Part shown: positions 1 to 64,000 of the stretch, one piece after another
How the letters are laid out: the number at the start of each line of letters is the position of its first letter
Position numbering within the stretch: the stretch's first letter is position 1
IMG/VR virus record: IMGVR_UViG_3300025151_003852
Location: 64,170 to 128,169 of that record
Length of the DNA stretch: 64,000 nt
From: a virus
Direction: 5' to 3' (one strand)
Translations under genes and position numbers: made by a program
The notes under the pieces: model-generated
The model's input: only the letters and a program-made list of their open reading frames with translations
Told to the model about the DNA's origin: nothing
Databases searched by the model: none

Positions 1-280
1 CTCCGTACTGACCGCCACCTTGATCATCTGGGCCGTCAGGGCCTAACGGTGCTGTTTGTCCAGCAAATGTTGAAAGTCTGCCAACCCATAACCAATTATT
101 ACGATTGTATGCATCTTTGTTAAGATTCTCTGACGGATAGACTGCAATACGACCTTGGTGAGTAGGATCGACTGTACTCATTACTGTACAGATAATAGGT
201 ACTTCGATGACAGAGGCTACACCCGCGCCAGGTTGACTCTTTTTTAATTTACCTCTGGGTTTAAAAACGTCAATAGCCAT
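1..280 (-). CDS. Baseplate hub/spike protein, gp5-like N-terminal OB-fold (partial, runs off window start)
   Basis: Manual translation from ATG at 280: MAIDVFKPRGKLKKSQPGAGVASVIEVPIICTVMSTVDPTHQGRIAVY...W.WV; the V..DP...GR..V pattern matches gp5/VgrG OB-folds. Start overlaps the upstream stop (TAATG). Not in ORF track. Confidence 0.65.
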   Translation of the reverse strand, partial: MAIDVFKPRGKLKKSQPGAGVASVIEVPIICTVMSTVDPTHQGRIAVYPSENLNKDAYNRNNWLWVGRLSTFAGQTAPLGPDGPDDQGGGQYG

Positions 281-2307
281 TATGTATCACCTGTTCCTTC
301 ATCATCTTGTTCAGTTCCCTGATCTTGTGCGCCTGCTTCATCTCCTGTTGTTTCTATAGGTTCAGGATCTGCGAATGTATTAATTGCACAAGATAATTCT
401 TGTGTAAATTTTCCTTCACTGAAGGTACTATCTATAGTTATGATTTTATAACTTACTCCTTTAATTTGTTCTTCTATTTCTGCAGGATATCTGAAAAATA
501 AAATAGAGTCATTGAGATCCATTACACCTGTTTCGCCATTGTAATCGATTGCTTCTTTAAAATCAATTTCAATAAAGACTTGACCGCCGTTTGCAGTAAC
601 TCTAAATCCATCGTCTCCGTAAAATCTTTGATAAACACTATCTACTCCTCCCCGATGTTCTTGTACTAGAAAATCAGGGTCTCCTAATATTTTAATTTTT
701 GCAGTAGCATAAGAATCAGGAGAATAAAGACTTGTTACATATTCATTCTGTGACGATCTGCCTCCGCCTACAGCATTGAGTGTGGGCATTGACGTATTTT
801 TGTTTGTTGCAACTGGAGTTTGTGCGGCTCCACCAGAGCCTCTACCTTTTTGATCGTTGTCTTCATTATTTAAATTTGCATTTCCCAATACTTCATTATA
901 AAATAAATTATCTAATTTCTGTGAGTATTCTAAAATCTCTCTGTTTTCTCCAGTCCACCAATATTCATATCTTTTATGGGGACCATAATAATCTTGTGCC
1001 GGGTTTGTAACACTCGTAGTAACAATAGGTGTTTCATATCTTTCTATTCTAAAAATAATTTGATATGCCCAATCAACTACAATACTATCCCATTTGGCTT
1101 TTTGAATAACCGGTGTTACTTTATACCACGCAACTTTTGTATCACTACCTGGATCTTCTTGTGGTTGTTCTCCTGTTGTTAAGTCAGGTGTAACCTGACT
1201 TTTATAAATGGCTTTTAACGCATCGTACATATAACCACTGCCTTTAAGAACTTCATCAAAGATTTCTATAAACGTAGTATCAGCATTAAATATTATTTTT
1301 CTATGTGCATCGTCTGGTACTGCTGTCGCGGCTTCAGCATCAGTTGCTTCCTGAGTATTGAGAGGGCCGCCGTCTGGGCCGCACCATTTGCTTTTGTCTG
1401 TATCTGTAGGCAAAATAAGTCTAGCATCTTTAATAGCATCTACACCATCTCCTATGTATTCTACTTTGTATACATTTGCAAATTCTGCTTCTTCTTGTTG
1501 AACTTTTTGTGCCTCTATATTATTAAGTTGTGTAAATAATCCATTATCTCCTTGCATGGCTTGATCAAACGTTTGCCCAGAGATTGTTTTTGTTGAATCT
1601 ATTCTACCTCTTTTTGTACCGAATGCTTTTCCAGGAGATAATGCTACACCTGATAGTGCATATCTTGTTGCACCGCCTTCGATTGAAAATTTAATACCCG
1701 TAATACTAATATCATAATATGTTTGAAAAATAGAGTTACCACTTGCATTTGGATCTAGTACGTCGCCTTCAAAATCTTGGTCACCGGTTATTAAATTACC
1801 ACTGTCATCATAGCCTAAAAATCTAACACCTATAATAAAAAACTGCCTACTTGGATTTTCAACTGAGCCATTACCTGAATACCCTGTTTCATTATAATAT
1901 GCTTGTAGTTGATCACTGGCTCTTTTTAATTTTGTGTTAAAAGAAAATCCATAAGGCTCTATGATATCAAACGAGACCGAATAAGTGTTAGTAGATGATT
2001 GAGTGGCTGCGCCATTGATTGCTTGTTTTAGTTTAAAATTATCTATATAATAATCTAAATCAAAACCAGGTGCCCTTTGAGATGCATCATTGTTGACTCC
2101 ACCTGATTGTGCAATTAAATAAGCACCACCTGTATTTTCTTCTCCTGATGCTTCTGCTAATGCATTAATTGATCTTCTGCCTGTTGCATTAAAAGCATCA
2201 TATGCATCTGGAGTAATCATATACAAACTTAATTGATATGTATACGAGGATAACGCTCCAAGCGGGTTTTTTAGTCTTCTGCCAGGTGCATCTGTTGGGC
2301 TAGTCAT
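280..2307 (-). CDS. Baseplate hub protein (gp27-like), 675 aa
   Basis: Sits between gp53-like and gp5-like genes; C-terminal 'I.GDP.F...G.Y.I..I.S.FS.GKFTQ.L' pattern of contractile-tail hub proteins. Confidence 0.55.
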   Translation of the reverse strand: MTSPTDAPGRRLKNPLGALSSYTYQLSLYMITPDAYDAFNATGRRSINALAEASGEENTGGAYLIAQSGGVNNDASQRAPGFDLDYYIDNFKLKQAINGAATQSSTNTYSVSFDIIEPYGFSFNTKLKRASDQLQAYYNETGYSGNGSVENPSRQFFIIGVRFLGYDDSGNLITGDQDFEGDVLDPNASGNSIFQTYYDISITGIKFSIEGGATRYALSGVALSPGKAFGTKRGRIDSTKTISGQTFDQAMQGDNGLFTQLNNIEAQKVQQEEAEFANVYKVEYIGDGVDAIKDARLILPTDTDKSKWCGPDGGPLNTQEATDAEAATAVPDDAHRKIIFNADTTFIEIFDEVLKGSGYMYDALKAIYKSQVTPDLTTGEQPQEDPGSDTKVAWYKVTPVIQKAKWDSIVVDWAYQIIFRIERYETPIVTTSVTNPAQDYYGPHKRYEYWWTGENREILEYSQKLDNLFYNEVLGNANLNNEDNDQKGRGSGGAAQTPVATNKNTSMPTLNAVGGGRSSQNEYVTSLYSPDSYATAKIKILGDPDFLVQEHRGGVDSVYQRFYGDDGFRVTANGGQVFIEIDFKEAIDYNGETGVMDLNDSILFFRYPAEIEEQIKGVSYKIITIDSTFSEGKFTQELSCAINTFADPEPIETTGDEAGAQDQGTEQDDEGTGDT

Positions 2308-2624
2308 TAAATGCTCAGTACTCTTTTAAGAGTATCCATAGTAGGAACATATATTTCTGCTCCTGAAGTAAAATTAAAATATGGATCAGGACCTAATAGA
2401 TTAGGGTTACGTGCCGCAAATACCCACCACAAACGTGAGTCATTGTATAAATGTTGTGCTAACATATCAGGTCTAAATTCATACTGCGGAGTAATAGTAA
2501 AGGATGCATCTGATTTGTATCTAGGTATTTTTGGAAAATTATCTAGTATACCTAAATATTTGCCATCAACAATTTTTGTTCTGTTATATGGACTTGCTGG
2601 CGGATATATATTATTCTGAGCCAT
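2307..2624 (-). CDS. Baseplate wedge protein (gp53/LysM-like)
   Basis: RPDMLAQHLYNDSRLWWVFAARN motif typical of gp53-like proteins; ATG at 2624 overlaps upstream stop. Confidence 0.75.
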   Translation of the reverse strand: MAQNNIYPPASPYNRTKIVDGKYLGILDNFPKIPRYKSDASFTITPQYEFRPDMLAQHLYNDSRLWWVFAARNPNLLGPDPYFNFTSGAEIYVPTMDTLKRVLSI

Positions 2625-3397
2625 TACCAAATTCCTGGTTTATCATTTTGTGATCCGCGTAGTAATTTTCCTGTTGCATATTCTTTAACACTAAAGTCAT
2701 TACTAATTGTATTTCTACTGACAACAGGTACGCATGTAAGTGTTATTGTAATTTTTGTAGGGACATATGTAATTGCTTGATCTGCTGTATCTGAGAACGT
2801 TGCTGGTGGCCTATTGCCGCCCGGTGTTAATTGTCCACCTATCAAATTAAATTGAGAAGTTGATGGATCATCTGCATCTGTATTGGTTGCTCTAATGTAG
2901 TCAACGTTGTTAGGTAGATTATAAGCAAAGTTTGTAACAACAACAGGATGTGTATCTAACTGGAATGCTCCCAAACCATAAAAGAAGCCTAATGGGGGAG
3001 GAGTTCCGTTTGTTGGGTTTTCATCTTGTCCATAAAACATTTTAGTCATTGACTTAAAAAAATGTATTGATGCTAACAAGTAATTTGCTTCAAATGTATC
3101 TTGTGCTGTGAAGTCCGCAGTTATTGTTACTTGCTCTACAGCACTATTCATATACTGCTGAATTCTAAAATTTGTATGAGTTGGCAATACACCATCATAG
3201 TTTGCTACATAAGAAGTATTAATTGTAGGAGTATATGGAAAAACAACTCCATCTGTTTTTGCTAGAGGAGCCATAATACCAGGTGAGTCTGCTCTGTACA
3301 AGTAATTAGCCGTAGGTGCTAACGACAGACGTACTCTCCAATCGGACAGTCTAATATCTGCGGCTGATTCGGTTTGCGAGTCTACTGGATCAGGCAT
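2624..3397 (-). CDS. Baseplate tail-tube initiator (gp48/gp54-like)
   Basis: FPYTP, 'G.PPP' and 'VP....I.L...P' tube-fold motifs; synteny with gp53-like gene. Confidence 0.5.
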   Translation of the reverse strand: MPDPVDSQTESAADIRLSDWRVRLSLAPTANYLYRADSPGIMAPLAKTDGVVFPYTPTINTSYVANYDGVLPTHTNFRIQQYMNSAVEQVTITADFTAQDTFEANYLLASIHFFKSMTKMFYGQDENPTNGTPPPLGFFYGLGAFQLDTHPVVVTNFAYNLPNNVDYIRATNTDADDPSTSQFNLIGGQLTPGGNRPPATFSDTADQAITYVPTKITITLTCVPVVSRNTISNDFSVKEYATGKLLRGSQNDKPGIW

Positions 3398-3460
3398 TTC
3401 ATTTTCTCCAAATATTTCCCAAGACTTACCTATTTGTATAAATAGTAGTCTTACATGATA

Positions 3461-3468
3461 TATTTATC
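3461..3468 (-). promoter_or_regulatory. Late promoter (GATAAATA) for baseplate operon
   Basis: T4-like TAAATA core upstream of the 3397 start; a plus-strand TATAAATA lies at 3437-3444. Confidence 0.55.
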
Positions 3469-3502
3469 TATTACAAAAACCACTAAATTTTACCCGTTCG
3501 AC

Positions 3503-3531
3503 TTGCATTTGAATAGCAAGTCTTATAGAAT
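3503..3531 (+). promoter_or_regulatory. Sigma70-type promoter for late sigma gene
   Basis: TTGCAT-N17-TAGAAT. Confidence 0.55.
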
Positions 3532-3581
3532 AGATATATCGACTCCACACTTGTCGAAATAATCAAACTAGAGGAATATTA

Positions 3582-4535
3582 ATGCCAGCACCGAGAAAAA
3601 CAACAAATTATCTTAATAACAAAGACATTCTTAAAGAAATCCACAAAAGCAAAACATCTTATTGCTACTACACTAAAAAAGACTACCATCAATATGATCT
3701 AATTACAGATTTGGATCTTGCAAATGATGGTCAAGCAGGCATTGAAAAGAGTCTGACATGGGCACTTAAGCCAGAACAGATTCAACAAGCAAAAGAAAAC
3801 AAAGCCGCACGTTTATCAGCAGAGCAAGGCTTGACTGGAAAGAACAAAATTGATCCAGCAACGATTGAAACAGATGGATTAATCTTTAGAGTTATGACTT
3901 GGGACCATATTCCTGTTGCACAAAAGCAACCTAGAAAAGTTGCTAAGAAAAAGAAAGCGGCAGACATTATTGACTTTGAAGATGATTTGAGTGCAAACCA
4001 AGATTTGTTTGCAGATATAGAAGACAAGAAAACAAAGAAAGAAGTTGAAGACTTAGTTCATGTAAAAGTTAACTTCCCTCCTTTTCAGCATTTTAGATTA
4101 GATGCTGAAACAATGTCTACCCATTTAGTTGGCAAGTCACATTGGAAGGGTGGTCTTAAGACTGGTAAGTTTACTGCAACTGACGGTAATCTTACAGACA
4201 AGTTAGCACGTATGTACATTATGTTATGTGAAAAGTATGCTATGAAGTTTAACTGGCGTGGCTATACTTACAATGACGAAATGAGACAAAGTGCTATTCT
4301 TCAATTGACTTATGTGGGCTTAAGATTTAATGAAGCCAAGTCAGCAAATCCATTCGCATATTACACTGCGGCAATTACAAATAGTTTCTGTAGAGTTCTT
4401 AACTCTGAAAAACGTAACCAAAATATCAGAGACGATATTTTAGAAATGAATGGGTTGAATCCTTCATTCACTAGACAGATGAAAGATTACAACGGTTTAG
4501 GTTACGAAAAGAAAGCAGAAGCATATTCTGAGTAA
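3582..4535 (+). CDS. Late transcription sigma factor (gp55-like)
   Basis: N-terminal YLNNKDILKEI and C-terminal NWRGYTYNDEM...NPFAYYT.AI.NSF.R motifs; precedes gp47/gp46 as in T4. Confidence 0.85.
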   Translation: MPAPRKTTNYLNNKDILKEIHKSKTSYCYYTKKDYHQYDLITDLDLANDGQAGIEKSLTWALKPEQIQQAKENKAARLSAEQGLTGKNKIDPATIETDGLIFRVMTWDHIPVAQKQPRKVAKKKKAADIIDFEDDLSANQDLFADIEDKKTKKEVEDLVHVKVNFPPFQHFRLDAETMSTHLVGKSHWKGGLKTGKFTATDGNLTDKLARMYIMLCEKYAMKFNWRGYTYNDEMRQSAILQLTYVGLRFNEAKSANPFAYYTAAITNSFCRVLNSEKRNQNIRDDILEMNGLNPSFTRQMKDYNGLGYEKKAEAYSE

Positions 4536-4566
4536 CATTTTCGGGCAAACAAGGCATCCAAATGTC

Positions 4567-4595
4567 TTGCTTTGCCTACCTTTATCATGTATACT
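4567..4595 (+). promoter_or_regulatory. Sigma70-type promoter for gp47/gp46 operon
   Basis: TTGCTT-N17-TATACT. Confidence 0.55.
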
Positions 4596-4622
4596 AGTTA
4601 TTGAATACTGGGAAAACTAATT

Positions 4623-5639
4623 ATGTCAAATCTTTTTAAAAAGGCAGCCGTATTCACAGACATACACTTCGGTTTAAAGAGCAATAGCATACAACATAAC
4701 CGAGACTGTAGTGATTTTGTGGATTGGTTTATTGAGAAATCAAAAGAAGAAGGCTGTGAAACATGTTTGTTCTTAGGTGATTGGAATCATCACAGAGCAA
4801 GTATTAACATGCATACCTTACAGTTTGGACTTAATGCGTTAGAAAAACTAAATGATGCATTTGAGAAAGTCTATTTCATAACAGGTAACCACGATCTCTA
4901 TTATAGAGACAAACGTGACATTCATTCAGTCGAGTGGGCTAAACATCTTAAAAACGTAGTCATTGTCGATCACTTTATCGAAGAAGGTAACTGTGTGATT
5001 GCTCCATGGTTGTGTGGTGATGATTATAAACTTCTTAAAAAGAAAAAAGGTAAGTATTTGTTTGCTCATTTAGAGTTACCGCACTTTTATATGAATGCTA
5101 TGATAGAAATGCCTGATCACGGTGAGACTAATGCTGACCATTTATCTCATTTTGAAAAAGTATTTTCTGGGCATTTCCATAAACGTCAAGCAAGAAAAAA
5201 TATTTGGTATATGGGTAATGCTTTCCCACACAACTATGCAGATGCAGGTGATGATGCTAGAGGCATGATGGTACTAGAATGGGATAAAGAACCTGAGTTT
5301 CATTCATGGCCAAATCAACCTGTATATAGAGTATACAAACTAAGTGAAGTATTAGATAACCCAGAAGGGTTGTTAATTAAGAATGCTCATGTTAGAGTAC
5401 ATTTAGACATCGATATATCTTATGAAGAATCGAACTTTATAAGAGAACAATTGATACCACAATATGATTTAAGAGAAATGTCATTGATTCCTGTTAAGTC
5501 TGATGAACATGCACAAGACTTAGCACCTGGTGAGATATCATTTGAAAGTGTGGATTCAATTATTATCGAACAAATTAAAAACATAGAATCTGATTTCTAT
5601 GACAAAGGTGTATTACTGGAGATTTATCAGTCTATATGA
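4623..5639 (+). CDS. Recombination endonuclease subunit, Mre11/SbcD-like (gp47)
   Basis: Metallophosphoesterase motifs TDIHFG, FLGDW, GNHD, SGHFH. Confidence 0.92.
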   Translation: MSNLFKKAAVFTDIHFGLKSNSIQHNRDCSDFVDWFIEKSKEEGCETCLFLGDWNHHRASINMHTLQFGLNALEKLNDAFEKVYFITGNHDLYYRDKRDIHSVEWAKHLKNVVIVDHFIEEGNCVIAPWLCGDDYKLLKKKKGKYLFAHLELPHFYMNAMIEMPDHGETNADHLSHFEKVFSGHFHKRQARKNIWYMGNAFPHNYADAGDDARGMMVLEWDKEPEFHSWPNQPVYRVYKLSEVLDNPEGLLIKNAHVRVHLDIDISYEESNFIREQLIPQYDLREMSLIPVKSDEHAQDLAPGEISFESVDSIIIEQIKNIESDFYDKGVLLEIYQSI

Positions 5640-7402
5640 TCAATTTAAAACATGTAACTCTCAGAAACTTTTTAAGTGTAGGATCAGTTACACAAGCAAT
5701 TGACTTGCAAAATGAGGAACTAACCCTCATCTTAGGTGATAACTTAGATTTAGGTGGAGACGGTGCTAGAAATGGTACTGGTAAGACTACTATTATACAA
5801 GCAATCAGTTATGCATTGTATGGTGTTCCACTTAACAATATCAAACAAAACAATTTAATCAATAGAACTAACGGCAAAGGCATGATGGTGACATTAGACT
5901 TTGAAGCCAATGGCGTTGAGTATCGTATTGAACGTGGACGTAAGCCTCATGGCATGAAGTTCTTTATCAACGGTGTAGATGAAGAAGACAACGAAGCACA
6001 GGGCGAAAATAAAGAGACACAACAAGTTATCGAAGACATCGTAGGCATGTCTTCAGTGATGTTTAGAAACATCGTTGCACTTAATACATACAGTCAACCA
6101 TTCTTAAGCATGACACAGGGACAACAACGTGATATCATCGAACAGTTGTTGGGTATAACTCTGTTATCAGAAAAAGCAGAGAAGATTAAAATCATTATAA
6201 AAAATAACAAAGAAGAAATTCAACAAGAAGAATTTAAAGTCCAAGCAATAGAAGAAGCAAACAAAAGAATTGAAGAACAAATAGATAGTCTTAGAAAGAG
6301 AGAAAGACTATGGACAGCAAAGACTAATGAAGATATTGGCACGTTAAAAGATAAGATTGAAACACTAGAAAAAGTGGATATCGATGCCGAATTACTTGGA
6401 CATAAACAACTTGCTGTCTATAATGCTTTAGTTAAGGATCATGCAGATATCGACAAATTAATGTTAAGAACTCAAAACGATATTGATAGAGAAACTAAGT
6501 CAATAACCAAGTTTGAAAAAGAATTAGATATACTAAAACAAAATAAATGTCACACATGTGGACAAGATATATGCGATGATACGCATATTAGAATCATGGG
6601 AGACAAAGAAGAAAGTTTATCAGAGGCTACTAAACATGCCGAAGAACTAGCAGAAGTTTATGTAGAATTAGAAAAAGAGAAACATTCATTGTTTGAGATA
6701 GGAGAGAAACCAGAGACTTATTATAGTTCTGAAGAAGAGGCTATCGAACATAAGAATAAAATCAAAGACTTGTCAGCACAAGTTAAACGCAAAGAGCAAG
6801 AAGAAAATCCATACACAGATCAAATATCTGAAATGGAGTCTAGTGCATTACAAGAAGCAAACTTTGATAAAGTAAACGAATTATCACGTATAGGAGATCA
6901 TCAGAAGTTCTTGTTAGACCTATTAACAAGCAAAGATTCATTTGTACGTAAAAAGATTATTGATCAAAACTTATCTTACTTAAATTCACGTTTAACAAAC
7001 TACTTAGACAAGATGGGTCTACCTCATCAAGTAGTATTCCAAAATGATTTGTCTGTAGAAATTACAGAATTGGGCAGAGAGTTAGACTTTGACAATTTAA
7101 GTAGAGGAGAACGTAACAGATTAATCTTAGGATTATCATTTGCGTTCAGAGATGTTTGGGAGAACTTGTACTTCCCAATCAATACATTGTTTATTGACGA
7201 GTTGATTGACTCAGGACTTGACACTATAGGTGTTGAGAATGCTATGGCTATTCTTAAAGACATGACACGTAGACGTAACAAATCTGTTTGGTTAGTGTCA
7301 CACAGAGAAGAATTAGCAGGCAGAGTTGCTAGTGTGTTACAAGTTATTAAAGAGAACGGATTCACTACATACAATTCGACTAGGGAGTTGGAGCAGTTGT
7401 GA
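5636..7402 (+). CDS. Recombination ATPase subunit, Rad50/SbcC-like (gp46)
   Basis: Walker A NGTGKTT, coiled coil with CHTC zinc hook, LSRGE signature, LFIDE Walker B, VSH. Confidence 0.92.
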   Translation: MINLKHVTLRNFLSVGSVTQAIDLQNEELTLILGDNLDLGGDGARNGTGKTTIIQAISYALYGVPLNNIKQNNLINRTNGKGMMVTLDFEANGVEYRIERGRKPHGMKFFINGVDEEDNEAQGENKETQQVIEDIVGMSSVMFRNIVALNTYSQPFLSMTQGQQRDIIEQLLGITLLSEKAEKIKIIIKNNKEEIQQEEFKVQAIEEANKRIEEQIDSLRKRERLWTAKTNEDIGTLKDKIETLEKVDIDAELLGHKQLAVYNALVKDHADIDKLMLRTQNDIDRETKSITKFEKELDILKQNKCHTCGQDICDDTHIRIMGDKEESLSEATKHAEELAEVYVELEKEKHSLFEIGEKPETYYSSEEEAIEHKNKIKDLSAQVKRKEQEENPYTDQISEMESSALQEANFDKVNELSRIGDHQKFLLDLLTSKDSFVRKKIIDQNLSYLNSRLTNYLDKMGLPHQVVFQNDLSVEITELGRELDFDNLSRGERNRLILGLSFAFRDVWENLYFPINTLFIDELIDSGLDTIGVENAMAILKDMTRRRNKSVWLVSHREELAGRVASVLQVIKENGFTTYNSTRELEQL

Positions 7403-8415
7403 GTCTAGCCTTGTGGCACTGGCATATTGAAGTAAGCAGTAAGTGTACTTTAAAGTGCCCACGATGTCCTAGACAAGAAGTTCCTGATACATTAGTCAGT
7501 ACTGAACTCAAACTAGATTTTTTTAAACAAAACTTCCCTGCGTTCTTTATATTAGAACACGTAGAGAAACTAACGTTCTGTGGTGACGATGGCGATCCTA
7601 TCTATGCACATGACTTCTTAGAAGTCATCCAGTATTTCAAATCAATTAAGCCTAGTATAGCAATCATTATCGTCACTAACGGATCATATAAAAATGAAGA
7701 CTGGTGGGCAAGACTAGCAGAAATGCTTGATGAGCAAGATCAGATTCACTTCAGTATCGACGGCTGGGACCATGAGAGTAATAATCTCTATCGAATCAAT
7801 TCTAATTGGTCTAGTATCATTACAGGCGTCTCTATCATCAATGATAAGTCTAATTGTTATACCGTATGGGACGCAATAGGCTTTAAGTTTAACGAAGATA
7901 AGATTGGCGACATGCAGAATTATGCTAGAGACTTAGGTTTTGATGCATTTCAATTAACACGTAGCACTAAGTTCGGTAAGATATACGAAGATTCTTATGG
8001 GAAAGAAGATGCTTTACAACCACGTGATGATCTGTTATCATCTAGTCATAGATTTGAAAGAGAAGTCTTTAAGTTTACAGATAAAACAATTAAAGAACCT
8101 TGGATGAAGACAAACATTAAGTTGTATGATGAATCTAAGTTAGTAGGAAATGAACGACCTCTATGTCATATCGGCAATAAAGGTAGTTACATTAATGCTA
8201 GGGGCGAATTTTACCCCTGTTGTTGGGTTGCTACAAGATATGGACACAACAATAAATGGAATGAAATTGGCAAGAAATATAATCTACATGAATTGAGGTT
8301 ACCCAAAATTGTAAAAGATAAATTCTGGGAAGCCGACTTTATACATGACTCTTACGAGTGCCAAACAAAATGTGCCCATCATAGGGTAGATAAAAATTAT
8401 GCCACCGAGTGGTAA
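7399..8415 (+). CDS. Radical SAM protein with SPASM/twitch-like C-terminus
   Basis: CTLKCPRC (CxxxCxxC), G..GDP, TNGS, FSIDG, C-terminal C...G..YPCC...C...C; GTG start. Confidence 0.88.
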   Translation: MSLALWHWHIEVSSKCTLKCPRCPRQEVPDTLVSTELKLDFFKQNFPAFFILEHVEKLTFCGDDGDPIYAHDFLEVIQYFKSIKPSIAIIIVTNGSYKNEDWWARLAEMLDEQDQIHFSIDGWDHESNNLYRINSNWSSIITGVSIINDKSNCYTVWDAIGFKFNEDKIGDMQNYARDLGFDAFQLTRSTKFGKIYEDSYGKEDALQPRDDLLSSSHRFEREVFKFTDKTIKEPWMKTNIKLYDESKLVGNERPLCHIGNKGSYINARGEFYPCCWVATRYGHNNKWNEIGKKYNLHELRLPKIVKDKFWEADFIHDSYECQTKCAHHRVDKNYATEW

Positions 8416-8432
8416 GGAGATAACTATATATA

Positions 8433-9020
8433 ATGCCATCACCATCTAAGAACAAAGGATCAGGATTTGAACGAGAAGTTGCAAAATTTCTCAGTGAGAC
8501 TTATGAAGAAAGTTTCATACGTGCTCCTGGCTCTGGTGCTTATGTAGGTGGCAAAAATCAAAATCGTACAGAGATTTTGCATGAAGGACAAATCAGAAGT
8601 TTCAAAGGCGACATTGTTCCCGGAGAAAGTTTTCACAAGTTAAATGTAGAATGTAAGTTCTACGCAGATTTCCCTTTTCATCAACTTCTTTCTGGTTCAT
8701 GCAGACAACTAGAAGAATGGCTCGACCAATTAATGGACGTGCATGATGAAGGGGATTTTGACGTTCTCTTTATGAAGTTTAATCGTAAAGGACGTTTTGT
8801 ATGTGTACCAAGTAAATACACATTCGTAAGTGATCAATTCATATATTACACATCAGACAATCATGGTGACTGGGTAATATTTGGATGGGATCACTTTTTT
8901 AAATTCAATAAAGATATATTCAAAGCATACGCAGGCGACACAGAGACCAACTCAGAACCCACCGATGACACCAAGTCAGAACTAAAACTAAACACAACAA
9001 CAACTACAGTAGACTTTTAA
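8433..9020 (+). CDS. Holliday junction resolvase (PD-(D/E)xK family)
   Basis: SKNKGSGFEREVA...GDI...VECK motifs. Confidence 0.75.
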   Translation: MPSPSKNKGSGFEREVAKFLSETYEESFIRAPGSGAYVGGKNQNRTEILHEGQIRSFKGDIVPGESFHKLNVECKFYADFPFHQLLSGSCRQLEEWLDQLMDVHDEGDFDVLFMKFNRKGRFVCVPSKYTFVSDQFIYYTSDNHGDWVIFGWDHFFKFNKDIFKAYAGDTETNSEPTDDTKSELKLNTTTTTVDF

Positions 9021-9030
9021 AATTTAGTAT

Positions 9031-9370
9031 GGTCGTAATTTGTACTCGACCCTCCTCGAGGATGCAGTAACCCTGCTGACGGATTTGGAGTAGTGTGTTA
9101 TACACAATAAACCGACAGGGCAATTGTTATGGTAGCAAACCCTGAATGAGTTCATATCTACTTTGATTTGATGATATGAAACATGCGTTGCTGAGAGGTC
9201 ATGCTCATTAGTATGATTGGCTCAACTACAGCCCAGTAAACATTACAGAGCAACCGGTTGCAATTGATTATAGTAACGTAATCGATTGGGGATAATCAAC
9301 ATGGATGACAGGCGGTAAAGAGGCTTGAATTTTTCGTGGTAGTGCTGAGTAGCACTACCATGGCTTCAAA
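9031..9370 (+). ncRNA. Putative large structured non-coding RNA, family unassigned
   Basis: No ORF >=60 aa. Near-continuous stems: 9031-35/9047-51, 9064-67/9073-76, 9093-97/9101-05, 9116-20/9140-44 enclosing 9124-29/9133-38, 9151-58/9173-80, 9187-92/9249-54 enclosing 9197-9205/9210-18, 9261-70/9279-88, 9336-46/9351-61; G-U wobbles favour plus strand. Confidence 0.6.
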
Positions 9371-9431
9371 ACGGTAATAAGACTTTAAACAATAACCATT
9401 AAGAACTTTTACTTTATCCTTTTAAATAAGA

Positions 9432-9462
9432 AATTACGAATGAACGAAGTGAATGAGTAATT
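9432..9462 (+). other. Tandem-GA / GAA-loop hairpin (ssDNA-type)
   Basis: AATTAC-GA-AT-GA-AC-GAA-GT-GA-AT-GA-GTAATT. Confidence 0.55.
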
Positions 9463-9481
9463 GGGTCTTCTTTGAAGACCC
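9463..9481. terminator. Hairpin between convergent transcription units
   Basis: GGGTCTTC-TTT-GAAGACCC; no long U-tract, so function is uncertain. Confidence 0.4.
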
Positions 9482-9499
9482 TTAAGAATGCTCTAGTGT

Positions 9500-9733
9500 T
9501 TAGAAGAATGGCATTTGAGTTTTCTTAGTAGTTTCTAAGTGTTCCTCAATTAATTTGTTTATGGCTTTACGTTCTGATAGGGACATGTTAAGGACATCTT
9601 CATATGAGGCACCACCACGCATGTACCAAGCCAAAGTCAAGGCGTTTGACTTTAAGCCCTGAGTGTATTCTTCATATTTTTGTATTAACTCCCTTATCCC
9701 TTCAGGGTCGAGTGAAAGGAGTCTTAGACGAAA
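9500..9733 (-). CDS. gp51-like baseplate/tail assembly chaperone extension, probably reached by -1 frameshift
   Basis: Open -1 frame ...RLRLLSLDPEGIRELIQKYEEYTQGLKSNALTLAWYMRGGASYEDVLNMSLSERKAINKLIEEHLETTKKTQMPFF*; no ATG until mid-frame; not in ORF track. Confidence 0.65.
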   Translation of the reverse strand, partial: FRLRLLSLDPEGIRELIQKYEEYTQGLKSNALTLAWYMRGGASYEDVLNMSLSERKAINKLIEEHLETTKKTQMPFF

Positions 9734-10584
9734 AAATCCGATGCGTTCAATGTGAATGGTTGCTTGTACTCATGTCCACATTCTTCTTTTTCTGGATCAT
9801 CTGAACCTGCGGTGCATACAATAGTTAGAGGCTTAATTGTTGATTTCTCTCTAAGTTGCGTGTTGTGATCTCTTATAGTTTCATAAGTTTTCGTGTCAGC
9901 ATTCTTTAGAAAGTCATGTATATGATCTGTATCAGTAACTTCTCCTTCAGGAGTAACAATTTTTACGATTGTTTGAGATAAGATTTCCATTGTGAGTACT
10001 GTAATATCTTTCAATGCTTCAGCACTTACTAAGGTACGTTCTTGTTGATCTTCAATAGCAGATAAGTTTTTGTATTTTGCTTGAATTTCAAACTGTTTTA
10101 GACCTGCTTCATTCATTTCTTTGTACTTTAAGGGCGCAAAATAAATTTCTAACTCATTCATTCTTAAAGGAGTTTCATAATCTCCTGCCCCCAATGATCT
10201 TAGTAGAACTTGTAGATTAATACCATATGTACCTTCTTCACCGCATTTCTCACATTTAGACTCAACATCAATAGTTTCTTGCCCACCTGCGGCTTTGATA
10301 GAGATTAATACTGTATCTAAATCAGTACTTAATAATGCCCAAGGATTCTTAATTGCTGGTACACAACTTTTAATAATCTCTACCATGGCTGTACCATTAA
10401 ACAAAGCATCTGGAGTCTTTGTCGTTATTTCATCGATTGCTGTCATAGGATAGACAGGTAATTCTTTGTTCTCAGGCCATTCGATGTCTTCAGGTGCGTA
10501 ACTTTCCCCACCTGACGGTAAAGAGATATGTACAGCGGGTCTACGAAAAAACTGTCGTAGCGGATTATTTTCATTAATTGTCAT
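9724..10584 (-). CDS. Baseplate hub assembly chaperone (gp26-like)
   Basis: LPS.G, PMTA.DE, D.D.VL..I..A..G, CxxC and C-terminal C...C.H......DFF pattern of gp26/gp51 family. Confidence 0.75.
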   Translation of the reverse strand: MTINENNPLRQFFRRPAVHISLPSGGESYAPEDIEWPENKELPVYPMTAIDEITTKTPDALFNGTAMVEIIKSCVPAIKNPWALLSTDLDTVLISIKAAGGQETIDVESKCEKCGEEGTYGINLQVLLRSLGAGDYETPLRMNELEIYFAPLKYKEMNEAGLKQFEIQAKYKNLSAIEDQQERTLVSAEALKDITVLTMEILSQTIVKIVTPEGEVTDTDHIHDFLKNADTKTYETIRDHNTQLREKSTIKPLTIVCTAGSDDPEKEECGHEYKQPFTLNASDFFV

Positions 10585-10620
10585 ATATGTTCCCCATAAT
10601 AAAATACGGTATTTTAAAAA

Positions 10621-10648
10621 ACTAAATACTAGTGTGATTATATTTAGT
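10621..10648. promoter_or_regulatory. Pair of oppositely oriented late promoters (ACTAAATA on + at 10621, on - at 10641-10648)
   Basis: Located between the divergent gp26-like and tape-measure genes. Confidence 0.55.
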
Positions 10649-10691
10649 ATCCCAAAACCATGCTAAATTAAAAATAATAGGACAACATTAG

Positions 10692-13600
10692 ATGGATGAT
10701 TTTTCACCTGAAGAAATGCGAGAATTTAATGAGAATTTAAATTCTATGAATGCCTCTTTGGGAGCATTAAATTCAGGACTACAAAATTTATCTAATACCC
10801 TAAATCAAACATCACAGGCAAATCAGGAAGCCGCAAAACAGTCAGAAGAAAACACAAAACAGCAAACATCTTCTACTAATAAAAAGACAGAATCAGATGA
10901 TAGAGCCGGCGAACAAATAAAAACAACTGCTGAAAAAATGTCAGGAGCATTGCGAACTGCTACTAGTGCAGTTGTTAGTTTTTCAGGTGCATTAGTTTCA
11001 GGTGTTGATGGTTTTGACAAGTATACTAAAGCAGTATCAGGTTTTGGAGACTCAGCAAAAGAAACTGGTGACGCATTAGGTGGATTCGGTAAGTTTTTAG
11101 GTAACGCAGTAAACATATTAGCCGAGTTTACAGTCGTTACAATGAAACAGGCTGATGCACAAAATCAGTTTGCAAAAGAAATGAACCGAATGGGTGCTAT
11201 TGTTGATACAACTACCCAAGGTTTAGCAGAACAAGCAAGAGCCGCAGGCGCAAGTGCAGGTGACTTACAAGAATTAGCCGTAGTTATTACTCAAAGTTCT
11301 CAAGCATTAGCATCGTTTGGTGCAGGTACTTCTGAGGGTACAGCAAAAATGCTGGAAGTCTTCAGATTATCTGATGACCAAGAAAGAGAAATGCGTAGAT
11401 ATGGGTACACTCTAAGAGAAGCCCAAGAACAACAAGCATATTACATAGAATTGCAAAGAACATCTGGTATTAATATGCAAGCCAGAGAGATGACTGAACA
11501 AGATGTTCGTATTAAGTCATTACAGTATGCAAAAACATTAAACACATTATCAGAGTTAACAGGTATTCAAGCCGGACAACTCAAAGAAGAACAAGCCGCA
11601 GTACAAGCAGACTTACGTAATAAGATTCGTAATATACGTGATCAAAATGATATTGAAAGACTTAAGCAACAGTTAGACGGCAACATTACTGCTGAAAAAA
11701 GAAAATCGATAGAAGCAGAAATAAGAGCAAGAGAAGAAGAAATACAAGTAAGAGTCGATGCAGGTAACCAATTTGCAGGTTTACTAGGCAGAGACATGGC
11801 TGCCAAAGTGATGAACGTTATTGGTACTGGGGCATTTGATGAGAATACAAAAGAACTAGCAAACTTAGGTCTTAATGCCGCAGAACTTAAAGAAAGATTT
11901 GCAGGCTTGACTGCTGGTTCAGACGAATACAAACAAGCAGTTGCCGAAACAACAGGTGAACTCGTAGGTGGTGTTAGACGAAACGTAGATAGGTTCGGTA
12001 AGTCTATGGAACTTGCCGCTAACGCAAGTGAGATCGGCGCCGCAGTAGGTATTAACGAAAGAACAACAGATACAGCCAGACTTTTTGATAGCCAAGATCA
12101 GGCTACGAATAGAGTATTAGAAAGTTTTGATAAAGTATCAGAGGCTACACAAGAAGGCGTAGATACACAAAAAGATTTGGCCGCTGAACTACAAGTATTT
12201 GAAACTAATGTTAGAACAGCCGCAGATGAGTTTTTAAATTCGATTAATCCGTTTACAGGTGGATTAGGATTAGGCACTATTGCACTAGGCGGTTTTACAA
12301 TAGCATTAGGAACCGCTACAACTGCATTATATGGCATGGCTGGTTCAGGAGCAGGAAGTGGCATGTTAGACATGTTCACCGGCGGCGGTAACGGTGGCGG
12401 TAAACGAGCAAGAGGGTTAAGAGCGGCCGGCAACTTCTTATCAAAAGGTGTTAGTAGATTAGCCGTACCACTAGCCGCAGGAATGTCTATTTATAGTGGA
12501 GTATCAGAAGCAAGTGCAGGACGAGATGAAGCAGATGCACAACTAGCCCAAGTAACAGACGCCGAAGACTCATCAGTAGCAGAAATATATCGTGCTAAAA
12601 AACAGCACGAAATAGACACTAAACAAGCCAACAGAAAGGGGGCCGGTACAGCAATCGGCGGTACTGGTGGAGCCATTGCAGGTGCGGCCGCAGGTGCAGC
12701 CATAGGTTCGTTTATTCCAATCATTGGAACAGCAATTGGTGGTATTATCGGCGGAGCCTTAGGAGCATGGGGCGGATCTTCAGCAGGAAGTGCAATAGCA
12801 GAAAACTATCTAAGTCCAGAAGACTTAGAAATGTATAATGCTAGTGATGCTGAATATGCTTTAATGACTGATGAAGAAAAAGAAAAATATAATGAGATCA
12901 GAGATGCTATTAAGGAACAAACACGATTACAAGAAGAAGAAGCAACACGTTTAGAAAAAGCATATAATGACAATTACGAGGAAATACAGAAGATAGGTCT
13001 ATATGACAAAGACTTGCTTGGTAATAGTGAAGTAAACTTTGAAATGCTTGCCCAAATGAGAGACGATGGTACTCTCTCACAAGAAATGCTTGAGGCTATG
13101 CTATATGATAATGATTTAAGTGAAGCAGACACGGCATTAGTGCAGAAACAGTTAGATTTGATGAAAGCAAACGCCGAAAAAGACGAAGTAAAAGAAAAAG
13201 AAAAAGAAGTAGCAGAAGTAAAAGAAGAAGAAGTAGGTGGCAGAACATTAGATATGTCTCCTGAAAATCTAGCCAAAATATTTGAGGCAGATATAAAAGC
13301 AGAAGAAAAAAGAAATGCAGAAAAACAAGCAGAACAACTTGCACTCGCACAAGCAAAAGAAGAAACTGTTACAGAACAAATTACACCTGAAGTTGTTGCT
13401 AATGCATTAAAAGAAACAGGAAGCGGCGCACCTATTCCAGGAGTAGTTGATACAGAACAATTATTAGCAACAACAGACGTTGTTGAAAATATGATAGCAG
13501 ATGCAGGGAAAGCCATTAGTACCCCTGCATTAGAAGAAATCACAACTACAGCAGAATCTGTCCCTATAGATGATATTTTAAAAGAAGTTCAAGTTTCTTC

Positions 13601-14168
13601 ATCTAAAGTAGCAACTCTTATAGAATCACCTGCAATTAAAAAAGCAGTAGATCCACTAGATGAATTAAGAAATATGGATAATGGTTTTGGTGGAACTCTA
13701 GGAGACACGGTCACAAGAGACATGGTGAGAGGTGGATATATTGCTCATGGTCAATTTGGTTCATTAGATCCATTAACAGGTGAAGCACCTGAAATGGAAA
13801 GAAGACACTTTGAAACCGAAGAAGAAGCCCTTAGAGCAATGGCCGCTCCTCAAGAATGGGAAGCACAATTACAAGCAAAGTTGGATGCTAACTTTGCTGA
13901 GATGATGGCTGAAATAGATGCAGGATCACCTGGAACTATGCCCGTTGTTGATATTACTCCAGAACCAACTGAAGAAGAACCTAGTGCTGAAGTACAGTCC
14001 GATAGTCAACTTGCCCAAACTGATACTGGTGGTGGAGAAATGACTGAATTTGAAAAACGTAGTCTAGCCGCACTAGAAAAGCAGAATGAGAGACTTGCTA
14101 GAATTGAAAATGCATCTATAGAGACCGCAGATGGTACCCAAAAAATTGCAATCAACTCGGCAGTTTAA
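10692..14168 (+). CDS. Tape measure-like protein, 1158 aa
   Basis: Long Ala/Glu-rich helical protein with glycine-zipper hydrophobic segments (GAAIGSFIPIIGTAIGGIIGG); adjacent to the chaperone gene. Confidence 0.6.
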   Translation: MDDFSPEEMREFNENLNSMNASLGALNSGLQNLSNTLNQTSQANQEAAKQSEENTKQQTSSTNKKTESDDRAGEQIKTTAEKMSGALRTATSAVVSFSGALVSGVDGFDKYTKAVSGFGDSAKETGDALGGFGKFLGNAVNILAEFTVVTMKQADAQNQFAKEMNRMGAIVDTTTQGLAEQARAAGASAGDLQELAVVITQSSQALASFGAGTSEGTAKMLEVFRLSDDQEREMRRYGYTLREAQEQQAYYIELQRTSGINMQAREMTEQDVRIKSLQYAKTLNTLSELTGIQAGQLKEEQAAVQADLRNKIRNIRDQNDIERLKQQLDGNITAEKRKSIEAEIRAREEEIQVRVDAGNQFAGLLGRDMAAKVMNVIGTGAFDENTKELANLGLNAAELKERFAGLTAGSDEYKQAVAETTGELVGGVRRNVDRFGKSMELAANASEIGAAVGINERTTDTARLFDSQDQATNRVLESFDKVSEATQEGVDTQKDLAAELQVFETNVRTAADEFLNSINPFTGGLGLGTIALGGFTIALGTATTALYGMAGSGAGSGMLDMFTGGGNGGGKRARGLRAAGNFLSKGVSRLAVPLAAGMSIYSGVSEASAGRDEADAQLAQVTDAEDSSVAEIYRAKKQHEIDTKQANRKGAGTAIGGTGGAIAGAAAGAAIGSFIPIIGTAIGGIIGGALGAWGGSSAGSAIAENYLSPEDLEMYNASDAEYALMTDEEKEKYNEIRDAIKEQTRLQEEEATRLEKAYNDNYEEIQKIGLYDKDLLGNSEVNFEMLAQMRDDGTLSQEMLEAMLYDNDLSEADTALVQKQLDLMKANAEKDEVKEKEKEVAEVKEEEVGGRTLDMSPENLAKIFEADIKAEEKRNAEKQAEQLALAQAKEETVTEQITPEVVANALKETGSGAPIPGVVDTEQLLATTDVVENMIADAGKAISTPALEEITTTAESVPIDDILKEVQVSSSKVATLIESPAIKKAVDPLDELRNMDNGFGGTLGDTVTRDMVRGGYIAHGQFGSLDPLTGEAPEMERRHFETEEEALRAMAAPQEWEAQLQAKLDANFAEMMAEIDAGSPGTMPVVDITPEPTEEEPSAEVQSDSQLAQTDTGGGEMTEFEKRSLAALEKQNERLARIENASIETADGTQKIAINSAV

Positions 14169-14201
14169 CTAAATATATAATATAAAGAGAACCTATACCA
14201 C

Positions 14202-15995
14202 ATGGCATATACAAAGAAATTTTTAAACAAGAGCGGAGTATCAAGTCCGATATCGGGAGGCAACAGTAATCCTGGGTCTTGGAACGGTGTAGGCGCATCA
14301 GAAGAAGGTTACTCAAACACTGATTTCGGTTACAAGAATTACATGAGTAGACTTCCTGAAGTTTACACAGGACATCCTAACAGAATAGAAAGATACAATC
14401 AGTATGAGATGATGGATGTCGATGCTGAGATCAATGCTTGTTTAGATATCATTGCAGAATTCAGCACACAAAAGAATGATCACAATCATACACCATTTAA
14501 CTTTGAGTTTAGAGATGAGCCTACTCCACATGAGATGGACTTGTTATCTAAGCAGTTACAACAATGGTGTAAGTTAAATGAATTTGATACTCGTATGTTT
14601 AAGATGTTTAGAAACGTCATTAAATACGGAGATCAAGTCTTTGTAAGAGATCCAGAGAACTTTAAACTCTACTGGGTTGACATGGTTAAGGTCATCAAAG
14701 TTATTGTTAACGAAAGTGAAGGTAAACTTCCTGAACAGTATGTTATTAAAGACTTAAACATTAACTTACAGAACTTAACAGTTGCACAAAAAACAAACAC
14801 AGATTTTGCCGCTAATCCAACAACAGGATTAGGTGGTACTGGTGGCGGTGGCGGAGCAGGTGGAGGCGGATATACTGTCCCATCTATGCCATACAACACA
14901 TCAGGTAGTAGATTTACATTAGGACAAGCAGAATCAGCAATCGATTCTAATCATGTTGTTCACTTGTCACTAACAGAAGGCTTAGATCGTTTCTGGCCTT
15001 TCGGACAATCAATCTTAGAGAACATCTTTAAAGTATATAAACAGAAAGAACTATTAGAAGATGCTATCTTAATCTATCGTGTACAACGTGCGCCAGAACG
15101 TAGAATGTTTAAGATTGATGTAGGTAATATGCCTAGTCACTTAGCAATGGCATTCGTAGATAGAATTAAAAATGAGATTCACCAAAGACGTATTCCAAGT
15201 ATTCACGGTGGGCAGTCTGTAGTTGATGCTACATACAATCCACTATCAATGAATGAAGATTACTTCTTCCCAGTCACATCAGAAGGTAGAGGATCATCTA
15301 TCGAAGTTCTCCCAGGTGGACAGAACTTAGGTGAGATTGATGACTTGAAATACTTTAATAATAGATTAGCAAGAGGACTACGTGTACCTAGTTCATACTT
15401 ACCCACAGGTCCTGATGACAACACAACACCTCTGAACGATGGTCGTGTTGGTACTGCTATGATACAAGAGTTTAGATTCAATCAGTACTGTGAAAGACTA
15501 CAGAACTACATCTGTCAAAAACTTGATGATGAATTTAAATTATTTTTGCGTTGGAGAGGATTCAACATCGATACACAGATGTTTGACTTATCATTTAATC
15601 CACCGCAAAACTTTGCCGCTTATCGTCAAAGTGAACTAGATACTGCAAGAGTAGGTACTTTTGGAGCAATGGAAGCATTCCCTTATGTTTCTAAACGTTT
15701 TGCACTAGAAAGATTCTTAGGATTAACTGAAGAAGAAATCAATAAGAATGAAAAACTTTGGGCAGAAGAAAACACTGAAGCACAAGATGCAGACCCATCA
15801 GGCTCTGATCTTAGAAACATTGGAGTGTCTACAGGAGACTTTGATGCAGATATGGACACTAGTGAAGAAATCGAAGACCAAGAAAACTTAGACGATCTTG
15901 GAGACCTCGATGTAGCAGGTCCAGTAGGTACCCCGGGGACAGCAACCGGTTCAGTTGAAGGTGCTGGTGAAGTAGGACCTGCTCAAGGCGTTTAG
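14202..15995 (+). CDS. Portal protein (gp20-like)
   Basis: EDAILIYRVQRAPERRMFKIDVGNMP, EDYFFP...GRGSSIEVLPGGQNLGEIDD motifs. Confidence 0.95.
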   Translation: MAYTKKFLNKSGVSSPISGGNSNPGSWNGVGASEEGYSNTDFGYKNYMSRLPEVYTGHPNRIERYNQYEMMDVDAEINACLDIIAEFSTQKNDHNHTPFNFEFRDEPTPHEMDLLSKQLQQWCKLNEFDTRMFKMFRNVIKYGDQVFVRDPENFKLYWVDMVKVIKVIVNESEGKLPEQYVIKDLNINLQNLTVAQKTNTDFAANPTTGLGGTGGGGGAGGGGYTVPSMPYNTSGSRFTLGQAESAIDSNHVVHLSLTEGLDRFWPFGQSILENIFKVYKQKELLEDAILIYRVQRAPERRMFKIDVGNMPSHLAMAFVDRIKNEIHQRRIPSIHGGQSVVDATYNPLSMNEDYFFPVTSEGRGSSIEVLPGGQNLGEIDDLKYFNNRLARGLRVPSSYLPTGPDDNTTPLNDGRVGTAMIQEFRFNQYCERLQNYICQKLDDEFKLFLRWRGFNIDTQMFDLSFNPPQNFAAYRQSELDTARVGTFGAMEAFPYVSKRFALERFLGLTEEEINKNEKLWAEENTEAQDADPSGSDLRNIGVSTGDFDADMDTSEEIEDQENLDDLGDLDVAGPVGTPGTATGSVEGAGEVGPAQGV

Positions 15996-16849
15996 TGAAA
16001 CTTAAACATATTATTACATCTGGATGCAGTTTCAGTGATGCTTATACTCACTGGACGTGGCCTCATGTATTAGAATCACATATCAAATCATTAGACCCTA
16101 ACGTAACATTCGATCACAGAGGCATGGGTCATCAAGGTCAAGAACTCATACAAAAGAAAACAACAAATGCTATTATAGATGCATTAGATAATGGGATTGA
16201 TCCATCTGAAATAGGTGTTCTTGTTGCTTGGAGTGGTAATGATCGCAAAACTTGGTACATAACAAACAAAGATTATATTAGTGATATTAAAGATCACTGG
16301 AGTACGTCCGGTGGAGACAACTGGGACATACAATTTTGTAATCTCAAAAACAATAAAGAAGGTGTTGAAGTATTAGAATATAATAATAAACACGGAAATT
16401 ATTTTGTTCAATATAATCCCAACGGCGGGTGGTATCACTCCGCATGGAATCATAGAGAACCTAAATTTATCAATGATTATATAATGTTTACTGAACCTGT
16501 TACTGCCAGAGGTTATGATACACATAACATACACTCGTTGCATCTTGCATTAGAAAATATGATTATGTTGCAAAATACATGTAAAGTACATGGTATTAAA
16601 TTTTATCATCAATATTATATGGATCATACATACAAAGATATTGAAGCATGTAAAGATCATCCTATTATAGAATATCTCTATAAACAACTAGATCAAACGA
16701 TTAGAGTAAAGCCTGCAATCCATGAATATGTCAAACCTTTTGGCATGACAGTATCAGAAAGAGATGTACATCCTAATGAAGAAGGGCATCAAAAATACTT
16801 TGATGATATTCTAAAACCCTTTTTAGAAGAAAAAAACTTTTTTGAATAA
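15995..16849 (+). CDS. SGNH/GDSL-like hydrolase-fold protein
   Basis: N-terminal GCSFS, WP, WS...R, C-terminal D.HPN.EGH. Confidence 0.55.
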   Translation: MKLKHIITSGCSFSDAYTHWTWPHVLESHIKSLDPNVTFDHRGMGHQGQELIQKKTTNAIIDALDNGIDPSEIGVLVAWSGNDRKTWYITNKDYISDIKDHWSTSGGDNWDIQFCNLKNNKEGVEVLEYNNKHGNYFVQYNPNGGWYHSAWNHREPKFINDYIMFTEPVTARGYDTHNIHSLHLALENMIMLQNTCKVHGIKFYHQYYMDHTYKDIEACKDHPIIEYLYKQLDQTIRVKPAIHEYVKPFGMTVSERDVHPNEEGHQKYFDDILKPFLEEKNFFE

Positions 16850-16857
16850 ATATTAAT

Positions 16858-17088
16858 ATGAAATTATTTGAAATGTTCGATGCGGCAACACCAGGATACC
16901 AAGAAGTTGGAGATGACAACTCCAAACCTATTTGGAGAACATCTAGGAAAACAAAACTCACATTGAGTCAAATCAGAAAGTTACGTAAAATGTTAGATGT
17001 CAGAAATTATGAAAAAGCAAAACATCTGACCAAAGTTAGAAATCAGTACGGGGCAAAACCAGATCCAGAGGCTGGTCCTAGCATCTAA
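16858..17088 (+). CDS. Small basic head-module protein
   Basis: RKTKLTLSQIRKLRKM...QYG; lies between portal and prohead core genes; TAAATA 5 nt upstream. Confidence 0.6.
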   Translation: MKLFEMFDAATPGYQEVGDDNSKPIWRTSRKTKLTLSQIRKLRKMLDVRNYEKAKHLTKVRNQYGAKPDPEAGPSI

Positions 17089-17236
17089 TTTTAATAATCA
17101 GAAATACCTGATTTCCCCTATTTTCACCTCAAATACGCCAAAAACGCAAAAAAGTAGTACTTAAATAGTACTTTTTATAACTACGCACTAAATATCTCTA
17201 CAAAGCCATACTTTATTATATCAGGAGAAAAGTACA

Positions 17237-18070
17237 ATGGAAAACAAGAAATTTGAACAATTAATCGATCTCATTATTAATGAAGACGAAGAACAGGCGA
17301 AAGAACTGTTTCACAACATTGTTGTCGAAAAATCAAAAGAAATCTACGAGTCTATCATGGAAGAAGAAATGAAAGACAGTGACGACCTAGAAGAAGGCAT
17401 GGGCGGTCAAGTCGGTGATCTTGCTGACGAAGTCCAAGCAGAAGAATCTGGTGTTGCAGAAGATGCTGAAGAAGAAATTGACGTTGATTCAGAAGAAGTT
17501 TTCGACATCGAAGGCGATGATGAAGTAGATGCTACTTTAGACATCGAAGCAAACTCATCTGAAGAAGTTGAAGATGCAGTTGTAAGAATCGAAGACAAAC
17601 TCGACACATTATTAGACGAGTTTGAAGAACTCATGGCCGACCAAGACGAATTAAAAGGTCGTGATGACGAAATGGATGCTGACCTACATGACATCGAAGA
17701 TAAAGAAGATGACATCGAAGGCGACATCGAAGACCAGGAAGTTGACGTAGACGTTTCTGTTGATGACGAAGAAGTAGTTGCTGAAGCAATTAATCTTCCT
17801 AAAGTAACAGCACACATGGGAGACAACGGTTCAAATACTAAATCTCCAGTAGACGCAAACTCAGGTCAAAAAGGAATGGACAGTAAGCCAGTAGATTTCG
17901 ATCTAGGTGGTGATGAAAAAGGACGCCCTGCTCCGACTGCTAAAGACGTAGATGGTGCTTCTTCATTCCAAAACGTTCCTGGAAACAACAAAGGACCTAA
18001 ATTGAGTCCTGCACCAAAGCCCGTAACATCACAGGCTGAAGGTACTAACACTAAATCTGTAATAGATTAA
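17237..18070 (+). CDS. Acidic prohead core protein (gp67/68-like position)
   Basis: Highly acidic; AGGAG RBS; immediately upstream of prohead protease. Confidence 0.55.
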   Translation: MENKKFEQLIDLIINEDEEQAKELFHNIVVEKSKEIYESIMEEEMKDSDDLEEGMGGQVGDLADEVQAEESGVAEDAEEEIDVDSEEVFDIEGDDEVDATLDIEANSSEEVEDAVVRIEDKLDTLLDEFEELMADQDELKGRDDEMDADLHDIEDKEDDIEGDIEDQEVDVDVSVDDEEVVAEAINLPKVTAHMGDNGSNTKSPVDANSGQKGMDSKPVDFDLGGDEKGRPAPTAKDVDGASSFQNVPGNNKGPKLSPAPKPVTSQAEGTNTKSVID

Positions 18071-18082
18071 GGACTGATACAA

Positions 18083-18724
18083 ATGGCTTTGTATCTTAAA
18101 GAACACTTATCATTCGACCGTGCTGAAATGATGGTCGAATCGGTAAAAGAAGGTGATTCTAATTTGAAGACTCTTTATATGAAAGGAATCTTCATTCAGG
18201 GAGGGGTAAAAAACGCCAATGAACGTGTTTACCCCGTTTCTGAAATCAAAACAGCCGTAGACACACTTAACGATCAAATACAAGAAGGTAATTCTGTGTT
18301 AGGTGAAGTTGACCATCCCGATGATTTAAAAATTAACTTAGATCGTGTTTCACATATGATTACTAATATGTGGATGGATGGGCCTAATGGCTACGGTAAG
18401 TTAAAGATTTTACCAACTCCGATGGGTCAGTTAGTTCAGACCATGTTAGAGTCAGGGGTAAAACTCGGAGTATCTAGTAGAGGTAGCGGAAACGTTAATG
18501 ATTTAGATGGCCGAGTCAGTGATTTTGAAATAATCACTGTGGATATTGTTGCCCAACCAAGTGCTCCTAATGCATATCCTAAAGCAATTTACGAAGGTCT
18601 TATGAATATGACCAACGGACATAAAGTTTTAGAAATTGCAAGAGAAGCAAGAGGCAATAAACAAGTAGAACGGTTTTTGAAGGACGAGGTAACTCGTCTT
18701 ATCAAAGATTTAAAAATCGACTAA
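18083..18724 (+). CDS. Prohead protease (gp21-like)
   Basis: GIFIQGGVKNANERVYP, LGEVDHP, GVSSRGSG, DIVAQPSAPNAY. Confidence 0.95.
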   Translation: MALYLKEHLSFDRAEMMVESVKEGDSNLKTLYMKGIFIQGGVKNANERVYPVSEIKTAVDTLNDQIQEGNSVLGEVDHPDDLKINLDRVSHMITNMWMDGPNGYGKLKILPTPMGQLVQTMLESGVKLGVSSRGSGNVNDLDGRVSDFEIITVDIVAQPSAPNAYPKAIYEGLMNMTNGHKVLEIAREARGNKQVERFLKDEVTRLIKDLKID

Positions 18725-18742
18725 AATAGAGGGGAAAACAGC

Positions 18743-19849
18743 ATGTTAGATGCTATCAAACCATTAATTGATTCAGGTCTTATTAACGAAGATGTCGCAG
18801 GTGAATTAGAAAGCACTTGGGAATCTAAGTTAACTGAGGCTAAAGATCAAGTTCGTGGTGAACTTAGAAATGAGTTCGCACAAAGATACGAACATGACAG
18901 AAGTGTGATGGTTGAAGCCCTGGATAAGATGATTACAGAATCTCTCTCAGAAGAAATTAAAGAATTTCATGAGGAGAAGACTGCAATTAACGAAGACCGC
19001 GTAAAAGCAAAAATGAAACTTAAGGAAAGTGCAAAGAAATTTAATAACTTTATGGTAACTAAGTTAGCAGAAGAAATTAAAGAACTACGTGCAGACCGTA
19101 AGGTTCAGTTGGAAAACCAAGATAAACTTCAAAAGTTTATCACTCATGCATTGGCTAGAGAGATCAAAGAATTTGCTCAGGATAGACAAGCAGTGGTAGA
19201 ACAACGAGTCAAGTTAGTTGCTGAAGGTCGTACACAATTAGAAGCATTGAAAGAGAAGTTTATTTCTGAAAGTGCCTCAAGATTGAGTAAGTCAGTTTCA
19301 TCTCATCTAAAAGGTGAATTATCACAACTTAAGGAAGATATTCAAATTGCTAGGGAGAATAACTTCGGTCGTAAGATTTTTGAAACATTTGCAGGTGAAT
19401 TCAGCACAACTTATCTTAATGATAAGGCTGAAACACGTAAGATTGTTTCTGACTTGAACGACAAAGAACAAGAACTAGCAGAATCAAGGGTTCAACTTGC
19501 GAAAGCACAAGAACTCATTGAATCAAAAGAACGTGAAGTTAACATTATTAAAGAATCTACTCAACGTGAAAAGACTTTAGACAGTTTAGTGTCATCTTTA
19601 AACAAAGAGAAGGCTCAAGTAATGCGATCTTTATTAGAAAGTGTTCAGACGCCAAAACTGAAGAACGCATTTGATAAGTATTTACCAGCAGTATTGAACG
19701 AAGGAAGTACCAAAGAGAAATCTGAAAAGGCTCCTCTTACTGAATCTGTTTCAACTGCACAAACAGGTAATAAATCTGCCAAGAAAGAACAAGAGGTTGA
19801 GGTAGATGACAGCAATGTTATCGATCTTAAGCGCCTGGCAGGGCTTTAA
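18743..19849 (+). CDS. Prohead scaffolding protein (gp22-like)
   Basis: Coiled-coil protein with FGRKIFETF motif, between protease and capsid genes. Confidence 0.8.
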   Translation: MLDAIKPLIDSGLINEDVAGELESTWESKLTEAKDQVRGELRNEFAQRYEHDRSVMVEALDKMITESLSEEIKEFHEEKTAINEDRVKAKMKLKESAKKFNNFMVTKLAEEIKELRADRKVQLENQDKLQKFITHALAREIKEFAQDRQAVVEQRVKLVAEGRTQLEALKEKFISESASRLSKSVSSHLKGELSQLKEDIQIARENNFGRKIFETFAGEFSTTYLNDKAETRKIVSDLNDKEQELAESRVQLAKAQELIESKEREVNIIKESTQREKTLDSLVSSLNKEKAQVMRSLLESVQTPKLKNAFDKYLPAVLNEGSTKEKSEKAPLTESVSTAQTGNKSAKKEQEVEVDDSNVIDLKRLAGL

Positions 19850-19886
19850 TTATAAACTAGACATAGAAATTTAGGAGAAAATAACC

Positions 19887-21086
19887 ATGTCACAAGTACT
19901 CTTAGAAAGCCGTTGGGACGAGACAAAAGACGCCCTGTTAGAAGGCTTAAAAGGCACTCGCCGATCAACAATGGGTGTTATCCTTGAAAACACTCGCAAA
20001 GGTCTCTTAAATGAGAATGCTACCGCAGGTAGTACCTCTGCAGGAAATATTGCTACACTTAACCGTGTGATTTTACCAGTAATTCGTAGGGTTATGCCTA
20101 CTGTTATTGCTAACGAACTAGTCGGCGTTCAGCCAATGACTGGTCCTGTTGGACAGATTCACACTTTACGTGTACGTTATGCTCAGTCATTGACTGACAA
20201 TTCAGCAGCCGCTACTTCTGTAACTGCTGGTGAAGAAGCATTATCACCATTCAAAATCGCACAGGCGTACTCACGTACAGCCCAAGGAACTGCGACTGCG
20301 AACTCTTACACAGGTGCTGATACAGCAACTTTAGAAGGTAACGGTGGTAAGCAAATCAGTGTGCAAATCTTAAGACAGGCTGTAGAAGCCAAGTCACGTA
20401 AGTTACAAGCACGTTGGACTTTTGAAGCCGCTCAGGATGCTCAGTCTCAACACGGAATCGATGTTGAAGCAGAAATCATGGCCGCTTTAGCACAAGAAAT
20501 CACTGCTGAAATTGATCAGGAGATTTTACTATCTCTTAGAACATTGGCAGCAACTGAGTTCACATATAACCAGGCAGCGGTATCAGGTACTGCTACTTAC
20601 GTTGGTGACGAACATGCCGCATTAGCAGTTCTAATCAACAGAGTTGCAAACTTGATTGCACAAAGAACACGTAGAGGCGCAGGTAACTGGGCTGTTGTTT
20701 CTTCTGCCGCATTAACTGTATTACAATCTGCTACTACATCAGCATTTGCACGTACAACTGAAGGTACTTTTGAAGCACCTACTAACACTAAGTTTGTTGG
20801 TACGTTGAACGGCGCTATGCGTGTTTTCGTTGATTCATATGCTCCTGATACTCAAGCAGTATTAGTTGGATACAAAGGATCATCTGAGACTGATGCGGCG
20901 GCATTCTACTGCCCATACATTCCATTAATGAGCAGTGGTGTTGTACTAGATCCATCAACATTCGAACCAGTCGTTTCATTTATGACACGTTACGGATATG
21001 TAGAGTTAACTAACACTGCATCTTCATTCGGTAACGCGGCTGACTACGTTGGTGAAATCGCAGTTCAAAACTTAACTTTCCAATAA
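19887..21086 (+). CDS. Major capsid protein (gp23-like)
   Basis: RRVMP..IA.ELVGVQPMTGP.GQI, AKSRKLQARWT.E..QD, FYCPYIPL, F.TRYG. Confidence 0.97.
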   Translation: MSQVLLESRWDETKDALLEGLKGTRRSTMGVILENTRKGLLNENATAGSTSAGNIATLNRVILPVIRRVMPTVIANELVGVQPMTGPVGQIHTLRVRYAQSLTDNSAAATSVTAGEEALSPFKIAQAYSRTAQGTATANSYTGADTATLEGNGGKQISVQILRQAVEAKSRKLQARWTFEAAQDAQSQHGIDVEAEIMAALAQEITAEIDQEILLSLRTLAATEFTYNQAAVSGTATYVGDEHAALAVLINRVANLIAQRTRRGAGNWAVVSSAALTVLQSATTSAFARTTEGTFEAPTNTKFVGTLNGAMRVFVDSYAPDTQAVLVGYKGSSETDAAAFYCPYIPLMSSGVVLDPSTFEPVVSFMTRYGYVELTNTASSFGNAADYVGEIAVQNLTFQ

Positions 21087-21121
21087 GCCGATTATTATAT
21101 AATCAACTTATTATAAGTTTT

Positions 21122-21152
21122 AAGGAAGAGTCATTAGGCTCTTCCTTTTTTT
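21122..21152 (+). terminator. Rho-independent terminator after capsid gene
   Basis: GGAAGAGTC-ATTA-GGCTCTTCC followed by T7. Confidence 0.85.
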
Positions 21153-21179
21153 GTGGTTGCCCTTTTTTGTAGTAAATAC

Positions 21180-21208
21180 TTGACAATATTAACCAAAGGT
21201 TGTATAAT
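21180..21208 (+). promoter_or_regulatory. Consensus sigma70 early promoter
   Basis: TTGACA-N17-TATAAT. Confidence 0.85.
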
Positions 21209-21233
21209 AGTAAGATAAGTTTGGAGAACATTT

Positions 21234-22169
21234 ATGGCAAAAAGAATCTTTAGAATTGAAGCCGGTAGATACGGCGGAGAAACAGTAATGGGCACAGTAG
21301 ACGAAGAATTTGTCTCAATAATGCTAGAAGAAGACCAAGAAGAACTCATTGATACCTGCACCAGTGCTGACGAAGAGGACTTTAAAGGAACACTTCCCTA
21401 TGAGGGTTATTATATGTGGGAATGCGATGACATAGAACATCTTAATTCAGCATATGCAGACAGTGGATTTATTGTTACTGAAGTAACCAATGAAGATGAC
21501 AAATATGCATACTCAGAAACTGAAACTGATTTTGAGCCAGTAGCATGTCTTTATGGTAGAGAAGCATATTCACAAAACAGTGAGCCTGATTGGGACGATA
21601 TTGACAAAGAAAAAGATGATTATGTTCCTGTGCTAAGTTTTCACAGTTCTGAGAAAGGTAACTTTGGTTGCTGGTTTATAGAAACAGAAGGTGAACCATT
21701 CGACAAATATAAATTCACATATGGTATCGTTGAAACTAATATGGGAGAATTTATTGATAGAGTTTACTATGATGGTAAAGAACTAGAATGTGAATATGAT
21801 TATTCTGATAGCATCGGTAAGGCTTATTATGCAGAAGTAGGCTGGATGAATAGAAGATGGCATGATAGTTATGACAAATATGATGAAGATCAATTAGACT
21901 CTATCTACTGGGAAGACTTTGCAGAAAATGTAGAGTACGAAAAGAAAGAAGCATCTACTACTGTACCTTTAAACATTTCAGCAGATGAAATTGTAGGAGA
22001 AGTAGGAACAATCGAAAATCCAGGTGACGTAGATCCTAGTATTGAACCAATCAACGAACCACCTGTTGTTAGTGAAAACGAAGCAGATACATATAAAGAA
22101 CTACAAGATCAATTAACGCAACTTAACGGTCACGGAGATGGTCGAGGGGAAGACGGCGAAGTACTTTAA
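21234..22169 (+). CDS. Acidic hypothetical protein
   Basis: Long ORF with GGAG RBS, downstream of consensus promoter; no recognised domain. Confidence 0.7.
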   Translation: MAKRIFRIEAGRYGGETVMGTVDEEFVSIMLEEDQEELIDTCTSADEEDFKGTLPYEGYYMWECDDIEHLNSAYADSGFIVTEVTNEDDKYAYSETETDFEPVACLYGREAYSQNSEPDWDDIDKEKDDYVPVLSFHSSEKGNFGCWFIETEGEPFDKYKFTYGIVETNMGEFIDRVYYDGKELECEYDYSDSIGKAYYAEVGWMNRRWHDSYDKYDEDQLDSIYWEDFAENVEYEKKEASTTVPLNISADEIVGEVGTIENPGDVDPSIEPINEPPVVSENEADTYKELQDQLTQLNGHGDGRGEDGEVL

Positions 22170-22885
22170 TGGCCAGATGTCGCCCAGAAGACTGTAACTT
22201 AGAAACAGACAACTTAACTATAATTTGGTATCATAATTATTCAGGTGGCAAATTTATGGCTAATTGTCTGAGTCTATCTGATCATGGATTATTTGGTCAC
22301 AAAGAAATGACCGAAGCACAACTTAGGGGAGAGTTGTCTCCGGATGACAAATTAAATTATTTGTTAGGTCAAATAGACGAAATCGAAAAAGGAGTTTATT
22401 GGACTGACCTTAATATATCAGATAATAAATTCTTTGGCTTTGACAAAAAAGACTACATCGATCCTTGGAGAGGTATATCATATCATAGTTATGTCAAAGA
22501 TGTCTCTTATGGTGATTATAAATTTTTTATAGCATCACACTTCAATCCAGAAGTTATTGAAATCAAAAAGATTTGGAAGAATGCAAACATTATATTGTTT
22601 ACTCATCCTCACGGTTATGTTGAAAAAAGAGCAAAGAACGATCCTCAAATCAGTGTTTTTTATGACAGACTTGTTGACTATGAAGACAACATAGCAGAAA
22701 TGAGAGCATTGCCTAATGTCGTGTATGAATTTGATGTGCGAAAGTATGAGTCTGAAACTGAAACATTAGATGCAGTCAAAGAAATGTATGATATATTAAA
22801 TATCAAAGGTTATGATAGAGACAAACTCTCTGTATATTATAATCACTGGTATAATAAGATAGAAGAAATTAAATACGAATCGTAG
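22169..22885 (+). CDS. Hypothetical protein, possibly sulfotransferase/P-loop-like fold
   Basis: Hydrophobic strand followed by YSGGKFMANCL; translationally coupled to the upstream gene. Confidence 0.45.
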   Translation: MARCRPEDCNLETDNLTIIWYHNYSGGKFMANCLSLSDHGLFGHKEMTEAQLRGELSPDDKLNYLLGQIDEIEKGVYWTDLNISDNKFFGFDKKDYIDPWRGISYHSYVKDVSYGDYKFFIASHFNPEVIEIKKIWKNANIILFTHPHGYVEKRAKNDPQISVFYDRLVDYEDNIAEMRALPNVVYEFDVRKYESETETLDAVKEMYDILNIKGYDRDKLSVYYNHWYNKIEEIKYES

Positions 22886-23222
22886 AGTCTACAGACATCT
22901 CCATTTGCTTTTTACCCTCTCGTAACTTCTTGTTGCGTAGTCTACTACAGTTAGCACAGATTGTCAATATATTTTCTTTTGCTTTGTTGTTAGGATCAAA
23001 ATCTTTATAAGCAATATCTAATTGAATTAAATCTTCAGGTACAAAACCACATTCAATACACATAGTATTTTTCATTGGTATCTTTTTATTATAGATTGCT
23101 TTAGCACAATCTGTACAATATTTGTGCCATTTTTGAAAGCCGTGTTTGCTAACACCGTTTGGTTTAGCAAAAGATATGTTGCAGTTAGCACATTTTGGTC
23201 TTGCTGGTTGTCTTGTAAGCAT
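22869..23222 (-). CDS. Zinc-binding degenerate HNH-like protein
   Basis: CxxC pairs; C..CGF......LD...D....N....N..TICANC resembles HNH but lacks the usual His residues. Confidence 0.55.
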   Translation of the reverse strand: MLTRQPARPKCANCNISFAKPNGVSKHGFQKWHKYCTDCAKAIYNKKIPMKNTMCIECGFVPEDLIQLDIAYKDFDPNNKAKENILTICANCSRLRNKKLREGKKQMEMSVDSTIRI

Positions 23223-23318
23223 AATTTTATTTATTAAAAAGATTCATTGGGTTCTTTTTTATGAGATCATTTTTATTATATCAGCATAAATACAGTACAT
23301 AACTAATGGAACTTATAC

Positions 23319-24842
23319 ATGGCCGCAGACAAATTTAATTCACTAACTGGTTATTCAGTAGGATTACCCGGGATAGACGTAATTGCCGCAAATGGCAATG
23401 TAGTTACTAATCATAACTATCCTCAAGGAAACGTGACATCTAACAGTGTTTACGCAAATAATTATTATTTTTCTAATGGTCAACCATTCACAAGTGATCC
23501 AGCAGGATCAAACACTGAAGTTCAATTCAATAATGATGGTAATTTTGGTGCTAGTCCAAATTTAGTATTTGATTCTACTACTGGAACATTGATCTCAGAA
23601 AATCTTACAGTAACAGGCAATACACTATTGGGCGATGTCGAAACAGTAACAATATTAGGCGGAACAAACGGATATGTTTTACAAACAGACGGTGCAGGTG
23701 GATTAAGTTGGACAGCCCAAACAGGTAACGGTGGCGGAAACGGATCACCTGGTGGCGCCAATATGCAGGTACAGTTCAATAGTGCTGGTTCGTTTGCAGG
23801 TGATGCAGGATTTATATATGATGTAGATGATGATTTACTATCAGCAATTCATATTGCAGGTGAAGCAGGTAACCTTTCTAATCTAACATATTCTAATATT
23901 GTAGGTATTGGAAACATATCATCAGTTAATCTTACTGGTGAAGACAATAAAGTTTTATATGCTAATGGTATCTTTGCAGATATATCAGCAGGAGCAAGTG
24001 CAAACTTTGCTAACTATGCCGGCAACGTTACAGTTGCCGCACAACCAAACATTACATCAGTAGGAACATTAACTGGCTTACAGATAAGCGGAGGATTGTC
24101 TGTAACCGGTAATATAGGTGTTAGTAATTTAGCAGTTACAGATGACACGACATTTTCAGGCCCTGTCAATTTTAGTACGTTAAGTAATGTTACAGTCTCA
24201 TCAAATATAAACGCAATAACATCACCTAATGTTAATTTACCTATAGCAAACTTACATATTGACGGCGGACTTAACGGATATGTATTAGCCACAGATGGTG
24301 CAGGTAATCTTTCTTGGACAATTCAATCAGGTGGCGGCGGTGGAGGCACCCCAGGCGGAGCCAACACACAAATGCAGTTTAACAATCAAGGTGCATTCGG
24401 CGGTTCTGCTAACTTTGTTTATGACAGCACATTAAACAAAGCAACAATGGCAGGAGAGTTTGTCGCAAATAATTTAACAGTAGGTTCAGGAGCATATTCA
24501 TTTAGAACTACTAAAGTTAAAAACGGTGTAACAACCACTACTTCAGCAGTTGAAATATGTGCAACAGAAGCAGATACAGTATCAGCAATTGATTATACTA
24601 TTGTTGCTACAGATCCTGCAAATTCATCCAGACAAACTACAAAATTAACAACAGCAGTATATGGAACAACAGTTAACTACATAGAATATGCAACTATCTC
24701 TGTAGGATCATTACTTGCTGATTTTGAAGTAACTTATGTGCCGGGAGATGCATTTAGAGATGCTCAAGTAGTACTTTATGCTACCCCAGCCACAACAAAC
24801 GAAACAACTTATAAAATTTTATTAGAGGAATATTCCTCTTAA
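23319..24842 (+). CDS. Tail fibre / virion structural protein
   Basis: Gly/Asn/Thr-rich; G.NT.VQFN..G.F repeats, GYVL.TDGAG.LSW; late promoter CATAAATA at 23285. Confidence 0.7.
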   Translation: MAADKFNSLTGYSVGLPGIDVIAANGNVVTNHNYPQGNVTSNSVYANNYYFSNGQPFTSDPAGSNTEVQFNNDGNFGASPNLVFDSTTGTLISENLTVTGNTLLGDVETVTILGGTNGYVLQTDGAGGLSWTAQTGNGGGNGSPGGANMQVQFNSAGSFAGDAGFIYDVDDDLLSAIHIAGEAGNLSNLTYSNIVGIGNISSVNLTGEDNKVLYANGIFADISAGASANFANYAGNVTVAAQPNITSVGTLTGLQISGGLSVTGNIGVSNLAVTDDTTFSGPVNFSTLSNVTVSSNINAITSPNVNLPIANLHIDGGLNGYVLATDGAGNLSWTIQSGGGGGGTPGGANTQMQFNNQGAFGGSANFVYDSTLNKATMAGEFVANNLTVGSGAYSFRTTKVKNGVTTTTSAVEICATEADTVSAIDYTIVATDPANSSRQTTKLTTAVYGTTVNYIEYATISVGSLLADFEVTYVPGDAFRDAQVVLYATPATTNETTYKILLEEYSS

Positions 24843-24938
24843 AAAAAATAGTAAAAAAATAATCGCAAAAAACCATTAGTTAGCAGTTATTTTTTGCGGA
24901 AACATATAAATACAACTATAGTTTACGGAGACCAAACC

Positions 24939-27116
24939 ATGGCAATCAAAGCATTTAACTCGGTTGCGGGATTTTCAGTAGGAGAAACCCCGGCCAACAT
25001 AATTTTATCGAACGGTTATATCACAACAAACGGCGCAACGTTTACAGCAAATATTGCGGCATTGGGTGTATTGACCGATAACTTATATTACGCAAACGGC
25101 GTACCCTGGGACTTACAAGAACCAGCAGGTGCTAACACTCAAATCCAGTTCAACAATCAACAGGACTTTGGTGCATCAGCAGACTTAACATTTGATACGG
25201 CTACATCTAATTTAGATGTTTCTGGTAATGTTAATCTAACAACTGGTAAGTACTATGGTGACGGTTCAGCATTAACAGGTATTGATGCTACAGGCATTCA
25301 AAACGGAACATCAAATGTTCGTATACCATCAGCAGATGGCAATATCGAAATGAATTCAGGTGGCAATTTAGTTGCAAACATTACAGATACAGGAGCAAAT
25401 ATTTCAGGTACATTAAATGTAACAGGTATTGTTACTGTTCCTAGTAGCACAGGAGCAATTGATGTTGCATTAGGAACACCTACTCAAGGAAATCTAACAT
25501 CTAATGCTTTAACTTTAACAACTTCATCGTCGGTCTCCAATTCGATTGCACAGTTGAATGAAGTATTAGGAAAATTAGTTCCTGAAAGCCCAGATAACTT
25601 CCCGGGCGGACAAAGCATTACTATTGCAAGTACATCTTCATACAGAATGGCAGATGGCTTCACTCAGCCTGACAACACAGCAGGTGGATCAGCGGCAGTG
25701 GCAGCAGGTACAACAGTATCTAAAACACGTAGAGCATCATCATACAATGTTAATGCGATTACAAACACTGGCCCTGGTGACAACGGAACGATTTCTGTTC
25801 AAAAGAATGGTGCAGCCGCAGGTAGCAGAACTTTAACTACTTCTTTAGACGGTAACGGAACTTACAGTGACTTGATTATTTCAAATAACGTAGACTATAA
25901 CTCTGTAAATTCAAATGTAGCGGCAGGCTTCTGGTCAGTCTTTACAGCAGACGCATCAGGTACTGTATCAGACGGATGGAACGAAGTATTAATTGATGAT
26001 ACTGCAACGACATCTACAAACAAAGAAACTTGGTACTATGATTCATCGAATCCTGGTACACCTCAATTTACATCAACATCATTTACTGCACCAGGTGCAC
26101 CTAGTTATACATACAGTTCAACTGTACCTCACTATAACAACACAAATGATTTTGCTGTAGCATTTAATGTAAACAGATTATCAGGTAACATGTATCCAAC
26201 AAGTGATACGTTTGTTACAGGATCATCAGGTGGTGCTTTCTCATCACCTAGTAGTGTAACATATTCAACTGCTGGAGTGACAACTCCATTAGCGGCTCAG
26301 TTACACGTAGCATCAGGAAGTCAAGCAGTTACAACTACTTCTTCTATCATTTCAGGATTTGGTTCAAGTACATCGGGTCCATCAGTCTCTGTCTTTAACT
26401 CTTATGCAACAGGAGTACAATCATTCTCTCCTGGAGGCACAGTACTTTATAAGACAGGTACTTCATCTTCTTCAAGCAGAATCGAAGAAGCAAACGTGTA
26501 TATTGGTTCATCAATTGGTTCAGGATCAGGGTTAGCACAACGTATTGAAAACCCAGGTTCAACTGATACACCTAGTTTCTCTGCAAGTGCAACTGTGTTT
26601 AACAGTGAAACTTCAACATTAGAGACATATGATGCAACAGTCGTTGGTGATGTATTAAGCCATGATGAAACTGATTATTCTTCTGGTCATTTACCAGCAG
26701 GACCTGACTTATCAGCAGGTAGATCAGGTGACCAATACTTTACATTCAAATTTGTAAGAACATCAACATCGAAGTTTGATGTTAAATTTACTGGAACGTT
26801 GGCAGGTTGTTGGGTAGCAGTACCCGGCAGTACAATTGACTCAGCATCTTCATTGAACGGTTGGGTTGACATGGCAACATCTTACGCGGGAGCAGGTGTC
26901 CCCGGTGCTAATACAGGCTCTGGTGGTAATGGTTCAAACGGGTGTGCGTTAGGCGGCGTTATACCTACAGGATCTGCTCAAACAAATAAATCAACAACTG
27001 CTACTTTTGGTACAGTAAGTTCATCTAGTACAGCAACTAATGAAATTTATGTTCGTATCAAGTTAGAGAGTGGTCAATCGATAACAGCCTTATCACTAGA
27101 ATCTGCGAGTAACTAA
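24939..27116 (+). CDS. Virion structural / fibre protein
   Basis: Start reassigned to ATG 24939 (GGAG RBS, TATAAATA at 24905); Ser/Thr/Gly-rich. Confidence 0.7.
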   Translation: MAIKAFNSVAGFSVGETPANIILSNGYITTNGATFTANIAALGVLTDNLYYANGVPWDLQEPAGANTQIQFNNQQDFGASADLTFDTATSNLDVSGNVNLTTGKYYGDGSALTGIDATGIQNGTSNVRIPSADGNIEMNSGGNLVANITDTGANISGTLNVTGIVTVPSSTGAIDVALGTPTQGNLTSNALTLTTSSSVSNSIAQLNEVLGKLVPESPDNFPGGQSITIASTSSYRMADGFTQPDNTAGGSAAVAAGTTVSKTRRASSYNVNAITNTGPGDNGTISVQKNGAAAGSRTLTTSLDGNGTYSDLIISNNVDYNSVNSNVAAGFWSVFTADASGTVSDGWNEVLIDDTATTSTNKETWYYDSSNPGTPQFTSTSFTAPGAPSYTYSSTVPHYNNTNDFAVAFNVNRLSGNMYPTSDTFVTGSSGGAFSSPSSVTYSTAGVTTPLAAQLHVASGSQAVTTTSSIISGFGSSTSGPSVSVFNSYATGVQSFSPGGTVLYKTGTSSSSSRIEEANVYIGSSIGSGSGLAQRIENPGSTDTPSFSASATVFNSETSTLETYDATVVGDVLSHDETDYSSGHLPAGPDLSAGRSGDQYFTFKFVRTSTSKFDVKFTGTLAGCWVAVPGSTIDSASSLNGWVDMATSYAGAGVPGANTGSGGNGSNGCALGGVIPTGSAQTNKSTTATFGTVSSSSTATNEIYVRIKLESGQSITALSLESASN

Positions 27117-27118
27117 AA

Positions 27119-30100
27119 ATGAGTATACCTATTTCACAAAAAGTCGACCTACTTTATAAACAGGCATTTGGTGTCACTAAAACTGACACAGAATCTAATA
27201 AAAGTCCAAGTAACGAGGCTATTGCTAGCCCATTACTAAATCGTGGTGATACACTATGGTCACAGGCTGATCAGATCCCAGGAACAGCGGCAGCCGTTGC
27301 TAGTATTGTTCAAGCATATACAGGATCTAATGCAGTCGAGTGTACAGCAGATAATACTACTGTACCAGTTGGCGGTGTTTACCCCACATGGAAAACTGAT
27401 TTAACTTACTGGATCCCACAAGAATTTGGTTCTACTTATGCAGTCCAAGTTTGGGTAGATGATTCAGGAGTTGCAGATCCAACTTCAACTGGTACTCAAA
27501 TCTTTGGTGCTGGTTCAGGTGGAACTGGTGAGTTCTATTATAACTATCAATCAGGTGTTCTTAACTTTATCGGAGAAACTATTCCGACTGCTCTAACAAG
27601 TAGTAAAGTTCTTTACATCGTAGGTTATAGATACATTGGTAAGACAGGTGTTACTAACTTACCAGACTCACAGATTGGTAACTTAGATATAACTGATCAG
27701 ACTATTACTGGTCAAGACACAGATGCTAACATTATCTTTACACCAAATGGCACAGGTCAAGTTGTCACTGGTGGTAACATTACTGCTTCATATTATTATG
27801 GAGATGGTTCTCAATTAACAGGTATTGACACAGCAGGTGTGTCAAACGGTACATCAAATGTTCGTATTGCAGTCGCAGATGGTAATATCGAACTAAACGT
27901 CAACGGTGGATTAACAGCAAACGTTACTGATGACGGCATAGTAATGACAAGTGGTAATTTAGACCTCGGTAATGTCATTGCAACAGGCGTTGTAACTGCA
28001 ACAGGTAATGTAGCAGGTGGTAACTTAACATCAGGTGGTGTTGTAGAAGTAACAGGTAACGTAATCGGCGGAAACTTAACTACAGCAGGCGTTGTAGACG
28101 CAACAGGCAATGTTGCTGGTGGAAACTTAACTACAGCAGGTGTTGTAGAAGCAACAGGCAATGTTGCTGGTGGAAATATTACAACAGCAGGCGTAGTCGA
28201 AGCAACAGGTAACGTAATTGGTGGAAATATTACAACAGTAGGTGTTGTAGCCGCAACTGGTAACGTATCAGGTGGTAACGTATCAGGTGGAAACTTAGTA
28301 ACAGCAAACTTCTTTACAGGTACATTAATCGACGGTACATCAAATGTTACAGTTAATAATAATGGTAACGTTGATTTAGTAGCCGCAGGAAACACAACTG
28401 CTGTTATTACTGATACTGGCGCAAACATTATTGGTACAATTAATGCAAATGGTACAGGTACTTTAGGAGCATTAATTACTCCGACTGTTACTGGTACTAC
28501 AGGTAATTTAACATTAACAGCGGGTTCATCAGATGATTACGTTGAGATCAGACCTACTGGTACTGGTCAAGTTCACGTAGGTGGATTTAAAATCGAAGCA
28601 GTTGGAACTCCAACAGCATCAACTGACGCCGCTACTAAGCAGTACGTAGATGACGTAGCACAAGGACTTGCAGTTCATGCACCTTGTATCGTAGCATCAA
28701 CAGATACATTGGCAACAATGTCTGGTGGTACTGTAACATATGACAACGGCACAGCAGGTGTCGGAGCGACTCTTACAATTTCTGGTGCAACATTAACAGC
28801 AATTGACGGAGTAACTTTAACTTCAAATGATAGAATTTTAATCAAAGACGAGTCAACAGGTGCTAATAATGGTATCTATGTATATACAAGTTCAACTGTT
28901 TTAACAAGATCAGATGACTTCAATACTCCGACTGAAATGGCAGGCGGTGACTTTACATTTGTACAACAAGGTACAGTTTATAATGATACTGGTTGGGTAA
29001 TGACTGATCCAGTAACAACAGTTGGTACTTCTACTGTTAACTTTGTTCAGTTCTCAGGTGCAGGATCATTCACAGCAGGTGCAGGTCTTACATTAACAGG
29101 TACTGAATTCTCTGTTAACGTTGATAACTTAACAACAGATATTCAAGGTGGAAACGTAGTTGTTAAAACTTCTGCTCAGTTAACTACTCCAAACATCGGA
29201 GCGGCAACAGGTACAAGTTTAACTACAACTGGTAATGTAGCAGGTGGTAACTTAACAACAACAGGTGTTGTAAGTGCTACAGGTAATGTAGTCGGTGGCA
29301 ACCTAACAACAGGTGGTGCAGTAACTGCAACAGGTGCAGTAACTGGTGGCAGTTTAACAGATGGCACAGCAACATTAAGTTCAGGTGCATTAAGTGGTGC
29401 AACTACAGGTGCATTTAGCGGCAACGTAAGTGCTGGTAACTTAACTTCAACAGGTGCTGTTTATACTGACACTATCAATGAAGAATCTACTAATGCAGGC
29501 ATTACTTTTGGACATGAAGTTCTAGGTGGAGCGGCAACTTTCTCTGCTAACGTAGCAGGTGGTAACTTAACAACAGGTGGTGTTGTAAGTGCAACTGGTA
29601 ATGTAACAGGTGGTAACTTAACAACAGCAGGCGTAGTTGAAGCAACAGGAAATATCGATTCAACATCAGGTATCTTTAATGGTGACGGTTTTGGATTATC
29701 AAATATCCCGGCCGCAAACATTACAGGCTTAAGTCTTTCAGGTATCGCAAATGGTACATCTAATGTAGACATTGCATCTGTAGACGGTAACATCACAATG
29801 GGTGTTAACGGAACTGCTGACGTAATAGTCGTATCAGACGGTGGACTTGATGTAAAAGGAACAGCAGATATTACTTCTACTGTAACAGCACCCGCATTTA
29901 CTGCGAACACAGGACTATTTACTGGTGACGGTGGTGGTTTATCTAATGTCGCAGGTGGTAATGTAACTGGTGAAGTTGCATTCGCGGCGACTGCTAACGC
30001 AGTAGCAGGTGGAAATGTATCAGGTCAAGTAGCAAACGCACTTGTATCAGGTACTGTCTACACAGCGGCACAACCTAACATTACTTCTGTAGGTACTTTA

Positions 30101-30481
30101 ACAAGTGTTGAAGTAAGTGGTACAGCAAATGTAGCAGGTAACTTAAATGTCGGTACTAGTGAGATTTCAACACTAGCGGCAGGAACAGTAACTACTACAA
30201 CTACATCACAAACAGCAATTGCTAGTTTCGCAGTTTCAGGAATAAACGGAATTGAGTTCTTAGTAAAAGGATATGACGCAACATCAGGAAATACTTCTGT
30301 AGCATCAGTACTAACTGTAACAGACGGATCAACAGTTGATTTCGTTACATACGGTCAGACATACTTAACAGGAGCACCTGGTGTATTAGCAGTAGGCTTA
30401 AACGGTAGTGACTTAGAATTGTTGGTAACACCAGCATCAACTAATTCAACTGTTTGGGTTACACAATATAGGTTTATTTAA
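27119..30481 (+). CDS. Long tail fibre-like protein, 1120 aa
   Basis: TGNV.GGNLTT.GVV repeats, DAATKQYVD fibre motif. Confidence 0.72.
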   Translation: MSIPISQKVDLLYKQAFGVTKTDTESNKSPSNEAIASPLLNRGDTLWSQADQIPGTAAAVASIVQAYTGSNAVECTADNTTVPVGGVYPTWKTDLTYWIPQEFGSTYAVQVWVDDSGVADPTSTGTQIFGAGSGGTGEFYYNYQSGVLNFIGETIPTALTSSKVLYIVGYRYIGKTGVTNLPDSQIGNLDITDQTITGQDTDANIIFTPNGTGQVVTGGNITASYYYGDGSQLTGIDTAGVSNGTSNVRIAVADGNIELNVNGGLTANVTDDGIVMTSGNLDLGNVIATGVVTATGNVAGGNLTSGGVVEVTGNVIGGNLTTAGVVDATGNVAGGNLTTAGVVEATGNVAGGNITTAGVVEATGNVIGGNITTVGVVAATGNVSGGNVSGGNLVTANFFTGTLIDGTSNVTVNNNGNVDLVAAGNTTAVITDTGANIIGTINANGTGTLGALITPTVTGTTGNLTLTAGSSDDYVEIRPTGTGQVHVGGFKIEAVGTPTASTDAATKQYVDDVAQGLAVHAPCIVASTDTLATMSGGTVTYDNGTAGVGATLTISGATLTAIDGVTLTSNDRILIKDESTGANNGIYVYTSSTVLTRSDDFNTPTEMAGGDFTFVQQGTVYNDTGWVMTDPVTTVGTSTVNFVQFSGAGSFTAGAGLTLTGTEFSVNVDNLTTDIQGGNVVVKTSAQLTTPNIGAATGTSLTTTGNVAGGNLTTTGVVSATGNVVGGNLTTGGAVTATGAVTGGSLTDGTATLSSGALSGATTGAFSGNVSAGNLTSTGAVYTDTINEESTNAGITFGHEVLGGAATFSANVAGGNLTTGGVVSATGNVTGGNLTTAGVVEATGNIDSTSGIFNGDGFGLSNIPAANITGLSLSGIANGTSNVDIASVDGNITMGVNGTADVIVVSDGGLDVKGTADITSTVTAPAFTANTGLFTGDGGGLSNVAGGNVTGEVAFAATANAVAGGNVSGQVANALVSGTVYTAAQPNITSVGTLTSVEVSGTANVAGNLNVGTSEISTLAAGTVTTTTTSQTAIASFAVSGINGIEFLVKGYDATSGNTSVASVLTVTDGSTVDFVTYGQTYLTGAPGVLAVGLNGSDLELLVTPASTNSTVWVTQYRFI
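27998..28290 (+). repeat. In-frame 51-bp (17-aa) tandem repeat, about 5-6 copies
   Basis: ATGNV[AI]GGN[LI]TT[AV]GVV[ED] units; further copies near 29227-29320 and 29550-29650. Confidence 0.85.
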
Positions 30482-30483
30482 TA

Positions 30484-32031
30484 ATGGGAATTAGATCCTT
30501 TAACTCAGTTGGAGGGTTTTCGGTAGCCGAAACGCCCGTTGAGATAATCAGTAATGTGGGTAATGTTACCCCTACTAACTTAGATGTTAGTACTGGACTA
30601 TCTGATCTAGGTGCTATTGGCAATATTACGATTACTGGAGGCTCCGCAAACCAAGCAATTATCACTGATGGTTCAGGTACATTATCATTTGGTGAAGCAG
30701 GCATGTCGGCAAATTCAGCCGCTACTATGCCATATCAAATCAATGCATCTGAATCATATACAGTGGGTGCTAATCTTCAGGGTCTATTTGCAGAAGCAAT
30801 CACAATCGATGGAGAATTAGATGTAGAAGGTATTCTTATCGAAGTAGGCGTCTCTCAAAACGCAGAATCATCACAGATTTATTTTGACAATGCAGGTACA
30901 TTCTATGGTAACACAGGATTTACATTTAATATAAATTCTGGTAATTTAGATGTACCAGGAAATATTAATCCTACTGGAAGTATTATTCCTAGTGCAAATG
31001 TCACATACGATTTAGGATCAGCAAATTATCGTTGGAATGATCTATATCTTGCAGGAACATCTATATTCTTAGGTGGTGGGTCAATAGCAGAAGCCGCAAA
31101 TGGCGCTATGGTCATGACTAACGGTGACGGCGGACAATTTATATTCGATGGTACTGCTGATTTTCATACATATGCAATATCACATGGTAACTCTAATGTA
31201 TCTATAGACACATCAGGTTCAGCAGTCACAATGGGTGTTGCTGGAAATGCTGACGTATTTTCAATGTCAGGCGGTGGTGTCTTAACTACGACAGGTAATG
31301 TCGTACCATTAGGTATTAAAACAGACAATTATTATTATGCAAATGGAGCCGCAATTACTTTTGGTGAATCAGCGGCAGGCTCTGATACACAAGTACAGTT
31401 TAATGACAACGGATCATTTGGTGGATCAGGTAACTTAACATTTGCAGATGCTTCAGGATTACTGACAGCATCAGGCAACGTAGTAGGTAATAACTTTATA
31501 TCTACATCTGGCGATATGCTATTTGGCACAGGTGTCGGACAAGGTACTATATCAGTAGATACAAGTACAACAACAGCCGGTGTATTCACAACCACAATGA
31601 CAGACGTTAATATCGGATTAAATGCTAACGTTGTAATTTGTGGTACAGGCAAAACATTAACAGCACGTGGTAACGTGTCTGCGGACAATTTAAATTCAAC
31701 AACTTTATCAGTTGACGATTTATATAGTAGCAGAACAGCAGTTTCTGTAGGAAGTGCTAATACAACAATTGATACATTTGCCGCATCTTCTTATAGATCA
31801 GCAAAATATACAATTAAGGTTTCGGATAACACGGGTTATCAAGCAATAGAGGTACTTCTTGTACATGACGGTGTAACTCCGATAATGACAGTATACGGTT
31901 CAATATCGACAACAAGTGCAGATTTAATTACATTATCTACTGTAATGTCAGGGACTAATGTATTATTAAGAGCATCACCTGAAAATAGCAGTACTAGTGT
32001 TAATTTAATGGGTACGTATGTCCCAGACTAA
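30484..32031 (+). CDS. Virion structural / fibre protein
   Basis: YDLGS...RW.DLYL motif, GSDTQVQFND repeat, C-terminal IDTF....YRSAKY domain. Confidence 0.7.
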   Translation: MGIRSFNSVGGFSVAETPVEIISNVGNVTPTNLDVSTGLSDLGAIGNITITGGSANQAIITDGSGTLSFGEAGMSANSAATMPYQINASESYTVGANLQGLFAEAITIDGELDVEGILIEVGVSQNAESSQIYFDNAGTFYGNTGFTFNINSGNLDVPGNINPTGSIIPSANVTYDLGSANYRWNDLYLAGTSIFLGGGSIAEAANGAMVMTNGDGGQFIFDGTADFHTYAISHGNSNVSIDTSGSAVTMGVAGNADVFSMSGGGVLTTTGNVVPLGIKTDNYYYANGAAITFGESAAGSDTQVQFNDNGSFGGSGNLTFADASGLLTASGNVVGNNFISTSGDMLFGTGVGQGTISVDTSTTTAGVFTTTMTDVNIGLNANVVICGTGKTLTARGNVSADNLNSTTLSVDDLYSSRTAVSVGSANTTIDTFAASSYRSAKYTIKVSDNTGYQAIEVLLVHDGVTPIMTVYGSISTTSADLITLSTVMSGTNVLLRASPENSSTSVNLMGTYVPD

Positions 32032-32105
32032 AAATCAAGTCGGGAAATAACGATAAATAGAATTATGCTCAAAAGGCAAATTTAACTATAATAGGGTAAT
32101 AGGAA

Positions 32106-35100
32106 ATGTTAATATTAAAACAAAATACGGCGGCATCAGTCCCCACCCCGGCTGCGGGAAAAGGTACAATCTTCTTAAGTGATTCAGATGTACTGTCAGT
32201 CAAAAAGAGTTCAGGAAGTGTTGAATCGTTTCCAACAGTAAGCGGTTCAAATACGCAGGTCTTCTTCAATGATGACAATGCAATTAATGGTGATGCAAAC
32301 TTTACGTTTGATAAAGCCACTGATGTATTAACAGTCACAGGAAACGTTGCGGCGACTAGAGTTTTAACAGATAATCTTTTATATGCTAATGGAGTTGCAT
32401 GGGACTTGCAACAGCCAGCAGGTTCAAATACACAAGTTATCTTCAATGATGAAGGTGATTTTGGTGCAGACTCAACATTTACATTTGACAAAGTTACAGA
32501 TACCCTATCATCAACTAATGTTGTTGCAACTGCATTAACAGGTGAATTACAAACTGCATCTCAAACTAATATTACAAGTGTTGGCACCCTAACAGCACTA
32601 GCAGTAACAGGTAATTCAGACGCCGGAAACCTTAACGCAACTAACACAATAAGTGGTACAGATTTAAGTATTTCAGGAAACGGAGTAATTGGTGGAAACT
32701 TAACAGTTAACGGAGATTTAACTTACGTCAACGTAAGTTCTTTCGATGTCGAAGATCCAATTATCACAATGGGAGGTGGCCCAAACGGAGCGGCTCCTAC
32801 TTCAGATGACGGTAAAGATCGTGGTACAGCATTACAATATTATGACGGTGGTGCAATTGTAGGATTCATGGGTTGGGACAACTCAGGATCAGAGTTTATC
32901 TTCGGTGCTGATGTTACTAACACAGACGAAGTAATCTCAGTTAATACATATGGTAACGTTCATGGTAACGTATTCATTGGTTCAGGTGCTGGATTATCAG
33001 CAATCGCCGGTGCAAACGTTACAGGCACAGTAGCAAACGCAACTTATGCAGTATCAGCGGGTACAGTCGAAACTGCCGCACAACCAAACATTACTAGTGT
33101 TGGTACATTAACAAGTGTTGTTGGTGGAGAAGGTTCTGCATCAGATTTCGGAAACGCAACAGCAATATTCGGCAAAGACAACACAGGTTCATCATTAGGT
33201 GATAACATCGGTGTTGTTGGTGAAGCCGCGGCAAACTCAACAGCAGGCATCAATGGTATCGGTGTATATGGTTATGGTGCAACAAACGGATCAGATAAAG
33301 GTACTGGTGTTTATGGACAAGGTGTCATAGGAGACACTAATGACACTGGAGCGGCAGTAGGTGTACGAGGTACAACAGCCGGAGTACATGCTAGTGGTAT
33401 GAACGTAGGTTTATATGGTCTTGCTTCTGGTTCAAGTGTTTCTAACTATTCTTTGTATCTTGTACAAGGTAGCATCGGAACTATAGAAAACCCAATTACA
33501 TGGGAAGTTGCAGACAACGAAGCAGGCGCATTAAGATGGAGTTCAGCAGGTAAAGCAAACATCTTTATGATCGAATCTACTGATAATGCTGAAGGTATTT
33601 CAACAACAGGTTACTTAAACGTAACAGGTAATATTACTGCAACAGCAGGTATTAAAACAGACAACTATTATTATGCAAACGGAGCACCAGTTGACTTTCA
33701 ACAGCCAGCAGGTTCAAATACAGAAGTTATCTTTAATGATGGCGGAGACTTCGGAGCAGATTCAACATTTACATTTGACAAAGACACTAATGTCTTGTCA
33801 GCATCAACAGTAACAGCAACAACGTTAAACGGTACTTTAGGTACTGCATCGCAAACTAACATTACTTCAGTAGGAACATTAGGTTCACTATCTGTTACAG
33901 GTAATGTTGGCGCAGGTAATGTTAATGGCACAGGTGGTGTATTCACATACGTATCAGGAGATGGTGCTAACTTATCATCAACTGCTGGTGCAAACGTAAC
34001 TGGTGAAGTATCATTCGCCGCAACAGCAAACGCAGTCGCAGGTGGAAACGTATCAGGCGCAGTTGCATTAGCAACAAGTGCAACATCAGCAAATGCAGTA
34101 GCAGGCGCTAATGTAACTGGTGAAGTAGACTTTGCGGCAACAGCAAATGCTGTAGCAGGCGCAAACGTTTCTGGTACAGTTGCTCTTGCTTCAGTAGCAG
34201 GAACAGTATCAGGAGCCGCACAAGCAAACATTACATCATTAGGTACATTAACCGGCTTAGGTGTTAACGGAACAATCACTGCTTCAGCAATCACAGCAAA
34301 TACAGGAGTGTTTACAGGTGATGCAGGTGGTTTATCAAACGTAGTCGGCGCTAACGTAACAGGTACAGTATCAAGTGCTACAACAGCAGGTACTGTAACA
34401 ACAGCCGCACAACCTAATATTACTTCAGTAGGAACTTTAAGTTCTGTAACAACTTCTGGTAATGTTGATACAACAGCAAACGTTGTAACTGATGATATTA
34501 TTGGTAAAACAGGCGGAGTTACAATTACAGCAATCGGCGCAGATCAGCCTATCTCATTAGTAACAACAGGAACAGGTTCAGTTGATGTAAACTCAGCAAG
34601 AATTACAGAACTAGCAACACCAACAGCCGCAACAGATGCCGCAACAAAAGCATATGTTGACAGTGTTGCAGAAGGCTTACATGTACATGAGTCTTGTGAA
34701 GTTGCAACTACAGGAACACTTACATCTATCACAGGTGGAACAATCACTTATGATAACGGAACAGCAGGTGTTGGCGCAACATTAACAACATCTTCTGGTA
34801 ACTTTGATACAATTGACGGACAATCATTCTCAAACGGAGAAAGAATTCTTGTTAAAGATGAATCAACAGCCGCAAACAATGGTATTTACGTTAAAACATC
34901 ATCTACAGTTCTAACAAGAGCAGATGATTTTGACACACCAACTGAAATGGCAGGTGGAGACTTCACATTCGTATCAACAGGTACACAATACAATGATACA
35001 GGTTGGGTAATGACTGATGCAGTAGCAACAGTTGGTACTAATGCAGTAAGTTTTGTTCAGTTCTCAGGTGCTGGTACATTCACAGCAGGTGCAGGCCTTA

Positions 35101-36290
35101 CATTAACTGGCTCAGAGTTCTCTATTACAAATACAGCAGTCTCAGCCGCATCATATGGTAACGGTACTCATAATGCAACATTCACTGTTAATAGTAGAGG
35201 TCAATTAACAGCGGCGGCTAACGTTGAAATTACTGCAGGCGCAGGTTCATTGACTGGTACAGTTCTTAATTCAAGTGTTGTAGATTCATCACTGACATCA
35301 GTTGGCACAATTGATACAGGTGTATGGCAAGGTACAGCAATTGGAGCGGCGTACGTTTCAACTCTTAACCAAAACACAACAGGTTATGCCGCAACTGTTT
35401 CAAGTGCCGCACAACCTAACATTACTTCTGTTGGTACACTAACAGGATTAACAGTATCATCTACAATTTCTGGTTCAATTGACGGATCAGCCGCATCTGC
35501 TACAACAGCAGGTAGTGTAGATAACTCTGTTACATTTAACAACAGCGGTTCAGGTGCAGCCTCAGGAACAACTTATAACGGTGGTACAGCAAGAACTATA
35601 TCTTATAACTCAGTTGGTGCGCCAAGCACAACTGGTACAAACGCATCAGGTACTTGGGGTATTAATGTTTCAGGTTCAGCAGGAAGTGCAGGATCAGCAA
35701 CAACTGCTGGTACTGTAACAACAGCGGCTCAACCAAACATCACTTCAGTCGGTACTTTAGGCTCATTAACAGTATCAGGTACTACTAACAGCGGAACATT
35801 ACAGTCACAAACATTGACATCAGGTTCAAACTCAACAGCAGGTGAAATTATCGGTGACTGGACTTTATCTAGTGGATCAACACTTAACGCAACATATGCT
35901 GACTTGGCGGAGAAATACACAGCAGACTCAGACTATGAGCCTGGCACAGTTGTAGTATTCGGCGGTGATGCAGAATTGTCAGTAACAGGTCAACATGCAT
36001 CGCATACTGTTGCAGGTATCGTTACAACTAATCCTGCTCAAGTCTATAACGCAGAATGTACTGCAGGCGAAGGCGAATTTGTTGTAGAATTAGCATTGAT
36101 CGGACGTGTACCGTGTAAAGTAATCGGTCCTGTTATGAAAGGTGATCTAATTGTTACTTCTGAAAATGCAGGATATGGATGTGCAGGTGACCCTGAAAAC
36201 ATCAAGCCTGGTACTATCATCGGTAAAGCAATCTCAGATTTCAACGATGGTTTAGACGGCGTAGTCGAAGTACTAGTAGGCAAAAACTAA
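32106..36290 (+). CDS. Long tail fibre protein with C-terminal intramolecular chaperone-like domain, 1394 aa
   Basis: AAQPNITSVGTL repeats; C-terminal ADLAEKY..D..YEPGTVVVFGG...ALIGRVPCKV.G...KGD.....IIGKA. Confidence 0.78.
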   Translation: MLILKQNTAASVPTPAAGKGTIFLSDSDVLSVKKSSGSVESFPTVSGSNTQVFFNDDNAINGDANFTFDKATDVLTVTGNVAATRVLTDNLLYANGVAWDLQQPAGSNTQVIFNDEGDFGADSTFTFDKVTDTLSSTNVVATALTGELQTASQTNITSVGTLTALAVTGNSDAGNLNATNTISGTDLSISGNGVIGGNLTVNGDLTYVNVSSFDVEDPIITMGGGPNGAAPTSDDGKDRGTALQYYDGGAIVGFMGWDNSGSEFIFGADVTNTDEVISVNTYGNVHGNVFIGSGAGLSAIAGANVTGTVANATYAVSAGTVETAAQPNITSVGTLTSVVGGEGSASDFGNATAIFGKDNTGSSLGDNIGVVGEAAANSTAGINGIGVYGYGATNGSDKGTGVYGQGVIGDTNDTGAAVGVRGTTAGVHASGMNVGLYGLASGSSVSNYSLYLVQGSIGTIENPITWEVADNEAGALRWSSAGKANIFMIESTDNAEGISTTGYLNVTGNITATAGIKTDNYYYANGAPVDFQQPAGSNTEVIFNDGGDFGADSTFTFDKDTNVLSASTVTATTLNGTLGTASQTNITSVGTLGSLSVTGNVGAGNVNGTGGVFTYVSGDGANLSSTAGANVTGEVSFAATANAVAGGNVSGAVALATSATSANAVAGANVTGEVDFAATANAVAGANVSGTVALASVAGTVSGAAQANITSLGTLTGLGVNGTITASAITANTGVFTGDAGGLSNVVGANVTGTVSSATTAGTVTTAAQPNITSVGTLSSVTTSGNVDTTANVVTDDIIGKTGGVTITAIGADQPISLVTTGTGSVDVNSARITELATPTAATDAATKAYVDSVAEGLHVHESCEVATTGTLTSITGGTITYDNGTAGVGATLTTSSGNFDTIDGQSFSNGERILVKDESTAANNGIYVKTSSTVLTRADDFDTPTEMAGGDFTFVSTGTQYNDTGWVMTDAVATVGTNAVSFVQFSGAGTFTAGAGLTLTGSEFSITNTAVSAASYGNGTHNATFTVNSRGQLTAAANVEITAGAGSLTGTVLNSSVVDSSLTSVGTIDTGVWQGTAIGAAYVSTLNQNTTGYAATVSSAAQPNITSVGTLTGLTVSSTISGSIDGSAASATTAGSVDNSVTFNNSGSGAASGTTYNGGTARTISYNSVGAPSTTGTNASGTWGINVSGSAGSAGSATTAGTVTTAAQPNITSVGTLGSLTVSGTTNSGTLQSQTLTSGSNSTAGEIIGDWTLSSGSTLNATYADLAEKYTADSDYEPGTVVVFGGDAELSVTGQHASHTVAGIVTTNPAQVYNAECTAGEGEFVVELALIGRVPCKVIGPVMKGDLIVTSENAGYGCAGDPENIKPGTIIGKAISDFNDGLDGVVEVLVGKN

Positions 36291-36332
36291 TTCTAACTAC
36301 CTTAGAATCGTTAAGTCACACTTAACATGTAG

Positions 36333-36354
36333 AGAGAGTCGAAAGACTCTCTTT
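36333..36354 (+). terminator. Terminator-like hairpin after fibre operon
   Basis: AGAGAGTC-GAAA-GACTCTCT-TT; two more small hairpins at 36291-36326. Confidence 0.6.
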
Positions 36355-36401
36355 CCATATATGGAATTTGTTCGACAACCTGATTTAAGATAAGTAGATA
36401 T

Positions 36402-36839
36402 ATGAATACTTTTACGATGAGTTTCGATACTCGGCTGGCCGAATGGTATCAATTGCGTGAATCACTAAAAGATTCAGATTTAGAAAAAATATGTATAGAC
36501 GTAGATAAATTTTGGCAACAATGTCCACTAAATAACTATTATCTACATCCACATGATATAAAAGATTGGCCCAATCCATGGCAACTCTTACAAGATAATC
36601 ATTACTGTTTTTATGCACGTGCATTGGGTAACATATATACTTTGGCAATATTGGGCATAAAAGGTGTTGACTTAGTATCAGCAATAGATTATACTGATAC
36701 AGAAGTAGTATTAGTCCTAGTAGACAACGCAAAGTATGTGTTGAATTACTGGCCGGACTCTGTAGTAAATACAGTGCTGTCGGATTTTAAGAATGTCAAG
36801 CATATTGACATAGAACCGTTGTATAACAAAATAAATTAG
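36402..36839 (+). CDS. Hypothetical protein upstream of nrdA
   Basis: RL..W..LR, WP.PW.L..DN.YC; GATAAGTA 5 nt upstream of the ATG. Confidence 0.7.
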   Translation: MNTFTMSFDTRLAEWYQLRESLKDSDLEKICIDVDKFWQQCPLNNYYLHPHDIKDWPNPWQLLQDNHYCFYARALGNIYTLAILGIKGVDLVSAIDYTDTEVVLVLVDNAKYVLNYWPDSVVNTVLSDFKNVKHIDIEPLYNKIN

Positions 36840-36846
36840 GTAAAGA

Positions 36847-39180
36847 ATGAACATTAAAGTCACTAAAAGATCAGGAAAGGTAGTAGAATTACAACTAGAA
36901 AAGTGGCAAGCACAAGTAGCAAAAGTATGTGAGGGAGTATCAGATGTATCACAATCGATGATTGAAATTACATCGCAACCACACTTCTTTGATGGTATCA
37001 CTACAAGAGAAATTGATGAACTCACACTACGTGCTATCGTTGATTTGATTGATGAAGAACAAGCACCCGAAACAGGACACACCAATTATCAGTTTGTTGC
37101 AGGCAAGCAACGTCTATCTATGTTACGTAAAGATGTATATGGAGACTATCAACCTCCTCATCTATATGAGATTGTTAAGAAGAATATAGAAGCAGGTTTA
37201 TATACTACAGACTTGCTTGAATGGTATTCTGAAGATGATTGGAACAAAATGGAAAAGATCATCAACCATGAGAAAGATGAAAATCTATCTTATGCCGCTA
37301 TCGAACAAATGATAGGTAAATATCTAGTCAGAAATAGATCAACAGGGCAGATATACGAAACTCCGCAAGTTAGATATATGGTTGCGGCCGCAACAGTATT
37401 TCATAAAGAAGAACCTTTATCAGCAAGAATGAAATATATTAAAGAATATTATAACTGTGCTAGTGATGGGTTATTTACACTAGCAACTCCTGTACTTGCT
37501 GGATTAGGAACACCTACTAAACAGTTCAGTTCTTGTGTATTAATTAAAAGTGATGATGACTTAGATAGTATCTTTGCATCAGGTGAAATGATGGCTAAGT
37601 ATGCTAGTAAACGTGCTGGCATAGGTCTTGAAATAGGTCGTTTAAGACCCCTAGGAGCGCCTATAAGAGGCGGAGAGATCATGCATACGGGAATGATACC
37701 CTTCTTAAAGAAGTGGTTCGGAGACTTACGTTCATGCTCACAAGGTGGCATTCGTAATGCTAGTGCTACAGTCTTTTATCCTATTTGGCATCATCAATTT
37801 GATGATTTAATCGTACTAAAGAACAATCAAGGTACTGAAGAAACAAGAGTAAGACATATGGATTATGGCGTATGTCTTAATGCATTCTTTTGGAAACGTT
37901 TTAAAAACAAAGAAAACATTACATTCTTTGATCCAAACGAAGTGCCTGATTTGTATGAAGCATTCTATTCAGATACTGCTAAATTTGAGGAACTGTATCT
38001 CAAATATGAAAGGTCCCGTAGCCTCAGTAAGAAAGTAATGTCAGCAGAAGAAGTATTTAAATCTGGTGTATTAAAAGAAAGAACAGATACAGGAAGAATT
38101 TACTTAGTGTATGTAGACAACGTATCTAACCAAGGTCCGTTTGATACTACTGAACATCCAATTTATCAAAGCAATCTATGTTGTGAGATATTATTACCTA
38201 CAAAGCCTTTTAAACGTTTAGATGACGATGAGGGACGTATTGCATTGTGTACATTGGGATCGATCAACTGGGGAGCATTCAGAAACCCTGAGGACATGCG
38301 TAGAGCATGTCGTGTACTACAACGTAGTTTGTGTAATATCTTAGATTACCAAGATTTCTTATCGATTCAGAGTCAATTAAGCAATGATGAAATACAACCT
38401 TTGGGTATTGGTGTTACTAATTTAGCATATTGGCATGCAAAACGTGACTACATATATGGTGACAAAGATGCATTACAAGATGTTAAAACTTGGATGGAAC
38501 ATCAAGCATTTTTCTTAACAGAAGCAACAGTAGAACTAGCAAAAGAAAGAGGCAAATGTTTAGATAGTGATAAGACATGGTATGGTAAAGGCAAATTCCC
38601 TTGGGAACGTAGAGCAAAGGGTGTTAATAAACTAGCAAACTTTAAGCCAGAGTGTGATTGGGAATCATTAAGAAAAGAAATGAAAGAACATGGTGTCAGA
38701 AATGCGACTCTGATGGCAATTGCTCCAGTAGAATCATCTAGTGTAGTTATTAATTCTACAAACGGCATCGAAATGCCAATGAGTTTAATCTCTGTTAAAG
38801 AAAGTAAAGCAGGATCATTAACACAAGTAGTACCAGACTATCATATCAAACGTGTAAGAAACTCTTATCAATTGATGTGGGAACAACAAGATTGTGATGC
38901 ATATTTAAAGACTGCGGCAGTACTAGCGGCTTATGTTGATCAAAGTATATCAACAAATACATTTTACAATCCAGCACATTTTAAAGATCAGAAAGTGCCT
39001 ACGACACTGATCGCAAAGAACTTAATGCAGGCACATCAATGGGGACTTAAGACTTTTTATTATTCTTTAATAAATAAAGCAGGAGTCAAAAGACAAGACG
39101 AACAAATAGTAGAAATAGCAAAACAATACATTGACGAGCCAGCATTTGATGATGATGACTGTGAAGCATGTAAGTTATAA
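36847..39180 (+). CDS. nrdA: Ribonucleotide reductase class Ia alpha subunit
   Basis: ATP-cone VTKRSG, FSSCVL, QSNLCCEI, ALCTL, KTFYY, C-terminal CEACKL; uninterrupted. Confidence 0.97.
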   Translation: MNIKVTKRSGKVVELQLEKWQAQVAKVCEGVSDVSQSMIEITSQPHFFDGITTREIDELTLRAIVDLIDEEQAPETGHTNYQFVAGKQRLSMLRKDVYGDYQPPHLYEIVKKNIEAGLYTTDLLEWYSEDDWNKMEKIINHEKDENLSYAAIEQMIGKYLVRNRSTGQIYETPQVRYMVAAATVFHKEEPLSARMKYIKEYYNCASDGLFTLATPVLAGLGTPTKQFSSCVLIKSDDDLDSIFASGEMMAKYASKRAGIGLEIGRLRPLGAPIRGGEIMHTGMIPFLKKWFGDLRSCSQGGIRNASATVFYPIWHHQFDDLIVLKNNQGTEETRVRHMDYGVCLNAFFWKRFKNKENITFFDPNEVPDLYEAFYSDTAKFEELYLKYERSRSLSKKVMSAEEVFKSGVLKERTDTGRIYLVYVDNVSNQGPFDTTEHPIYQSNLCCEILLPTKPFKRLDDDEGRIALCTLGSINWGAFRNPEDMRRACRVLQRSLCNILDYQDFLSIQSQLSNDEIQPLGIGVTNLAYWHAKRDYIYGDKDALQDVKTWMEHQAFFLTEATVELAKERGKCLDSDKTWYGKGKFPWERRAKGVNKLANFKPECDWESLRKEMKEHGVRNATLMAIAPVESSSVVINSTNGIEMPMSLISVKESKAGSLTQVVPDYHIKRVRNSYQLMWEQQDCDAYLKTAAVLAAYVDQSISTNTFYNPAHFKDQKVPTTLIAKNLMQAHQWGLKTFYYSLINKAGVKRQDEQIVEIAKQYIDEPAFDDDDCEACKL

Positions 39181-39189
39181 GGGTTAATT

Positions 39190-40290
39190 ATGAGTAAAGA
39201 ACAATACGATTTAGCAAAACAAACAAATTATTTAGATAGCACTATGTTTTTAGATCCATCGGGTCCTGTAACTATCCAAAGATTTGAAGAAGTAAAATAT
39301 GATAAGATAGCAAACTTTGAAGAAACTGCTAGAGGTTTCTTTTGGATACCAGAAGAAATTAGTTTAACAAAGGACGCATCTGATTTTAAAGATGCTAGTG
39401 ATGCGGTTAAACATATTTTTACTGCTAATCTATTAAGGCAGACTGCATTAGATAGTTTACAAGGTAGAGGCCCTGCACAAGTTTTTACTCCTGTAGTAAG
39501 TCTACCTGAAGTAGAAGCATTATGCTACAATTGGTCTTTCTTTGAAACTAACATTCACTCACGTTCTTATAGTCACATCATTAGAAACATCTACAACGTA
39601 CCTAAGGACATATTTGACACTATCCATGATACTAAAGAAATCGCAGATATGGCATCTAGTGTAGGTGAGTACTATGAAGCACTACATCAAATTAATTGCA
39701 AAAAAGAAATGGGTCATAAGATTGACGAGTATGAGCATATTAAAGCAATTTGGATGGCACTACATGCAAGTTATGCCTTAGAAGCATTAAGATTTATGGT
39801 ATCGTTTGCTACATCATTAGCAATGGTAGAAAACAAAATTTTTATTGGTAATGGCAATATCATTTCATTGATTTTACAAGATGAATTGCTACATAAAGGT
39901 TGGACAGGTTGGATCATCAATCAAGTAGTAAAAGAAGACAAACGATTCTTAAAAGCACAAAAAGACTGTGAACAAGAAGTATATGCTATGTATATGGACG
40001 TGATCAGAGAAGAAAAAGAATGGGCTGATTACTTGTTTCAGAAAGGTCCTGTGATCGGTTTGAACGCAAACATTCTTAAAGAATTTGTAGACTACACAGC
40101 ATTAGAATCACTTAAAGCAATCGGTATAAAATATAATGAGCCTGCACCAAAAGCAAGTCCTATCCCGTGGTTTAATAAGCACAGTGATACTAGCAAAAAG
40201 CAAACAGCATTACAAGAAAATGAATCGACTAACTATGTAATAGGCGTCATGTCAGAATCACTAGATTATGATGCTTTACCTGAGTTATAA
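39190..40290 (+). CDS. nrdB: Ribonucleotide reductase class Ia beta subunit
   Basis: FFW.PEE, LDSLQGR, ETNIHSRSY (radical Tyr), LEALRF, DELLH. Confidence 0.96.
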   Translation: MSKEQYDLAKQTNYLDSTMFLDPSGPVTIQRFEEVKYDKIANFEETARGFFWIPEEISLTKDASDFKDASDAVKHIFTANLLRQTALDSLQGRGPAQVFTPVVSLPEVEALCYNWSFFETNIHSRSYSHIIRNIYNVPKDIFDTIHDTKEIADMASSVGEYYEALHQINCKKEMGHKIDEYEHIKAIWMALHASYALEALRFMVSFATSLAMVENKIFIGNGNIISLILQDELLHKGWTGWIINQVVKEDKRFLKAQKDCEQEVYAMYMDVIREEKEWADYLFQKGPVIGLNANILKEFVDYTALESLKAIGIKYNEPAPKASPIPWFNKHSDTSKKQTALQENESTNYVIGVMSESLDYDALPEL

Positions 40291-40353
40291 AATTTATTTG
40301 CTGTAACAAATCGTATTAAATATACTACATATAACATTTAACTAGGAGAAAGA

Positions 40354-40578
40354 ATGAAAGCCATTGTATGGAGCAAAGATAATTGCACTTATTGTGATCA
40401 AGCAAAGAAACTATTAGAATCAAAAGGTGTTGACTTTGAAGAAAAAAAGATCGGACACGGATATACTTTAGAAGACTTACTAGCAGTTGTGCCTAATGCA
40501 CGTACTGCACCACAAATCTTTTTAGATGAAGATTACGTTGGCGGATTTACTGAACTTAAACAAAAATTGGAGTCATAA
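40354..40578 (+). CDS. Glutaredoxin
   Basis: CTYC, RTAPQIF, VGGF. Confidence 0.92.
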   Translation: MKAIVWSKDNCTYCDQAKKLLESKGVDFEEKKIGHGYTLEDLLAVVPNARTAPQIFLDEDYVGGFTELKQKLES

Positions 40579-40883
40579 TGAGTGATATAATTAAATTAGG
40601 ACAGGTCTACTCTTTTAAACTAAACAGTGGGGAAGAAGTAGTATCTAAAGTAGTAGGGAATGAAGATGGATTTTTTGAACTTGAAGATCCAGTATCTCTT
40701 GCACCCAGTCAGACTGGCATGGCGCTGATCCCTAGTATATTTTCTGCATCAACCGCCGAAAATCCAAGACTAAATACTAATAGTGTTTCTCTTATTGCTG
40801 TTACAGCAGACGAAGTTAAAGACAAATATAGAGAGGCGACAACCGGCGTAACGGTACCGGAGAAAAAAATATTAGTAGGGTAA
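40578..40883 (+). CDS. Hypothetical protein (Sm-like fold, T4-like phage family)
   Basis: FKL.SGEEV..K pattern with a C-terminal T.G...P. Confidence 0.55.
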   Translation: MSDIIKLGQVYSFKLNSGEEVVSKVVGNEDGFFELEDPVSLAPSQTGMALIPSIFSASTAENPRLNTNSVSLIAVTADEVKDKYREATTGVTVPEKKILVG

Positions 40884-40889
40884 AATTAC

Positions 40890-41168
40890 ATGGCGAAATT
40901 AAGCCGCAAAGGAGATAAAAACACTACAGGTGGAAAAATTCTCAAAGGTTCAGAAACTGTCTTTGCAGAAGGAAAACCAGTAGGTCTTCATGTTAGTGAA
41001 ATTTCTCCACATGATCCTAAGCCAAATGAAAAGCCTCATAAAAATGCAAAGACAACTGAAGGTAGTCCCACAGTATTTTGCGAAGGTAAACCCGTACTCA
41101 GAGTAGGGTCTGGAAACGATTGTAAACATAAAATCGTAGAAGGTGCAGAAACGGTCTTTGTCCCGTAG
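40890..41168 (+). CDS. PAAR-domain spike tip protein (gp5.4-like)
   Basis: R.GD....G....GS.TVF.EGKPV repeats with His/Cys ligands. Confidence 0.85.
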   Translation: MAKLSRKGDKNTTGGKILKGSETVFAEGKPVGLHVSEISPHDPKPNEKPHKNAKTTEGSPTVFCEGKPVLRVGSGNDCKHKIVEGAETVFVP

Positions 41169-41176
41169 GATAACAT

Positions 41177-44100
41177 ATGGCAGATACAGGTAAACAAAGT
41201 CCTTTAGGTCAAAATGTATTAGGCGGTCTCTTACAAAATAGATGTCTTAGAATCAACCCCAATGCCCAATTCTTCATGGGTATTAGTAGATCAAACACAG
41301 AGTATCAGTTTGGTGCATTAGTTCAGAATACCGTGCTTAGAATGCTTGTATGGGCTATTAATGATGCTTATTTAAGGGGTGTAGTGGGAAGTGGCACATA
41401 CAACAATCTTATTTCTATTAATGGTTATGGTACATGTTATGCATTAGGAAATGCAAAACCTCCCACATACATAGCAGAAGATGCCTCAGAATCTTGGGCA
41501 GGAAAAACACAATACTCATCTGACTGTAAAGCAGTAGAATTTGCTCAATCAAAAGGCGTAGTAGGCGCACTACCTGGTCCTGCAAATGCAGGATATTCCG
41601 TAACTGGCACCACAGATTACGGACAACAAGCAACTTGGTTACCTTACAATATGTCAAATCCAAACAGTAGTATTACTCAATGGGGTTGGATTAGATGTCA
41701 TGCTCTACAAGCACACAATGAATTTAATTGGCATGCAAAAGAAGGCAATGAAGGACAAGCAGTTCCTAGATATGAAGATTTTTTAGGTTCGTTTAACGAA
41801 GCATATAGTTTTATACAATATAATAATAGAACAATTTCTACAGCACAAAATGCTGAGGAGTTTTTAGAAGGATCATTTAGTAACATGAATGATCTAATTA
41901 CAGGAGATGTAACAGGTGTATCTTTATATACACAGGGTCTAGCAAGTGACTTACAAACTTTACAGAAAATCTTTGATTTTAAACGACTAGATCGATTTGG
42001 ATTCCCTTCAACATTGCTACAGCAATTATATGAACATGGCGGATTAACAACAGATTTAAATTTAGCCTTAGGAGCATCTGGCCTTGAAGAAAGAGAAATT
42101 AGAAGTTTATCCAGAGCAAACGATCACGGCACAGCAGAACAAGAAAGAAAAATATATACTGCATTTTTATCTATAACCGGAGAAAATTTAAAAGTCTGTT
42201 TATCAGCATTAACCAATAGTAGATTTATGTTGGCGACCAGGCTCGACCCAGATTATAATGATTCCATGACATTACGTACATTAGCAGATTGTTTAAATCC
42301 ATGGTATCTATTTTTTAACAGCAGACAAACTCTTACGACGCCTCTATATAATACATCAGAAAATGAATTGAATGTAACAGGTTCTAAAACATATTATCTA
42401 ATTTATAATAATGATTTTTTTCCAGAGAAATCAGAATCTGCAGGGGTAAATCCTGCACTTGGCACCGATACACTGAGAACCCGCGTTGGTACATTAGTTA
42501 CAAAAGGAGCGCCTAATCCTAATGAGGCATCGGCGAGTGATACACCTAACTTTGTAGCACCTAGAGGATATGATTCATACTTAGGTCAACCAAATGAAAT
42601 TTTACCTGAGGCTATCGGACTAGCCGCAGGCGCATTAAGATATGCTTTCCTACAGATTAGTAATATCGAACAGATTACTCCCGGTAAATTAGGCAATTGC
42701 CTTCAAAACTTAGAACTGATGGAAAATGATACTGGTCTTGCCACTGCTAACACTGGAGGAGTTCAAGGAGTCTCATTACAAAAACCTGTAGATCCTTTGT
42801 TAGTAGATGAAATACAAGAGCAAATGGGATTAGGATCTAATGTAGGCGGCAATTACAGAATGGATGACTTTTTAGGTAATATGTCAGGTAATCCATATAA
42901 CTGGGCTAAGTTGTATAGTTTTCTTGCAGGAGAAGATGAAATACAAAACGTTACTGCTTCTGCAGGATCTTCAGATTTGGCTGCTATCTATCAACAATTG
43001 TTTTTAGCAGTATCTTGGGAACCTGCCGCAATTACTTTAGAATTAGAGTATACGTGTATCAACTCGGGACCTGGTACTCGGCCAGCAATAGAAAACGCAT
43101 CCAACCCAGATTATCAACCGGATCCTGCACTACCAGATTATAATCCTTATCTCTATGAACTTGTAGATCCGTCTACTGGTCTTCCCTATGATCCTAAACA
43201 ATATACAAATAATCAATGGCAACCTTCACTGTGGGCACCGGGTTATAGAATTAAACCAAGTAACGGTGAGTATAACCCACTAACTAATGACGGTGGAGGA
43301 TATGGTAGGGGCGGCGCACCAGATCCAGCAGTCACTATTAATTACACAACATTTAATTCAGAAGGATCAAGTATTAAGATTAGTGGTATAGGTAGAAACG
43401 ATGCAGAGACAGGTAGCAATGGCGCCGGCAGATTCGGACGTTGTTTGTCCGCAGAAGTTTACGGCGGTTCCCCTACTTATTTTGCTACGGGCGTCCCCGG
43501 CGCAAATTGGGAAGGTTCTGGTATCCCACAACCAACTGATCCGCCTGTTGGATATGAAAATCCAGGTGGTATTTTTCCTAACTTCCAAGATTCAAATCCA
43601 GGATACGGTGGTCCTGTTGCTAACGTAGATGTTTTTGCAGAACCTGAATATCCCCCAATAGGCACTTATAATTGGAGACCTGCAACCGGTGCAACAAATT
43701 CACCTTATGGATCTAGTTATAATTATAATTCTGTTACTCAATATTATATTAATGCGGCTAACAGTGAAATTTATTCTATATCTCGTAATTCACCTAATGC
43801 AATACGAGAAGTAAATGTTATTTGGGAAATTTGCGGTAAACAAATGAAGGTAGAGCAACGTAGTAGATATAATGCTTTGGGTAGAGTAGAAATTCCTCGT
43901 GACCCGTTTACATACACCAACCAAGACTTGGTATCATTTGTAGATAGTATGCCTGATTATTCTGACTTTAAAACAGGACTTCAAGGAAGAGATACTATAG
44001 AACTTATTATTAAAAGAGATTGTGATGTTGGGCAAAATATTATGGCTCAAATGAGACAAGAAAGAAATGAAAAGGCTCTTTCAAATTGTGGCATACCTAT

Positions 44101-44599
44101 TAATAATAATATTGCAGACAGAATTGCGCCTTCTACAATACGAACATTGGTTACAAATGGTACAGTACCAGGTGCACAAGAAGGAGTTGTAATCGGTGAT
44201 ACTGAATGGGTGAATCCTGGTTGGCCCGATCTTTCACCTCCAGGGGGTGTAACAGTGCAACCACCGGGTGTAGTAGATAACGGAGTTACTTTAACTCCTC
44301 TATCAGGTTCGGAGCCTGGAGATTTTACTCCTTTGTTTACACAGGTACAATACCCAGTTATAGGACCAGTAATATCAGTTGGTCCACCTTCTATAATCGA
44401 TAGACCACCAAATGAGGGTAATGAAGGAGAACCCGGAGGAGGAGAATTTGAACCCGGCGAAGGTGGCGGTGGTGCAAACTCAGGTGGCGGAACCCCCGGA
44501 GGTCCAAATAATCCGTTTGTTCCCCCTCAAAATGTCGATAGTGCAATCGAACAAGTTATTCATTGTAATTGTGATTGTTGGGACCTAATTGGAGCCTAA
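41177..44599 (+). CDS. Large hypothetical protein, probably virion-associated, 1140 aa
   Basis: Follows PAAR gene; Pro/Gly-rich C-terminal half ending in CNCDCWD. Confidence 0.55.
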   Translation: MADTGKQSPLGQNVLGGLLQNRCLRINPNAQFFMGISRSNTEYQFGALVQNTVLRMLVWAINDAYLRGVVGSGTYNNLISINGYGTCYALGNAKPPTYIAEDASESWAGKTQYSSDCKAVEFAQSKGVVGALPGPANAGYSVTGTTDYGQQATWLPYNMSNPNSSITQWGWIRCHALQAHNEFNWHAKEGNEGQAVPRYEDFLGSFNEAYSFIQYNNRTISTAQNAEEFLEGSFSNMNDLITGDVTGVSLYTQGLASDLQTLQKIFDFKRLDRFGFPSTLLQQLYEHGGLTTDLNLALGASGLEEREIRSLSRANDHGTAEQERKIYTAFLSITGENLKVCLSALTNSRFMLATRLDPDYNDSMTLRTLADCLNPWYLFFNSRQTLTTPLYNTSENELNVTGSKTYYLIYNNDFFPEKSESAGVNPALGTDTLRTRVGTLVTKGAPNPNEASASDTPNFVAPRGYDSYLGQPNEILPEAIGLAAGALRYAFLQISNIEQITPGKLGNCLQNLELMENDTGLATANTGGVQGVSLQKPVDPLLVDEIQEQMGLGSNVGGNYRMDDFLGNMSGNPYNWAKLYSFLAGEDEIQNVTASAGSSDLAAIYQQLFLAVSWEPAAITLELEYTCINSGPGTRPAIENASNPDYQPDPALPDYNPYLYELVDPSTGLPYDPKQYTNNQWQPSLWAPGYRIKPSNGEYNPLTNDGGGYGRGGAPDPAVTINYTTFNSEGSSIKISGIGRNDAETGSNGAGRFGRCLSAEVYGGSPTYFATGVPGANWEGSGIPQPTDPPVGYENPGGIFPNFQDSNPGYGGPVANVDVFAEPEYPPIGTYNWRPATGATNSPYGSSYNYNSVTQYYINAANSEIYSISRNSPNAIREVNVIWEICGKQMKVEQRSRYNALGRVEIPRDPFTYTNQDLVSFVDSMPDYSDFKTGLQGRDTIELIIKRDCDVGQNIMAQMRQERNEKALSNCGIPINNNIADRIAPSTIRTLVTNGTVPGAQEGVVIGDTEWVNPGWPDLSPPGGVTVQPPGVVDNGVTLTPLSGSEPGDFTPLFTQVQYPVIGPVISVGPPSIIDRPPNEGNEGEPGGGEFEPGEGGGGANSGGGTPGGPNNPFVPPQNVDSAIEQVIHCNCDCWDLIGA

Positions 44600-44618
44600 A
44601 ACTTTTTCTGCCTACCCC

Positions 44619-44647
44619 TTGACTCGTATTAAATATTAGTATACAAT
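44619..44647 (+). promoter_or_regulatory. Sigma70-type promoter for metK
   Basis: TTGACT-N17-TACAAT. Confidence 0.65.
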
Positions 44648-44663
44648 ATACTAAAGGACATAT

Positions 44664-45797
44664 ATGAGTTATTATTTTACTAGTGAAAGTGTCTCAGAAG
44701 GGCACCCAGATAAAGTTGCAGATGCAATTAGTGATGCTATACTTGATTCGTTTATGCAACACAGAGATCCTACTTTGCGTTGTGCATGTGAAACACTTGT
44801 AACTACAAATAAAGTAGTAGTTGCAGGAGAATACAAAGGAGCAATTGATAGTTTAGATGTTGAATATCTTGTACGTAGAGTCGTTAAGAATATCGGCTAC
44901 GAACAAGAAGGCTTTCATTGGAAACACTTAGACATTCAAAATTTGTTACATGGTCAATCTCCTGATATTGCATTAGGCACAGACACATTTGGCGCAGGTG
45001 ATCAAGGCATCATGTTTGGTTATGCAACAAAAGACACAGAAACATATATGCCCGCACCTTTGTATTATTCTCATAGAATTGTAGAAATGCTGTCATATGT
45101 GAGAAAACAAGGAATTCTTCCTTGGTTAGGTCCTGATTCTAAGTCACAAGTCACTGTAGAATACAATGACGATAACACAGTTAAACGTATCGATAAAGTA
45201 GTTTGTTCTACTCAGCATGTCGATCAGGTCGATATAGAGACTGTGAGGGCACAAATACAAGAAGTAATTCAGAAAACATTACCAGAAGAACTTTTAGATG
45301 AAAACACGCAATACTTAATTAATCCAACAGGTAGATTCGTCATTGGTGGACCTGACGGAGATTCAGGTCTAACTGGTAGAAAGATTATAGTAGATACATA
45401 TGGTGGTATGGCACCTCACGGGGGAGGAGCATTTAGTGGAAAAGACCCGTCTAAAGTAGATAGATCAGCGGCGTATATGGCTCGTTATCTTGCAAAGAAT
45501 ATCGTAGCAAGTGGACAAGCAGACTGGGCTAACATTCAGTTAAGTTATGCAATTGGAGTAGAACAGCCTACTAGTGTTTACGTAGAAAGTGACAGAGATA
45601 GCAGAGATTTAACTAAATGGATCACAGATAATGTAGACTTATCACCTAAAGGTATCATTGATAGATTTGACTTATTCACTCCTATATATGGTGCGACTAC
45701 TAATTACGGTCACTTCGGTAAAGATTACTTACCTTGGGAAAGACTTGATTTGTTCCCAGAAGAAAAGCCAAAGAAGAAAACAGTTAAGAATAAATAG
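44664..45797 (+). CDS. metK: S-adenosylmethionine synthetase
   Basis: FTSESVSEGHPDK, GAGDQG, GGGAFSGKDPSKVDRS. Confidence 0.97.
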   Translation: MSYYFTSESVSEGHPDKVADAISDAILDSFMQHRDPTLRCACETLVTTNKVVVAGEYKGAIDSLDVEYLVRRVVKNIGYEQEGFHWKHLDIQNLLHGQSPDIALGTDTFGAGDQGIMFGYATKDTETYMPAPLYYSHRIVEMLSYVRKQGILPWLGPDSKSQVTVEYNDDNTVKRIDKVVCSTQHVDQVDIETVRAQIQEVIQKTLPEELLDENTQYLINPTGRFVIGGPDGDSGLTGRKIIVDTYGGMAPHGGGAFSGKDPSKVDRSAAYMARYLAKNIVASGQADWANIQLSYAIGVEQPTSVYVESDRDSRDLTKWITDNVDLSPKGIIDRFDLFTPIYGATTNYGHFGKDYLPWERLDLFPEEKPKKKTVKNK

Positions 45798-45862
45798 AAT
45801 TAGACAAAGGAGTCTAATTATGAATCAGACTATCAAAGTAGTATCAACGAGAGTTGGTACTC

Positions 45863-46243
45863 ATGGCTTATAGTGATAAAGTATTAGATCATTACGAAAA
45901 TCCTCGCAATGTAGGTAAAATGGATGATAACGACTCAGATGTGGGTACGGGCATGGTAGGTGCTCCCGCATGTGGAGATGTTATGAGATTGCAAATCAAA
46001 GTAAATGACGAAGGAGTTATTGAAGATGCTAAGTTTAAAACGTATGGGTGCGGGTCTGCAATTGCATCAAGTAGTCTCCTCACAGAATGGGTCAAAGGAC
46101 AAACCCTCGAACAAGCAGAAACAATTAGAAATACTGAAATCGCGGAAGAACTCGCACTCCCCCCGGTCAAGATCCACTGTTCGGTATTAGCAGAAGATGC
46201 AATCAAAGCCGCAGTCAACGATTACAGAACAAAACAGCAGTAG
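45863..46243 (+). CDS. iscU: Fe-S cluster scaffold protein
   Basis: MAYSDKVLDHYENPRNVG, GAPACGDVM, FKTYGCGSAIASSS, LPPVKIHCS. Confidence 0.97.
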   Translation: MAYSDKVLDHYENPRNVGKMDDNDSDVGTGMVGAPACGDVMRLQIKVNDEGVIEDAKFKTYGCGSAIASSSLLTEWVKGQTLEQAETIRNTEIAEELALPPVKIHCSVLAEDAIKAAVNDYRTKQQ

Positions 46244-46403
46244 ATCTCCTTGTAAAGGCATATGTAATTTAGACTTTGAAACACATCAAGTATGTCAAGG
46301 TTGCGGAAGAACAATAGATGAAATTGCTAATTGGTCGATATATACTAATGAAGACAAAATGCTAATAAATGAAAAAGCAACCCAACGATTACAAGGATTT
46401 TAA
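46197..46403 (+). CDS. DUF1289-like small Cys-rich (putative Fe-S) protein
   Basis: SPC.GIC.LD.....C.GCGRT.DEI..W. Confidence 0.75.
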   Translation: MQSKPQSTITEQNSSRSPCKGICNLDFETHQVCQGCGRTIDEIANWSIYTNEDKMLINEKATQRLQGF

Positions 46404-47346
46404 AACAGAAATGGATATGACTCCCAAAGGCTTCGGTTTACCAAAAAAACTTTGGAGACAACTATTAAAGTATCGTAACAGAACAGTAGATAAATGTGCA
46501 TCTGATGAAATGTTCAGTAAGATGCCATTCTATAACGCATACATGCAACTACATCCAGTCAGAGATTTTCAATACACATTCAATTCATGGGGATTTCGTG
46601 CTGACTACAACTATGAAGATTTAAACGTAGACGGTAAAAAAGCAAAAATCATACTAGCAATCGGTGATAGTTTTACTATGAATGTTGGTGGACCGTTAGA
46701 ACATAGTTGGCCTAGTCAGTTACAAGAACGTTGTAATATTCCAATTCTTAACGGTGGAGTAGATGGCTTAGGTCCTGACTCTTATCATCTTATCGTAGAC
46801 AAAATGAGAAAGTACTTTGATGTACAACATACATTTTGTTTGTTTAACTTACACGGCGGAGCCTCAGCAGATCAACTTGCAGATGCTAATTCTACAGAAC
46901 AAAAAATACATATCTTAAAAGAATATGAGTGGCCAGTTGGATCTGAAATTGCATTTATCCCACCTTGGTGCTGGAACCCTGACATGCGAAAAATTTTGTT
47001 ATCGCATTTTCCAGATGCATTTGATTATATGAGACAAATTCCACTAGTATGGAAAGATATACCTTATGAAGTGTTTATGTTAATGGCACAGCAAGACTAT
47101 CAAACATACTCTAACAGCAATTGGCCTTCATTAGATGCTATCTATACACAATTAGCAGGGCATAATCACATGGACAACATGTTAAGTGATGTAGATAGAC
47201 ACTTTTTTATGAAACAACTTAGTGAAAGATGCGGTGGATATGCCTATCGCAATAGAGACTTTAGACATATGAGTGAACAAACTAACGGGTTTGTTGCTGA
47301 TTATTTTTACGAGAAACTAGATCCAAAATTTATAAAACTTAGATAG
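46369..47346 (+). CDS. SGNH/GDSL-like protein
   Basis: FNSWGFR, AIGDSFT, SWP, N.G..G, C-terminal RD..H. Confidence 0.55.
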   Translation: MKKQPNDYKDFKTEMDMTPKGFGLPKKLWRQLLKYRNRTVDKCASDEMFSKMPFYNAYMQLHPVRDFQYTFNSWGFRADYNYEDLNVDGKKAKIILAIGDSFTMNVGGPLEHSWPSQLQERCNIPILNGGVDGLGPDSYHLIVDKMRKYFDVQHTFCLFNLHGGASADQLADANSTEQKIHILKEYEWPVGSEIAFIPPWCWNPDMRKILLSHFPDAFDYMRQIPLVWKDIPYEVFMLMAQQDYQTYSNSNWPSLDAIYTQLAGHNHMDNMLSDVDRHFFMKQLSERCGGYAYRNRDFRHMSEQTNGFVADYFYEKLDPKFIKLR

Positions 47347-47366
47347 TTAATAAGGGGACATATCTA

Positions 47367-47486
47367 ATGAGTGCAAGACGTAGGTTTTCAAATCGGTTGC
47401 GTTCCAACCAACAAAGGAATCGTAGAGTTCAGTTATTGAATAAAAAGAAAGAAAATAAAACGGTGATTAAGTTAAAAGAATCTTAA
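47367..47486 (+). CDS. 39-aa basic micro-protein
   Basis: MSARRRFSNRLRSNQQRNRRVQLLNKKKENKTVIKLKES*; AAGGGG RBS. Confidence 0.4.
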   Translation: MSARRRFSNRLRSNQQRNRRVQLLNKKKENKTVIKLKES

Positions 47487-47572
47487 TTCTCTAAAGGACA
47501 CACTCTGTTCCAAACTTTATGGATTCTTCCTGCCTTCATTATTTTATGTAATTTTTTGTATAATCTTATCAT
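47483..47572 (-). CDS. 29-aa basic micro-protein
   Basis: MIRLYKKLHKIMKAGRIHKVWNRVCPLEN*; AGGT RBS-like site upstream. Confidence 0.35.
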   Translation of the reverse strand: MIRLYKKLHKIMKAGRIHKVWNRVCPLEN

Positions 47573-47705
47573 ATGTGTACCTATTGTGTCAGTTATGTTA
47601 CAAAATTGTGACATATAAGTATATATGCCTTTTGGCACCAAAAAAATATTTTTACTCTTTATAAATCAAGTAAATACTACACAATAACTTATTTAGGAGA
47701 ACATA

Positions 47706-48227
47706 TTGAAAACAGTAGGAGAAAAATTTCCCGCATTCTCACTTCCGGGAATCGATGAAAATAATGAATTTGTCACAGTAAATATCGAAGAAGGGTATAC
47801 ACCACACAAAAAAGATTGGTCTGTAGTTTATTTTTATCCCAAAGACTTTACTTTTATTTGTCCAACTGAAATTGCAGGTATGGATGTTTTAACAGAACAT
47901 GCTAATGTAATTGGAATCAGTGGTGACAATGAGTTCTGCAAGTTAGCATGGAAAAAAGATAACGCATTAATAGGTGATATCAAACATGTCTTGGCTGCCG
48001 ACTGTGGACTTGGTTTATCGCACACACTAGGTATTGTTAATGAAGAAGCAGGTGTTGCATATCGTGCAACGTTTATCTTTGATAAAGAAAGAACTATCCA
48101 GCATGTTTCAATCAATGCTTTGGATACCGGCAGAAATGCAGATGAAGTATTAAGAACACTTAAAGCATTACAAGCAGGTGGATTAACTGGTTGTGCTTGG
48201 GACGAAGGCGACGAATTACTAGGCTAA
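47706..48227 (+). CDS. ahpC: Peroxiredoxin (AhpC/TSA family)
   Basis: YFYPKDFTFICPTEI, GRNADEVLR; TTG start with AGGAG RBS. Confidence 0.92.
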   Translation: MKTVGEKFPAFSLPGIDENNEFVTVNIEEGYTPHKKDWSVVYFYPKDFTFICPTEIAGMDVLTEHANVIGISGDNEFCKLAWKKDNALIGDIKHVLAADCGLGLSHTLGIVNEEAGVAYRATFIFDKERTIQHVSINALDTGRNADEVLRTLKALQAGGLTGCAWDEGDELLG

Positions 48228-48235
48228 AATAAATC

Positions 48236-48325
48236 GGAAGATTGGCAGAGTGGTTGAATGCACTGGTCTTGAAAACCAGCATACGAGAGATCGTATCGAA
48301 GGTTCGAATCCTTCATCTTCCGCCA
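48236..48325 (+). tRNA. tRNA-Ser(TGA)
   Basis: Acceptor GGAAGAT/ATCTTCC, anticodon stem CTGGT-CTTGAAA-ACCAG, long variable arm, GGTTCGAATCC, encoded CCA. Confidence 0.95.
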
Positions 48326-48877
48326 TCACTTGTGACCAATTAACATAAATCTATTATAACTAGAACTCCCGTAGTCGAAATATTTTGTTTCTGAGTATAG
48401 GAGTTCTGACATTTGAAATCTCTCTTTTAATACTTCTATAGACGGACAAGGGTTCGATATTAGCCACGGGTCTCTGTGTTCTGTAACATCACTAGACTGA
48501 ATACATACTAATGCATTTGGGTCAACATTAGCATACCAGTCATCTTTCATATGCTCTACACTACAGTTAATTACTACGTTATGTCCTTGCAAATCGTAGG
48601 TATCTGCGTTTGCACATGTGTTTCTAATCTGTGAGTTTCTGCCTAACATAAAGCCCTGACATAGCATATCAGCGCCTCTAATCGCCTCTGAGTCAATATC
48701 TATGCCTAAGATGTGTTGATACTTGTTTTTATTACGAGTTAAAAGCATAAAACCTAATAAATTATACCAGCACCCAGGCACTGCAACTACAGCATCTTTT
48801 GGTATATACGGTTCGATAGTTTCACACAACCAAAGTTTAGATTGTGTTTGACCATGTGAGAAAGATAATAGATCCAT
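48326..48877 (-). CDS. Class I SAM-dependent methyltransferase-like protein
   Basis: GQ..SKLWL, G.WY, GIDID, VINCS.EH, RFMLIG. Confidence 0.7.
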   Translation of the reverse strand: MDLLSFSHGQTQSKLWLCETIEPYIPKDAVVAVPGCWYNLLGFMLLTRNKNKYQHILGIDIDSEAIRGADMLCQGFMLGRNSQIRNTCANADTYDLQGHNVVINCSVEHMKDDWYANVDPNALVCIQSSDVTEHRDPWLISNPCPSIEVLKERFQMSELLYSETKYFDYGSSSYNRFMLIGHK

Positions 48878-48904
48878 AATACTATTTAATGGGTAAAAAA
48901 ACCG

Positions 48905-48933
48905 TTGACAAAAAATAATGATGCTGATATAAT
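48905..48933 (+). promoter_or_regulatory. Strong sigma70 promoter for tRNA cluster
   Basis: TTGACA-N17-TATAAT with extended -10 TG; ACTAAATA follows at 48938. Confidence 0.85.
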
Positions 48934-48956
48934 GACTACTAAATATATGAACAAAT

Positions 48957-49032
48957 GCTCCAGTAACTCAGTTGGTAGAGTAACTGATTTGTAATCAGTA
49001 GGTCGGCGGTTCGAATCCGTCCTGGAGCTCCA
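48957..49032 (+). tRNA. tRNA-Thr(TGT)
   Basis: GCTCCAG/CTGGAGC acceptor, ACTGA-TTTGTAA-TCAGT, encoded CCA. Confidence 0.95.
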
Positions 49033-49049
49033 TATTTTAGAGGGAAAGT

Positions 49050-49262
49050 TTGAACCTTACAGAGAAGATTAATGATAGAATGGATCAATTGCAAGCCTGG
49101 ATGGAGAGCAATTATCACTTAAATCATGCAGAAGAAGTCTACGAACACACTCTTAATATCAGTAAGTTTTGGTCTGTTTTATCAGAAGAAGACAGAGAAT
49201 ATATACAGTGTGCCCAAGATGCTATCGAAGAATCTACTCCATGGGGAGATCCAAATAAATGA
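49050..49262 (+). CDS. Hypothetical protein between tRNAs
   Basis: 70 aa, TTG start with GAGGG RBS. Confidence 0.55.
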   Translation: MNLTEKINDRMDQLQAWMESNYHLNHAEEVYEHTLNISKFWSVLSEEDREYIQCAQDAIEESTPWGDPNK

Positions 49263-49265
49263 AAG

Positions 49266-49341
49266 GGGGCCGTAGTTCAGTTGGGAGAACGTCTGGTTTG
49301 CAACCAGAAGGTCGGCGGTTCGACCCCGCCCGGCTCCACCA
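49266..49341 (+). tRNA. tRNA-Ala(TGC)
   Basis: GGGGCCG/CGGCTCC acceptor with G3-U70, TCTGG-TTTGCAA-CCAGA, encoded CCA. Confidence 0.95.
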
Positions 49342-49357
49342 GTGTTCAAAAAGTTTT

Positions 49358-49444
49358 GCCCGAGTGGTGGAATTGGTAGACACAAGGGACTTAAAATCCC
49401 TCGACCTTACGGTCATGCCGGTTCAAGTCCGGCCTCGGGTACCA
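49358..49444 (+). tRNA. tRNA-Leu(TAA)
   Basis: GCCCGAG/CTCGGGT acceptor, AGGGA-CTTAAAA-TCCCT, variable arm, encoded CCA. Confidence 0.95.
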
Positions 49445-49449
49445 ATCAC

Positions 49450-50163
49450 ATGTTAAAAGAAAAAGTAATACAAGTCAATCATTGGTCTGATCGCACATTT
49501 AGTTTTAGAACAACTAGAAGTGAATCGTTCAGATTTAACTCAGGTGAGTTTGCAATGATTGGACAAGAAATAGACGGTAAAAATGTATTACGTGCTTATA
49601 GTATCGTCAGTCCTGATTGGGCTGATTACTTAGAATTTCTAAGTATTAAAAATGTAGGGCCTTTAACTAATCAACTTAGTACAGTAGAAGAAGGTGCAGA
49701 AGTACTGTTGCTTCCAAAATGTACTGGAACATTGCGTGATACTTTTCTTACTGAAGGTGGTAAGAGATTAGTATTGTTAGCAACAGGAACAGGTCTTGCT
49801 CCTTTCATGTCAACTATAAGAGATATTAATTTAGTAGAAGCCTATGATAAAATTCATTTAGTTCATAGTGTAAGAAACAGAGACGATCTTGCATATTGGT
49901 ATGAACTACTATCTGCATTTGAAGACGAACCTGATCTGCATGAGTTACTAAGATATAAATTAGAATACACTTCACTAGTTACAGGAGAAGGAGATCAACG
50001 TATAGATGCAAGATTTATACAAGCAGATGATCGGGTAATGGCATGTGGTAATTTACAGTTTAATTATGATGTCGTTGAATGGTGTAAAGCATTAGGCATG
50101 ACTGAAGGATCAAATAGAGAGCCTGGCCAATTCGTTATTGAAAAAGCATTCGTGGATCAATAG
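49450..50163 (+). CDS. fpr: Ferredoxin/flavodoxin-NADP+ reductase
   Basis: RAYSI, GPLT, LATGTGLAPF, MACG, EKAFVD; start reassigned to 49450 because the track start overlaps tRNA-Leu. Confidence 0.9.
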   Translation: MLKEKVIQVNHWSDRTFSFRTTRSESFRFNSGEFAMIGQEIDGKNVLRAYSIVSPDWADYLEFLSIKNVGPLTNQLSTVEEGAEVLLLPKCTGTLRDTFLTEGGKRLVLLATGTGLAPFMSTIRDINLVEAYDKIHLVHSVRNRDDLAYWYELLSAFEDEPDLHELLRYKLEYTSLVTGEGDQRIDARFIQADDRVMACGNLQFNYDVVEWCKALGMTEGSNREPGQFVIEKAFVDQ

Positions 50164-50168
50164 CCAAT

Positions 50169-50194
50169 AAAAAGCAGACCGAAGTCTGCTTTTT
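50169..50194. terminator. Bidirectional terminator
   Basis: AAAAAGCAGAC-CGAA-GTCTGCTTTTT between convergent genes. Confidence 0.85.
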
Positions 50195-50206
50195 AATATT
50201 CTAAAT

Positions 50207-50428
50207 TTACTCTTTTGTAAATAAATGAATTAGTATGATTGCTACTAATAGTCCAACTAGTCCGGCATCGCCTAGAGTGTTGACTAAGTTTAGCAATCCG
50301 CCGACAACATCAGTACCTAATAGGTCACCGAATAATATGCCTGCTAAAACACCAAGACCTAAGAGTCCCATAAAGATGTTTGTTAGTCCTTTGACCACGT
50401 CATTGACTATTGAGATTACATTATTCAT
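50207..50428 (-). CDS. Small two-TM membrane protein
   Basis: Gly/Leu-rich hydrophobic segments; GAGGAGG RBS. Confidence 0.7.
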   Translation of the reverse strand: MNNVISIVNDVVKGLTNIFMGLLGLGVLAGILFGDLLGTDVVGGLLNLVNTLGDAGLVGLLVAIILIHLFTKE

Positions 50429-50553
50429 ATTGAGTCCTCCTCAAATGTTTTGCATTATTGCATTTCCTCACTAATATTTAGTGGATTTAAGGGTGTTTAT
50501 AAAGAAGTATACTTAAATCCTTGGATTAACAAGGAAAAAACGGGTAAAAAATG

Positions 50554-51183
50554 TTATAATTTCTTAATAACCCACATTTTTGACTCTGCTGTTGCATTAT
50601 TATCAGGTAGTACAACAAATGATTCTGAAACTTCATCAACGATAATTTTATTATCTTTTTCTAGTTGTAATATCTTATCAGCAAACCCATATGATTCATA
50701 AATGTTTTCTCCAATAGAACAAATTAAATGTCCACCTGGCTTGAGTATTCTAAACACTTCATCTAATATCGGCGCTCTCATATGTCCTCTGCAAAAAAAG
50801 CCAGTACACATAATTGCATCAATACTATTTGAATCGATTACGTCTATTGGCTTTGTCAAGTCTGCTTCGGTTAATGTTTGATATATCTTTTTCTTTTCTG
50901 CTTGTGATAGCATACTAGTAGAATAATCTATACCATGCAAATTAGTGAATCCTTCTTCATGTAGTGTTTTTCCTACGTAGCCTGAGCCACAAGCCAAATC
51001 TAAGATTTTAGCAGTTTTGTAAACCCACTTAGAAAAAAGTTCTTTAACATATCTATTATATGCATATCCATATTCGACCATTTCATCGTCATAACATTCA
51101 GACCAGCCGACATATAGATTTTTTAATTTTGAGTTGTCAGTTTCCTCATAGGTAACCTTCAACCAATTGATTTTATCTTCCAT
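50554..51183 (-). CDS. Class I SAM methyltransferase (paralog 3)
   Basis: LY..W...YD, ILDLACGSG, GIDYS..ML, RILKPGG. Confidence 0.88.
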   Translation of the reverse strand: MEDKINWLKVTYEETDNSKLKNLYVGWSECYDDEMVEYGYAYNRYVKELFSKWVYKTAKILDLACGSGYVGKTLHEEGFTNLHGIDYSTSMLSQAEKKKIYQTLTEADLTKPIDVIDSNSIDAIMCTGFFCRGHMRAPILDEVFRILKPGGHLICSIGENIYESYGFADKILQLEKDNKIIVDEVSESFVVLPDNNATAESKMWVIKKL

Positions 51184-51256
51184 TTTATCTCCTATAGATA
51201 ATAGTTAGTTAATTGTCATCGACACTGACACATTTATTTATAGGGTATATGGGGAG

Positions 51257-51931
51257 TTAAAGTTTTTTAATAGACCATATTTTTGATTTAGCAGTTCCAA
51301 ACTCTGCATTTGGTACTACTAAGAAAGGATCTGATGTGTGATCTATCTCAACTTTATTGTCATCTTGTAGTTGTTGTAATTTTTTATCAAAGCCGTCTGT
51401 TTCAAATACGTTTACACCTATAGAACAAATTAAATATCCGTTTGGTTTTAGTATTCTAATAAATTCGTCTATTGGCTCAGATCCCATATGTCCACTTGCT
51501 AAAAATCCTATACACATAACAACATCAAATGTGTCTGTCGCAAAAGATATAGGATTAATTAAATCGGCTACTGTCAAACTTTTATATATATTTTTCTTGT
51601 TTGCTTCTCTTAACATTTCTAAAGAATAATCTATGCCATGTAAATCAGTATATCCCATTTCATGTAATGCCATTGTAGGGTATCCTGTACCACATGCGGC
51701 ATCTAGTATTTTAGAATCAGTTTTAATTTTAGATTTTATAAATGCGGCCTTCATAGGCTCTGTATAGTTATAATCTATCTTAGGCATTTCATCATCGTAT
51801 TTTTCTGCCCAAGATCGATATAATTCTTGTAATTTTTTGCTGTTGTTTTTACTAAAACCAATATGTGTCCAATCTACTTCTTGCATTAGTATTGATTTGA
51901 TTCGGTTAAATACAGGTGAATCTTGTTTCAT
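51257..51931 (-). CDS. Class I SAM methyltransferase (paralog 2)
   Basis: ILDAACGTG, GIDYS.EML, RILKPNG. Confidence 0.88.
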   Translation of the reverse strand: MKQDSPVFNRIKSILMQEVDWTHIGFSKNNSKKLQELYRSWAEKYDDEMPKIDYNYTEPMKAAFIKSKIKTDSKILDAACGTGYPTMALHEMGYTDLHGIDYSLEMLREANKKNIYKSLTVADLINPISFATDTFDVVMCIGFLASGHMGSEPIDEFIRILKPNGYLICSIGVNVFETDGFDKKLQQLQDDNKVEIDHTSDPFLVVPNAEFGTAKSKIWSIKKL

Positions 51932-52716
51932 AGTTTTTTAATAGAAAAAATATTATGGGGATATGTACGCCGTTTTTGGCTCGGCTTGCCGCACTCGTCT
52001 GTATGGGTATACCTACGCGGTCGCCAAAACACCGTCTTATCTGGTCCCTTGACATAATCAAGCATGCCATCTACAGGATTAGGTATATCAAAAGTATAAT
52101 TATTATCTGAGTTAAAAGATTCTGATTTATATTCTATCTCAATAATATTGCTATCTTGTAGTTGTTGAAATTTTTTATCAAATCCATCATCAAATATTTT
52201 TTTACTTATAGAACAAATTAAACGTCCTTTTGGTTTCAATACTCTGATTAACTCGTCTATTGGTTCATGCCCCATGTACCCGCCTGCAAAAAATGCTATG
52301 CATGTAACAACATCAAAAGTGTCAGTTGGGTAAACTATAGGATTAATTAAATCGCCTAGTGTCAGGCTTTTATATATATTTTTCTTTTTTGCTTCTTCTA
52401 GCATTTCTGGACAAAAATCTATGCCGTGTAAATTTTTATATCCCATTTCATGTAATGCCATTATAGGATACCCAGTACCACATGCGGCATCTAATATCTT
52501 AGCATCAGTTTGAATGTTAATTTTTTTAAATGCTTCCTTCATCGGTTCTATGTGACCATAACTTATTTTGGGCATTTCTTCATCATAGTCTTTTGCCCAA
52601 TGACGATAAAGTACTTGTAATCTTTTATTATTATTTAGAGTGAATCCAGCAGTCCAATCTACTTCTTGCATCAATATTGATTTAACTCGGTCAAACACGT
52701 GCAAACCTTGATTCAT
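51928..52716 (-). CDS. Class I SAM methyltransferase (paralog 1)
   Basis: ILDAACGTG, GIDF..EML, RVLKPKG. Confidence 0.88.
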   Translation of the reverse strand: MNQGLHVFDRVKSILMQEVDWTAGFTLNNNKRLQVLYRHWAKDYDEEMPKISYGHIEPMKEAFKKINIQTDAKILDAACGTGYPIMALHEMGYKNLHGIDFCPEMLEEAKKKNIYKSLTLGDLINPIVYPTDTFDVVTCIAFFAGGYMGHEPIDELIRVLKPKGRLICSISKKIFDDGFDKKFQQLQDSNIIEIEYKSESFNSDNNYTFDIPNPVDGMLDYVKGPDKTVFWRPRRYTHTDECGKPSQKRRTYPHNIFSIKKL

Positions 52717-52845
52717 AGTTACTTCCTTTGTGAATAGTACTATTTATTAGTATAATACTATTATAAACACCGTTTTTTGACTAAATAATAACACGGAATA
52801 GCATTTATGCCATTTCGTAAAGATAAATCTAATGGAGGAAACAAT

Positions 52846-53004
52846 ATGGATTTTCAAACAATACTAGCAATTGCTATTGTAGCAGGTATCGTTTTTTTCG
52901 TAGTGAAGAAACGCGGCGCCAGTAAAAAATCCTCAGGAGGCAAAGGCTCTGGAGGTTCTGGGGGCGGTTCGATCTCAAAAAGAGGCAGTGCCAAACGCAA
53001 ATAA
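52846..53004 (+). CDS. Small membrane-anchored protein with Gly/Ser/Lys tail
   Basis: ATG 52846 after GGAGG; one TM segment followed by a low-complexity basic tail. Confidence 0.55.
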   Translation: MDFQTILAIAIVAGIVFFVVKKRGASKKSSGGKGSGGSGGGSISKRGSAKRK

Positions 53005-53060
53005 GAATTAACCCACCTTATAATATAATAATAATTGCAAATTAAGCAAAGGAGAAAAAT

Positions 53061-53717
53061 ATGTTAGAAAGCATTAAGGGTCTTTTATCGGCCCATTTCG
53101 ATAACGTAATCAAATTAGTGGTAGCACTATCACTTGTTTGTATTGCATCAGGAGTCAACGCCGCCCCTACAGTAGGCGGATCAGTTGGCGTATCATCAGA
53201 CTATCTTATGCGAGGGCAATCCATGCACATAGGTAACCATCAATTGTCTGCTAGTTTAGACGCAGAGTGGTTAGGTATGTACGGATCTGTTTGGGCATCA
53301 GAAGTAGACGCAGGCGATGGCAAAGCCACGCATGAAATCGATACAGTAATCGGTCTTAAAAAAGACTGGGAACATATCGGCTTTAATGTAGCCTATATTG
53401 ATTATGCTTATAGAGGCGACTCAAGTAGAGACTTTGAAGAAATTATGCTGTCTGCAACCTTAGCAGGCATCACAGTGTCGCATTACATGGGACAAGATGA
53501 TGCACAAGACTATACATCATTTTCAACAGGACTTTTAAAAGTCGTTGATCTGACATATGGTGATAGAGAAGGTTTCGGTACTCACTGGACAATTTCAAAA
53601 GATTTTGAATTTATGAAAGGTCACGTAACCGTGGGATGGTCAGAGTTTTCAGCAGATGACAACTCACATCACGTTGATGAAGATAATTTATATATGAGTT
53701 ACGTATACAAATTCTAA
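53061..53717 (+). CDS. Outer-membrane beta-barrel, TIGR02001/TorF-like putative porin
   Basis: Signal peptide, SDY..RG.S, G.W.S, EID...G, Y.Y, terminal Y.F. Confidence 0.78.
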   Translation: MLESIKGLLSAHFDNVIKLVVALSLVCIASGVNAAPTVGGSVGVSSDYLMRGQSMHIGNHQLSASLDAEWLGMYGSVWASEVDAGDGKATHEIDTVIGLKKDWEHIGFNVAYIDYAYRGDSSRDFEEIMLSATLAGITVSHYMGQDDAQDYTSFSTGLLKVVDLTYGDREGFGTHWTISKDFEFMKGHVTVGWSEFSADDNSHHVDEDNLYMSYVYKF

Positions 53718-53732
53718 ATCAATAAAAGCAAC

Positions 53733-53766
53733 AAGGCGCCTCTCATTTTGATTGGCGCCTTTTTTT
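53733..53766 (+). terminator. Rho-independent terminator
   Basis: AAGGCGCC...GGCGCCTT followed by T-run. Confidence 0.75.
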
Positions 53767-53872
53767 ATGGATAAAATATACTTTTGTTATTCCAGGCATA
53801 AATAGAGTCGAAACATTTATAACCACACGTTATAAAGTTTTATAAGACACATGAATAAAGGGAATGACACAC

Positions 53873-54646
53873 ATGCATAGACATTATAAGATAAAAGATA
53901 GATTAGAACTTCTAACACTCGTCTCTATTTTCCTTCTGTCGATCATGGCCGTTAGTCCCTCATAAACACACAGAGGGAACAAGATGTTAAACACAGTTAG
54001 ATTTAGTTTTTACGCAATGCTGATGGTGTCACTTCACGTATTAGATAGTGGAGCCGGCATACATTCAACACTACGTCAAATAAAAGATTTACAACACTAC
54101 AGACATACAGGAGTATTATGAATACTATTAAATTAGTAATTGACAAATCAGGCATTTTTAAAAAAGTCGACCAAAAGATAGAAACGTTATGTTATGCTAT
54201 GCTTTGGGGATCGATGTTTGTATGCATGTCACAACTAGCATACATGTAAGGAAACAACATGAAGAAGTTAAAAGCAATCATTTTTAAATACTGGATTCAG
54301 CCATGGCACCCAGCATAAAAAACGCAACTCCAGAACAACAAAAAGAATGGTTAGAGACAGACTTCTTTATGAAAGGCGATTTTAGTGTAATGAAACTATT
54401 TGTAGTTGTACCTGCCATCATTCAAGTAATGTGTCTAGGTATGATGGGTGCAGTAATGTATCTAAATTCGTTTTTGTTTTAGTGTTAAAAAATGCGTTTA
54501 AGGCTCTTGCGGGCCTAGGTAAACCGAGTGGACCAATTGAATTGACTGCTTCAAATATTTTGTTATTTGCATTCCTCCTTGCTTCATTATTTTTAGGAAC
54601 AGTTACAATTTGTTTACTCGGTTTTTATCTTCTTAAGACTTTCTGA
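53873..54646 (+). CDS. Run of six coupled micro-ORFs, mostly with one hydrophobic segment (53873-53965, 53984-54121, 54118-54249, 54259-54318, 54303-54482, 54482-54646)
   Basis: Manual translation; RBS-like GGGA/AGGAG/AAGGA sites and overlapping stop/start codons; CATAAATA upstream near 53797. Confidence 0.5.
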
Positions 54647-55180
54647 TCTAACATCTTTGAATACTTGATTTACTTTTTCGTTATCAAATACTCTTAATGC
54701 TTTGCTATTCATCTGTCCTTGCTTGTTCTCTTCCCATTGAAAATTAAACTCTTCACCTGCTAAATGCAAACCGACAGTTGCGTATGACTTCCATGCTGTC
54801 CAACTAGGATAACTCCAAATACCAATTGCATTTTCAAAATATGCCTGTGAAATAGTTTTAAGTAATAACTTTCGTGCTATACCCTGTCCTCTATATTTTT
54901 CTTCAACATATAAGCCACGGGACCGATATAAGTTATATAAGGTCATGTGACCAGAGTTTACACCTATTAATAATTCATTGTCGAATGCTCCCCAAAAAGT
55001 AGGAGTAAAGTTTTGATTTTGTAAGTCATATGTATCAATTTCTTGTTGCTCATAATTATCATTTAAAACAATACTTCTTGGACATGTCATTGCACTTGTC
55101 GGTTCAATAGTCATGTTTGGCATATGCATTTTCCACATGTCTCGGGTTTGCTCCCATCCAATTTTTTTAATAGTAATCAT
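54614..55180 (-). CDS. GNAT acetyltransferase
   Basis: LYV..KYRGQGIARKLL acetyl-CoA motif; ATGA overlap with upstream gene. Confidence 0.8.
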   Translation of the reverse strand: MITIKKIGWEQTRDMWKMHMPNMTIEPTSAMTCPRSIVLNDNYEQQEIDTYDLQNQNFTPTFWGAFDNELLIGVNSGHMTLYNLYRSRGLYVEEKYRGQGIARKLLLKTISQAYFENAIGIWSYPSWTAWKSYATVGLHLAGEEFNFQWEENKQGQMNSKALRVFDNEKVNQVFKDVRSESLKKIKTE

Positions 55181-55950
55181 ATTGGAAAGTCTATACTCCA
55201 CATTGATTTTTCAGGAGAACCGGGTAAATATAAATCATCTTTATGTGCCCATCTGACTGTAAATGCTAAACGAGGTTTTTTATCTTTGCTCATGTTAGAA
55301 TTAACACCATGTACTGCACCATTGCCGTTGATTGATATTGCTTCATTTTGTTTAGGTTCATAAACATAACCACTTAAAGAATATAATTCTCCACCGCAAT
55401 TTTGTACGTGATCATGTAGATAAAATGTCAATGATCTTGCTCTAGCAGTTTTACATGTAGGAGTATTAAAAAATTGATCAGCCATATCAACATGAGGGTG
55501 AAGATAACTTTGATAGGGCAAATAATTAAGATGTAATCTATGCGGTACCCAATTTTGATCAATAGGTTCTTTATCTTTAAAGTAATTTATATGATGATAA
55601 AATACAGGATGAATAGAATTTTTTAGTGTGTTCCAACTCCAGTCAACAACTGTGTCGGGTGTTTGATTCCACCAACCTTTTTCAGCAGTTAAATCGTATA
55701 TTACTTCTTGTTCTCTTGTGTTTTGTTTGTGTGATATAATATGATGACGTTTATTATTGTGAGTAAATGATGTTCTATGAGTTAAATATGTAAGTTTATT
55801 AGGTCTGTCTAAGTACGATTGAACTGTGTCTTTTAATAATTTATAATAATTTTTATCGTATACATTAGAATATTTGTACACATGCAACGGCTGAGTCATG
55901 TCTGACCAATGCTTGTTGGGCTTGTCTTCTTTGTATTCGGTAACGTCCAT
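55177..55950 (-). CDS. 2OG-Fe(II) oxygenase
   Basis: HxD (HVD), GGEL, distal H (VHGV) and R.AFT. Confidence 0.78.
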   Translation of the reverse strand: MDVTEYKEDKPNKHWSDMTQPLHVYKYSNVYDKNYYKLLKDTVQSYLDRPNKLTYLTHRTSFTHNNKRHHIISHKQNTREQEVIYDLTAEKGWWNQTPDTVVDWSWNTLKNSIHPVFYHHINYFKDKEPIDQNWVPHRLHLNYLPYQSYLHPHVDMADQFFNTPTCKTARARSLTFYLHDHVQNCGGELYSLSGYVYEPKQNEAISINGNGAVHGVNSNMSKDKKPRLAFTVRWAHKDDLYLPGSPEKSMWSIDFPI

Positions 55951-55977
55951 AAAGATATTTATGACGTTTAGGTTTGC

Positions 55978-56376
55978 TTAATTATTAACTTTGAACCATT
56001 GTCCTGGATCATCAAACTTCATAAAGTATTTAAAATCATACTTTGGTTTGCTTTTCCAATCGTAAGGATTATCATATCTATTTTCTAAGATATAAGTTTT
56101 GCCGTCAATAGCAACACCGCAAACTAAATGATCCTCACCTGTTTCAGTCACACAGTATATCACAGATACATCTGATTTGTCAATGCCTTCTTTGATTAAT
56201 AATTCTGCACATGTATTAGCAAAACCATCACAATCATCACTAAAGTCTTCGCCTGCTAATACTTTATCAGCATGACTAGTCCAATGTTCGGCTTGCATGT
56301 ATTGCTTATCATCATGTAGATAAGTAAATTTACTTTCGACTAATGCGTGAACTTTGTCTGCAATTTCCTTACTCAT
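55978..56376 (-). CDS. Transglutaminase-like cysteine protease (BTLCP/C93-like)
   Basis: EHW, DDCDGFA, GEDHLVC, ILENR: Cys-His-acid triad. Confidence 0.75.
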   Translation of the reverse strand: MSKEIADKVHALVESKFTYLHDDKQYMQAEHWTSHADKVLAGEDFSDDCDGFANTCAELLIKEGIDKSDVSVIYCVTETGEDHLVCGVAIDGKTYILENRYDNPYDWKSKPKYDFKYFMKFDDPGQWFKVNN

Positions 56377-56572
56377 CTACTTCTTCCTTCTTACAAAGAG
56401 TTGATTCAGGTTCACGTTCACACATTTCTTTTTGTCCCTTAAGGACGATGTTGACAGGTTCTCCTGTCATTTCTGTTGGTCCTGTTTCTTCAACAGTTGT
56501 GGCGCAACTTACTAAAAAGCAAATTGCAAATAGACTAATTAGCCTTTGTATTCTTCTTTCCATAATGTCCAT
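56369..56572 (-). CDS. Small lipoprotein
   Basis: Basic N-terminus, hydrophobic stretch, LVSC lipobox. Confidence 0.6.
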   Translation of the reverse strand: MDIMERRIQRLISLFAICFLVSCATTVEETGPTEMTGEPVNIVLKGQKEMCEREPESTLCKKEEVDE

Positions 56573-56739
56573 GCACCGTATGCGATAGCGGCATAAGCAA
56601 CTAGTGTTGCAATACCCTTAAACATTAAGAAACATACGCCTGCAGTAATTAAAGCGGCTCCGTCCCAAGATGTTCTTTCTTTTAATCTGGCACTTACCCA
56701 ACCTTTAGCAAAACTGAAAATTGATTTAATTTTATCCAT
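56539..56739 (-). CDS. Small two-TM membrane protein
   Basis: RLKERTSWDG followed by two hydrophobic segments. Confidence 0.65.
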   Translation of the reverse strand: MDKIKSIFSFAKGWVSARLKERTSWDGAALITAGVCFLMFKGIATLVAYAAIAYGAWTLWKEEYKG

Positions 56740-56751
56740 AGTGTTATCCTA

Positions 56752-58551
56752 TTATTTTAATGAACGACTCCAAGTAGCAAAGAAACTGATACTGTTAACA
56801 TCAGTCAATGCGAGTGTAACGTCTGCTTCTAATGAATCATATGCTTCTTGGTCATTCCATGAGTTTGAATGGAAGTAAAAAAGTGTAGTAGATTTAATTG
56901 TGGTTCTACTTGATTTTGCAACACCTACAAATTCAACCATTTCTAGTTTTGTGTCGGCGGGTAATATAATACCTGTTGCAGTTTTGATTTCGATAATACC
57001 TGTTGCAGGATCTAATACTACATATTCACTATATTTTTCTTTAATATCTTCTTTTAAAAATTCGATAGAATATGTAAATTCATCATCTGGATATAACTTT
57101 TGCCATTTTGATAAATCTATGTTTGAATTTAAATCAACAACAGTGGCATCACCTTCTAATGAGTTTGCGACACCTATGTATGAAACCATGTCTGCGTCTT
57201 TGTAGTTAGAAAGTGGATCAGCAGTAAACACATATGCTAATTTATTTTGGTCTTCTGTGAATGTTGTGTCTTCAAATAACAATGCGTTAGGAGTTGCAGT
57301 ATCTAAAATCATGTCTTTCATTTCAGTTGCTGTTACCATGCCGTCATTCATAGAACCAATAACACCACATATACCTGCGACTAATGGAGCCGCAAATGAT
57401 GTACCAGATGTGATACCATATGGCTTACTTGCGCCTGCACAATGTGCTACCATTACTTCTTCACCCGGAGCAAATAAGTCTAATGATAAACCTGCACCTG
57501 TTGTGAGCCCTTCATCACTAGGTGAAATGTTGTTGAAACCTGCTGGGATATCATACTTATCAGTTGCACCAATTGTTAAACAGTCATTAATACCTGCTGG
57601 ACTAACTAATTCAACATCAATACCGCTGTTACCGGCTGCCGCAATAAGTGTTACACCTGCTGACATTAGTGATTCAAATTTAGCATCTAAGTATGCTGAA
57701 CGAGCAACACCCCAAGACACATTTAAGATACGTGTTTTGTTTGGATTTGCTACTACTTCTGCTTCTAGTGCATCTAATGCTTTACCTAACTCTAAAATTG
57801 ATGCTTGTTTGCTTACGCCCGGCTCAATCAAATTGCCGTTTTCGTCTGTTTCGTTACCTGCAATTTTGATAACTCTAAGTTTCACATGATCTGAAATACC
57901 TAAATTTTTACCTACTGCCATTGATGCTACCGCAGTTCCGTGACCCTTTTGATCACCTGGCTCCCAAATACCGTCTAAACACCAAAACGTATCAGACTCT
58001 AAATCTGTGCCTGAAAATTCATCATGGGTAAGATCAACACCTGTATCCATTATATAAAGTTCAGGTTTGCTTAAAAAATTTGTGTCATGCATTGAGTATG
58101 AAGTGACTAGCGGACGATATGTTGATGCAACCCTGATGCGAGCCCATTGTCCTTCAGCACTATTTGGATTAATATCTGTATCTGTTGAATCCATTTGAGA
58201 TACAGTACTTGTACCTAAAAATTCTACAGGAGAATCTGAAGGATCAATCCCTTCAACTGCTTCTCCTAATGCTAGTCCTTTAGATGATTTAACTCTAAAG
58301 AAACCGTTACCTAAGTCTTCTTCGACAGTTGTTTCTTCACATGCTTCGATTGCGGCTTTGTCGCCTTTAACAATAAACTCATGCTCATCTTCGTCTTTTT
58401 GTTCTAGTGAACACGATTGATCTTTTATTGCATCTTCCGCTAGATGCCACTCTATGTCGAGTGTATCGCCTTCAGGGGCAGACAGTTTCCACTTATCGGC
58501 AAATGCCTTAGCATTTACATCACTGTCAAATGTGACTTTTAATTTACTCAT
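56752..58551 (-). CDS. Subtilisin-like serine protease (S8)
   Basis: MDTG, GHGTAVAS, AAAGNSG, SGTSFAAP; start placed at ATG 58551 after GGAG. Confidence 0.92.
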   Translation of the reverse strand: MSKLKVTFDSDVNAKAFADKWKLSAPEGDTLDIEWHLAEDAIKDQSCSLEQKDEDEHEFIVKGDKAAIEACEETTVEEDLGNGFFRVKSSKGLALGEAVEGIDPSDSPVEFLGTSTVSQMDSTDTDINPNSAEGQWARIRVASTYRPLVTSYSMHDTNFLSKPELYIMDTGVDLTHDEFSGTDLESDTFWCLDGIWEPGDQKGHGTAVASMAVGKNLGISDHVKLRVIKIAGNETDENGNLIEPGVSKQASILELGKALDALEAEVVANPNKTRILNVSWGVARSAYLDAKFESLMSAGVTLIAAAGNSGIDVELVSPAGINDCLTIGATDKYDIPAGFNNISPSDEGLTTGAGLSLDLFAPGEEVMVAHCAGASKPYGITSGTSFAAPLVAGICGVIGSMNDGMVTATEMKDMILDTATPNALLFEDTTFTEDQNKLAYVFTADPLSNYKDADMVSYIGVANSLEGDATVVDLNSNIDLSKWQKLYPDDEFTYSIEFLKEDIKEKYSEYVVLDPATGIIEIKTATGIILPADTKLEMVEFVGVAKSSRTTIKSTTLFYFHSNSWNDQEAYDSLEADVTLALTDVNSISFFATWSRSLK

Positions 58552-58664
58552 GTGTTTGGGCTCCAAAATTTGTGTGCATAACTATATTGTATTTATCATT
58601 AATCGCAGATACACAAGGATAAGCACAATATTTTTACAGTACTATTTATCGATTAAATATCATT

Positions 58665-59483
58665 ATGTCCTTCAAAGTGCATTTAATACATGATTTATAT
58701 TACGGGTTTAATGAACCTACTGATCCTGCTGATTTAGAGTTGCCTGAATGTGATTTAGTTATTATTAATGGTAATATCGCAGAAAACAACAAACGTAGTG
58801 TATTATATGCATTTGAACTTGCACATCTGTATCCTAACATACACTTTGTGTATAATGAAGGCTATACAGAAAGATACCAACTTATCTCTGAAAAATGGGA
58901 GTACGAATACGAAAACAGCATGTCTATTCGTTCAGAGCAAGACGCATGGCCTAAAAACTTACATTGGAAAGATCCGAGATCACCTCAAGGGTTAGAAATC
59001 TTACTACAAACAGGTCAAACTGTATCTGTTTGGTGTGCATTTGGTTTCCCTAACGTTGTAAAGTGTAACAGTGATTGGGAAGATACATGGTTTTATTGTA
59101 ATATATGTCAAGGTCAAATACCAGTATACAATTTAGACTCAGATATTTTGCCAAGTACAGATTTAAAACTTTTTGGAGATATGGATCTATGGGCTAGTAA
59201 AGAATTTATAGAACAAAAGTATACTGAACAACTTGATATGATTAGAGATTGGGAAACTAAACAGATAGCAGACAAGTATTACGGCATATTAGTAACGCAT
59301 TTAAGTCCTTATAAAGATACTAGACTTGAAGGCATATCATATACAGGATATAATATTCATCTACATAATCGTATATGGGCAACTACACACATAGAATCAA
59401 ATGTAAATTATGTGGGTGCAGATTTAGTGTCAAACCCGGGAAGAGGCTCAGGGCCTCGCGGGAAAGTGCTTGAAGTAGATTGA
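58665..59483 (+). CDS. Degenerate metallophosphoesterase-fold protein
   Basis: DL...., DLVII.GNI, VTH.SP, SNP.RG layout with several metal ligands substituted. Confidence 0.5.
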   Translation: MSFKVHLIHDLYYGFNEPTDPADLELPECDLVIINGNIAENNKRSVLYAFELAHLYPNIHFVYNEGYTERYQLISEKWEYEYENSMSIRSEQDAWPKNLHWKDPRSPQGLEILLQTGQTVSVWCAFGFPNVVKCNSDWEDTWFYCNICQGQIPVYNLDSDILPSTDLKLFGDMDLWASKEFIEQKYTEQLDMIRDWETKQIADKYYGILVTHLSPYKDTRLEGISYTGYNIHLHNRIWATTHIESNVNYVGADLVSNPGRGSGPRGKVLEVD

Positions 59484-60449
59484 ATCTAAAAATACTTTTT
59501 GATCTTTCGGCACATCTATTTCGTAGTTGTTATTGTCTACTTTAGTTCCGGGTAATCTACTCAAAGGATATCTAAATTGTTTCTCAAATGCCCAGCCGTC
59601 TCCAGTCTTTTCTTCAAATAATTCTTTGACTTTTTCAAACCCTGTATACTTAGTTGGTTGTTGCATAATATCAAAACCTATACGTTTATAACCAATTATT
59701 TTTTGCTCATATTTAAGATGACGTAATTTTTGATATTCGTCCCAGTCTGAAATCGTATCTGGTAATTCTTCTTTTGTCATAGGAGTAGATACTGCTAATG
59801 CTAGTGCTAGTTCAGGACTAAACGATAAAAAACTACCTTGCACTGCTATCTGAAATTTATCATGGCATGTTACCCAATGCATTTGATTTTTTTCTAAATT
59901 TCTACCATAGCCTGTTAAGTTCTTGTCTGGAGCATTGCCACCAAAACATACACCAGTATATCCCATGTGAGTTAATACTTCTACAAATCTATAATGCGTA
60001 TTAAACTGAGGACTGAATCCACCGTACTGTTCAGTCACTGATAGATTGTCTCTAGTTAAAAACGAAACAATATCAAACTCTATTTCTCTATATGGTATGT
60101 CGAAAGTATGACAGTATGCTTTGGCATGATCAACGTCATGTTTATTCAAATCATCATTGTACTTAAATATAACAACATGTGCTTCAAGGTCTGCTTCTGC
60201 AAAACAATGTAACATTGCTTGACTATCAATGCCACCACTGAAACACAATGCTGGAAAGGGTCCTAGTGTTTCATGGCATCTTTTTGCGGCATCTACTCGC
60301 CACTTTTTTAATTTTTCATCGTTGATGTTTTCTAAATCACGTATGAGTTTTGTAGATACATTCATTTTGTGATGTTGACCATCGCCGGCAATCATGCCAG
60401 ACATGTCTAACCAATTATTATAGAAAGGAACTGATTTATACTGCGACAA
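59448..60449 (-). CDS. Adenine nucleotide alpha-hydrolase (asparagine synthetase C-domain-like)
   Basis: PP-loop LCFSGGIDSQ; no glutaminase domain. Confidence 0.65.
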   Translation of the reverse strand: MSQYKSVPFYNNWLDMSGMIAGDGQHHKMNVSTKLIRDLENINDEKLKKWRVDAAKRCHETLGPFPALCFSGGIDSQAMLHCFAEADLEAHVVIFKYNDDLNKHDVDHAKAYCHTFDIPYREIEFDIVSFLTRDNLSVTEQYGGFSPQFNTHYRFVEVLTHMGYTGVCFGGNAPDKNLTGYGRNLEKNQMHWVTCHDKFQIAVQGSFLSFSPELALALAVSTPMTKEELPDTISDWDEYQKLRHLKYEQKIIGYKRIGFDIMQQPTKYTGFEKVKELFEEKTGDGWAFEKQFRYPLSRLPGTKVDNNNYEIDVPKDQKVFLDSIYFKHFPARP

Positions 60450-61068
60450 TTTTTTTCACCATTTTCTTTAAAATATGCTCATCTGTGTTTACATTAAGAA
60501 CTAACATTAAACAATTATCAACAAAACTAAACAAACTGTGTAGTCTGCTTGTGTTAATAAAGTATGTTGCTCCTAAATCGAATCTTAATAATTTTTCTTC
60601 TTGCACCCACTTCATATCATTAATACCAAAGTTGTATATTGGTATCATAATTCTAAATGTAGGTACAGCAACTATTGCTCCGTTATCTCTATGCGGTGGA
60701 AAAAATCCACCTTTATCTAATCTAAGAAAATGTGTTCTTCCTAAATTAGGTTCCCAAAAATTCAAATACTCATCTAGTTCTGGAAGCAATGCACAAACAT
60801 TTGTTCGTGTAGTAAAGTCTGCTTCATTGTAGGCTTCACCATGCATACGTTCCCACTCTCTTAAACTATTTAAATCGGGTCCGTCAAATCTTCCATCTAA
60901 ACTTGTAACACTTAGTCCAAATCTATTGTTGGGCTTTTTATGACCTTGATACTCTTTCCATCCTGGATGATTATCACAGACTTCTTTGACTTTGTTTAAG
61001 TCCATCTTAGGGAAGTCTAGTTCAACAACATCTCCCCAGTTAATTATAAAATCTGTTAACGTAGCCAT
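60436..61068 (-). CDS. 2OG-Fe(II) hydroxylase, Asp/Asn beta-hydroxylase-like
   Basis: GGFFPPHRD, R...P, Y.INT...HS. Confidence 0.7.
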   Translation of the reverse strand: MATLTDFIINWGDVVELDFPKMDLNKVKEVCDNHPGWKEYQGHKKPNNRFGLSVTSLDGRFDGPDLNSLREWERMHGEAYNEADFTTRTNVCALLPELDEYLNFWEPNLGRTHFLRLDKGGFFPPHRDNGAIVAVPTFRIMIPIYNFGINDMKWVQEEKLLRFDLGATYFINTSRLHSLFSFVDNCLMLVLNVNTDEHILKKMVKKIVAV

Positions 61069-61096
61069 ATATCATATTTATTCAGTAAATAGATGT

Positions 61097-61531
61097 ATGC
61101 AATTAAACTTTATCTTTCCAAAAGACATCACTGACCCTAACAAATGCAATGTAGCACGTGCAATTTGTGATGGTGTTGCAGAGATGATATCTTTGCCTGA
61201 CACACTTACAATAGAGTTCTCGTTTATGCCTCAGAATGTATATGGCGATTCTACATTAGATAACAAAAGTAATAAACTAGTAAGGTTAAATATAGAGTTG
61301 CGAGTACAAGATATAATGATTCCTTTAGTACATGAGTTGATACATGTCAATCAAATGCACGAAGGTAAGTTGATGATAACAGAAGATGGTATTTTTATTT
61401 GGGATACTGTGCCCTATGAAGTCGATTTAATAAACATACATTATAAAGACTATCAGATGCTACCCTGGGAAGCAGACGTTAGACACAGACAGCCTAAGGT
61501 GCTACGAGAACTACTTAAATCTTACAAGTGA
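61097..61531 (+). CDS. HExxH putative metallopeptidase
   Basis: LVHELIHVNQ...G.L...Y..LPWE; start reassigned to ATG 61097. Confidence 0.7.
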   Translation: MQLNFIFPKDITDPNKCNVARAICDGVAEMISLPDTLTIEFSFMPQNVYGDSTLDNKSNKLVRLNIELRVQDIMIPLVHELIHVNQMHEGKLMITEDGIFIWDTVPYEVDLINIHYKDYQMLPWEADVRHRQPKVLRELLKSYK

Positions 61532-62387
61532 TCGATGTAGTATCTACATAATCAGATAACGAAATTCCATATCTTTCGCATTCAGTAATTTTATCTTCTT
61601 TCGTCATCGTGGGCCATTCTCTACTTTTAAGTAATAGAGTTTCTGTATCTCTACTATCTAGCCAGTCCAGTCTAAACACATTAGGGCGTACCATATGAGC
61701 ATTACACCAGTCTTGTATACAAACAATCATCGGAGTGTGAAGGTTAGATACAACGTACTCTCGTATTTCTATCTGAGTTCCCGGACCGTTGCCATTTGTG
61801 TATATACAATAGTCTGAATGATATCGCATGTTAAATATTTCAAACTCATCACTTCTCATATACATAAACCAATCTTGCATTGCAATATCTAATTCATTTG
61901 TTCCGGCATTTGTTTGCAGTTCTAATCCTGAAAAGTATATCGTGTTAGGATCAGGATAAGTTACAGATAAATCGTTACCGGCATCTTCTCCCCAAAGGAT
62001 TTTATTTCTAGTAGGTAAAACATCAGGTCTAGAATCAAAAATACAGTCATACTTTGTACCTAAACGTTTTTCTTGTCTTCTAATATGAGGCAACATTATC
62101 ATATTCATATACGGAGGTCCAAGATGTCCGTTATAATACTCGCCTTCTTTTTCTCCTTCGGATAGTTCTGCGTTATGCATTGAATGACCAAGAATATGAA
62201 AGTGTATTAAATTTTGATTTGTAAATGATTCTTCAACGCCTTCAGTATTAGAGGTGTCCCAAGTTATAAAATAATAGTCAACATTGTCTGCAATTTGATT
62301 ATAGAAGTCAAATACTTTTGGTGCATTAAAATGCCATGTTCGCACATGTCCTCTTAGCACTACAGCAATGTTTTTCATTTTCTTCAT
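61515..62387 (-). CDS. Hypothetical protein, possibly glycosyltransferase-related
   Basis: IAV.L.G..R, D.Y..TW, YD.....RPD, D.F motifs. Confidence 0.45.
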   Translation of the reverse strand: MKKMKNIAVVLRGHVRTWHFNAPKVFDFYNQIADNVDYYFITWDTSNTEGVEESFTNQNLIHFHILGHSMHNAELSEGEKEGEYYNGHLGPPYMNMIMLPHIRRQEKRLGTKYDCIFDSRPDVLPTRNKILWGEDAGNDLSVTYPDPNTIYFSGLELQTNAGTNELDIAMQDWFMYMRSDEFEIFNMRYHSDYCIYTNGNGPGTQIEIREYVVSNLHTPMIVCIQDWCNAHMVRPNVFRLDWLDSRDTETLLLKSREWPTMTKEDKITECERYGISLSDYVDTTSITCKI

Positions 62388-62623
62388 CGTCTTTTCTTTT
62401 TAGTCTTCTTTACAGTTTTTCTCTTTATGGGCGACAATTCGTTAACATAATCCCAATCTTCTCTGAACATACAAAAACGTCTGTTCTTGTCTACTGTTTC
62501 ATAGACAAATTGCATTGCTAACAACTGTACAACTTTACCTTCAAATCTGCCGTTAAGTTTACATATGTGATATATTAAGTCTCCTACTTGCGGATTCTTT
62601 TTGCTTTTCTTTTTAATTACCAT
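62384..62623 (-). CDS. Small basic hypothetical protein
   Basis: Coupled to neighbouring genes by overlaps. Confidence 0.55.
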   Translation of the reverse strand: MVIKKKSKKNPQVGDLIYHICKLNGRFEGKVVQLLAMQFVYETVDKNRRFCMFREDWDYVNELSPIKRKTVKKTKKKRR

Positions 62624-63468
62624 AGTCCTCTTTCGTTACAATGTTTATATAAATATTCAGCCCAGTGTTTGTGTCCTTCAGCACTAGGATGAAAAATAAT
62701 AAAAACTTCTTCGGCAGTCCCTTTAGTTAGCATATGTTGCCATGCTGTTGTATCTCTTATAAATGATTTATTATCTATGGCTTCCCAAAGTGTTTTATCA
62801 CCCGGGGTAATCTTATTAAAGTTCTTTTCGTATTCTTCATCGTCCCATTGATAAATCATTTTTTCATGGTGATGATAAAATGCTTGATGCATAACAAACT
62901 TAATGTTATACATTTCTAATATCTTTGACATCTGCCAAACTTGATTAATGTGTCTATGAATAAACTCAGACTCTGACCAAAACTTATCAAAGTATAAACG
63001 AAAGAATTTATTTAAATCTTCATCTCCTTCATGGTCTTGATCCATACTCCAGGGTCCGAAAGGAATATAATGATCGTCAAAGCCCGTATCACTATGTCGC
63101 CAAGGCTTTCTAGTATAAAATTCTCTACGTTCAGGACTAGTCCAACCTATAGATATGAATAAGTCCGCAGTATCTCTACCTGTAAGATACCCTTCTGTAG
63201 ACAACCATTCTATCAATCTTCTAGTTATCGAATCATTTGATAATGATGGATCACTTAAATCAATTAGTTCAACGTGTCTTCCTTCATCATATAACATGTC
63301 TGCAAGACGATTAATGTATCTATTCTTTAATCTATATTCTATGTTCTCTGGTATGCTTTGTCGTTCAAATCCGCCCCCGGGCAAATTCATAATTGGTTCT
63401 GGATCTATAGCAGGGTCTACTAACTCTGCACCCCAACACCAACTATCACCACAACCTACTAATCTCAT
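62617..63468 (-). CDS. SGNH/GDSL-like protein
   Basis: GDSW..G.E, SN..I.R, IGWT...R.E, C-terminal HPS.EGH..WA. Confidence 0.6.
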   Translation of the reverse strand: MRLVGCGDSWCWGAELVDPAIDPEPIMNLPGGGFERQSIPENIEYRLKNRYINRLADMLYDEGRHVELIDLSDPSLSNDSITRRLIEWLSTEGYLTGRDTADLFISIGWTSPERREFYTRKPWRHSDTGFDDHYIPFGPWSMDQDHEGDEDLNKFFRLYFDKFWSESEFIHRHINQVWQMSKILEMYNIKFVMHQAFYHHHEKMIYQWDDEEYEKNFNKITPGDKTLWEAIDNKSFIRDTTAWQHMLTKGTAEEVFIIFHPSAEGHKHWAEYLYKHCNERGLW

Positions 63469-63920
63469 CCTCTCATCACTTTAATCTTTTGTACGTAATC
63501 ACTACAGATGCCCGCACATTTTACGTCTATTGTATTCTGCAATGATTCGTCATCAACTTCAGGCATAACCATAATACTACGTCCTGAAAGTTCTTTGCCT
63601 ATGTTTGTCCATATATACTTTTTGTTTGTTAAAGTATAGTCATCATTCTCATGCCAAAACGAATTTGTTTCATTTAATTCTATTCCACCAAAGAAACGCA
63701 ATGCATCTATATTTTTGCAATGTAACCAGCATCTTTTATTTAAGTCTAGTAATGTTCCTTTATACTGAGGTTCATCATGTCCATAAAATATCTCTCCGTC
63801 GACTACCCACACATCAATTTCTACATCAAAGCCCGCTTGTAATGCTTCTCTTATATGATCAGGATGATTTTCTAATGCAGACGGCCCGTTCATATTTCCT
63901 CTGTGTGCTATAAGTTTCAT
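63465..63920 (-). CDS. PLC-like / glycerophosphodiester phosphodiesterase-fold protein
   Basis: MKLIAHRGN, EN, VEIDVW, GHD, W.HCKN, GICSDY; start at ATG 63920. Confidence 0.78.
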   Translation of the reverse strand: MKLIAHRGNMNGPSALENHPDHIREALQAGFDVEIDVWVVDGEIFYGHDEPQYKGTLLDLNKRCWLHCKNIDALRFFGGIELNETNSFWHENDDYTLTNKKYIWTNIGKELSGRSIMVMPEVDDESLQNTIDVKCAGICSDYVQKIKVMRG

Positions 63921-64000
63921 AATGTTTTTAATATTTCCCAAGTTTGTTTGTAGCCGTTATCTATTTTATAAGTAGTTCCTCTGTTTCTGGGCAATGCATC
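63917..64000 (-). CDS. 3' end of a gene continuing beyond the window
   Basis: DALPRNRGTTYKIDNGYKQTWEILKTL*, stop overlapping next ATG (ATGA). Confidence 0.5.
   Translation of the reverse strand, partial: DALPRNRGTTYKIDNGYKQTWEILKTL

What the first reader, a model, noticed from the sequence alone, without database searches (positions are those of the whole stretch)
9031..9370. Unannotated ~340-nt highly structured RNA downstream of the Holliday junction resolvase
Seen: this is the only long stretch in a densely coded window where I found neither a track ORF nor convincing micro-ORFs, and it is almost entirely covered by stems. These are GGTCG/CGACC, GCAG/CTGC, GTGTG/TACAC, CAGGG/CCCTG around TTGTTA/TAGCAA, TTCATATC/GATATGAA, long-range GTTGCT/AGCAAC around GGTCATGCT/AGTATGATT, CAATTGATTA/TAATCGATTG and GTGGTAGTGCT/AGCACTACCAT. 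Most non-Watson-Crick positions in these stems are G-U on the plus strand (A-C on minus), as expected for a selected plus-strand RNA. I could not find tRNA, tmRNA, RNase P or group I/II intron hallmarks. Inference: a novel phage ncRNA (scaffold, ribozyme or replication primer) co-transcribed with the gp47-gp46-resolvase recombination operon.
Basis: partly seen in the sequence, partly recalled or inferred. Interest (0 to 1): 0.85.

Follow-up and report, generated by a model that had tools for sequence, protein, structure and literature searches.

The report
New doubly pseudoknotted jumbo-phage RNA
The gene-free gap behind a small DNA-cutting enzyme gene of this uncultured marine giant T4-like phage holds a real, intricately folded non-coding RNA of about 350 bases that related phages keep at the same spot; it matches no catalogued RNA family and its job is still unknown.

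Summary
The tenth (the P12 core) is almost invariant. I collected 120 distinct copies from IMG/VR contigs.

Pairing in the three domains is 98%, 90% and 92% of cells. With the 3' partners slid by 1-3 columns it is 26-47%. Between 17 and 25 pairs per domain change on both sides.

The element is non-coding. The plus strand is the folded one. It is single-copy in 6 of 6 records searched.

It sits between the PDDEXK nuclease gene (upstream in 94 of 95 loci) and the baseplate hub gene (downstream in 89 of 89).

Nothing matches it in:
- Rfam 15;
- GenBank phages;
- three cultured relatives;
- 185,579 prokaryote species genomes;
- four literature searches.

The function is unknown. My best guess is a trans-acting scaffold RNA. 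This scan has already reported the same RNA class in other genomes.

The parts
8433..9020 (+). Upstream neighbour: PDDEXK_15 nuclease gene (its PHROG family is annotated 'RusA-like Holliday junction resolvase'), 195 aa. It is not part of the RNA but is its fixed 5' neighbour.
   Evidence: Pfam PF24608, E 7e-26. phrog_244. Upstream on the same strand in 94 of 95 RNA-bearing loci with enough flank.
9018..9023 (+). -10-like TAAAAT overlapping the nuclease stop codon, 7 nt before P1. Candidate start signal for the RNA (inferred).
   Evidence: Consensus aTAAAAATttgTt directly 5' of P1 in 96 distinct upstream sequences. The sigma-70 scan tool found no full promoter.
9031..9051 (+). P1 hairpin (GGUCG/CGACC).
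   Evidence: All 6 model pairs change on both sides in relatives (helix 1).
9052..9090 (+). P2 (CUCC 9052-55 / GGAG 9087-90, nearly invariant). It encloses P2a and the P2b hairpin GCAG/CUGC (9064-67/9073-76).
   Evidence: Helix 2 is 100% paired and 2 of its 4 pairs never vary. Helix 3 has 9 of 9 pairs with changes on both sides.
9093..9105 (+). P3 hairpin (GUGUG/UACAC). Most relatives carry a GNRA-type loop here.
   Evidence: helix 4: 8 of 8 pairs change on both sides, 97.6% paired. Sequences.
9110..9114 (+). P4 5' strand (AACCG). It pairs with 9255-9259 and closes the central three-way domain.
   Evidence: helix 1. The outer pair is UA 60, CG 16, AU 11. The four inner pairs are invariant.
9116..9144 (+). 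P5 (CAGGG/CCCUG) with inner P5a (UUGUUA/UAGCAA).
   Evidence: helices 2 and 3: 100% paired, 6 of 8 pairs change on both sides.
9146..9184 (+). P6: a 3-bp base (AUG/CAU) plus an 8-bp stem (UUCAUAUC/GAUAUGAA). The 14-nt loop L6 spans 9159-9172. UUGAUU at 9163-68 is the 5' strand of pseudoknot PK2.
   Evidence: helix 4: 10 of 11 pairs change on both sides. PK2.
9187..9192 (+). P7 5' strand (GUUGCU). It pairs with AGCAAC at 9249-9254.
   Evidence: helix 5: 3 of 6 pairs change on both sides, 96.4% paired.
9193..9223 (+). P8 variable arm (GAG/CUC base, then GGUCAUGCU/AGUAUGAUU).
   Evidence: Length and sequence vary. In locus L175 the arm is about 190 nt longer while the core is intact.
9224..9248 (+). 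J8/7, a conserved strand (AACUACAG-CCC-AGUAAACAUUACAG). CCC at 9232-34 is the 5' strand of pseudoknot PK1. A9242 tracks the outer P4 pair.
   Evidence: PK1. The tracking base is identical to the P4 5' base (UU 63, CC 13, AA 10, CU 7 of 99) and complementary to the P4 3' base in 98%.
9249..9259 (+). P7 3' strand (9249-54) followed directly by the P4 3' strand (9255-59).
   Evidence: AACCGGU is invariant in 97 sequences.
9261..9288 (+). P9 hairpin (CAAUUGAUUA/UAAUCGAUUG).
   Evidence: helix 1: 11 of 11 pairs change on both sides, 95.1% paired.
9289..9299 (+). J9/11. GGG at 9289-91 is the 3' strand of PK1. AAUCAA at 9294-99 is the 3' strand of PK2.
   Evidence: PK2's seven columns are 88.7% paired against 43-51% when slid. 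Its six core pairs have at most 3 unpaired cells of 99 each, with two or three pair types. PK1 is 93.4% paired. Permutation tests give 0 of 1000 and 0 of 2000.
9309..9327 (+). P11 small hairpin (CAGGC/GCUUG in the window).
   Evidence: In relatives GGG/CCC alternates with GGU/ACC (helices 2-3). The clade-B-trained model misaligns this helix in the window.
9335..9362 (+). P12 hairpin. Its 8-bp core GGUAGUGC/GCACUACC is almost invariant.
   Evidence: helix 6: 6 of 7 pairs never vary in 98 distinct sequences. The only changes in helices 6-7 that are not compensatory are to G-U/U-G (5 and 8 sequences). GCACTACCATGG is invariant in the 58 sequences collected through the protein.
9363..9378 (+). Conserved 3' tail (GCUUCAAAACGGUAAU).
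   Evidence: The base before CGG is identical to the third base of the P11 5' strand in 71% of 99 rows.
9379..9431 (+). A/U-rich spacer, variable in length and sequence.
   Evidence: The distance from the P12 end to the next hairpin core is 46-106 nt.
9432..9462 (+). Conserved hairpin with tandem G.A pairs and a C-GAA-G mini-loop. It belongs to the conserved unit. Whether it is part of the same transcript is not shown.
   Evidence: The core GA-RC-RNA-GY-GA is present in 72 of 97 loci. AC..GU occurs 59 times and GC..GC 13 times, never mixed. It is purine-purine only on the plus strand.
9463..9481 (+). GC-rich hairpin (GGGUCUUC/GAAGACCC) at the point where the two gene blocks converge. Candidate 3' end of the transcript (inferred).
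   Evidence: The stem covaries among relatives. The terminator scan found none by its T-run rule.
9724..10584 (-). Downstream neighbour on the other strand: baseplate hub gene. A small minus-strand ORF (from 9500) lies before it.
   Evidence: PF12322, E 6e-11. Downstream and convergent in 89 of 89 loci. Small ORF.

Best explanation
This is the gene for a previously uncatalogued, compactly folded non-coding RNA, read from the plus strand. Its core spans about 9031-9378. A conserved 3' module runs to about 9481.

SHOWN
- The RNA has eleven helices (P1-P9, P11, P12) arranged in three domains.
- Two long-range pairings lock the central and 3' domains together. PK1 joins CCC in J8/7 to the GGG after P9. 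PK2 joins the P6 loop to J9/11.
- About a third of the positions never change, most of them in junctions.
- It is single-copy and sits at a fixed place behind the PDDEXK nuclease gene in a clade of uncultured aquatic T4-like jumbo phages.

INFERRED
- It is made either from a start just after a conserved TAAAAT, or by read-through from the nuclease gene followed by trimming. It probably ends at the downstream hairpins.
- It acts in trans as a folded RNA.

MECHANISM
- My preferred mechanism, at about 35%, is a scaffold that binds a phage or host protein. This rests on the sequence-invariant P12 and P2 helices, which look like recognition sites rather than mere struts.
- A ribozyme (about 20%) and a self-assembling homo-oligomer that uses PK2 between molecules (about 15%) are the main alternatives within the same reading.

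The confidence given below is for the identity claim (a real plus-strand RNA of a new class), not for the mechanism.
For: CONSERVATION
- The gap is conserved in 76 of 80 loci fetched through the neighbouring protein. Three of the four misses lack downstream DNA. The protein itself is only 64-99% identical.
Together this gives 120 distinct elements.
- Three covariance models each hit once in 99 of 99 sources, always in the same order.

COVARIATION
- Central domain, plain MAFFT alignment: 97.9% of 2880 cells paired against 29-37% when slid. 20 of 30 pairs change on both sides. 0 of 500 shuffles reach the score.
- 5' domain: 90.3% against 28-41%, 25 of 27 pairs.
- 3' domain: 92.2% against 26-47%, 17 of 29 pairs.
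- Pseudoknots were counted on alignments that know nothing of them. PK2's six core pairs have at most 3 unpaired cells of 99 each, for example UA 67/CG 28, GC 50/AU 45 and CG 64/UA 31. PK1 keeps at least 3 Watson-Crick pairs in 36 of 38 haplotypes, with 14 of 15 deviating haplotypes compensated.

STRAND
- GU/UG 457 against AC/CA 79; 36 against 13 on MAFFT.
- P12 varies only to wobble pairs.

NON-CODING: no period-3 signal and no conserved ORF.

SINGLE COPY: own record and 5 of 5 large records, three of them rated complete at 352-367 kb.

PRESENCE IN RNA LIBRARIES: contigs from two studies cover it. This is weak.

FOR A DEFINED 3D FOLD: two pseudoknots, a base tracking the outer P4 pair, a peripheral arm that tolerates about 190 extra nt, and GNRA-type loops on P3.
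Against: - No transcript ends, strand or abundance are known. Only assembled contigs were available, and they also cover the neighbouring genes at similar depth.
- The promoter and terminator scans found nothing canonical. The TAAAAT motif lies in A/T-rich DNA, where such words are common.
- G-T wobble is also tolerated in single-stranded DNA, so the strand asymmetry alone does not prove RNA.
- No partner protein is identified. The genomes hold no reverse transcriptase, L7Ae or Ro/TROVE protein (0 of 5 records each).
- The scaffold mechanism rests only on the invariance of two helices.
- The model-fitted alignments lean towards the modelled structure, and the models misalign four helices of the window's own clade.
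- Related sequences can exceed shuffles without any structure. The slid controls and the MAFFT-only count answer this in part.
Confidence: 0.85

Rival explanations
1. A cis-acting 3' untranslated structure of the nuclease mRNA. On this reading it protects the message from 3' exonucleases and insulates two converging transcription units, with no function in trans.
For: It starts about 10 nt after the stop codon on the same strand and lies where plus- and minus-strand genes converge. RNA-library contigs bridge the gene-RNA border. No canonical promoter was found.
Against: - Eleven helices, two covarying pseudoknots and about a third invariant positions are far more than a 3' stabiliser needs.
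- The nuclease gene of cultured relatives (PA5oct, SCTP-2, Phosso) does without it.
- Separate hairpins downstream already fit the end-of-transcript role.
Confidence: 0.1
2. An origin transcript. The structured RNA runs into the A/T-rich tract, forms a stable RNA-DNA hybrid and primes DNA synthesis, as ColE1 RNA II or the T4 oriF/oriG transcripts do. The G.A hairpin would then act as single-stranded DNA.
For: - It lies in the recombination/repair block.
- A variable A/T-rich spacer and a conserved hairpin with tandem G.A and a C-GNA-G mini-loop follow it in 72 of 97 loci.
- An earlier first-reader note (e1-6149723) proposed this.
- That such mini-hairpins are very stable in DNA is my recollection, not a call.
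Against: - There is no GC-skew turn at 9 kb.
- Genes converge here, whereas origins usually sit where genes diverge.
- Nothing in the calls shows a hybrid or a DNA start.
- The invariant junctions and pseudoknots are not explained by priming.
Confidence: 0.08
3. An RNA partner of the adjacent PDDEXK nuclease that guides or regulates DNA cutting, by analogy with transposon nucleases whose RNA is encoded beside the gene.
For: Near-absolute linkage: the nuclease gene lies directly upstream in 94 of 95 loci. A variable spacer follows the conserved scaffold.
Against: - Orthologues of similar length work in phages that lack the RNA (41.6-42% identity).
- The protein is a single PDDEXK domain of 195 aa with only a low-complexity tail.
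- The variable parts of the RNA are paired stems, not open loops.
- No matching target sites were seen in the window.
Confidence: 0.04
4. A diverged member of a known family that the Rfam models miss: RNase P RNA, group I intron, tmRNA, GOLLD/ROOL or Polynucleobacter-1.
For: Its size and double pseudoknot recall RNase P RNA (recalled). Its phage context recalls GOLLD and ROOL. Two earlier scan reports named Polynucleobacter-1 as the closest family.
Against: - No Rfam match lies inside 9021-9400 up to E 10.
- None at the gathering cut-off in the whole window apart from four tRNAs.
- None up to E 1 in 15 related loci, 55,570 bases.
- ARAGORN finds no tmRNA.
- It does not interrupt a gene, so it is no intron.
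Confidence: 0.03
5. Not an RNA at all: a single-stranded DNA structure, a protein-binding DNA site or a hidden small protein gene.
For: G-T wobble also stabilises DNA hairpins. P12 is a perfect invariant inverted repeat containing CCATGG.
Against: - Covarying pseudoknots and paired stems with free sequence point to a folded single strand, not a duplex site.
- There is no period-3 pattern and no conserved ORF.
- The stretch occurs in RNA-library contigs.
Confidence: 0.03

Closest known systems
GOLLD (RF01998) and ROOL (RF03087) large ornate RNAs
   Same: Large, highly structured orphan RNAs, often carried by phages or prophages, with much covariation and no known biochemical job. They form RNA-only homo-oligomers according to the abstract of PMC12286853 (seen in the search listing only).
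   Different: There is no sequence or structure match. This RNA is much smaller: about 350 nt, against roughly 580 and 800 nt as I recall. It sits at one fixed locus of one phage clade. Oligomerisation is untested here.
Bacterial RNase P RNA
   Same: Similar size, multi-domain build, two long-range pseudoknot pairings and invariant junction nucleotides (the RNase P side is recalled from knowledge).
   Different: No Rfam RNase P model matches up to E 10. No helix joins the 5' and 3' ends. I could not see the conserved P4 sequences, a judgement made from memory and not a tool test.
phi29 pRNA (packaging RNA)
   Same: A phage-encoded structured RNA whose loop-loop pairing covaries and acts between molecules to build a ring (recalled). 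PK2 here is a covarying loop-to-linker pairing of 6-7 bp that could in principle act between molecules.
   Different: There is no similarity in sequence, size or phage type. T4-like phages are not known to need a packaging RNA. Covariation cannot tell pairing within a molecule from pairing between molecules.
ColE1 RNA II and T4 oriF/oriG origin transcripts
   Same: A structured or promoter-proximal transcript followed by an A/T-rich stretch (recalled). Here the RNA is followed by an A/T-rich spacer and hairpins.
   Different: There is no skew turn or other origin sign. The complexity and invariance go far beyond what priming explains.
The four RNA-seq-defined ncRNAs of Pseudomonas phage PA5oct (Lood et al. 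2020, PMC7318152, Table 1; passages read)
   Same: Non-coding transcripts of the nearest cultured phage lineage (49% SbcC identity). Their function is unknown.
   Different: They lie at 8.3, 22.0, 103.1 and 246.1 kb. The nuclease gene is at 75.2 kb and the hub gene at 77.9 kb. Models R1 and R2 find nothing anywhere in PA5oct.

Membership tests
Any Rfam 15 family (4227 models) | Covariance-model score at or near the family's gathering cut-off. | tested here: not met
   Whole window at the gathering cut-off: only 4 tRNAs, at 48-49 kb. Window 8800-9900 up to E 10: 3 weak hits, none inside 9021-9400. 15 related loci up to E 1: 0 hits.
tRNA / tmRNA | Cloverleaf or tRNA-like domain with a tag reading frame. 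| tested here: not met
   ARAGORN finds 4 tRNAs elsewhere and no tmRNA.
RNase P RNA | Match to the RNase P models. | tested here: not met
   No RNase P model hit up to E 10.
RNase P RNA | P1 helix joining the 5' and 3' ends. | tested here: not met
   The consensus folds give no supported helix joining the ends.
Group I / group II intron | Interrupts a host gene. | tested here: not met
   The element lies between two complete converging genes.
Group I / group II intron | Match to the intron models. | tested here: not met
   No intron model hit.
GOLLD / ROOL | Match to RF01998 or RF03087. | tested here: not met
   No hit.
GOLLD / ROOL | RNA-only homo-oligomer. | not testable with these tools
   This needs native gels, SEC-MALS or cryo-EM.
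Polynucleobacter-1 motif (RF01718), a lead from earlier scan reports | Match to RF01718. | tested here: not met
   No hit up to E 10 in the window stretch. No hit up to E 1 in 15 related loci.
Retron or diversity-generating retroelement RNA | A reverse transcriptase encoded in the same genome. | tested here: not met
   RVT_1 (PF00078) is found in 0 of 5 records, three of them complete. The control genomes gave hits.
Y RNA / Ro particle | A Ro (TROVE) partner protein in the genome. | tested here: not met
   PF05731 is found in 0 of 5 records.
K-turn RNP | An L7Ae partner protein in the genome. | tested here: not met
   PF01248 is found in 0 of 5 records.
Transposon-type guide RNA (TnpB, IscB, IS110 bridge RNA) | Encoded beside a RuvC- or DEDD-type nuclease or recombinase inside a mobile element. 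| tested here: not met
   The neighbour is a PDDEXK_15 nuclease at a fixed syntenic core locus.
Transposon-type guide RNA (TnpB, IscB, IS110 bridge RNA) | Unpaired variable guide segments. | tested here: not met
   The variable segments are paired stems.
Protein-coding gene | Conserved open frame and third-position variability. | tested here: not met
   No conserved ORF. Period-3 power is 0.9x the median, against 102x in the upstream gene.
Intrinsic terminator or sigma-70 promoter (for the ends of the unit) | GC hairpin with a T-run; -35 and -10 hexamers. | tested here: not met
   0 sites of either kind in 8700-9800. Only a -10-like TAAAAT and a GC hairpin with a short U tail are seen.

The most novel reading that the evidence does not exclude
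The RNA is a new natural RNA machine: either a new class of large ribozyme, or a self-assembling ring or cage in which the covarying P6-loop to J9/11 pairing (PK2) acts between molecules. On this reading it works with the neighbouring junction-cutting nuclease in DNA recombination or packaging of jumbo phages. The evidence so far cannot distinguish pairing within a molecule from pairing between molecules. It also does not exclude catalysis.
Probability: 0.2. Interest if true: 0.95.

Novelty: categorically new. Interest (0 to 1): 0.75.

Why it matters
Large RNAs with this much conserved tertiary structure are rare. The known ones are ribosomal RNAs, RNase P, self-splicing introns and a handful of orphans such as OLE, GOLLD and ROOL.

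This one offers:
- a well-defined, doubly pseudoknotted fold of about 350 nt;
- at least 120 distinct natural variants, enough for structure modelling or cryo-EM construct design;
- a strict genomic address in a widespread clade of marine and freshwater giant phages.

Finding its job would show what a virus with a 350-kb genome gains from a dedicated structured RNA. It could also add a new ribozyme, RNP or RNA assembly to the short list.

It is not new to this scan. Sister genomes gave the same class before. I found it in no catalogue and in none of the papers I searched.

Tried and rejected
- Structure-aware MAFFT (Q-INS-i, X-INS-i) and Infernal are not installed in the script box. I used plain MAFFT plus the three allowed covariance models instead. 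R-scape was not available.
- RNAalifold on the raw 58-sequence MAFFT alignment gave a poor structure on both strands, -101 against -103. Folding the two clades separately gave the consistent architecture.
- A helix between the 5' leader and the 3' tail, suggested by RNAalifold, has no covariation support and was dropped.
- GenBank phages: blastn of 8400-10700 found one record, and only over the hub gene.
- Prokaryote genomes: the P12 pattern matched 85 stretches. None carries the rest of the element, so I read them as chance matches. About 40 would be expected by my own arithmetic.
- Cultured relatives SCTP-2, PA5oct and Phosso: no R1 or R2 match. The best was E 0.26.
- RNA runs: only assembled contigs could be laid. 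Their depths cannot rank genes, and the parts without cover (for example 9325-9491 in one sample) mean nothing. The marine and estuary labels of the holders come from the run list.
- Origin idea: no skew turn.
- Target search: no extra copies of the P12 strand or of the G.A hairpin core in the window beyond chance. There were 5 matches against 2.9 expected, and 1 against 0.9.
- Radical-SAM neighbour as partner: present in only 22 of 77 loci.
- A resemblance of two short words to 5S rRNA, noticed from memory, was not pursued. Rfam 5S gave no hit.
- My first regular expression for the G.A hairpin was wrong and gave 10 of 97. The corrected one gave 72 of 97.
- Some PK1 segments were cut at the wrong CUACAG-like word. 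One search used alignment columns instead.
- The metagenome-contig scan, protein searches, structure prediction and complex prediction were not used.
- Supplementary files of papers were not opened. The PA5oct ncRNA table is in the main text.
- Print searches behind 'not described': and one preprint checked by term search.
Full report
WHAT IS THERE

The window is part of a 128-kb IMG/VR virus record rated 37% complete. Its SbcC-like and PDDEXK proteins are closest, at 49% and 42% identity, to those of cultured jumbo myoviruses such as Pseudomonas phage PA5oct, Agrobacterium phage Atu_ph07 and Salicola phage SCTP-2.

The gene order is as follows:
- SbcC-like gene, 5636-7402, plus strand
- radical-SAM gene, 7399-8415, plus strand
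- PDDEXK_15 nuclease gene, 8433-9020, plus strand
- a gap
- a small minus-strand ORF starting at 9500
- baseplate hub gene, 9724-10584, minus strand

The gap 9021-9499 is the finding.

CHECK OF THE OBSERVATION

On its own the stretch folds only modestly better than shuffles: z -2.80 on the plus strand and -2.72 on the minus strand. A single-sequence fold therefore proves little. The comparative evidence decides the matter.

RELATIVES

A search of IMG/VR with the nuclease protein found 236 relatives, of which 80 loci were kept, at 64-99% protein identity. The gap aligns by blastn in 76 of the 80. Three of the four misses have too little downstream DNA. The fourth, L074, aligns in A1.

Synteny is constant, and no open frame is shared within the first ~480 nt.

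Together this gives 120 distinct elements, of which 110 carry all four exact anchor words.

In those 118 loci, which were chosen by the RNA alone:
- the nuclease gene lies upstream in 94 of 95 with enough flank;
- the hub gene lies downstream in 89 of 89;
- SbcC is present in 51 of 51;
- the radical-SAM gene is present in only 22 of 77.

STRUCTURE AND COVARIATION

Folding two clades separately gave one architecture. Single-sequence folds of each domain repeat it in sequence after sequence.

I counted pairs first on a plain MAFFT alignment of the central domain, so that the alignment could not lean on the structure. There, 97.9% of 2880 cells are paired against 29-37% when the 3' partners are slid. 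20 of 30 pairs change on both sides, 421 cells carry such changes, and 0 of 500 shuffles reach the score.

Three covariance models then each hit exactly once in 99 of 99 sources, contiguous and in the same order. On those alignments:
- the 5' domain is 90.3% paired against 28-41% slid, with 25 of 27 pairs changing on both sides;
- the 3' domain is 92.2% paired against 26-47% slid, with 17 of 29 pairs changing on both sides.

These figures are lower bounds for the window's own clade. The models were trained mostly on the other clade and misalign P1, P9, P11 and the outer part of P12 in the window.

Two helices stand out because they do not vary. P2 (CUCC/GGAG) has 2 of 4 pairs invariant and the other two changed in one sequence each. 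In the P12 core, 6 of 7 pairs never vary in 98 distinct sequences.

PSEUDOKNOTS AND OTHER LONG-RANGE SIGNALS

PK2 joins six or seven bases of the P6 loop to J9/11. Variants include UUGAUU/AAUCAA in the window, and UAUCUU/AAGAUA, UUGUCU/AGACAA, AUUUCU/AGAAAU and UCAUUUU/AAAAUGA elsewhere.
- Among 72 distinct loop-partner haplotypes, the helix with the own partner averages 6.42 bp against 5.27 with foreign partners. 0 of 1000 permutations reach this.
- On columns of two alignments built by models that know nothing of this pairing, the six core pairs have at most 3 unpaired cells of 99 each, with two or three pair types.

PK1 joins (N)CCC in J8/7 to GGG(N') just after P9.
- 36 of 38 haplotypes keep at least 3 Watson-Crick pairs, and 0 of 2000 permutations reach the observed mean.
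- 14 of 15 haplotypes that lack CCC or GGG are compensated: ACC/GGU, AUCC/GGAU, CUCC/GGAG, UCUC/GAGA, CCUC/GAGG, CCU/AGG and GCC/GGC.

A mutual-information scan added an unusual signal. The base N in AC-N-UUACAG (A9242) is identical to the outer 5' base of P4 (UU 63, CC 13, AA 10, CU 7 of 99). It is complementary to the outer 3' base of P4 in 98%. This fits a base triple or an alternative pair. A weaker signal of the same kind links the third base of P11 to a base in the 3' tail (71% identical).

Two earlier reports of this scan mention boxes that change together. I cannot tell whether they mean the same positions.

STRAND, CODING AND COPY NUMBER

Wobble pairs outnumber A-C/C-A by 457 to 79, and by 36 to 13 on MAFFT alone. 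Apart from the loop-closing pair, P12 varies only to G-U or U-G. The downstream G.A hairpin is purine-purine only on the plus strand.

Column variability has no period-3 component, unlike the gene just upstream.

The element is single-copy in its own record and in 5 of 5 large relatives, three of them rated complete at 352-367 kb.

ENDS AND NEIGHBOURS OF THE UNIT

A moderately conserved aTAAAAATttgTt lies directly 5' of P1. In the window, TAAAAT (9018-9023) overlaps the stop codon, 7 nt before P1. It could be a -10 element, but the scan tool finds no full promoter or terminator.

After the core come four elements:
- a conserved tail;
- a variable A/U-rich spacer;
- a hairpin with tandem G.A pairs and a C-GNA-G mini-loop, whose core is present in 72 of 97 loci, with its inner pair AC..GU 59 times or GC..GC 13 times and never mixed;
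- a covarying GC hairpin.

Expression evidence is weak. Contigs of RNA libraries from one sample cover 8948-9289 and 8950-9324, and a contig of another study's library matches a relative with a different 5' domain. Contigs show neither ends nor strand and cannot exclude DNA carry-over.

WHAT IT IS NOT

- No Rfam family matches, including the Polynucleobacter-1 lead from earlier reports.
- There is no tmRNA.
- It is not an intron, since no gene is interrupted.
- It is not in any of 50,697 GenBank phage records at blastn sensitivity.
- It is not in SCTP-2, PA5oct or Phosso by models R1 and R2.
- It is not in one genome each of 185,579 prokaryote species: 85 pattern matches, none with the element.
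- The four ncRNAs reported for PA5oct lie elsewhere in that genome (PMC7318152, passages read; gene positions).
- The genomes encode no reverse transcriptase, L7Ae or Ro protein.
- There is no GC-skew turn here.

HOW IT MOST LIKELY WORKS

Shown: a single-copy, plus-strand, non-coding, compactly folded RNA with two pseudoknots, a peripheral arm that tolerates about 190 extra nt, and many invariant junction bases.

Inferred: it acts in trans as a folded RNA. The invariance of P2 and P12, in an RNA whose other helices vary freely, suggests that these helices are read by sequence, most simply by a protein. I therefore put a protein-binding scaffold first (about 35%), then a ribozyme (about 20%), then an RNA-only oligomer in which PK2 acts between molecules (about 15%).

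The rivals are a cis-acting 3'-UTR element (0.10), an origin or primer transcript (0.08), a partner of the neighbouring nuclease (0.04), a missed known family (0.03), and a DNA or coding element (0.03).

NOVELTY AND VERDICT

I found the RNA in no catalogue and in none of four full-text searches. A 2026 preprint on prokaryotic non-coding space does not contain the word phage.

Within this scan the class has been reported several times from sister genomes, with the same conclusion. My structure and counts were made independently on this window.

It is a real feature, a new RNA class of unknown function, and of high interest to RNA and phage biologists.

Noticed in passing
window 9432-9481: A conserved hairpin built from tandem G.A pairs around a C-GAA-G mini-loop, followed by a covarying GC hairpin. 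In relatives the inner pair is AC..GU (59) or GC..GC (13), never mixed, and the loop is GAA, GUA, GCA or AAA. Other first-reader notes read it as single-stranded DNA. I could not tell RNA from DNA.
   Followed up: partly
L175:1900-2110 (minus strand): One relative carries about 190 extra nucleotides of hairpins inside the P8 arm while the rest of the RNA is intact. P8 is therefore a tolerant peripheral arm.
   Followed up: partly
window 9110, 9242, 9259: Identity-type covariation. The base in AC-N-UUACAG always equals the outer 5' base of P4 and complements its 3' partner. This points to a base triple or a mutually exclusive alternative pair, and so possibly a switch.
   Followed up: partly
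It is present between SbcC and the nuclease gene in only 22 of 77 RNA-bearing loci, so it looks like an insertion in part of the clade.
   Followed up: partly
L286:2478-3992 (PA5oct) and L287:2986-4001 (Phosso): The cultured relatives have gene-poor stretches of 1.0-1.5 kb next to their nuclease gene, with only tiny hypothetical ORFs or no annotation. Models R1 and R2 find nothing there. Whether an unrelated RNA lies there was not examined.
   Followed up: no
window 9500-9740, minus strand: A small frame of about 78-89 codons (stop to stop) that overlaps the end of the hub gene is conserved in position in nearly all relatives. In the window its first start codon leaves only 46 aa. A first-reader note proposes a -1 frameshift from the hub gene.
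   Followed up: no
window 8984-9107: A contig from an RNA library of another study matches both sides of this stretch but has 127 other letters in place of 122. It comes from a relative whose 5' domain (P1-P3) differs, which fits the high variability of those hairpins.
   Followed up: no
window 48236-49444: Four tRNA genes (Ser-UGA, Thr-UGU, Ala-UGC, Leu-UAA) in a cluster.
   Followed up: no

Follow-up and report, generated by a model that had tools for sequence, protein, structure and literature searches.

To our knowledge, replication origins have been established experimentally for very few phages, and they are unrecognisable from sequence in the relatives of T4. At the ColE1 origin the primer, RNA II, is structured, and the displaced strand carries a hairpin for primosome assembly. 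Kink-turns and loop-E-like internal loops are RNA motifs with tandem sheared G·A pairs. Sheared tandem G·A pairs, and likewise loops closed by G and A, form in RNA as well as in DNA.

DNA mini-hairpins have been described with the consensus GCGNAGC or GCGNNAGC, in which N may be any base and GTTA is accepted as a loop (PMC13037366). The oligonucleotide d(GCGAAAGC) melts at 76.5 C, whereas its RNA version melts at 39 C, and mini-hairpins are reported at the complementary-strand origins of G4, St-1 and alpha3 and, with CCGAAGG, in ssiA of RSF1010 (PMC13037366). The same source describes the promoters of the phage N4 virion RNA polymerase as hairpins on a single-stranded template, with a stem of 5 bp and GGA or GAA as the loop (PMC13037366). 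At the T4 origins oriF and oriG the transcript stays hybridised, as a persistent R-loop, within an A+T-rich unwinding element, leaving an unpaired non-template strand that is accessible to the gp41/61 primosome, and as the review presents these two origins they need no hairpin of this kind (PMC3016281). The review also mentions transcript priming at ColE1, and counts among the open questions how R-loop formation is governed and what the other T4 origins are (PMC3016281). The PeSL cassettes of T4-like phages carry stem-loops of the types GN-loop-CN, A3-4G3-loop-C3T3-4 or AGNA-loop-TCNT, a terminator-type stem-loop lying just upstream of an early promoter in many copies (PMC4122927).

Structure and strand specificity of the hairpin pair

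The DNA analysed here (the window, 64,000 nucleotides) is the right half of a 128-kb IMG/VR virus record with a CheckV completeness of 37%, derived from a T4-like jumbo phage of marine samples. Its hairpins and their surroundings are listed in Table 1. The module sits at the junction of convergent transcription units; the SbcC-like gene is 2 kb away and the PDDEXK nuclease gene 0.4 kb. The jumbo-phage module lies directly past the gp26-like gene. A short conserved reading frame enters from the gp26-like side and ends at 9500, and the 480 nt between the + strand genes and this opposing frame contain no coding sequence and no Rfam match. DNA similarity to cultured phages around the locus amounted to one irrelevant match of 107 nt.

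Table 1. Features at and around the hairpin module (window positions)
Feature	Position	Strand	Remarks
SbcC-like gene	5636-7402	+	
Radical-SAM gene	7399-8415	+	
PDDEXK_15 / 'RusA-like resolvase' nuclease gene	8433-9020	+	
Structured non-coding RNA, ~350 nt	9021..9374	+	no Rfam match; 24 covarying pairs
AT-rich spacer, RNA core to hairpin 1	9375..9431		GC 19.3%; candidate unwinding element or variable linker
Hairpin 1: 6-bp outer stem, two tandem G·A/A·G mismatches, C(GAA)G triloop	9432..9462	+	
Hairpin 2: perfect 8-bp stem, TTT loop	9463..9481	+	0 nt after hairpin 1
T4 gp26-like hub gene	9724-10584	-	

On the + strand hairpin 1 reads AATTAC-GA-AT-GA-AC-GAA-GT-GA-AT-GA-GTAATT, each of its G·A tandems being set apart by 2 Watson-Crick pairs, and hairpin 2 reads GGGTCTTC-TTT-GAAGACCC. 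A preliminary description of this DNA had given the letters, coordinates and symmetric fold of hairpin 1 exactly, and had correctly placed a GC-rich hairpin directly after it. Under RNA parameters the 31-mer of the + strand folded into the proposed structure at -3.1 kcal/mol, which 10 of 200 shuffles equalled, and the two hairpins together reached -15.0 kcal/mol, which none of 200 shuffles did. Under DNA parameters the 31-mer formed the outer stem only (-0.5 kcal/mol, with 101 of 200 shuffles as good); these parameter sets include no bonus for GNA loops or tandem G·A pairs, and the value is therefore no measure of stability in DNA. The - strand, on which the hairpin turns into pyrimidine mismatches, gave about 0 kcal/mol under both sets of parameters. 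The fold thus belongs to one strand, as had been proposed, and it escapes ordinary inverted-repeat finders, also as proposed, since such a finder detected the outer 6-bp arms alone.

The proposed 19-nt pattern occurs a single time in the window. Its short core of 11-12 nt has 4 matches in 128 kb, where 0.82 are expected, and of these only the copy at 9432-9462 goes on into a second tandem and then a stem of 6 bp. The rest of the 128 kb contained no C(GAA)G hairpin with a stem of at least 4 bp, and the idea that these hairpins are a general feature of the genome was rejected on that account. The internal loops of hairpin 1 are symmetric (2x2) and contain no 3-nt bulge, which sets them apart from kink-turns.

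By GC content, the 57 nt that precede hairpin 1 rank within the bottom 0.4% of 57-nt windows across the 128-kb record, and in this they match the A+T-rich unwinding element of a T4-type R-loop origin. The spacers of 105 unique relatives among the matches listed are 21-82 nt long and have a mean GC content of 21.9%; their letters themselves are not conserved, so that the AT-richness noticed in the preliminary description is what the relatives share. A helix AAACGG / CCGTTT closing the AT-rich spacer was considered and rejected: a C-G to A-T exchange occurs in some relatives, the window and others are mismatched, and the partner is absent in L077 and L079.

Upstream of the spacer, RNAalifold predicted 48 pairs from 58 unique intergenic regions, with compensatory changes in 24 of them, and the G·U wobbles of this RNA are consistent with the + strand. 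Rfam searches of the whole window returned 4 tRNAs as the only gathering-level matches, and in 8950-9750 nothing credible appeared even at E<=10. Scans of 8500-11000 found no sigma-70 promoter-like site near 9021 and 3 terminator-like sites, none of them at 9463-9481, where fewer than 5 T follow the stem of hairpin 2; by eye, 2-4 T follow it in the relatives. Hairpin 2 was also rejected as the generic terminator of these phages, whose other long hairpins use A(GNRA)T loops. Metatranscriptome contigs from four runs of four studies (X1, X9, X10 and X12), assembled and carrying neither strand nor transcript ends, were compared with 8000-11000. One contig of X1 covers the RNA core (8952-9289, depth 38), one contig of X9 spans 9448-9699, and no contig of the four runs covers 9313-9413.

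Conservation and family rules among jumbo-phage relatives

Relatives were collected through the nuclease gene (241 stretches matched the search pattern, 236 encode a relative and 80 loci were kept) and through a 14-nt anchor from the upstream RNA, which added at least 118 further stretches and brought the set to 198 loci. Among the matches listed, the RNA anchor was present in 175 of the 198 loci, 116 of them non-identical, and in these 175 the hairpins lie directly 3' of the RNA and on its strand. The intergenic region measures 474-556 nt within a constant gene order in 76 of 78 loci, both borders having been found in 76.

The exact 19-nt pattern was found in 28 of the 80 loci. In L018-L020 the pairs AC/GT of hairpin 1 are replaced by GC/GC, and L026-L028 have TT/AA for AT/AT and T·G for a C-G pair. 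A shorter version, AAGAAC GA AC GAA GT GA GTTCTT, which abuts a second hairpin, AGATGAAC GAA GTTCATCT, is carried by more distant relatives. The hairpin with compensatory changes is kept in more than 100 related jumbo-phage contigs, and the module has kept its place even in deeply diverged relatives, in which the neighbouring protein is as little as 64% identical. For covariation we used a gap-free alignment (A3) of 83 triloop versions, 52 of them distinct. The results showed changes on both sides in 9 of 9 Watson-Crick pairs; 83.3% of the cells were paired, compared with 27.6-41.5% when the partner was slid, and the observed covariation score was reached by none of 500 shuffles. About 17% of the cells were unpaired, most of them in irregular outer stems or, in the long form, at the second G·A step. 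No variation occurs at the four G and A of the inner tandem (columns 11, 12, 20 and 21). It is this conservation with covariation that decides that the hairpin is more than chance, and the compensatory changes for which the preliminary description would have searched syntenic relatives are present there.

The letters of the hairpin 2 stem vary among relatives while the pairing is maintained. Its loop, TTT in the window, is C(GAA)G in 70 of the 116 non-identical relatives among the matches listed, and between close relatives it is found inverted (TTT versus AAA). Of five large related records, three hold the module in a single copy, one has a second candidate match to the core and one has none. 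A core on the opposite strand lies within 1.5 kb in 1 of 84 jumbo-clade modules.

A strict parser recognised a regular hairpin in 99 of 116 distinct 3' segments among the matches listed, which gave 42 unique sequences; 14 of the 17 segments that it rejected show the apical GA-NN-loop-NN-GA core by eye, the exceptions being L059, L116 and L196. The distance from the loop to the first tandem is exactly 2 bp in 40 of the 42 unique hairpins and from tandem to tandem 2 bp in 14 of 16, and on each strand 53 of 58 tandems stand in the context 5'-Y-GA-R-3'. Watson-Crick pairs number 346 over the 42 hairpins and wobble pairs 4. The closing pair and loop are those of DNA mini-hairpins, C(GAA)G in the window and a C-G closing pair in 37 of the relatives' 42 hairpins. 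Below it (13-19 in the alignment), A-T occupies the next position in 40 of 52 distinct rows, the window included, and G-C in 11 of 52; several relatives contain GCGAAGC, GCGATAGC or GCGTAGC as an exact core.

The loops were GAA (19), GATA (6), GTA (4), AAA (3), GCA (2) and GGTA (2), followed by GGA, GTTA, AATA, GTCA, ACC and TCTC, seen once each, of which ACC and TCTC are probably misplaced by the parser. Four-base loops are R-N-Y-A in 11 of 12 cases and GNRA in none. Other hairpins with stems of at least 7 bp in 941 kb of the same phage clade have mostly A(GNRA)T loops, and C(GAA)G, counted 70 times at hairpin 2 of the module, is outside the 40 commonest loop types elsewhere in those 941 kb. 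As read from their sequences, the loops follow the rules of DNA mini-hairpins and not the GNRA rules of RNA. The hairpin had initially been called DNA-specific. Its fold on one strand and its DNA mini-hairpin loops agree with that, and the term itself is too strong, because these motifs form in RNA too.

The hairpin core outside the jumbo clade

The hairpin core CGAACGAAGTGAG is a widespread intergenic hairpin in unrelated phages. A search of viral contigs with the 15-mer ACGAACGAAGTGAGT, which comprises the core and its closing pair, returned at least 112 stretches, compared with 71 in the whole collection for a control made of the same letters reversed. In 84 newly fetched loci, 89 of the matches listed have no RNA anchor within 260 nt upstream; three of these anchor-less loci (L241, L243 and L275) resemble jumbo-clade modules, judged by the second hairpin. 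Among the matches listed, 64 of 81 distinct contexts were intergenic, versus 11 of 51 for the control (Fisher p = 7e-11), and at least 5 further stem pairs were found in 23 of 81 versus 1 of 51 (Fisher p = 5e-5). Other phage records carry 1 to 8 copies, as against 0-2 of the reversed control.

The hairpins have no orientation preference relative to the flanking genes: by crude ORF calls on the matches listed, the upstream gene was on the same strand in 25 cases and on the opposite strand in 36, and the downstream gene in 27 and 29. Neighbouring cores within 400 nt formed 50 same-strand and 12 opposite-strand pairs, and copies are often clustered or arranged as inverted pairs that flank AT-rich cores. 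Long versions, such as that of L238, are built almost wholly of steps of 2 bp plus G·A. Genes of replication or recombination were often neighbours; the adjoining genes included gp55 with SbcD, a helicase by gp55, Sak4 by an exonuclease, RNase H, terminase and tail fibre. Rfam gave no match on 14 motif loci from outside the jumbo clade. Both hairpins of the window are members of this widespread family of intergenic phage mini-hairpins, whose signature is one to several sheared tandem G·A pairs at a spacing of exactly 2 bp under a GNA or GNNA loop cap closed by C-G.

Among cultured phages, the motif was found in the Pseudotevenvirus coliphages RB16, Lw1, EC-W2 and vB_EcRAM-01, in SSU5-like phage-plasmids and in further phages. 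RB16 has three near-identical modules, with the AT-rich core included in the identity. In each, an AT-rich core of about 95 nt separates two G·A hairpins on one strand from one or two on the other, and boxes that resemble sigma-70 -35/-10 elements by eye flank the module and face outward. The three modules, each of about 230 bp, are at 31.2, 100.8 and 137.9 kb in RB16. The modules are located between rnh and 55, between gene 3 and a hypothetical gene, and between gene 24 and uvsY, that is, in the uvsY promoter region. In the T4 record, oriF is annotated at the 5' end of uvsY, after which come genes 25 and 26, and oriG lies inside gene 34, 2.2 kb from rnh. One of the three RB16 modules, that between gene 24 and uvsY, is thus syntenic with a T4 origin; a positional match of the rnh-55 module with oriG was rejected, given the 2.2 kb between them and the position of oriG in gene 34. 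The canonical core is absent from the T4 genome.

In SSU5-like phage-plasmids, the hairpins stand at the start of a non-coding stretch, about 330 nt in length, which closes with a terminator-like hairpin on their strand. This stretch and the jumbo-phage RNA have a few short words in common, in a different order.

In a search of article texts, no paper gave the core in a relevant context. New here are the distribution outside the clade, measured against a control, the neutrality of orientation and the RB16 modules. RB16-like palindromic modules, SSU5-like phage-plasmids and giant-virus contigs are examples to which a wide reading as a single-stranded DNA signal would extend.

Candidate functions and comparison with known systems

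Our best explanation, which we put forward tentatively, is that the hairpins are a signal on single-stranded DNA, plausibly for origin function or priming, coupled in this phage to the upstream RNA and the AT-rich tract. The family would act on the G/A-rich strand when this is single-stranded. From the upstream structured RNA, transcription would continue into the AT-rich spacer; there the non-template (+) strand would become unpaired, either through an RNA-DNA hybrid that persists or simply because the tract, at 19% GC, breathes. The two abutting mini-hairpins could then fold on this strand and either keep the region open or offer a primosome or primase an SSB-free entry point, and the outcome would be an origin or a single-strand-initiation signal of the ColE1, T4 oriF or G4 kind. 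In this scheme it is the action on DNA and the initiation of replication that we infer.

With RNA, AT tract and hairpins in this order on the + strand, the strand displaced by such a hybrid would be the one that bears the hairpins. It is the non-template strand of the RNA gene upstream, and the polarity thus fits a T4 R-loop origin. That the same hairpin occurs in phages without the RNA gene, and in any orientation, supports a DNA signal, and the RB16 module in the uvsY promoter region, where T4 has oriF, supports an origin. Several observations count against an origin: the jumbo-phage module is one-sided, with a core on the other strand in 1 of 84 cases; T4 lacks the core and its oriF and oriG are free of such hairpins; and one alone of the three RB16 modules occupies a T4 origin position. 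The convergent genes also count against it, since positive supercoiling would oppose opening between them, whereas the RB16 modules lie between apparent divergent promoters.

The cumulative GC-skew minimum of the record, which is 37% complete, lies near window position 1.8 kb, about 7.5 kb to the left of the module and at a switch of the coding strand. The minimum tracks the coding strand, and GC skew, for which the preliminary description would have looked at the locus, is uninformative for the site. From the origin module suggested in that description, the conserved one-strand hairpin, the AT tract and the R-loop polarity stand, and no replication signal maps here. Its link to the neighbouring 'resolvase' came down to adjacency: SCTP-2 and the PA5oct group, whose nuclease gene (42% identity) is the nearest among cultured phages, have neither the RNA nor the intergenic region.

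Nearly as likely as a DNA signal, and itself a real possibility, is that the upstream non-coding RNA is transcribed on through the AT-rich linker and has the hairpins as its 3' tail. Hairpin 1 would then be an RNA motif, a platform of stacked sheared G·A pairs for protein binding or a tertiary contact, and hairpin 2 would end or protect the transcript. The hairpins directly follow a strongly covarying RNA on its own strand in 175 of 198 loci among the matches listed, a placement that suits an RNA 3' domain and speaks against action on DNA; set against it are the phages that have the hairpin without the RNA, antisense to its neighbours as often as sense. The minimum-free-energy fold of the RNA is the observed fold (-15.0 kcal/mol, 0 of 200 shuffles), and the 4 wobbles on the + strand, beside 346 Watson-Crick pairs, are of the G·U type; the loops, however, do not follow the GNRA rules of RNA, with C-G-closed triloops dominating and four-base loops R-N-Y-A in 11 of 12 and never GNRA, as ordinary hairpins of these phages are. 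Transcript ends are expected at a convergent gene junction, but hairpin 2 has no U tract and was not called terminator-like. The X1 metatranscriptome contig covers the RNA core at depth 38, while the helix that would join the spacer to this core is not consistently supported. In the cultured phages, the terminator-ended stretch beside the SSU5-like hairpins hints at RNA use there, and the RB16 hairpins lie between apparent outward-facing promoters, which argues against a tail.

A role at the DNA level other than replication, as a hot spot of recombination or cleavage where SbcCD-like or resolvase-like nucleases would find a hairpin or cruciform substrate, a packaging or strand-marking signal, or the footprint of a mobile promoter or hairpin cassette, is unlikely. 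The RB16 copies are near-identical and carry promoter-like boxes, as mobile regulatory cassettes do, but the PeSL types described are GC or A3-4G3 stem-loops and not G·A hairpins (PMC4122927). Modules are found near 55-47-46 gene clusters, and the window hairpin near SbcC-like and PDDEXK genes, against which stands the nuclease gene without the element in cultured relatives. The inversion of the TTT/AAA loop of hairpin 2 is what template switching at a DNA palindrome would give; the single copy in three of five large related records and the one place kept over deep divergence argue the other way. That the site is a double-stranded operator, with a dimeric protein binding the imperfect inverted repeat, is most improbable: the dyad symmetry and the well-conserved arms of type B (AAGAAC/GTTCTT) would suit it, but stems that covary with pairing kept, and invariant positions that are mismatched G and A on one strand in a Y-GA-R context, are unexpected of a duplex site.

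Returning to the single-stranded DNA signal, a broader form of it would have the tandem-G·A/GNA hairpin mark the start or priming of replication in many lineages and make the present locus an RNA-activated origin of a new kind, at which a dedicated structured RNA of 350 nt would open the AT-rich tract beside it as an R-loop; this we regard as rather doubtful. If the hairpin is a DNA signal, it would be a short and easily searched, testable sequence marker of sites where phage DNA opens, and RB16, with three copies and growth on laboratory E. coli, makes the idea directly testable. If it acts in RNA instead, it would define a new RNA motif of stacked G·A pairs, in which the members of an orphan class of large phage RNAs end. 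An RNA-activated origin, if true, would join ColE1-like and T4-like logic.

Compared with the known systems, the locus resembles PeSL cassettes in that the RB16 modules adjoin promoter-like boxes; its stem-loops are of other types, and it is single-copy in three of five large related records, so that it falls outside the PeSL class. With kink-turn and loop-E motifs it shares 5'-GA-3'/3'-AG-5' tandems between Watson-Crick pairs in a Y-GA-R context, but the 3-nt bulge of a kink-turn is absent and no Rfam family matches. As in the N4 promoters, a hairpin with a GNA triloop would be read on one strand of DNA; the N4 promoters lack tandem G·A pairs, and a promoter hairpin on the + strand would transcribe antisense to the RNA gene. 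The likeness to ColE1 is one of logic, a structured RNA leading to a hybrid at the origin and then to a hairpin in the strand displaced, with no relation in sequence or structure.

As at the T4 R-loop origins, the RNA would run into an AT-rich tract where the + (non-template) strand would be unpaired, and like oriF (uvsY-25-26) the locus adjoins baseplate-hub genes. The T4 origins need no structured RNA and no hairpins, whereas here a conserved RNA fold of 350 nt and converging genes are found. The hairpins share with DNA mini-hairpins the C-G closing pair and a loop of three or four bases closed by G and A, with any bases in the middle and GTTA included. DNA mini-hairpins act on one strand of single-stranded DNA at priming sites, and the hairpin here folds on one strand. 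In contrast to single-strand initiation sites, the genomes here are double-stranded, and in contrast to the GCGNAGC core the window copy has A-T instead of G-C below the closing pair. To the DNA mini-hairpin the family adds one to four tandem G·A steps at a fixed spacing of 2 bp.

Structured RNA and neighbouring genes of the window

The structured non-coding RNA directly downstream of the PDDEXK nuclease gene contains invariant sequence blocks, and compensatory changes were found in 24 of its 48 predicted pairs among 58 unique relatives. A search of Rfam returned no match for this RNA. In the metatranscriptome run X1, of which only assembled contigs were used, one contig covered window positions 8952-9289 at a depth of 38, the highest locally. 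The coordinates of this RNA, of other genes of the window and of the elements in cultured phages are collected in the table.

Features of the window and of related elements in cultured phages
Feature	Location	Strand	Remarks
Radical-SAM gene	window 7399-8415	+	between SbcC-like gene and nuclease gene
Structured non-coding RNA, ~350 nt, conserved	window 9021-9374	+	directly 3' of PDDEXK nuclease gene
Short conserved frame	window, ending at 9500	-	after gp26-like gene, end at 9500 (...MPFF*)
gp26-like hub or chaperone gene	window 9724-10584	-	
Four clustered tRNA genes	window 48236-49444	+	Ser, Thr, Ala, Leu
Three palindromic intergenic modules, near-identical	L357:1446-1716, L362:1386-1707, L363:1458-1728		coliphage RB16
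Two G·A hairpins within outer stem (Y shape)	L360:2010-2400		Salmonella phage SSU5 and related phage-plasmids

Variation at hairpin 2 and just beyond

The loop of hairpin 2, which follows the tandem G·A hairpin, reads TTT in the window (9471-9473) and AAA in the close relatives L001-L003 (L001:5038-5040), despite an identical stem. The loop is inverted between them, the pattern expected if a DNA palindrome had undergone template switching. An extra conserved element, CCCG..GATAAATGAA..CGGG with T's after it, lies past hairpin 2 and before the gene end in relatives with the shorter form of hairpin 1 (L033-L080; for example L044:5040-5075) and is absent from the window's own lineage.

G·A hairpins in other viruses and phage-plasmids

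Extreme versions of the motif were observed in some unrelated viral contigs (L238:270-320, L207:5390-5900, L233 and L231). One is a hairpin of four to five steps, each of 2 bp plus G·A, adjoining a terminase gene; the others are arrays of 7-9 cores in 0.5-0.8 kb, one of which lies in a giant-virus bin.

The Y-shaped element of SSU5 adjoins the RNase H gene and is 94-100% identical across 12 cultured phage-plasmid records. Its G·A hairpins form the head of a non-coding stretch of ~330 nt; at the other end of this stretch, on the same strand, is a terminator-like hairpin with a run of T.

Each of the RB16 modules has an AT-rich core, containing the inverted repeat AACTACAT/ATGTAGTT, with G·A hairpins around it on both strands, and is flanked by sigma-70-like boxes facing outward. 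One of the three is located in the uvsY promoter region, at the position of oriF in T4.
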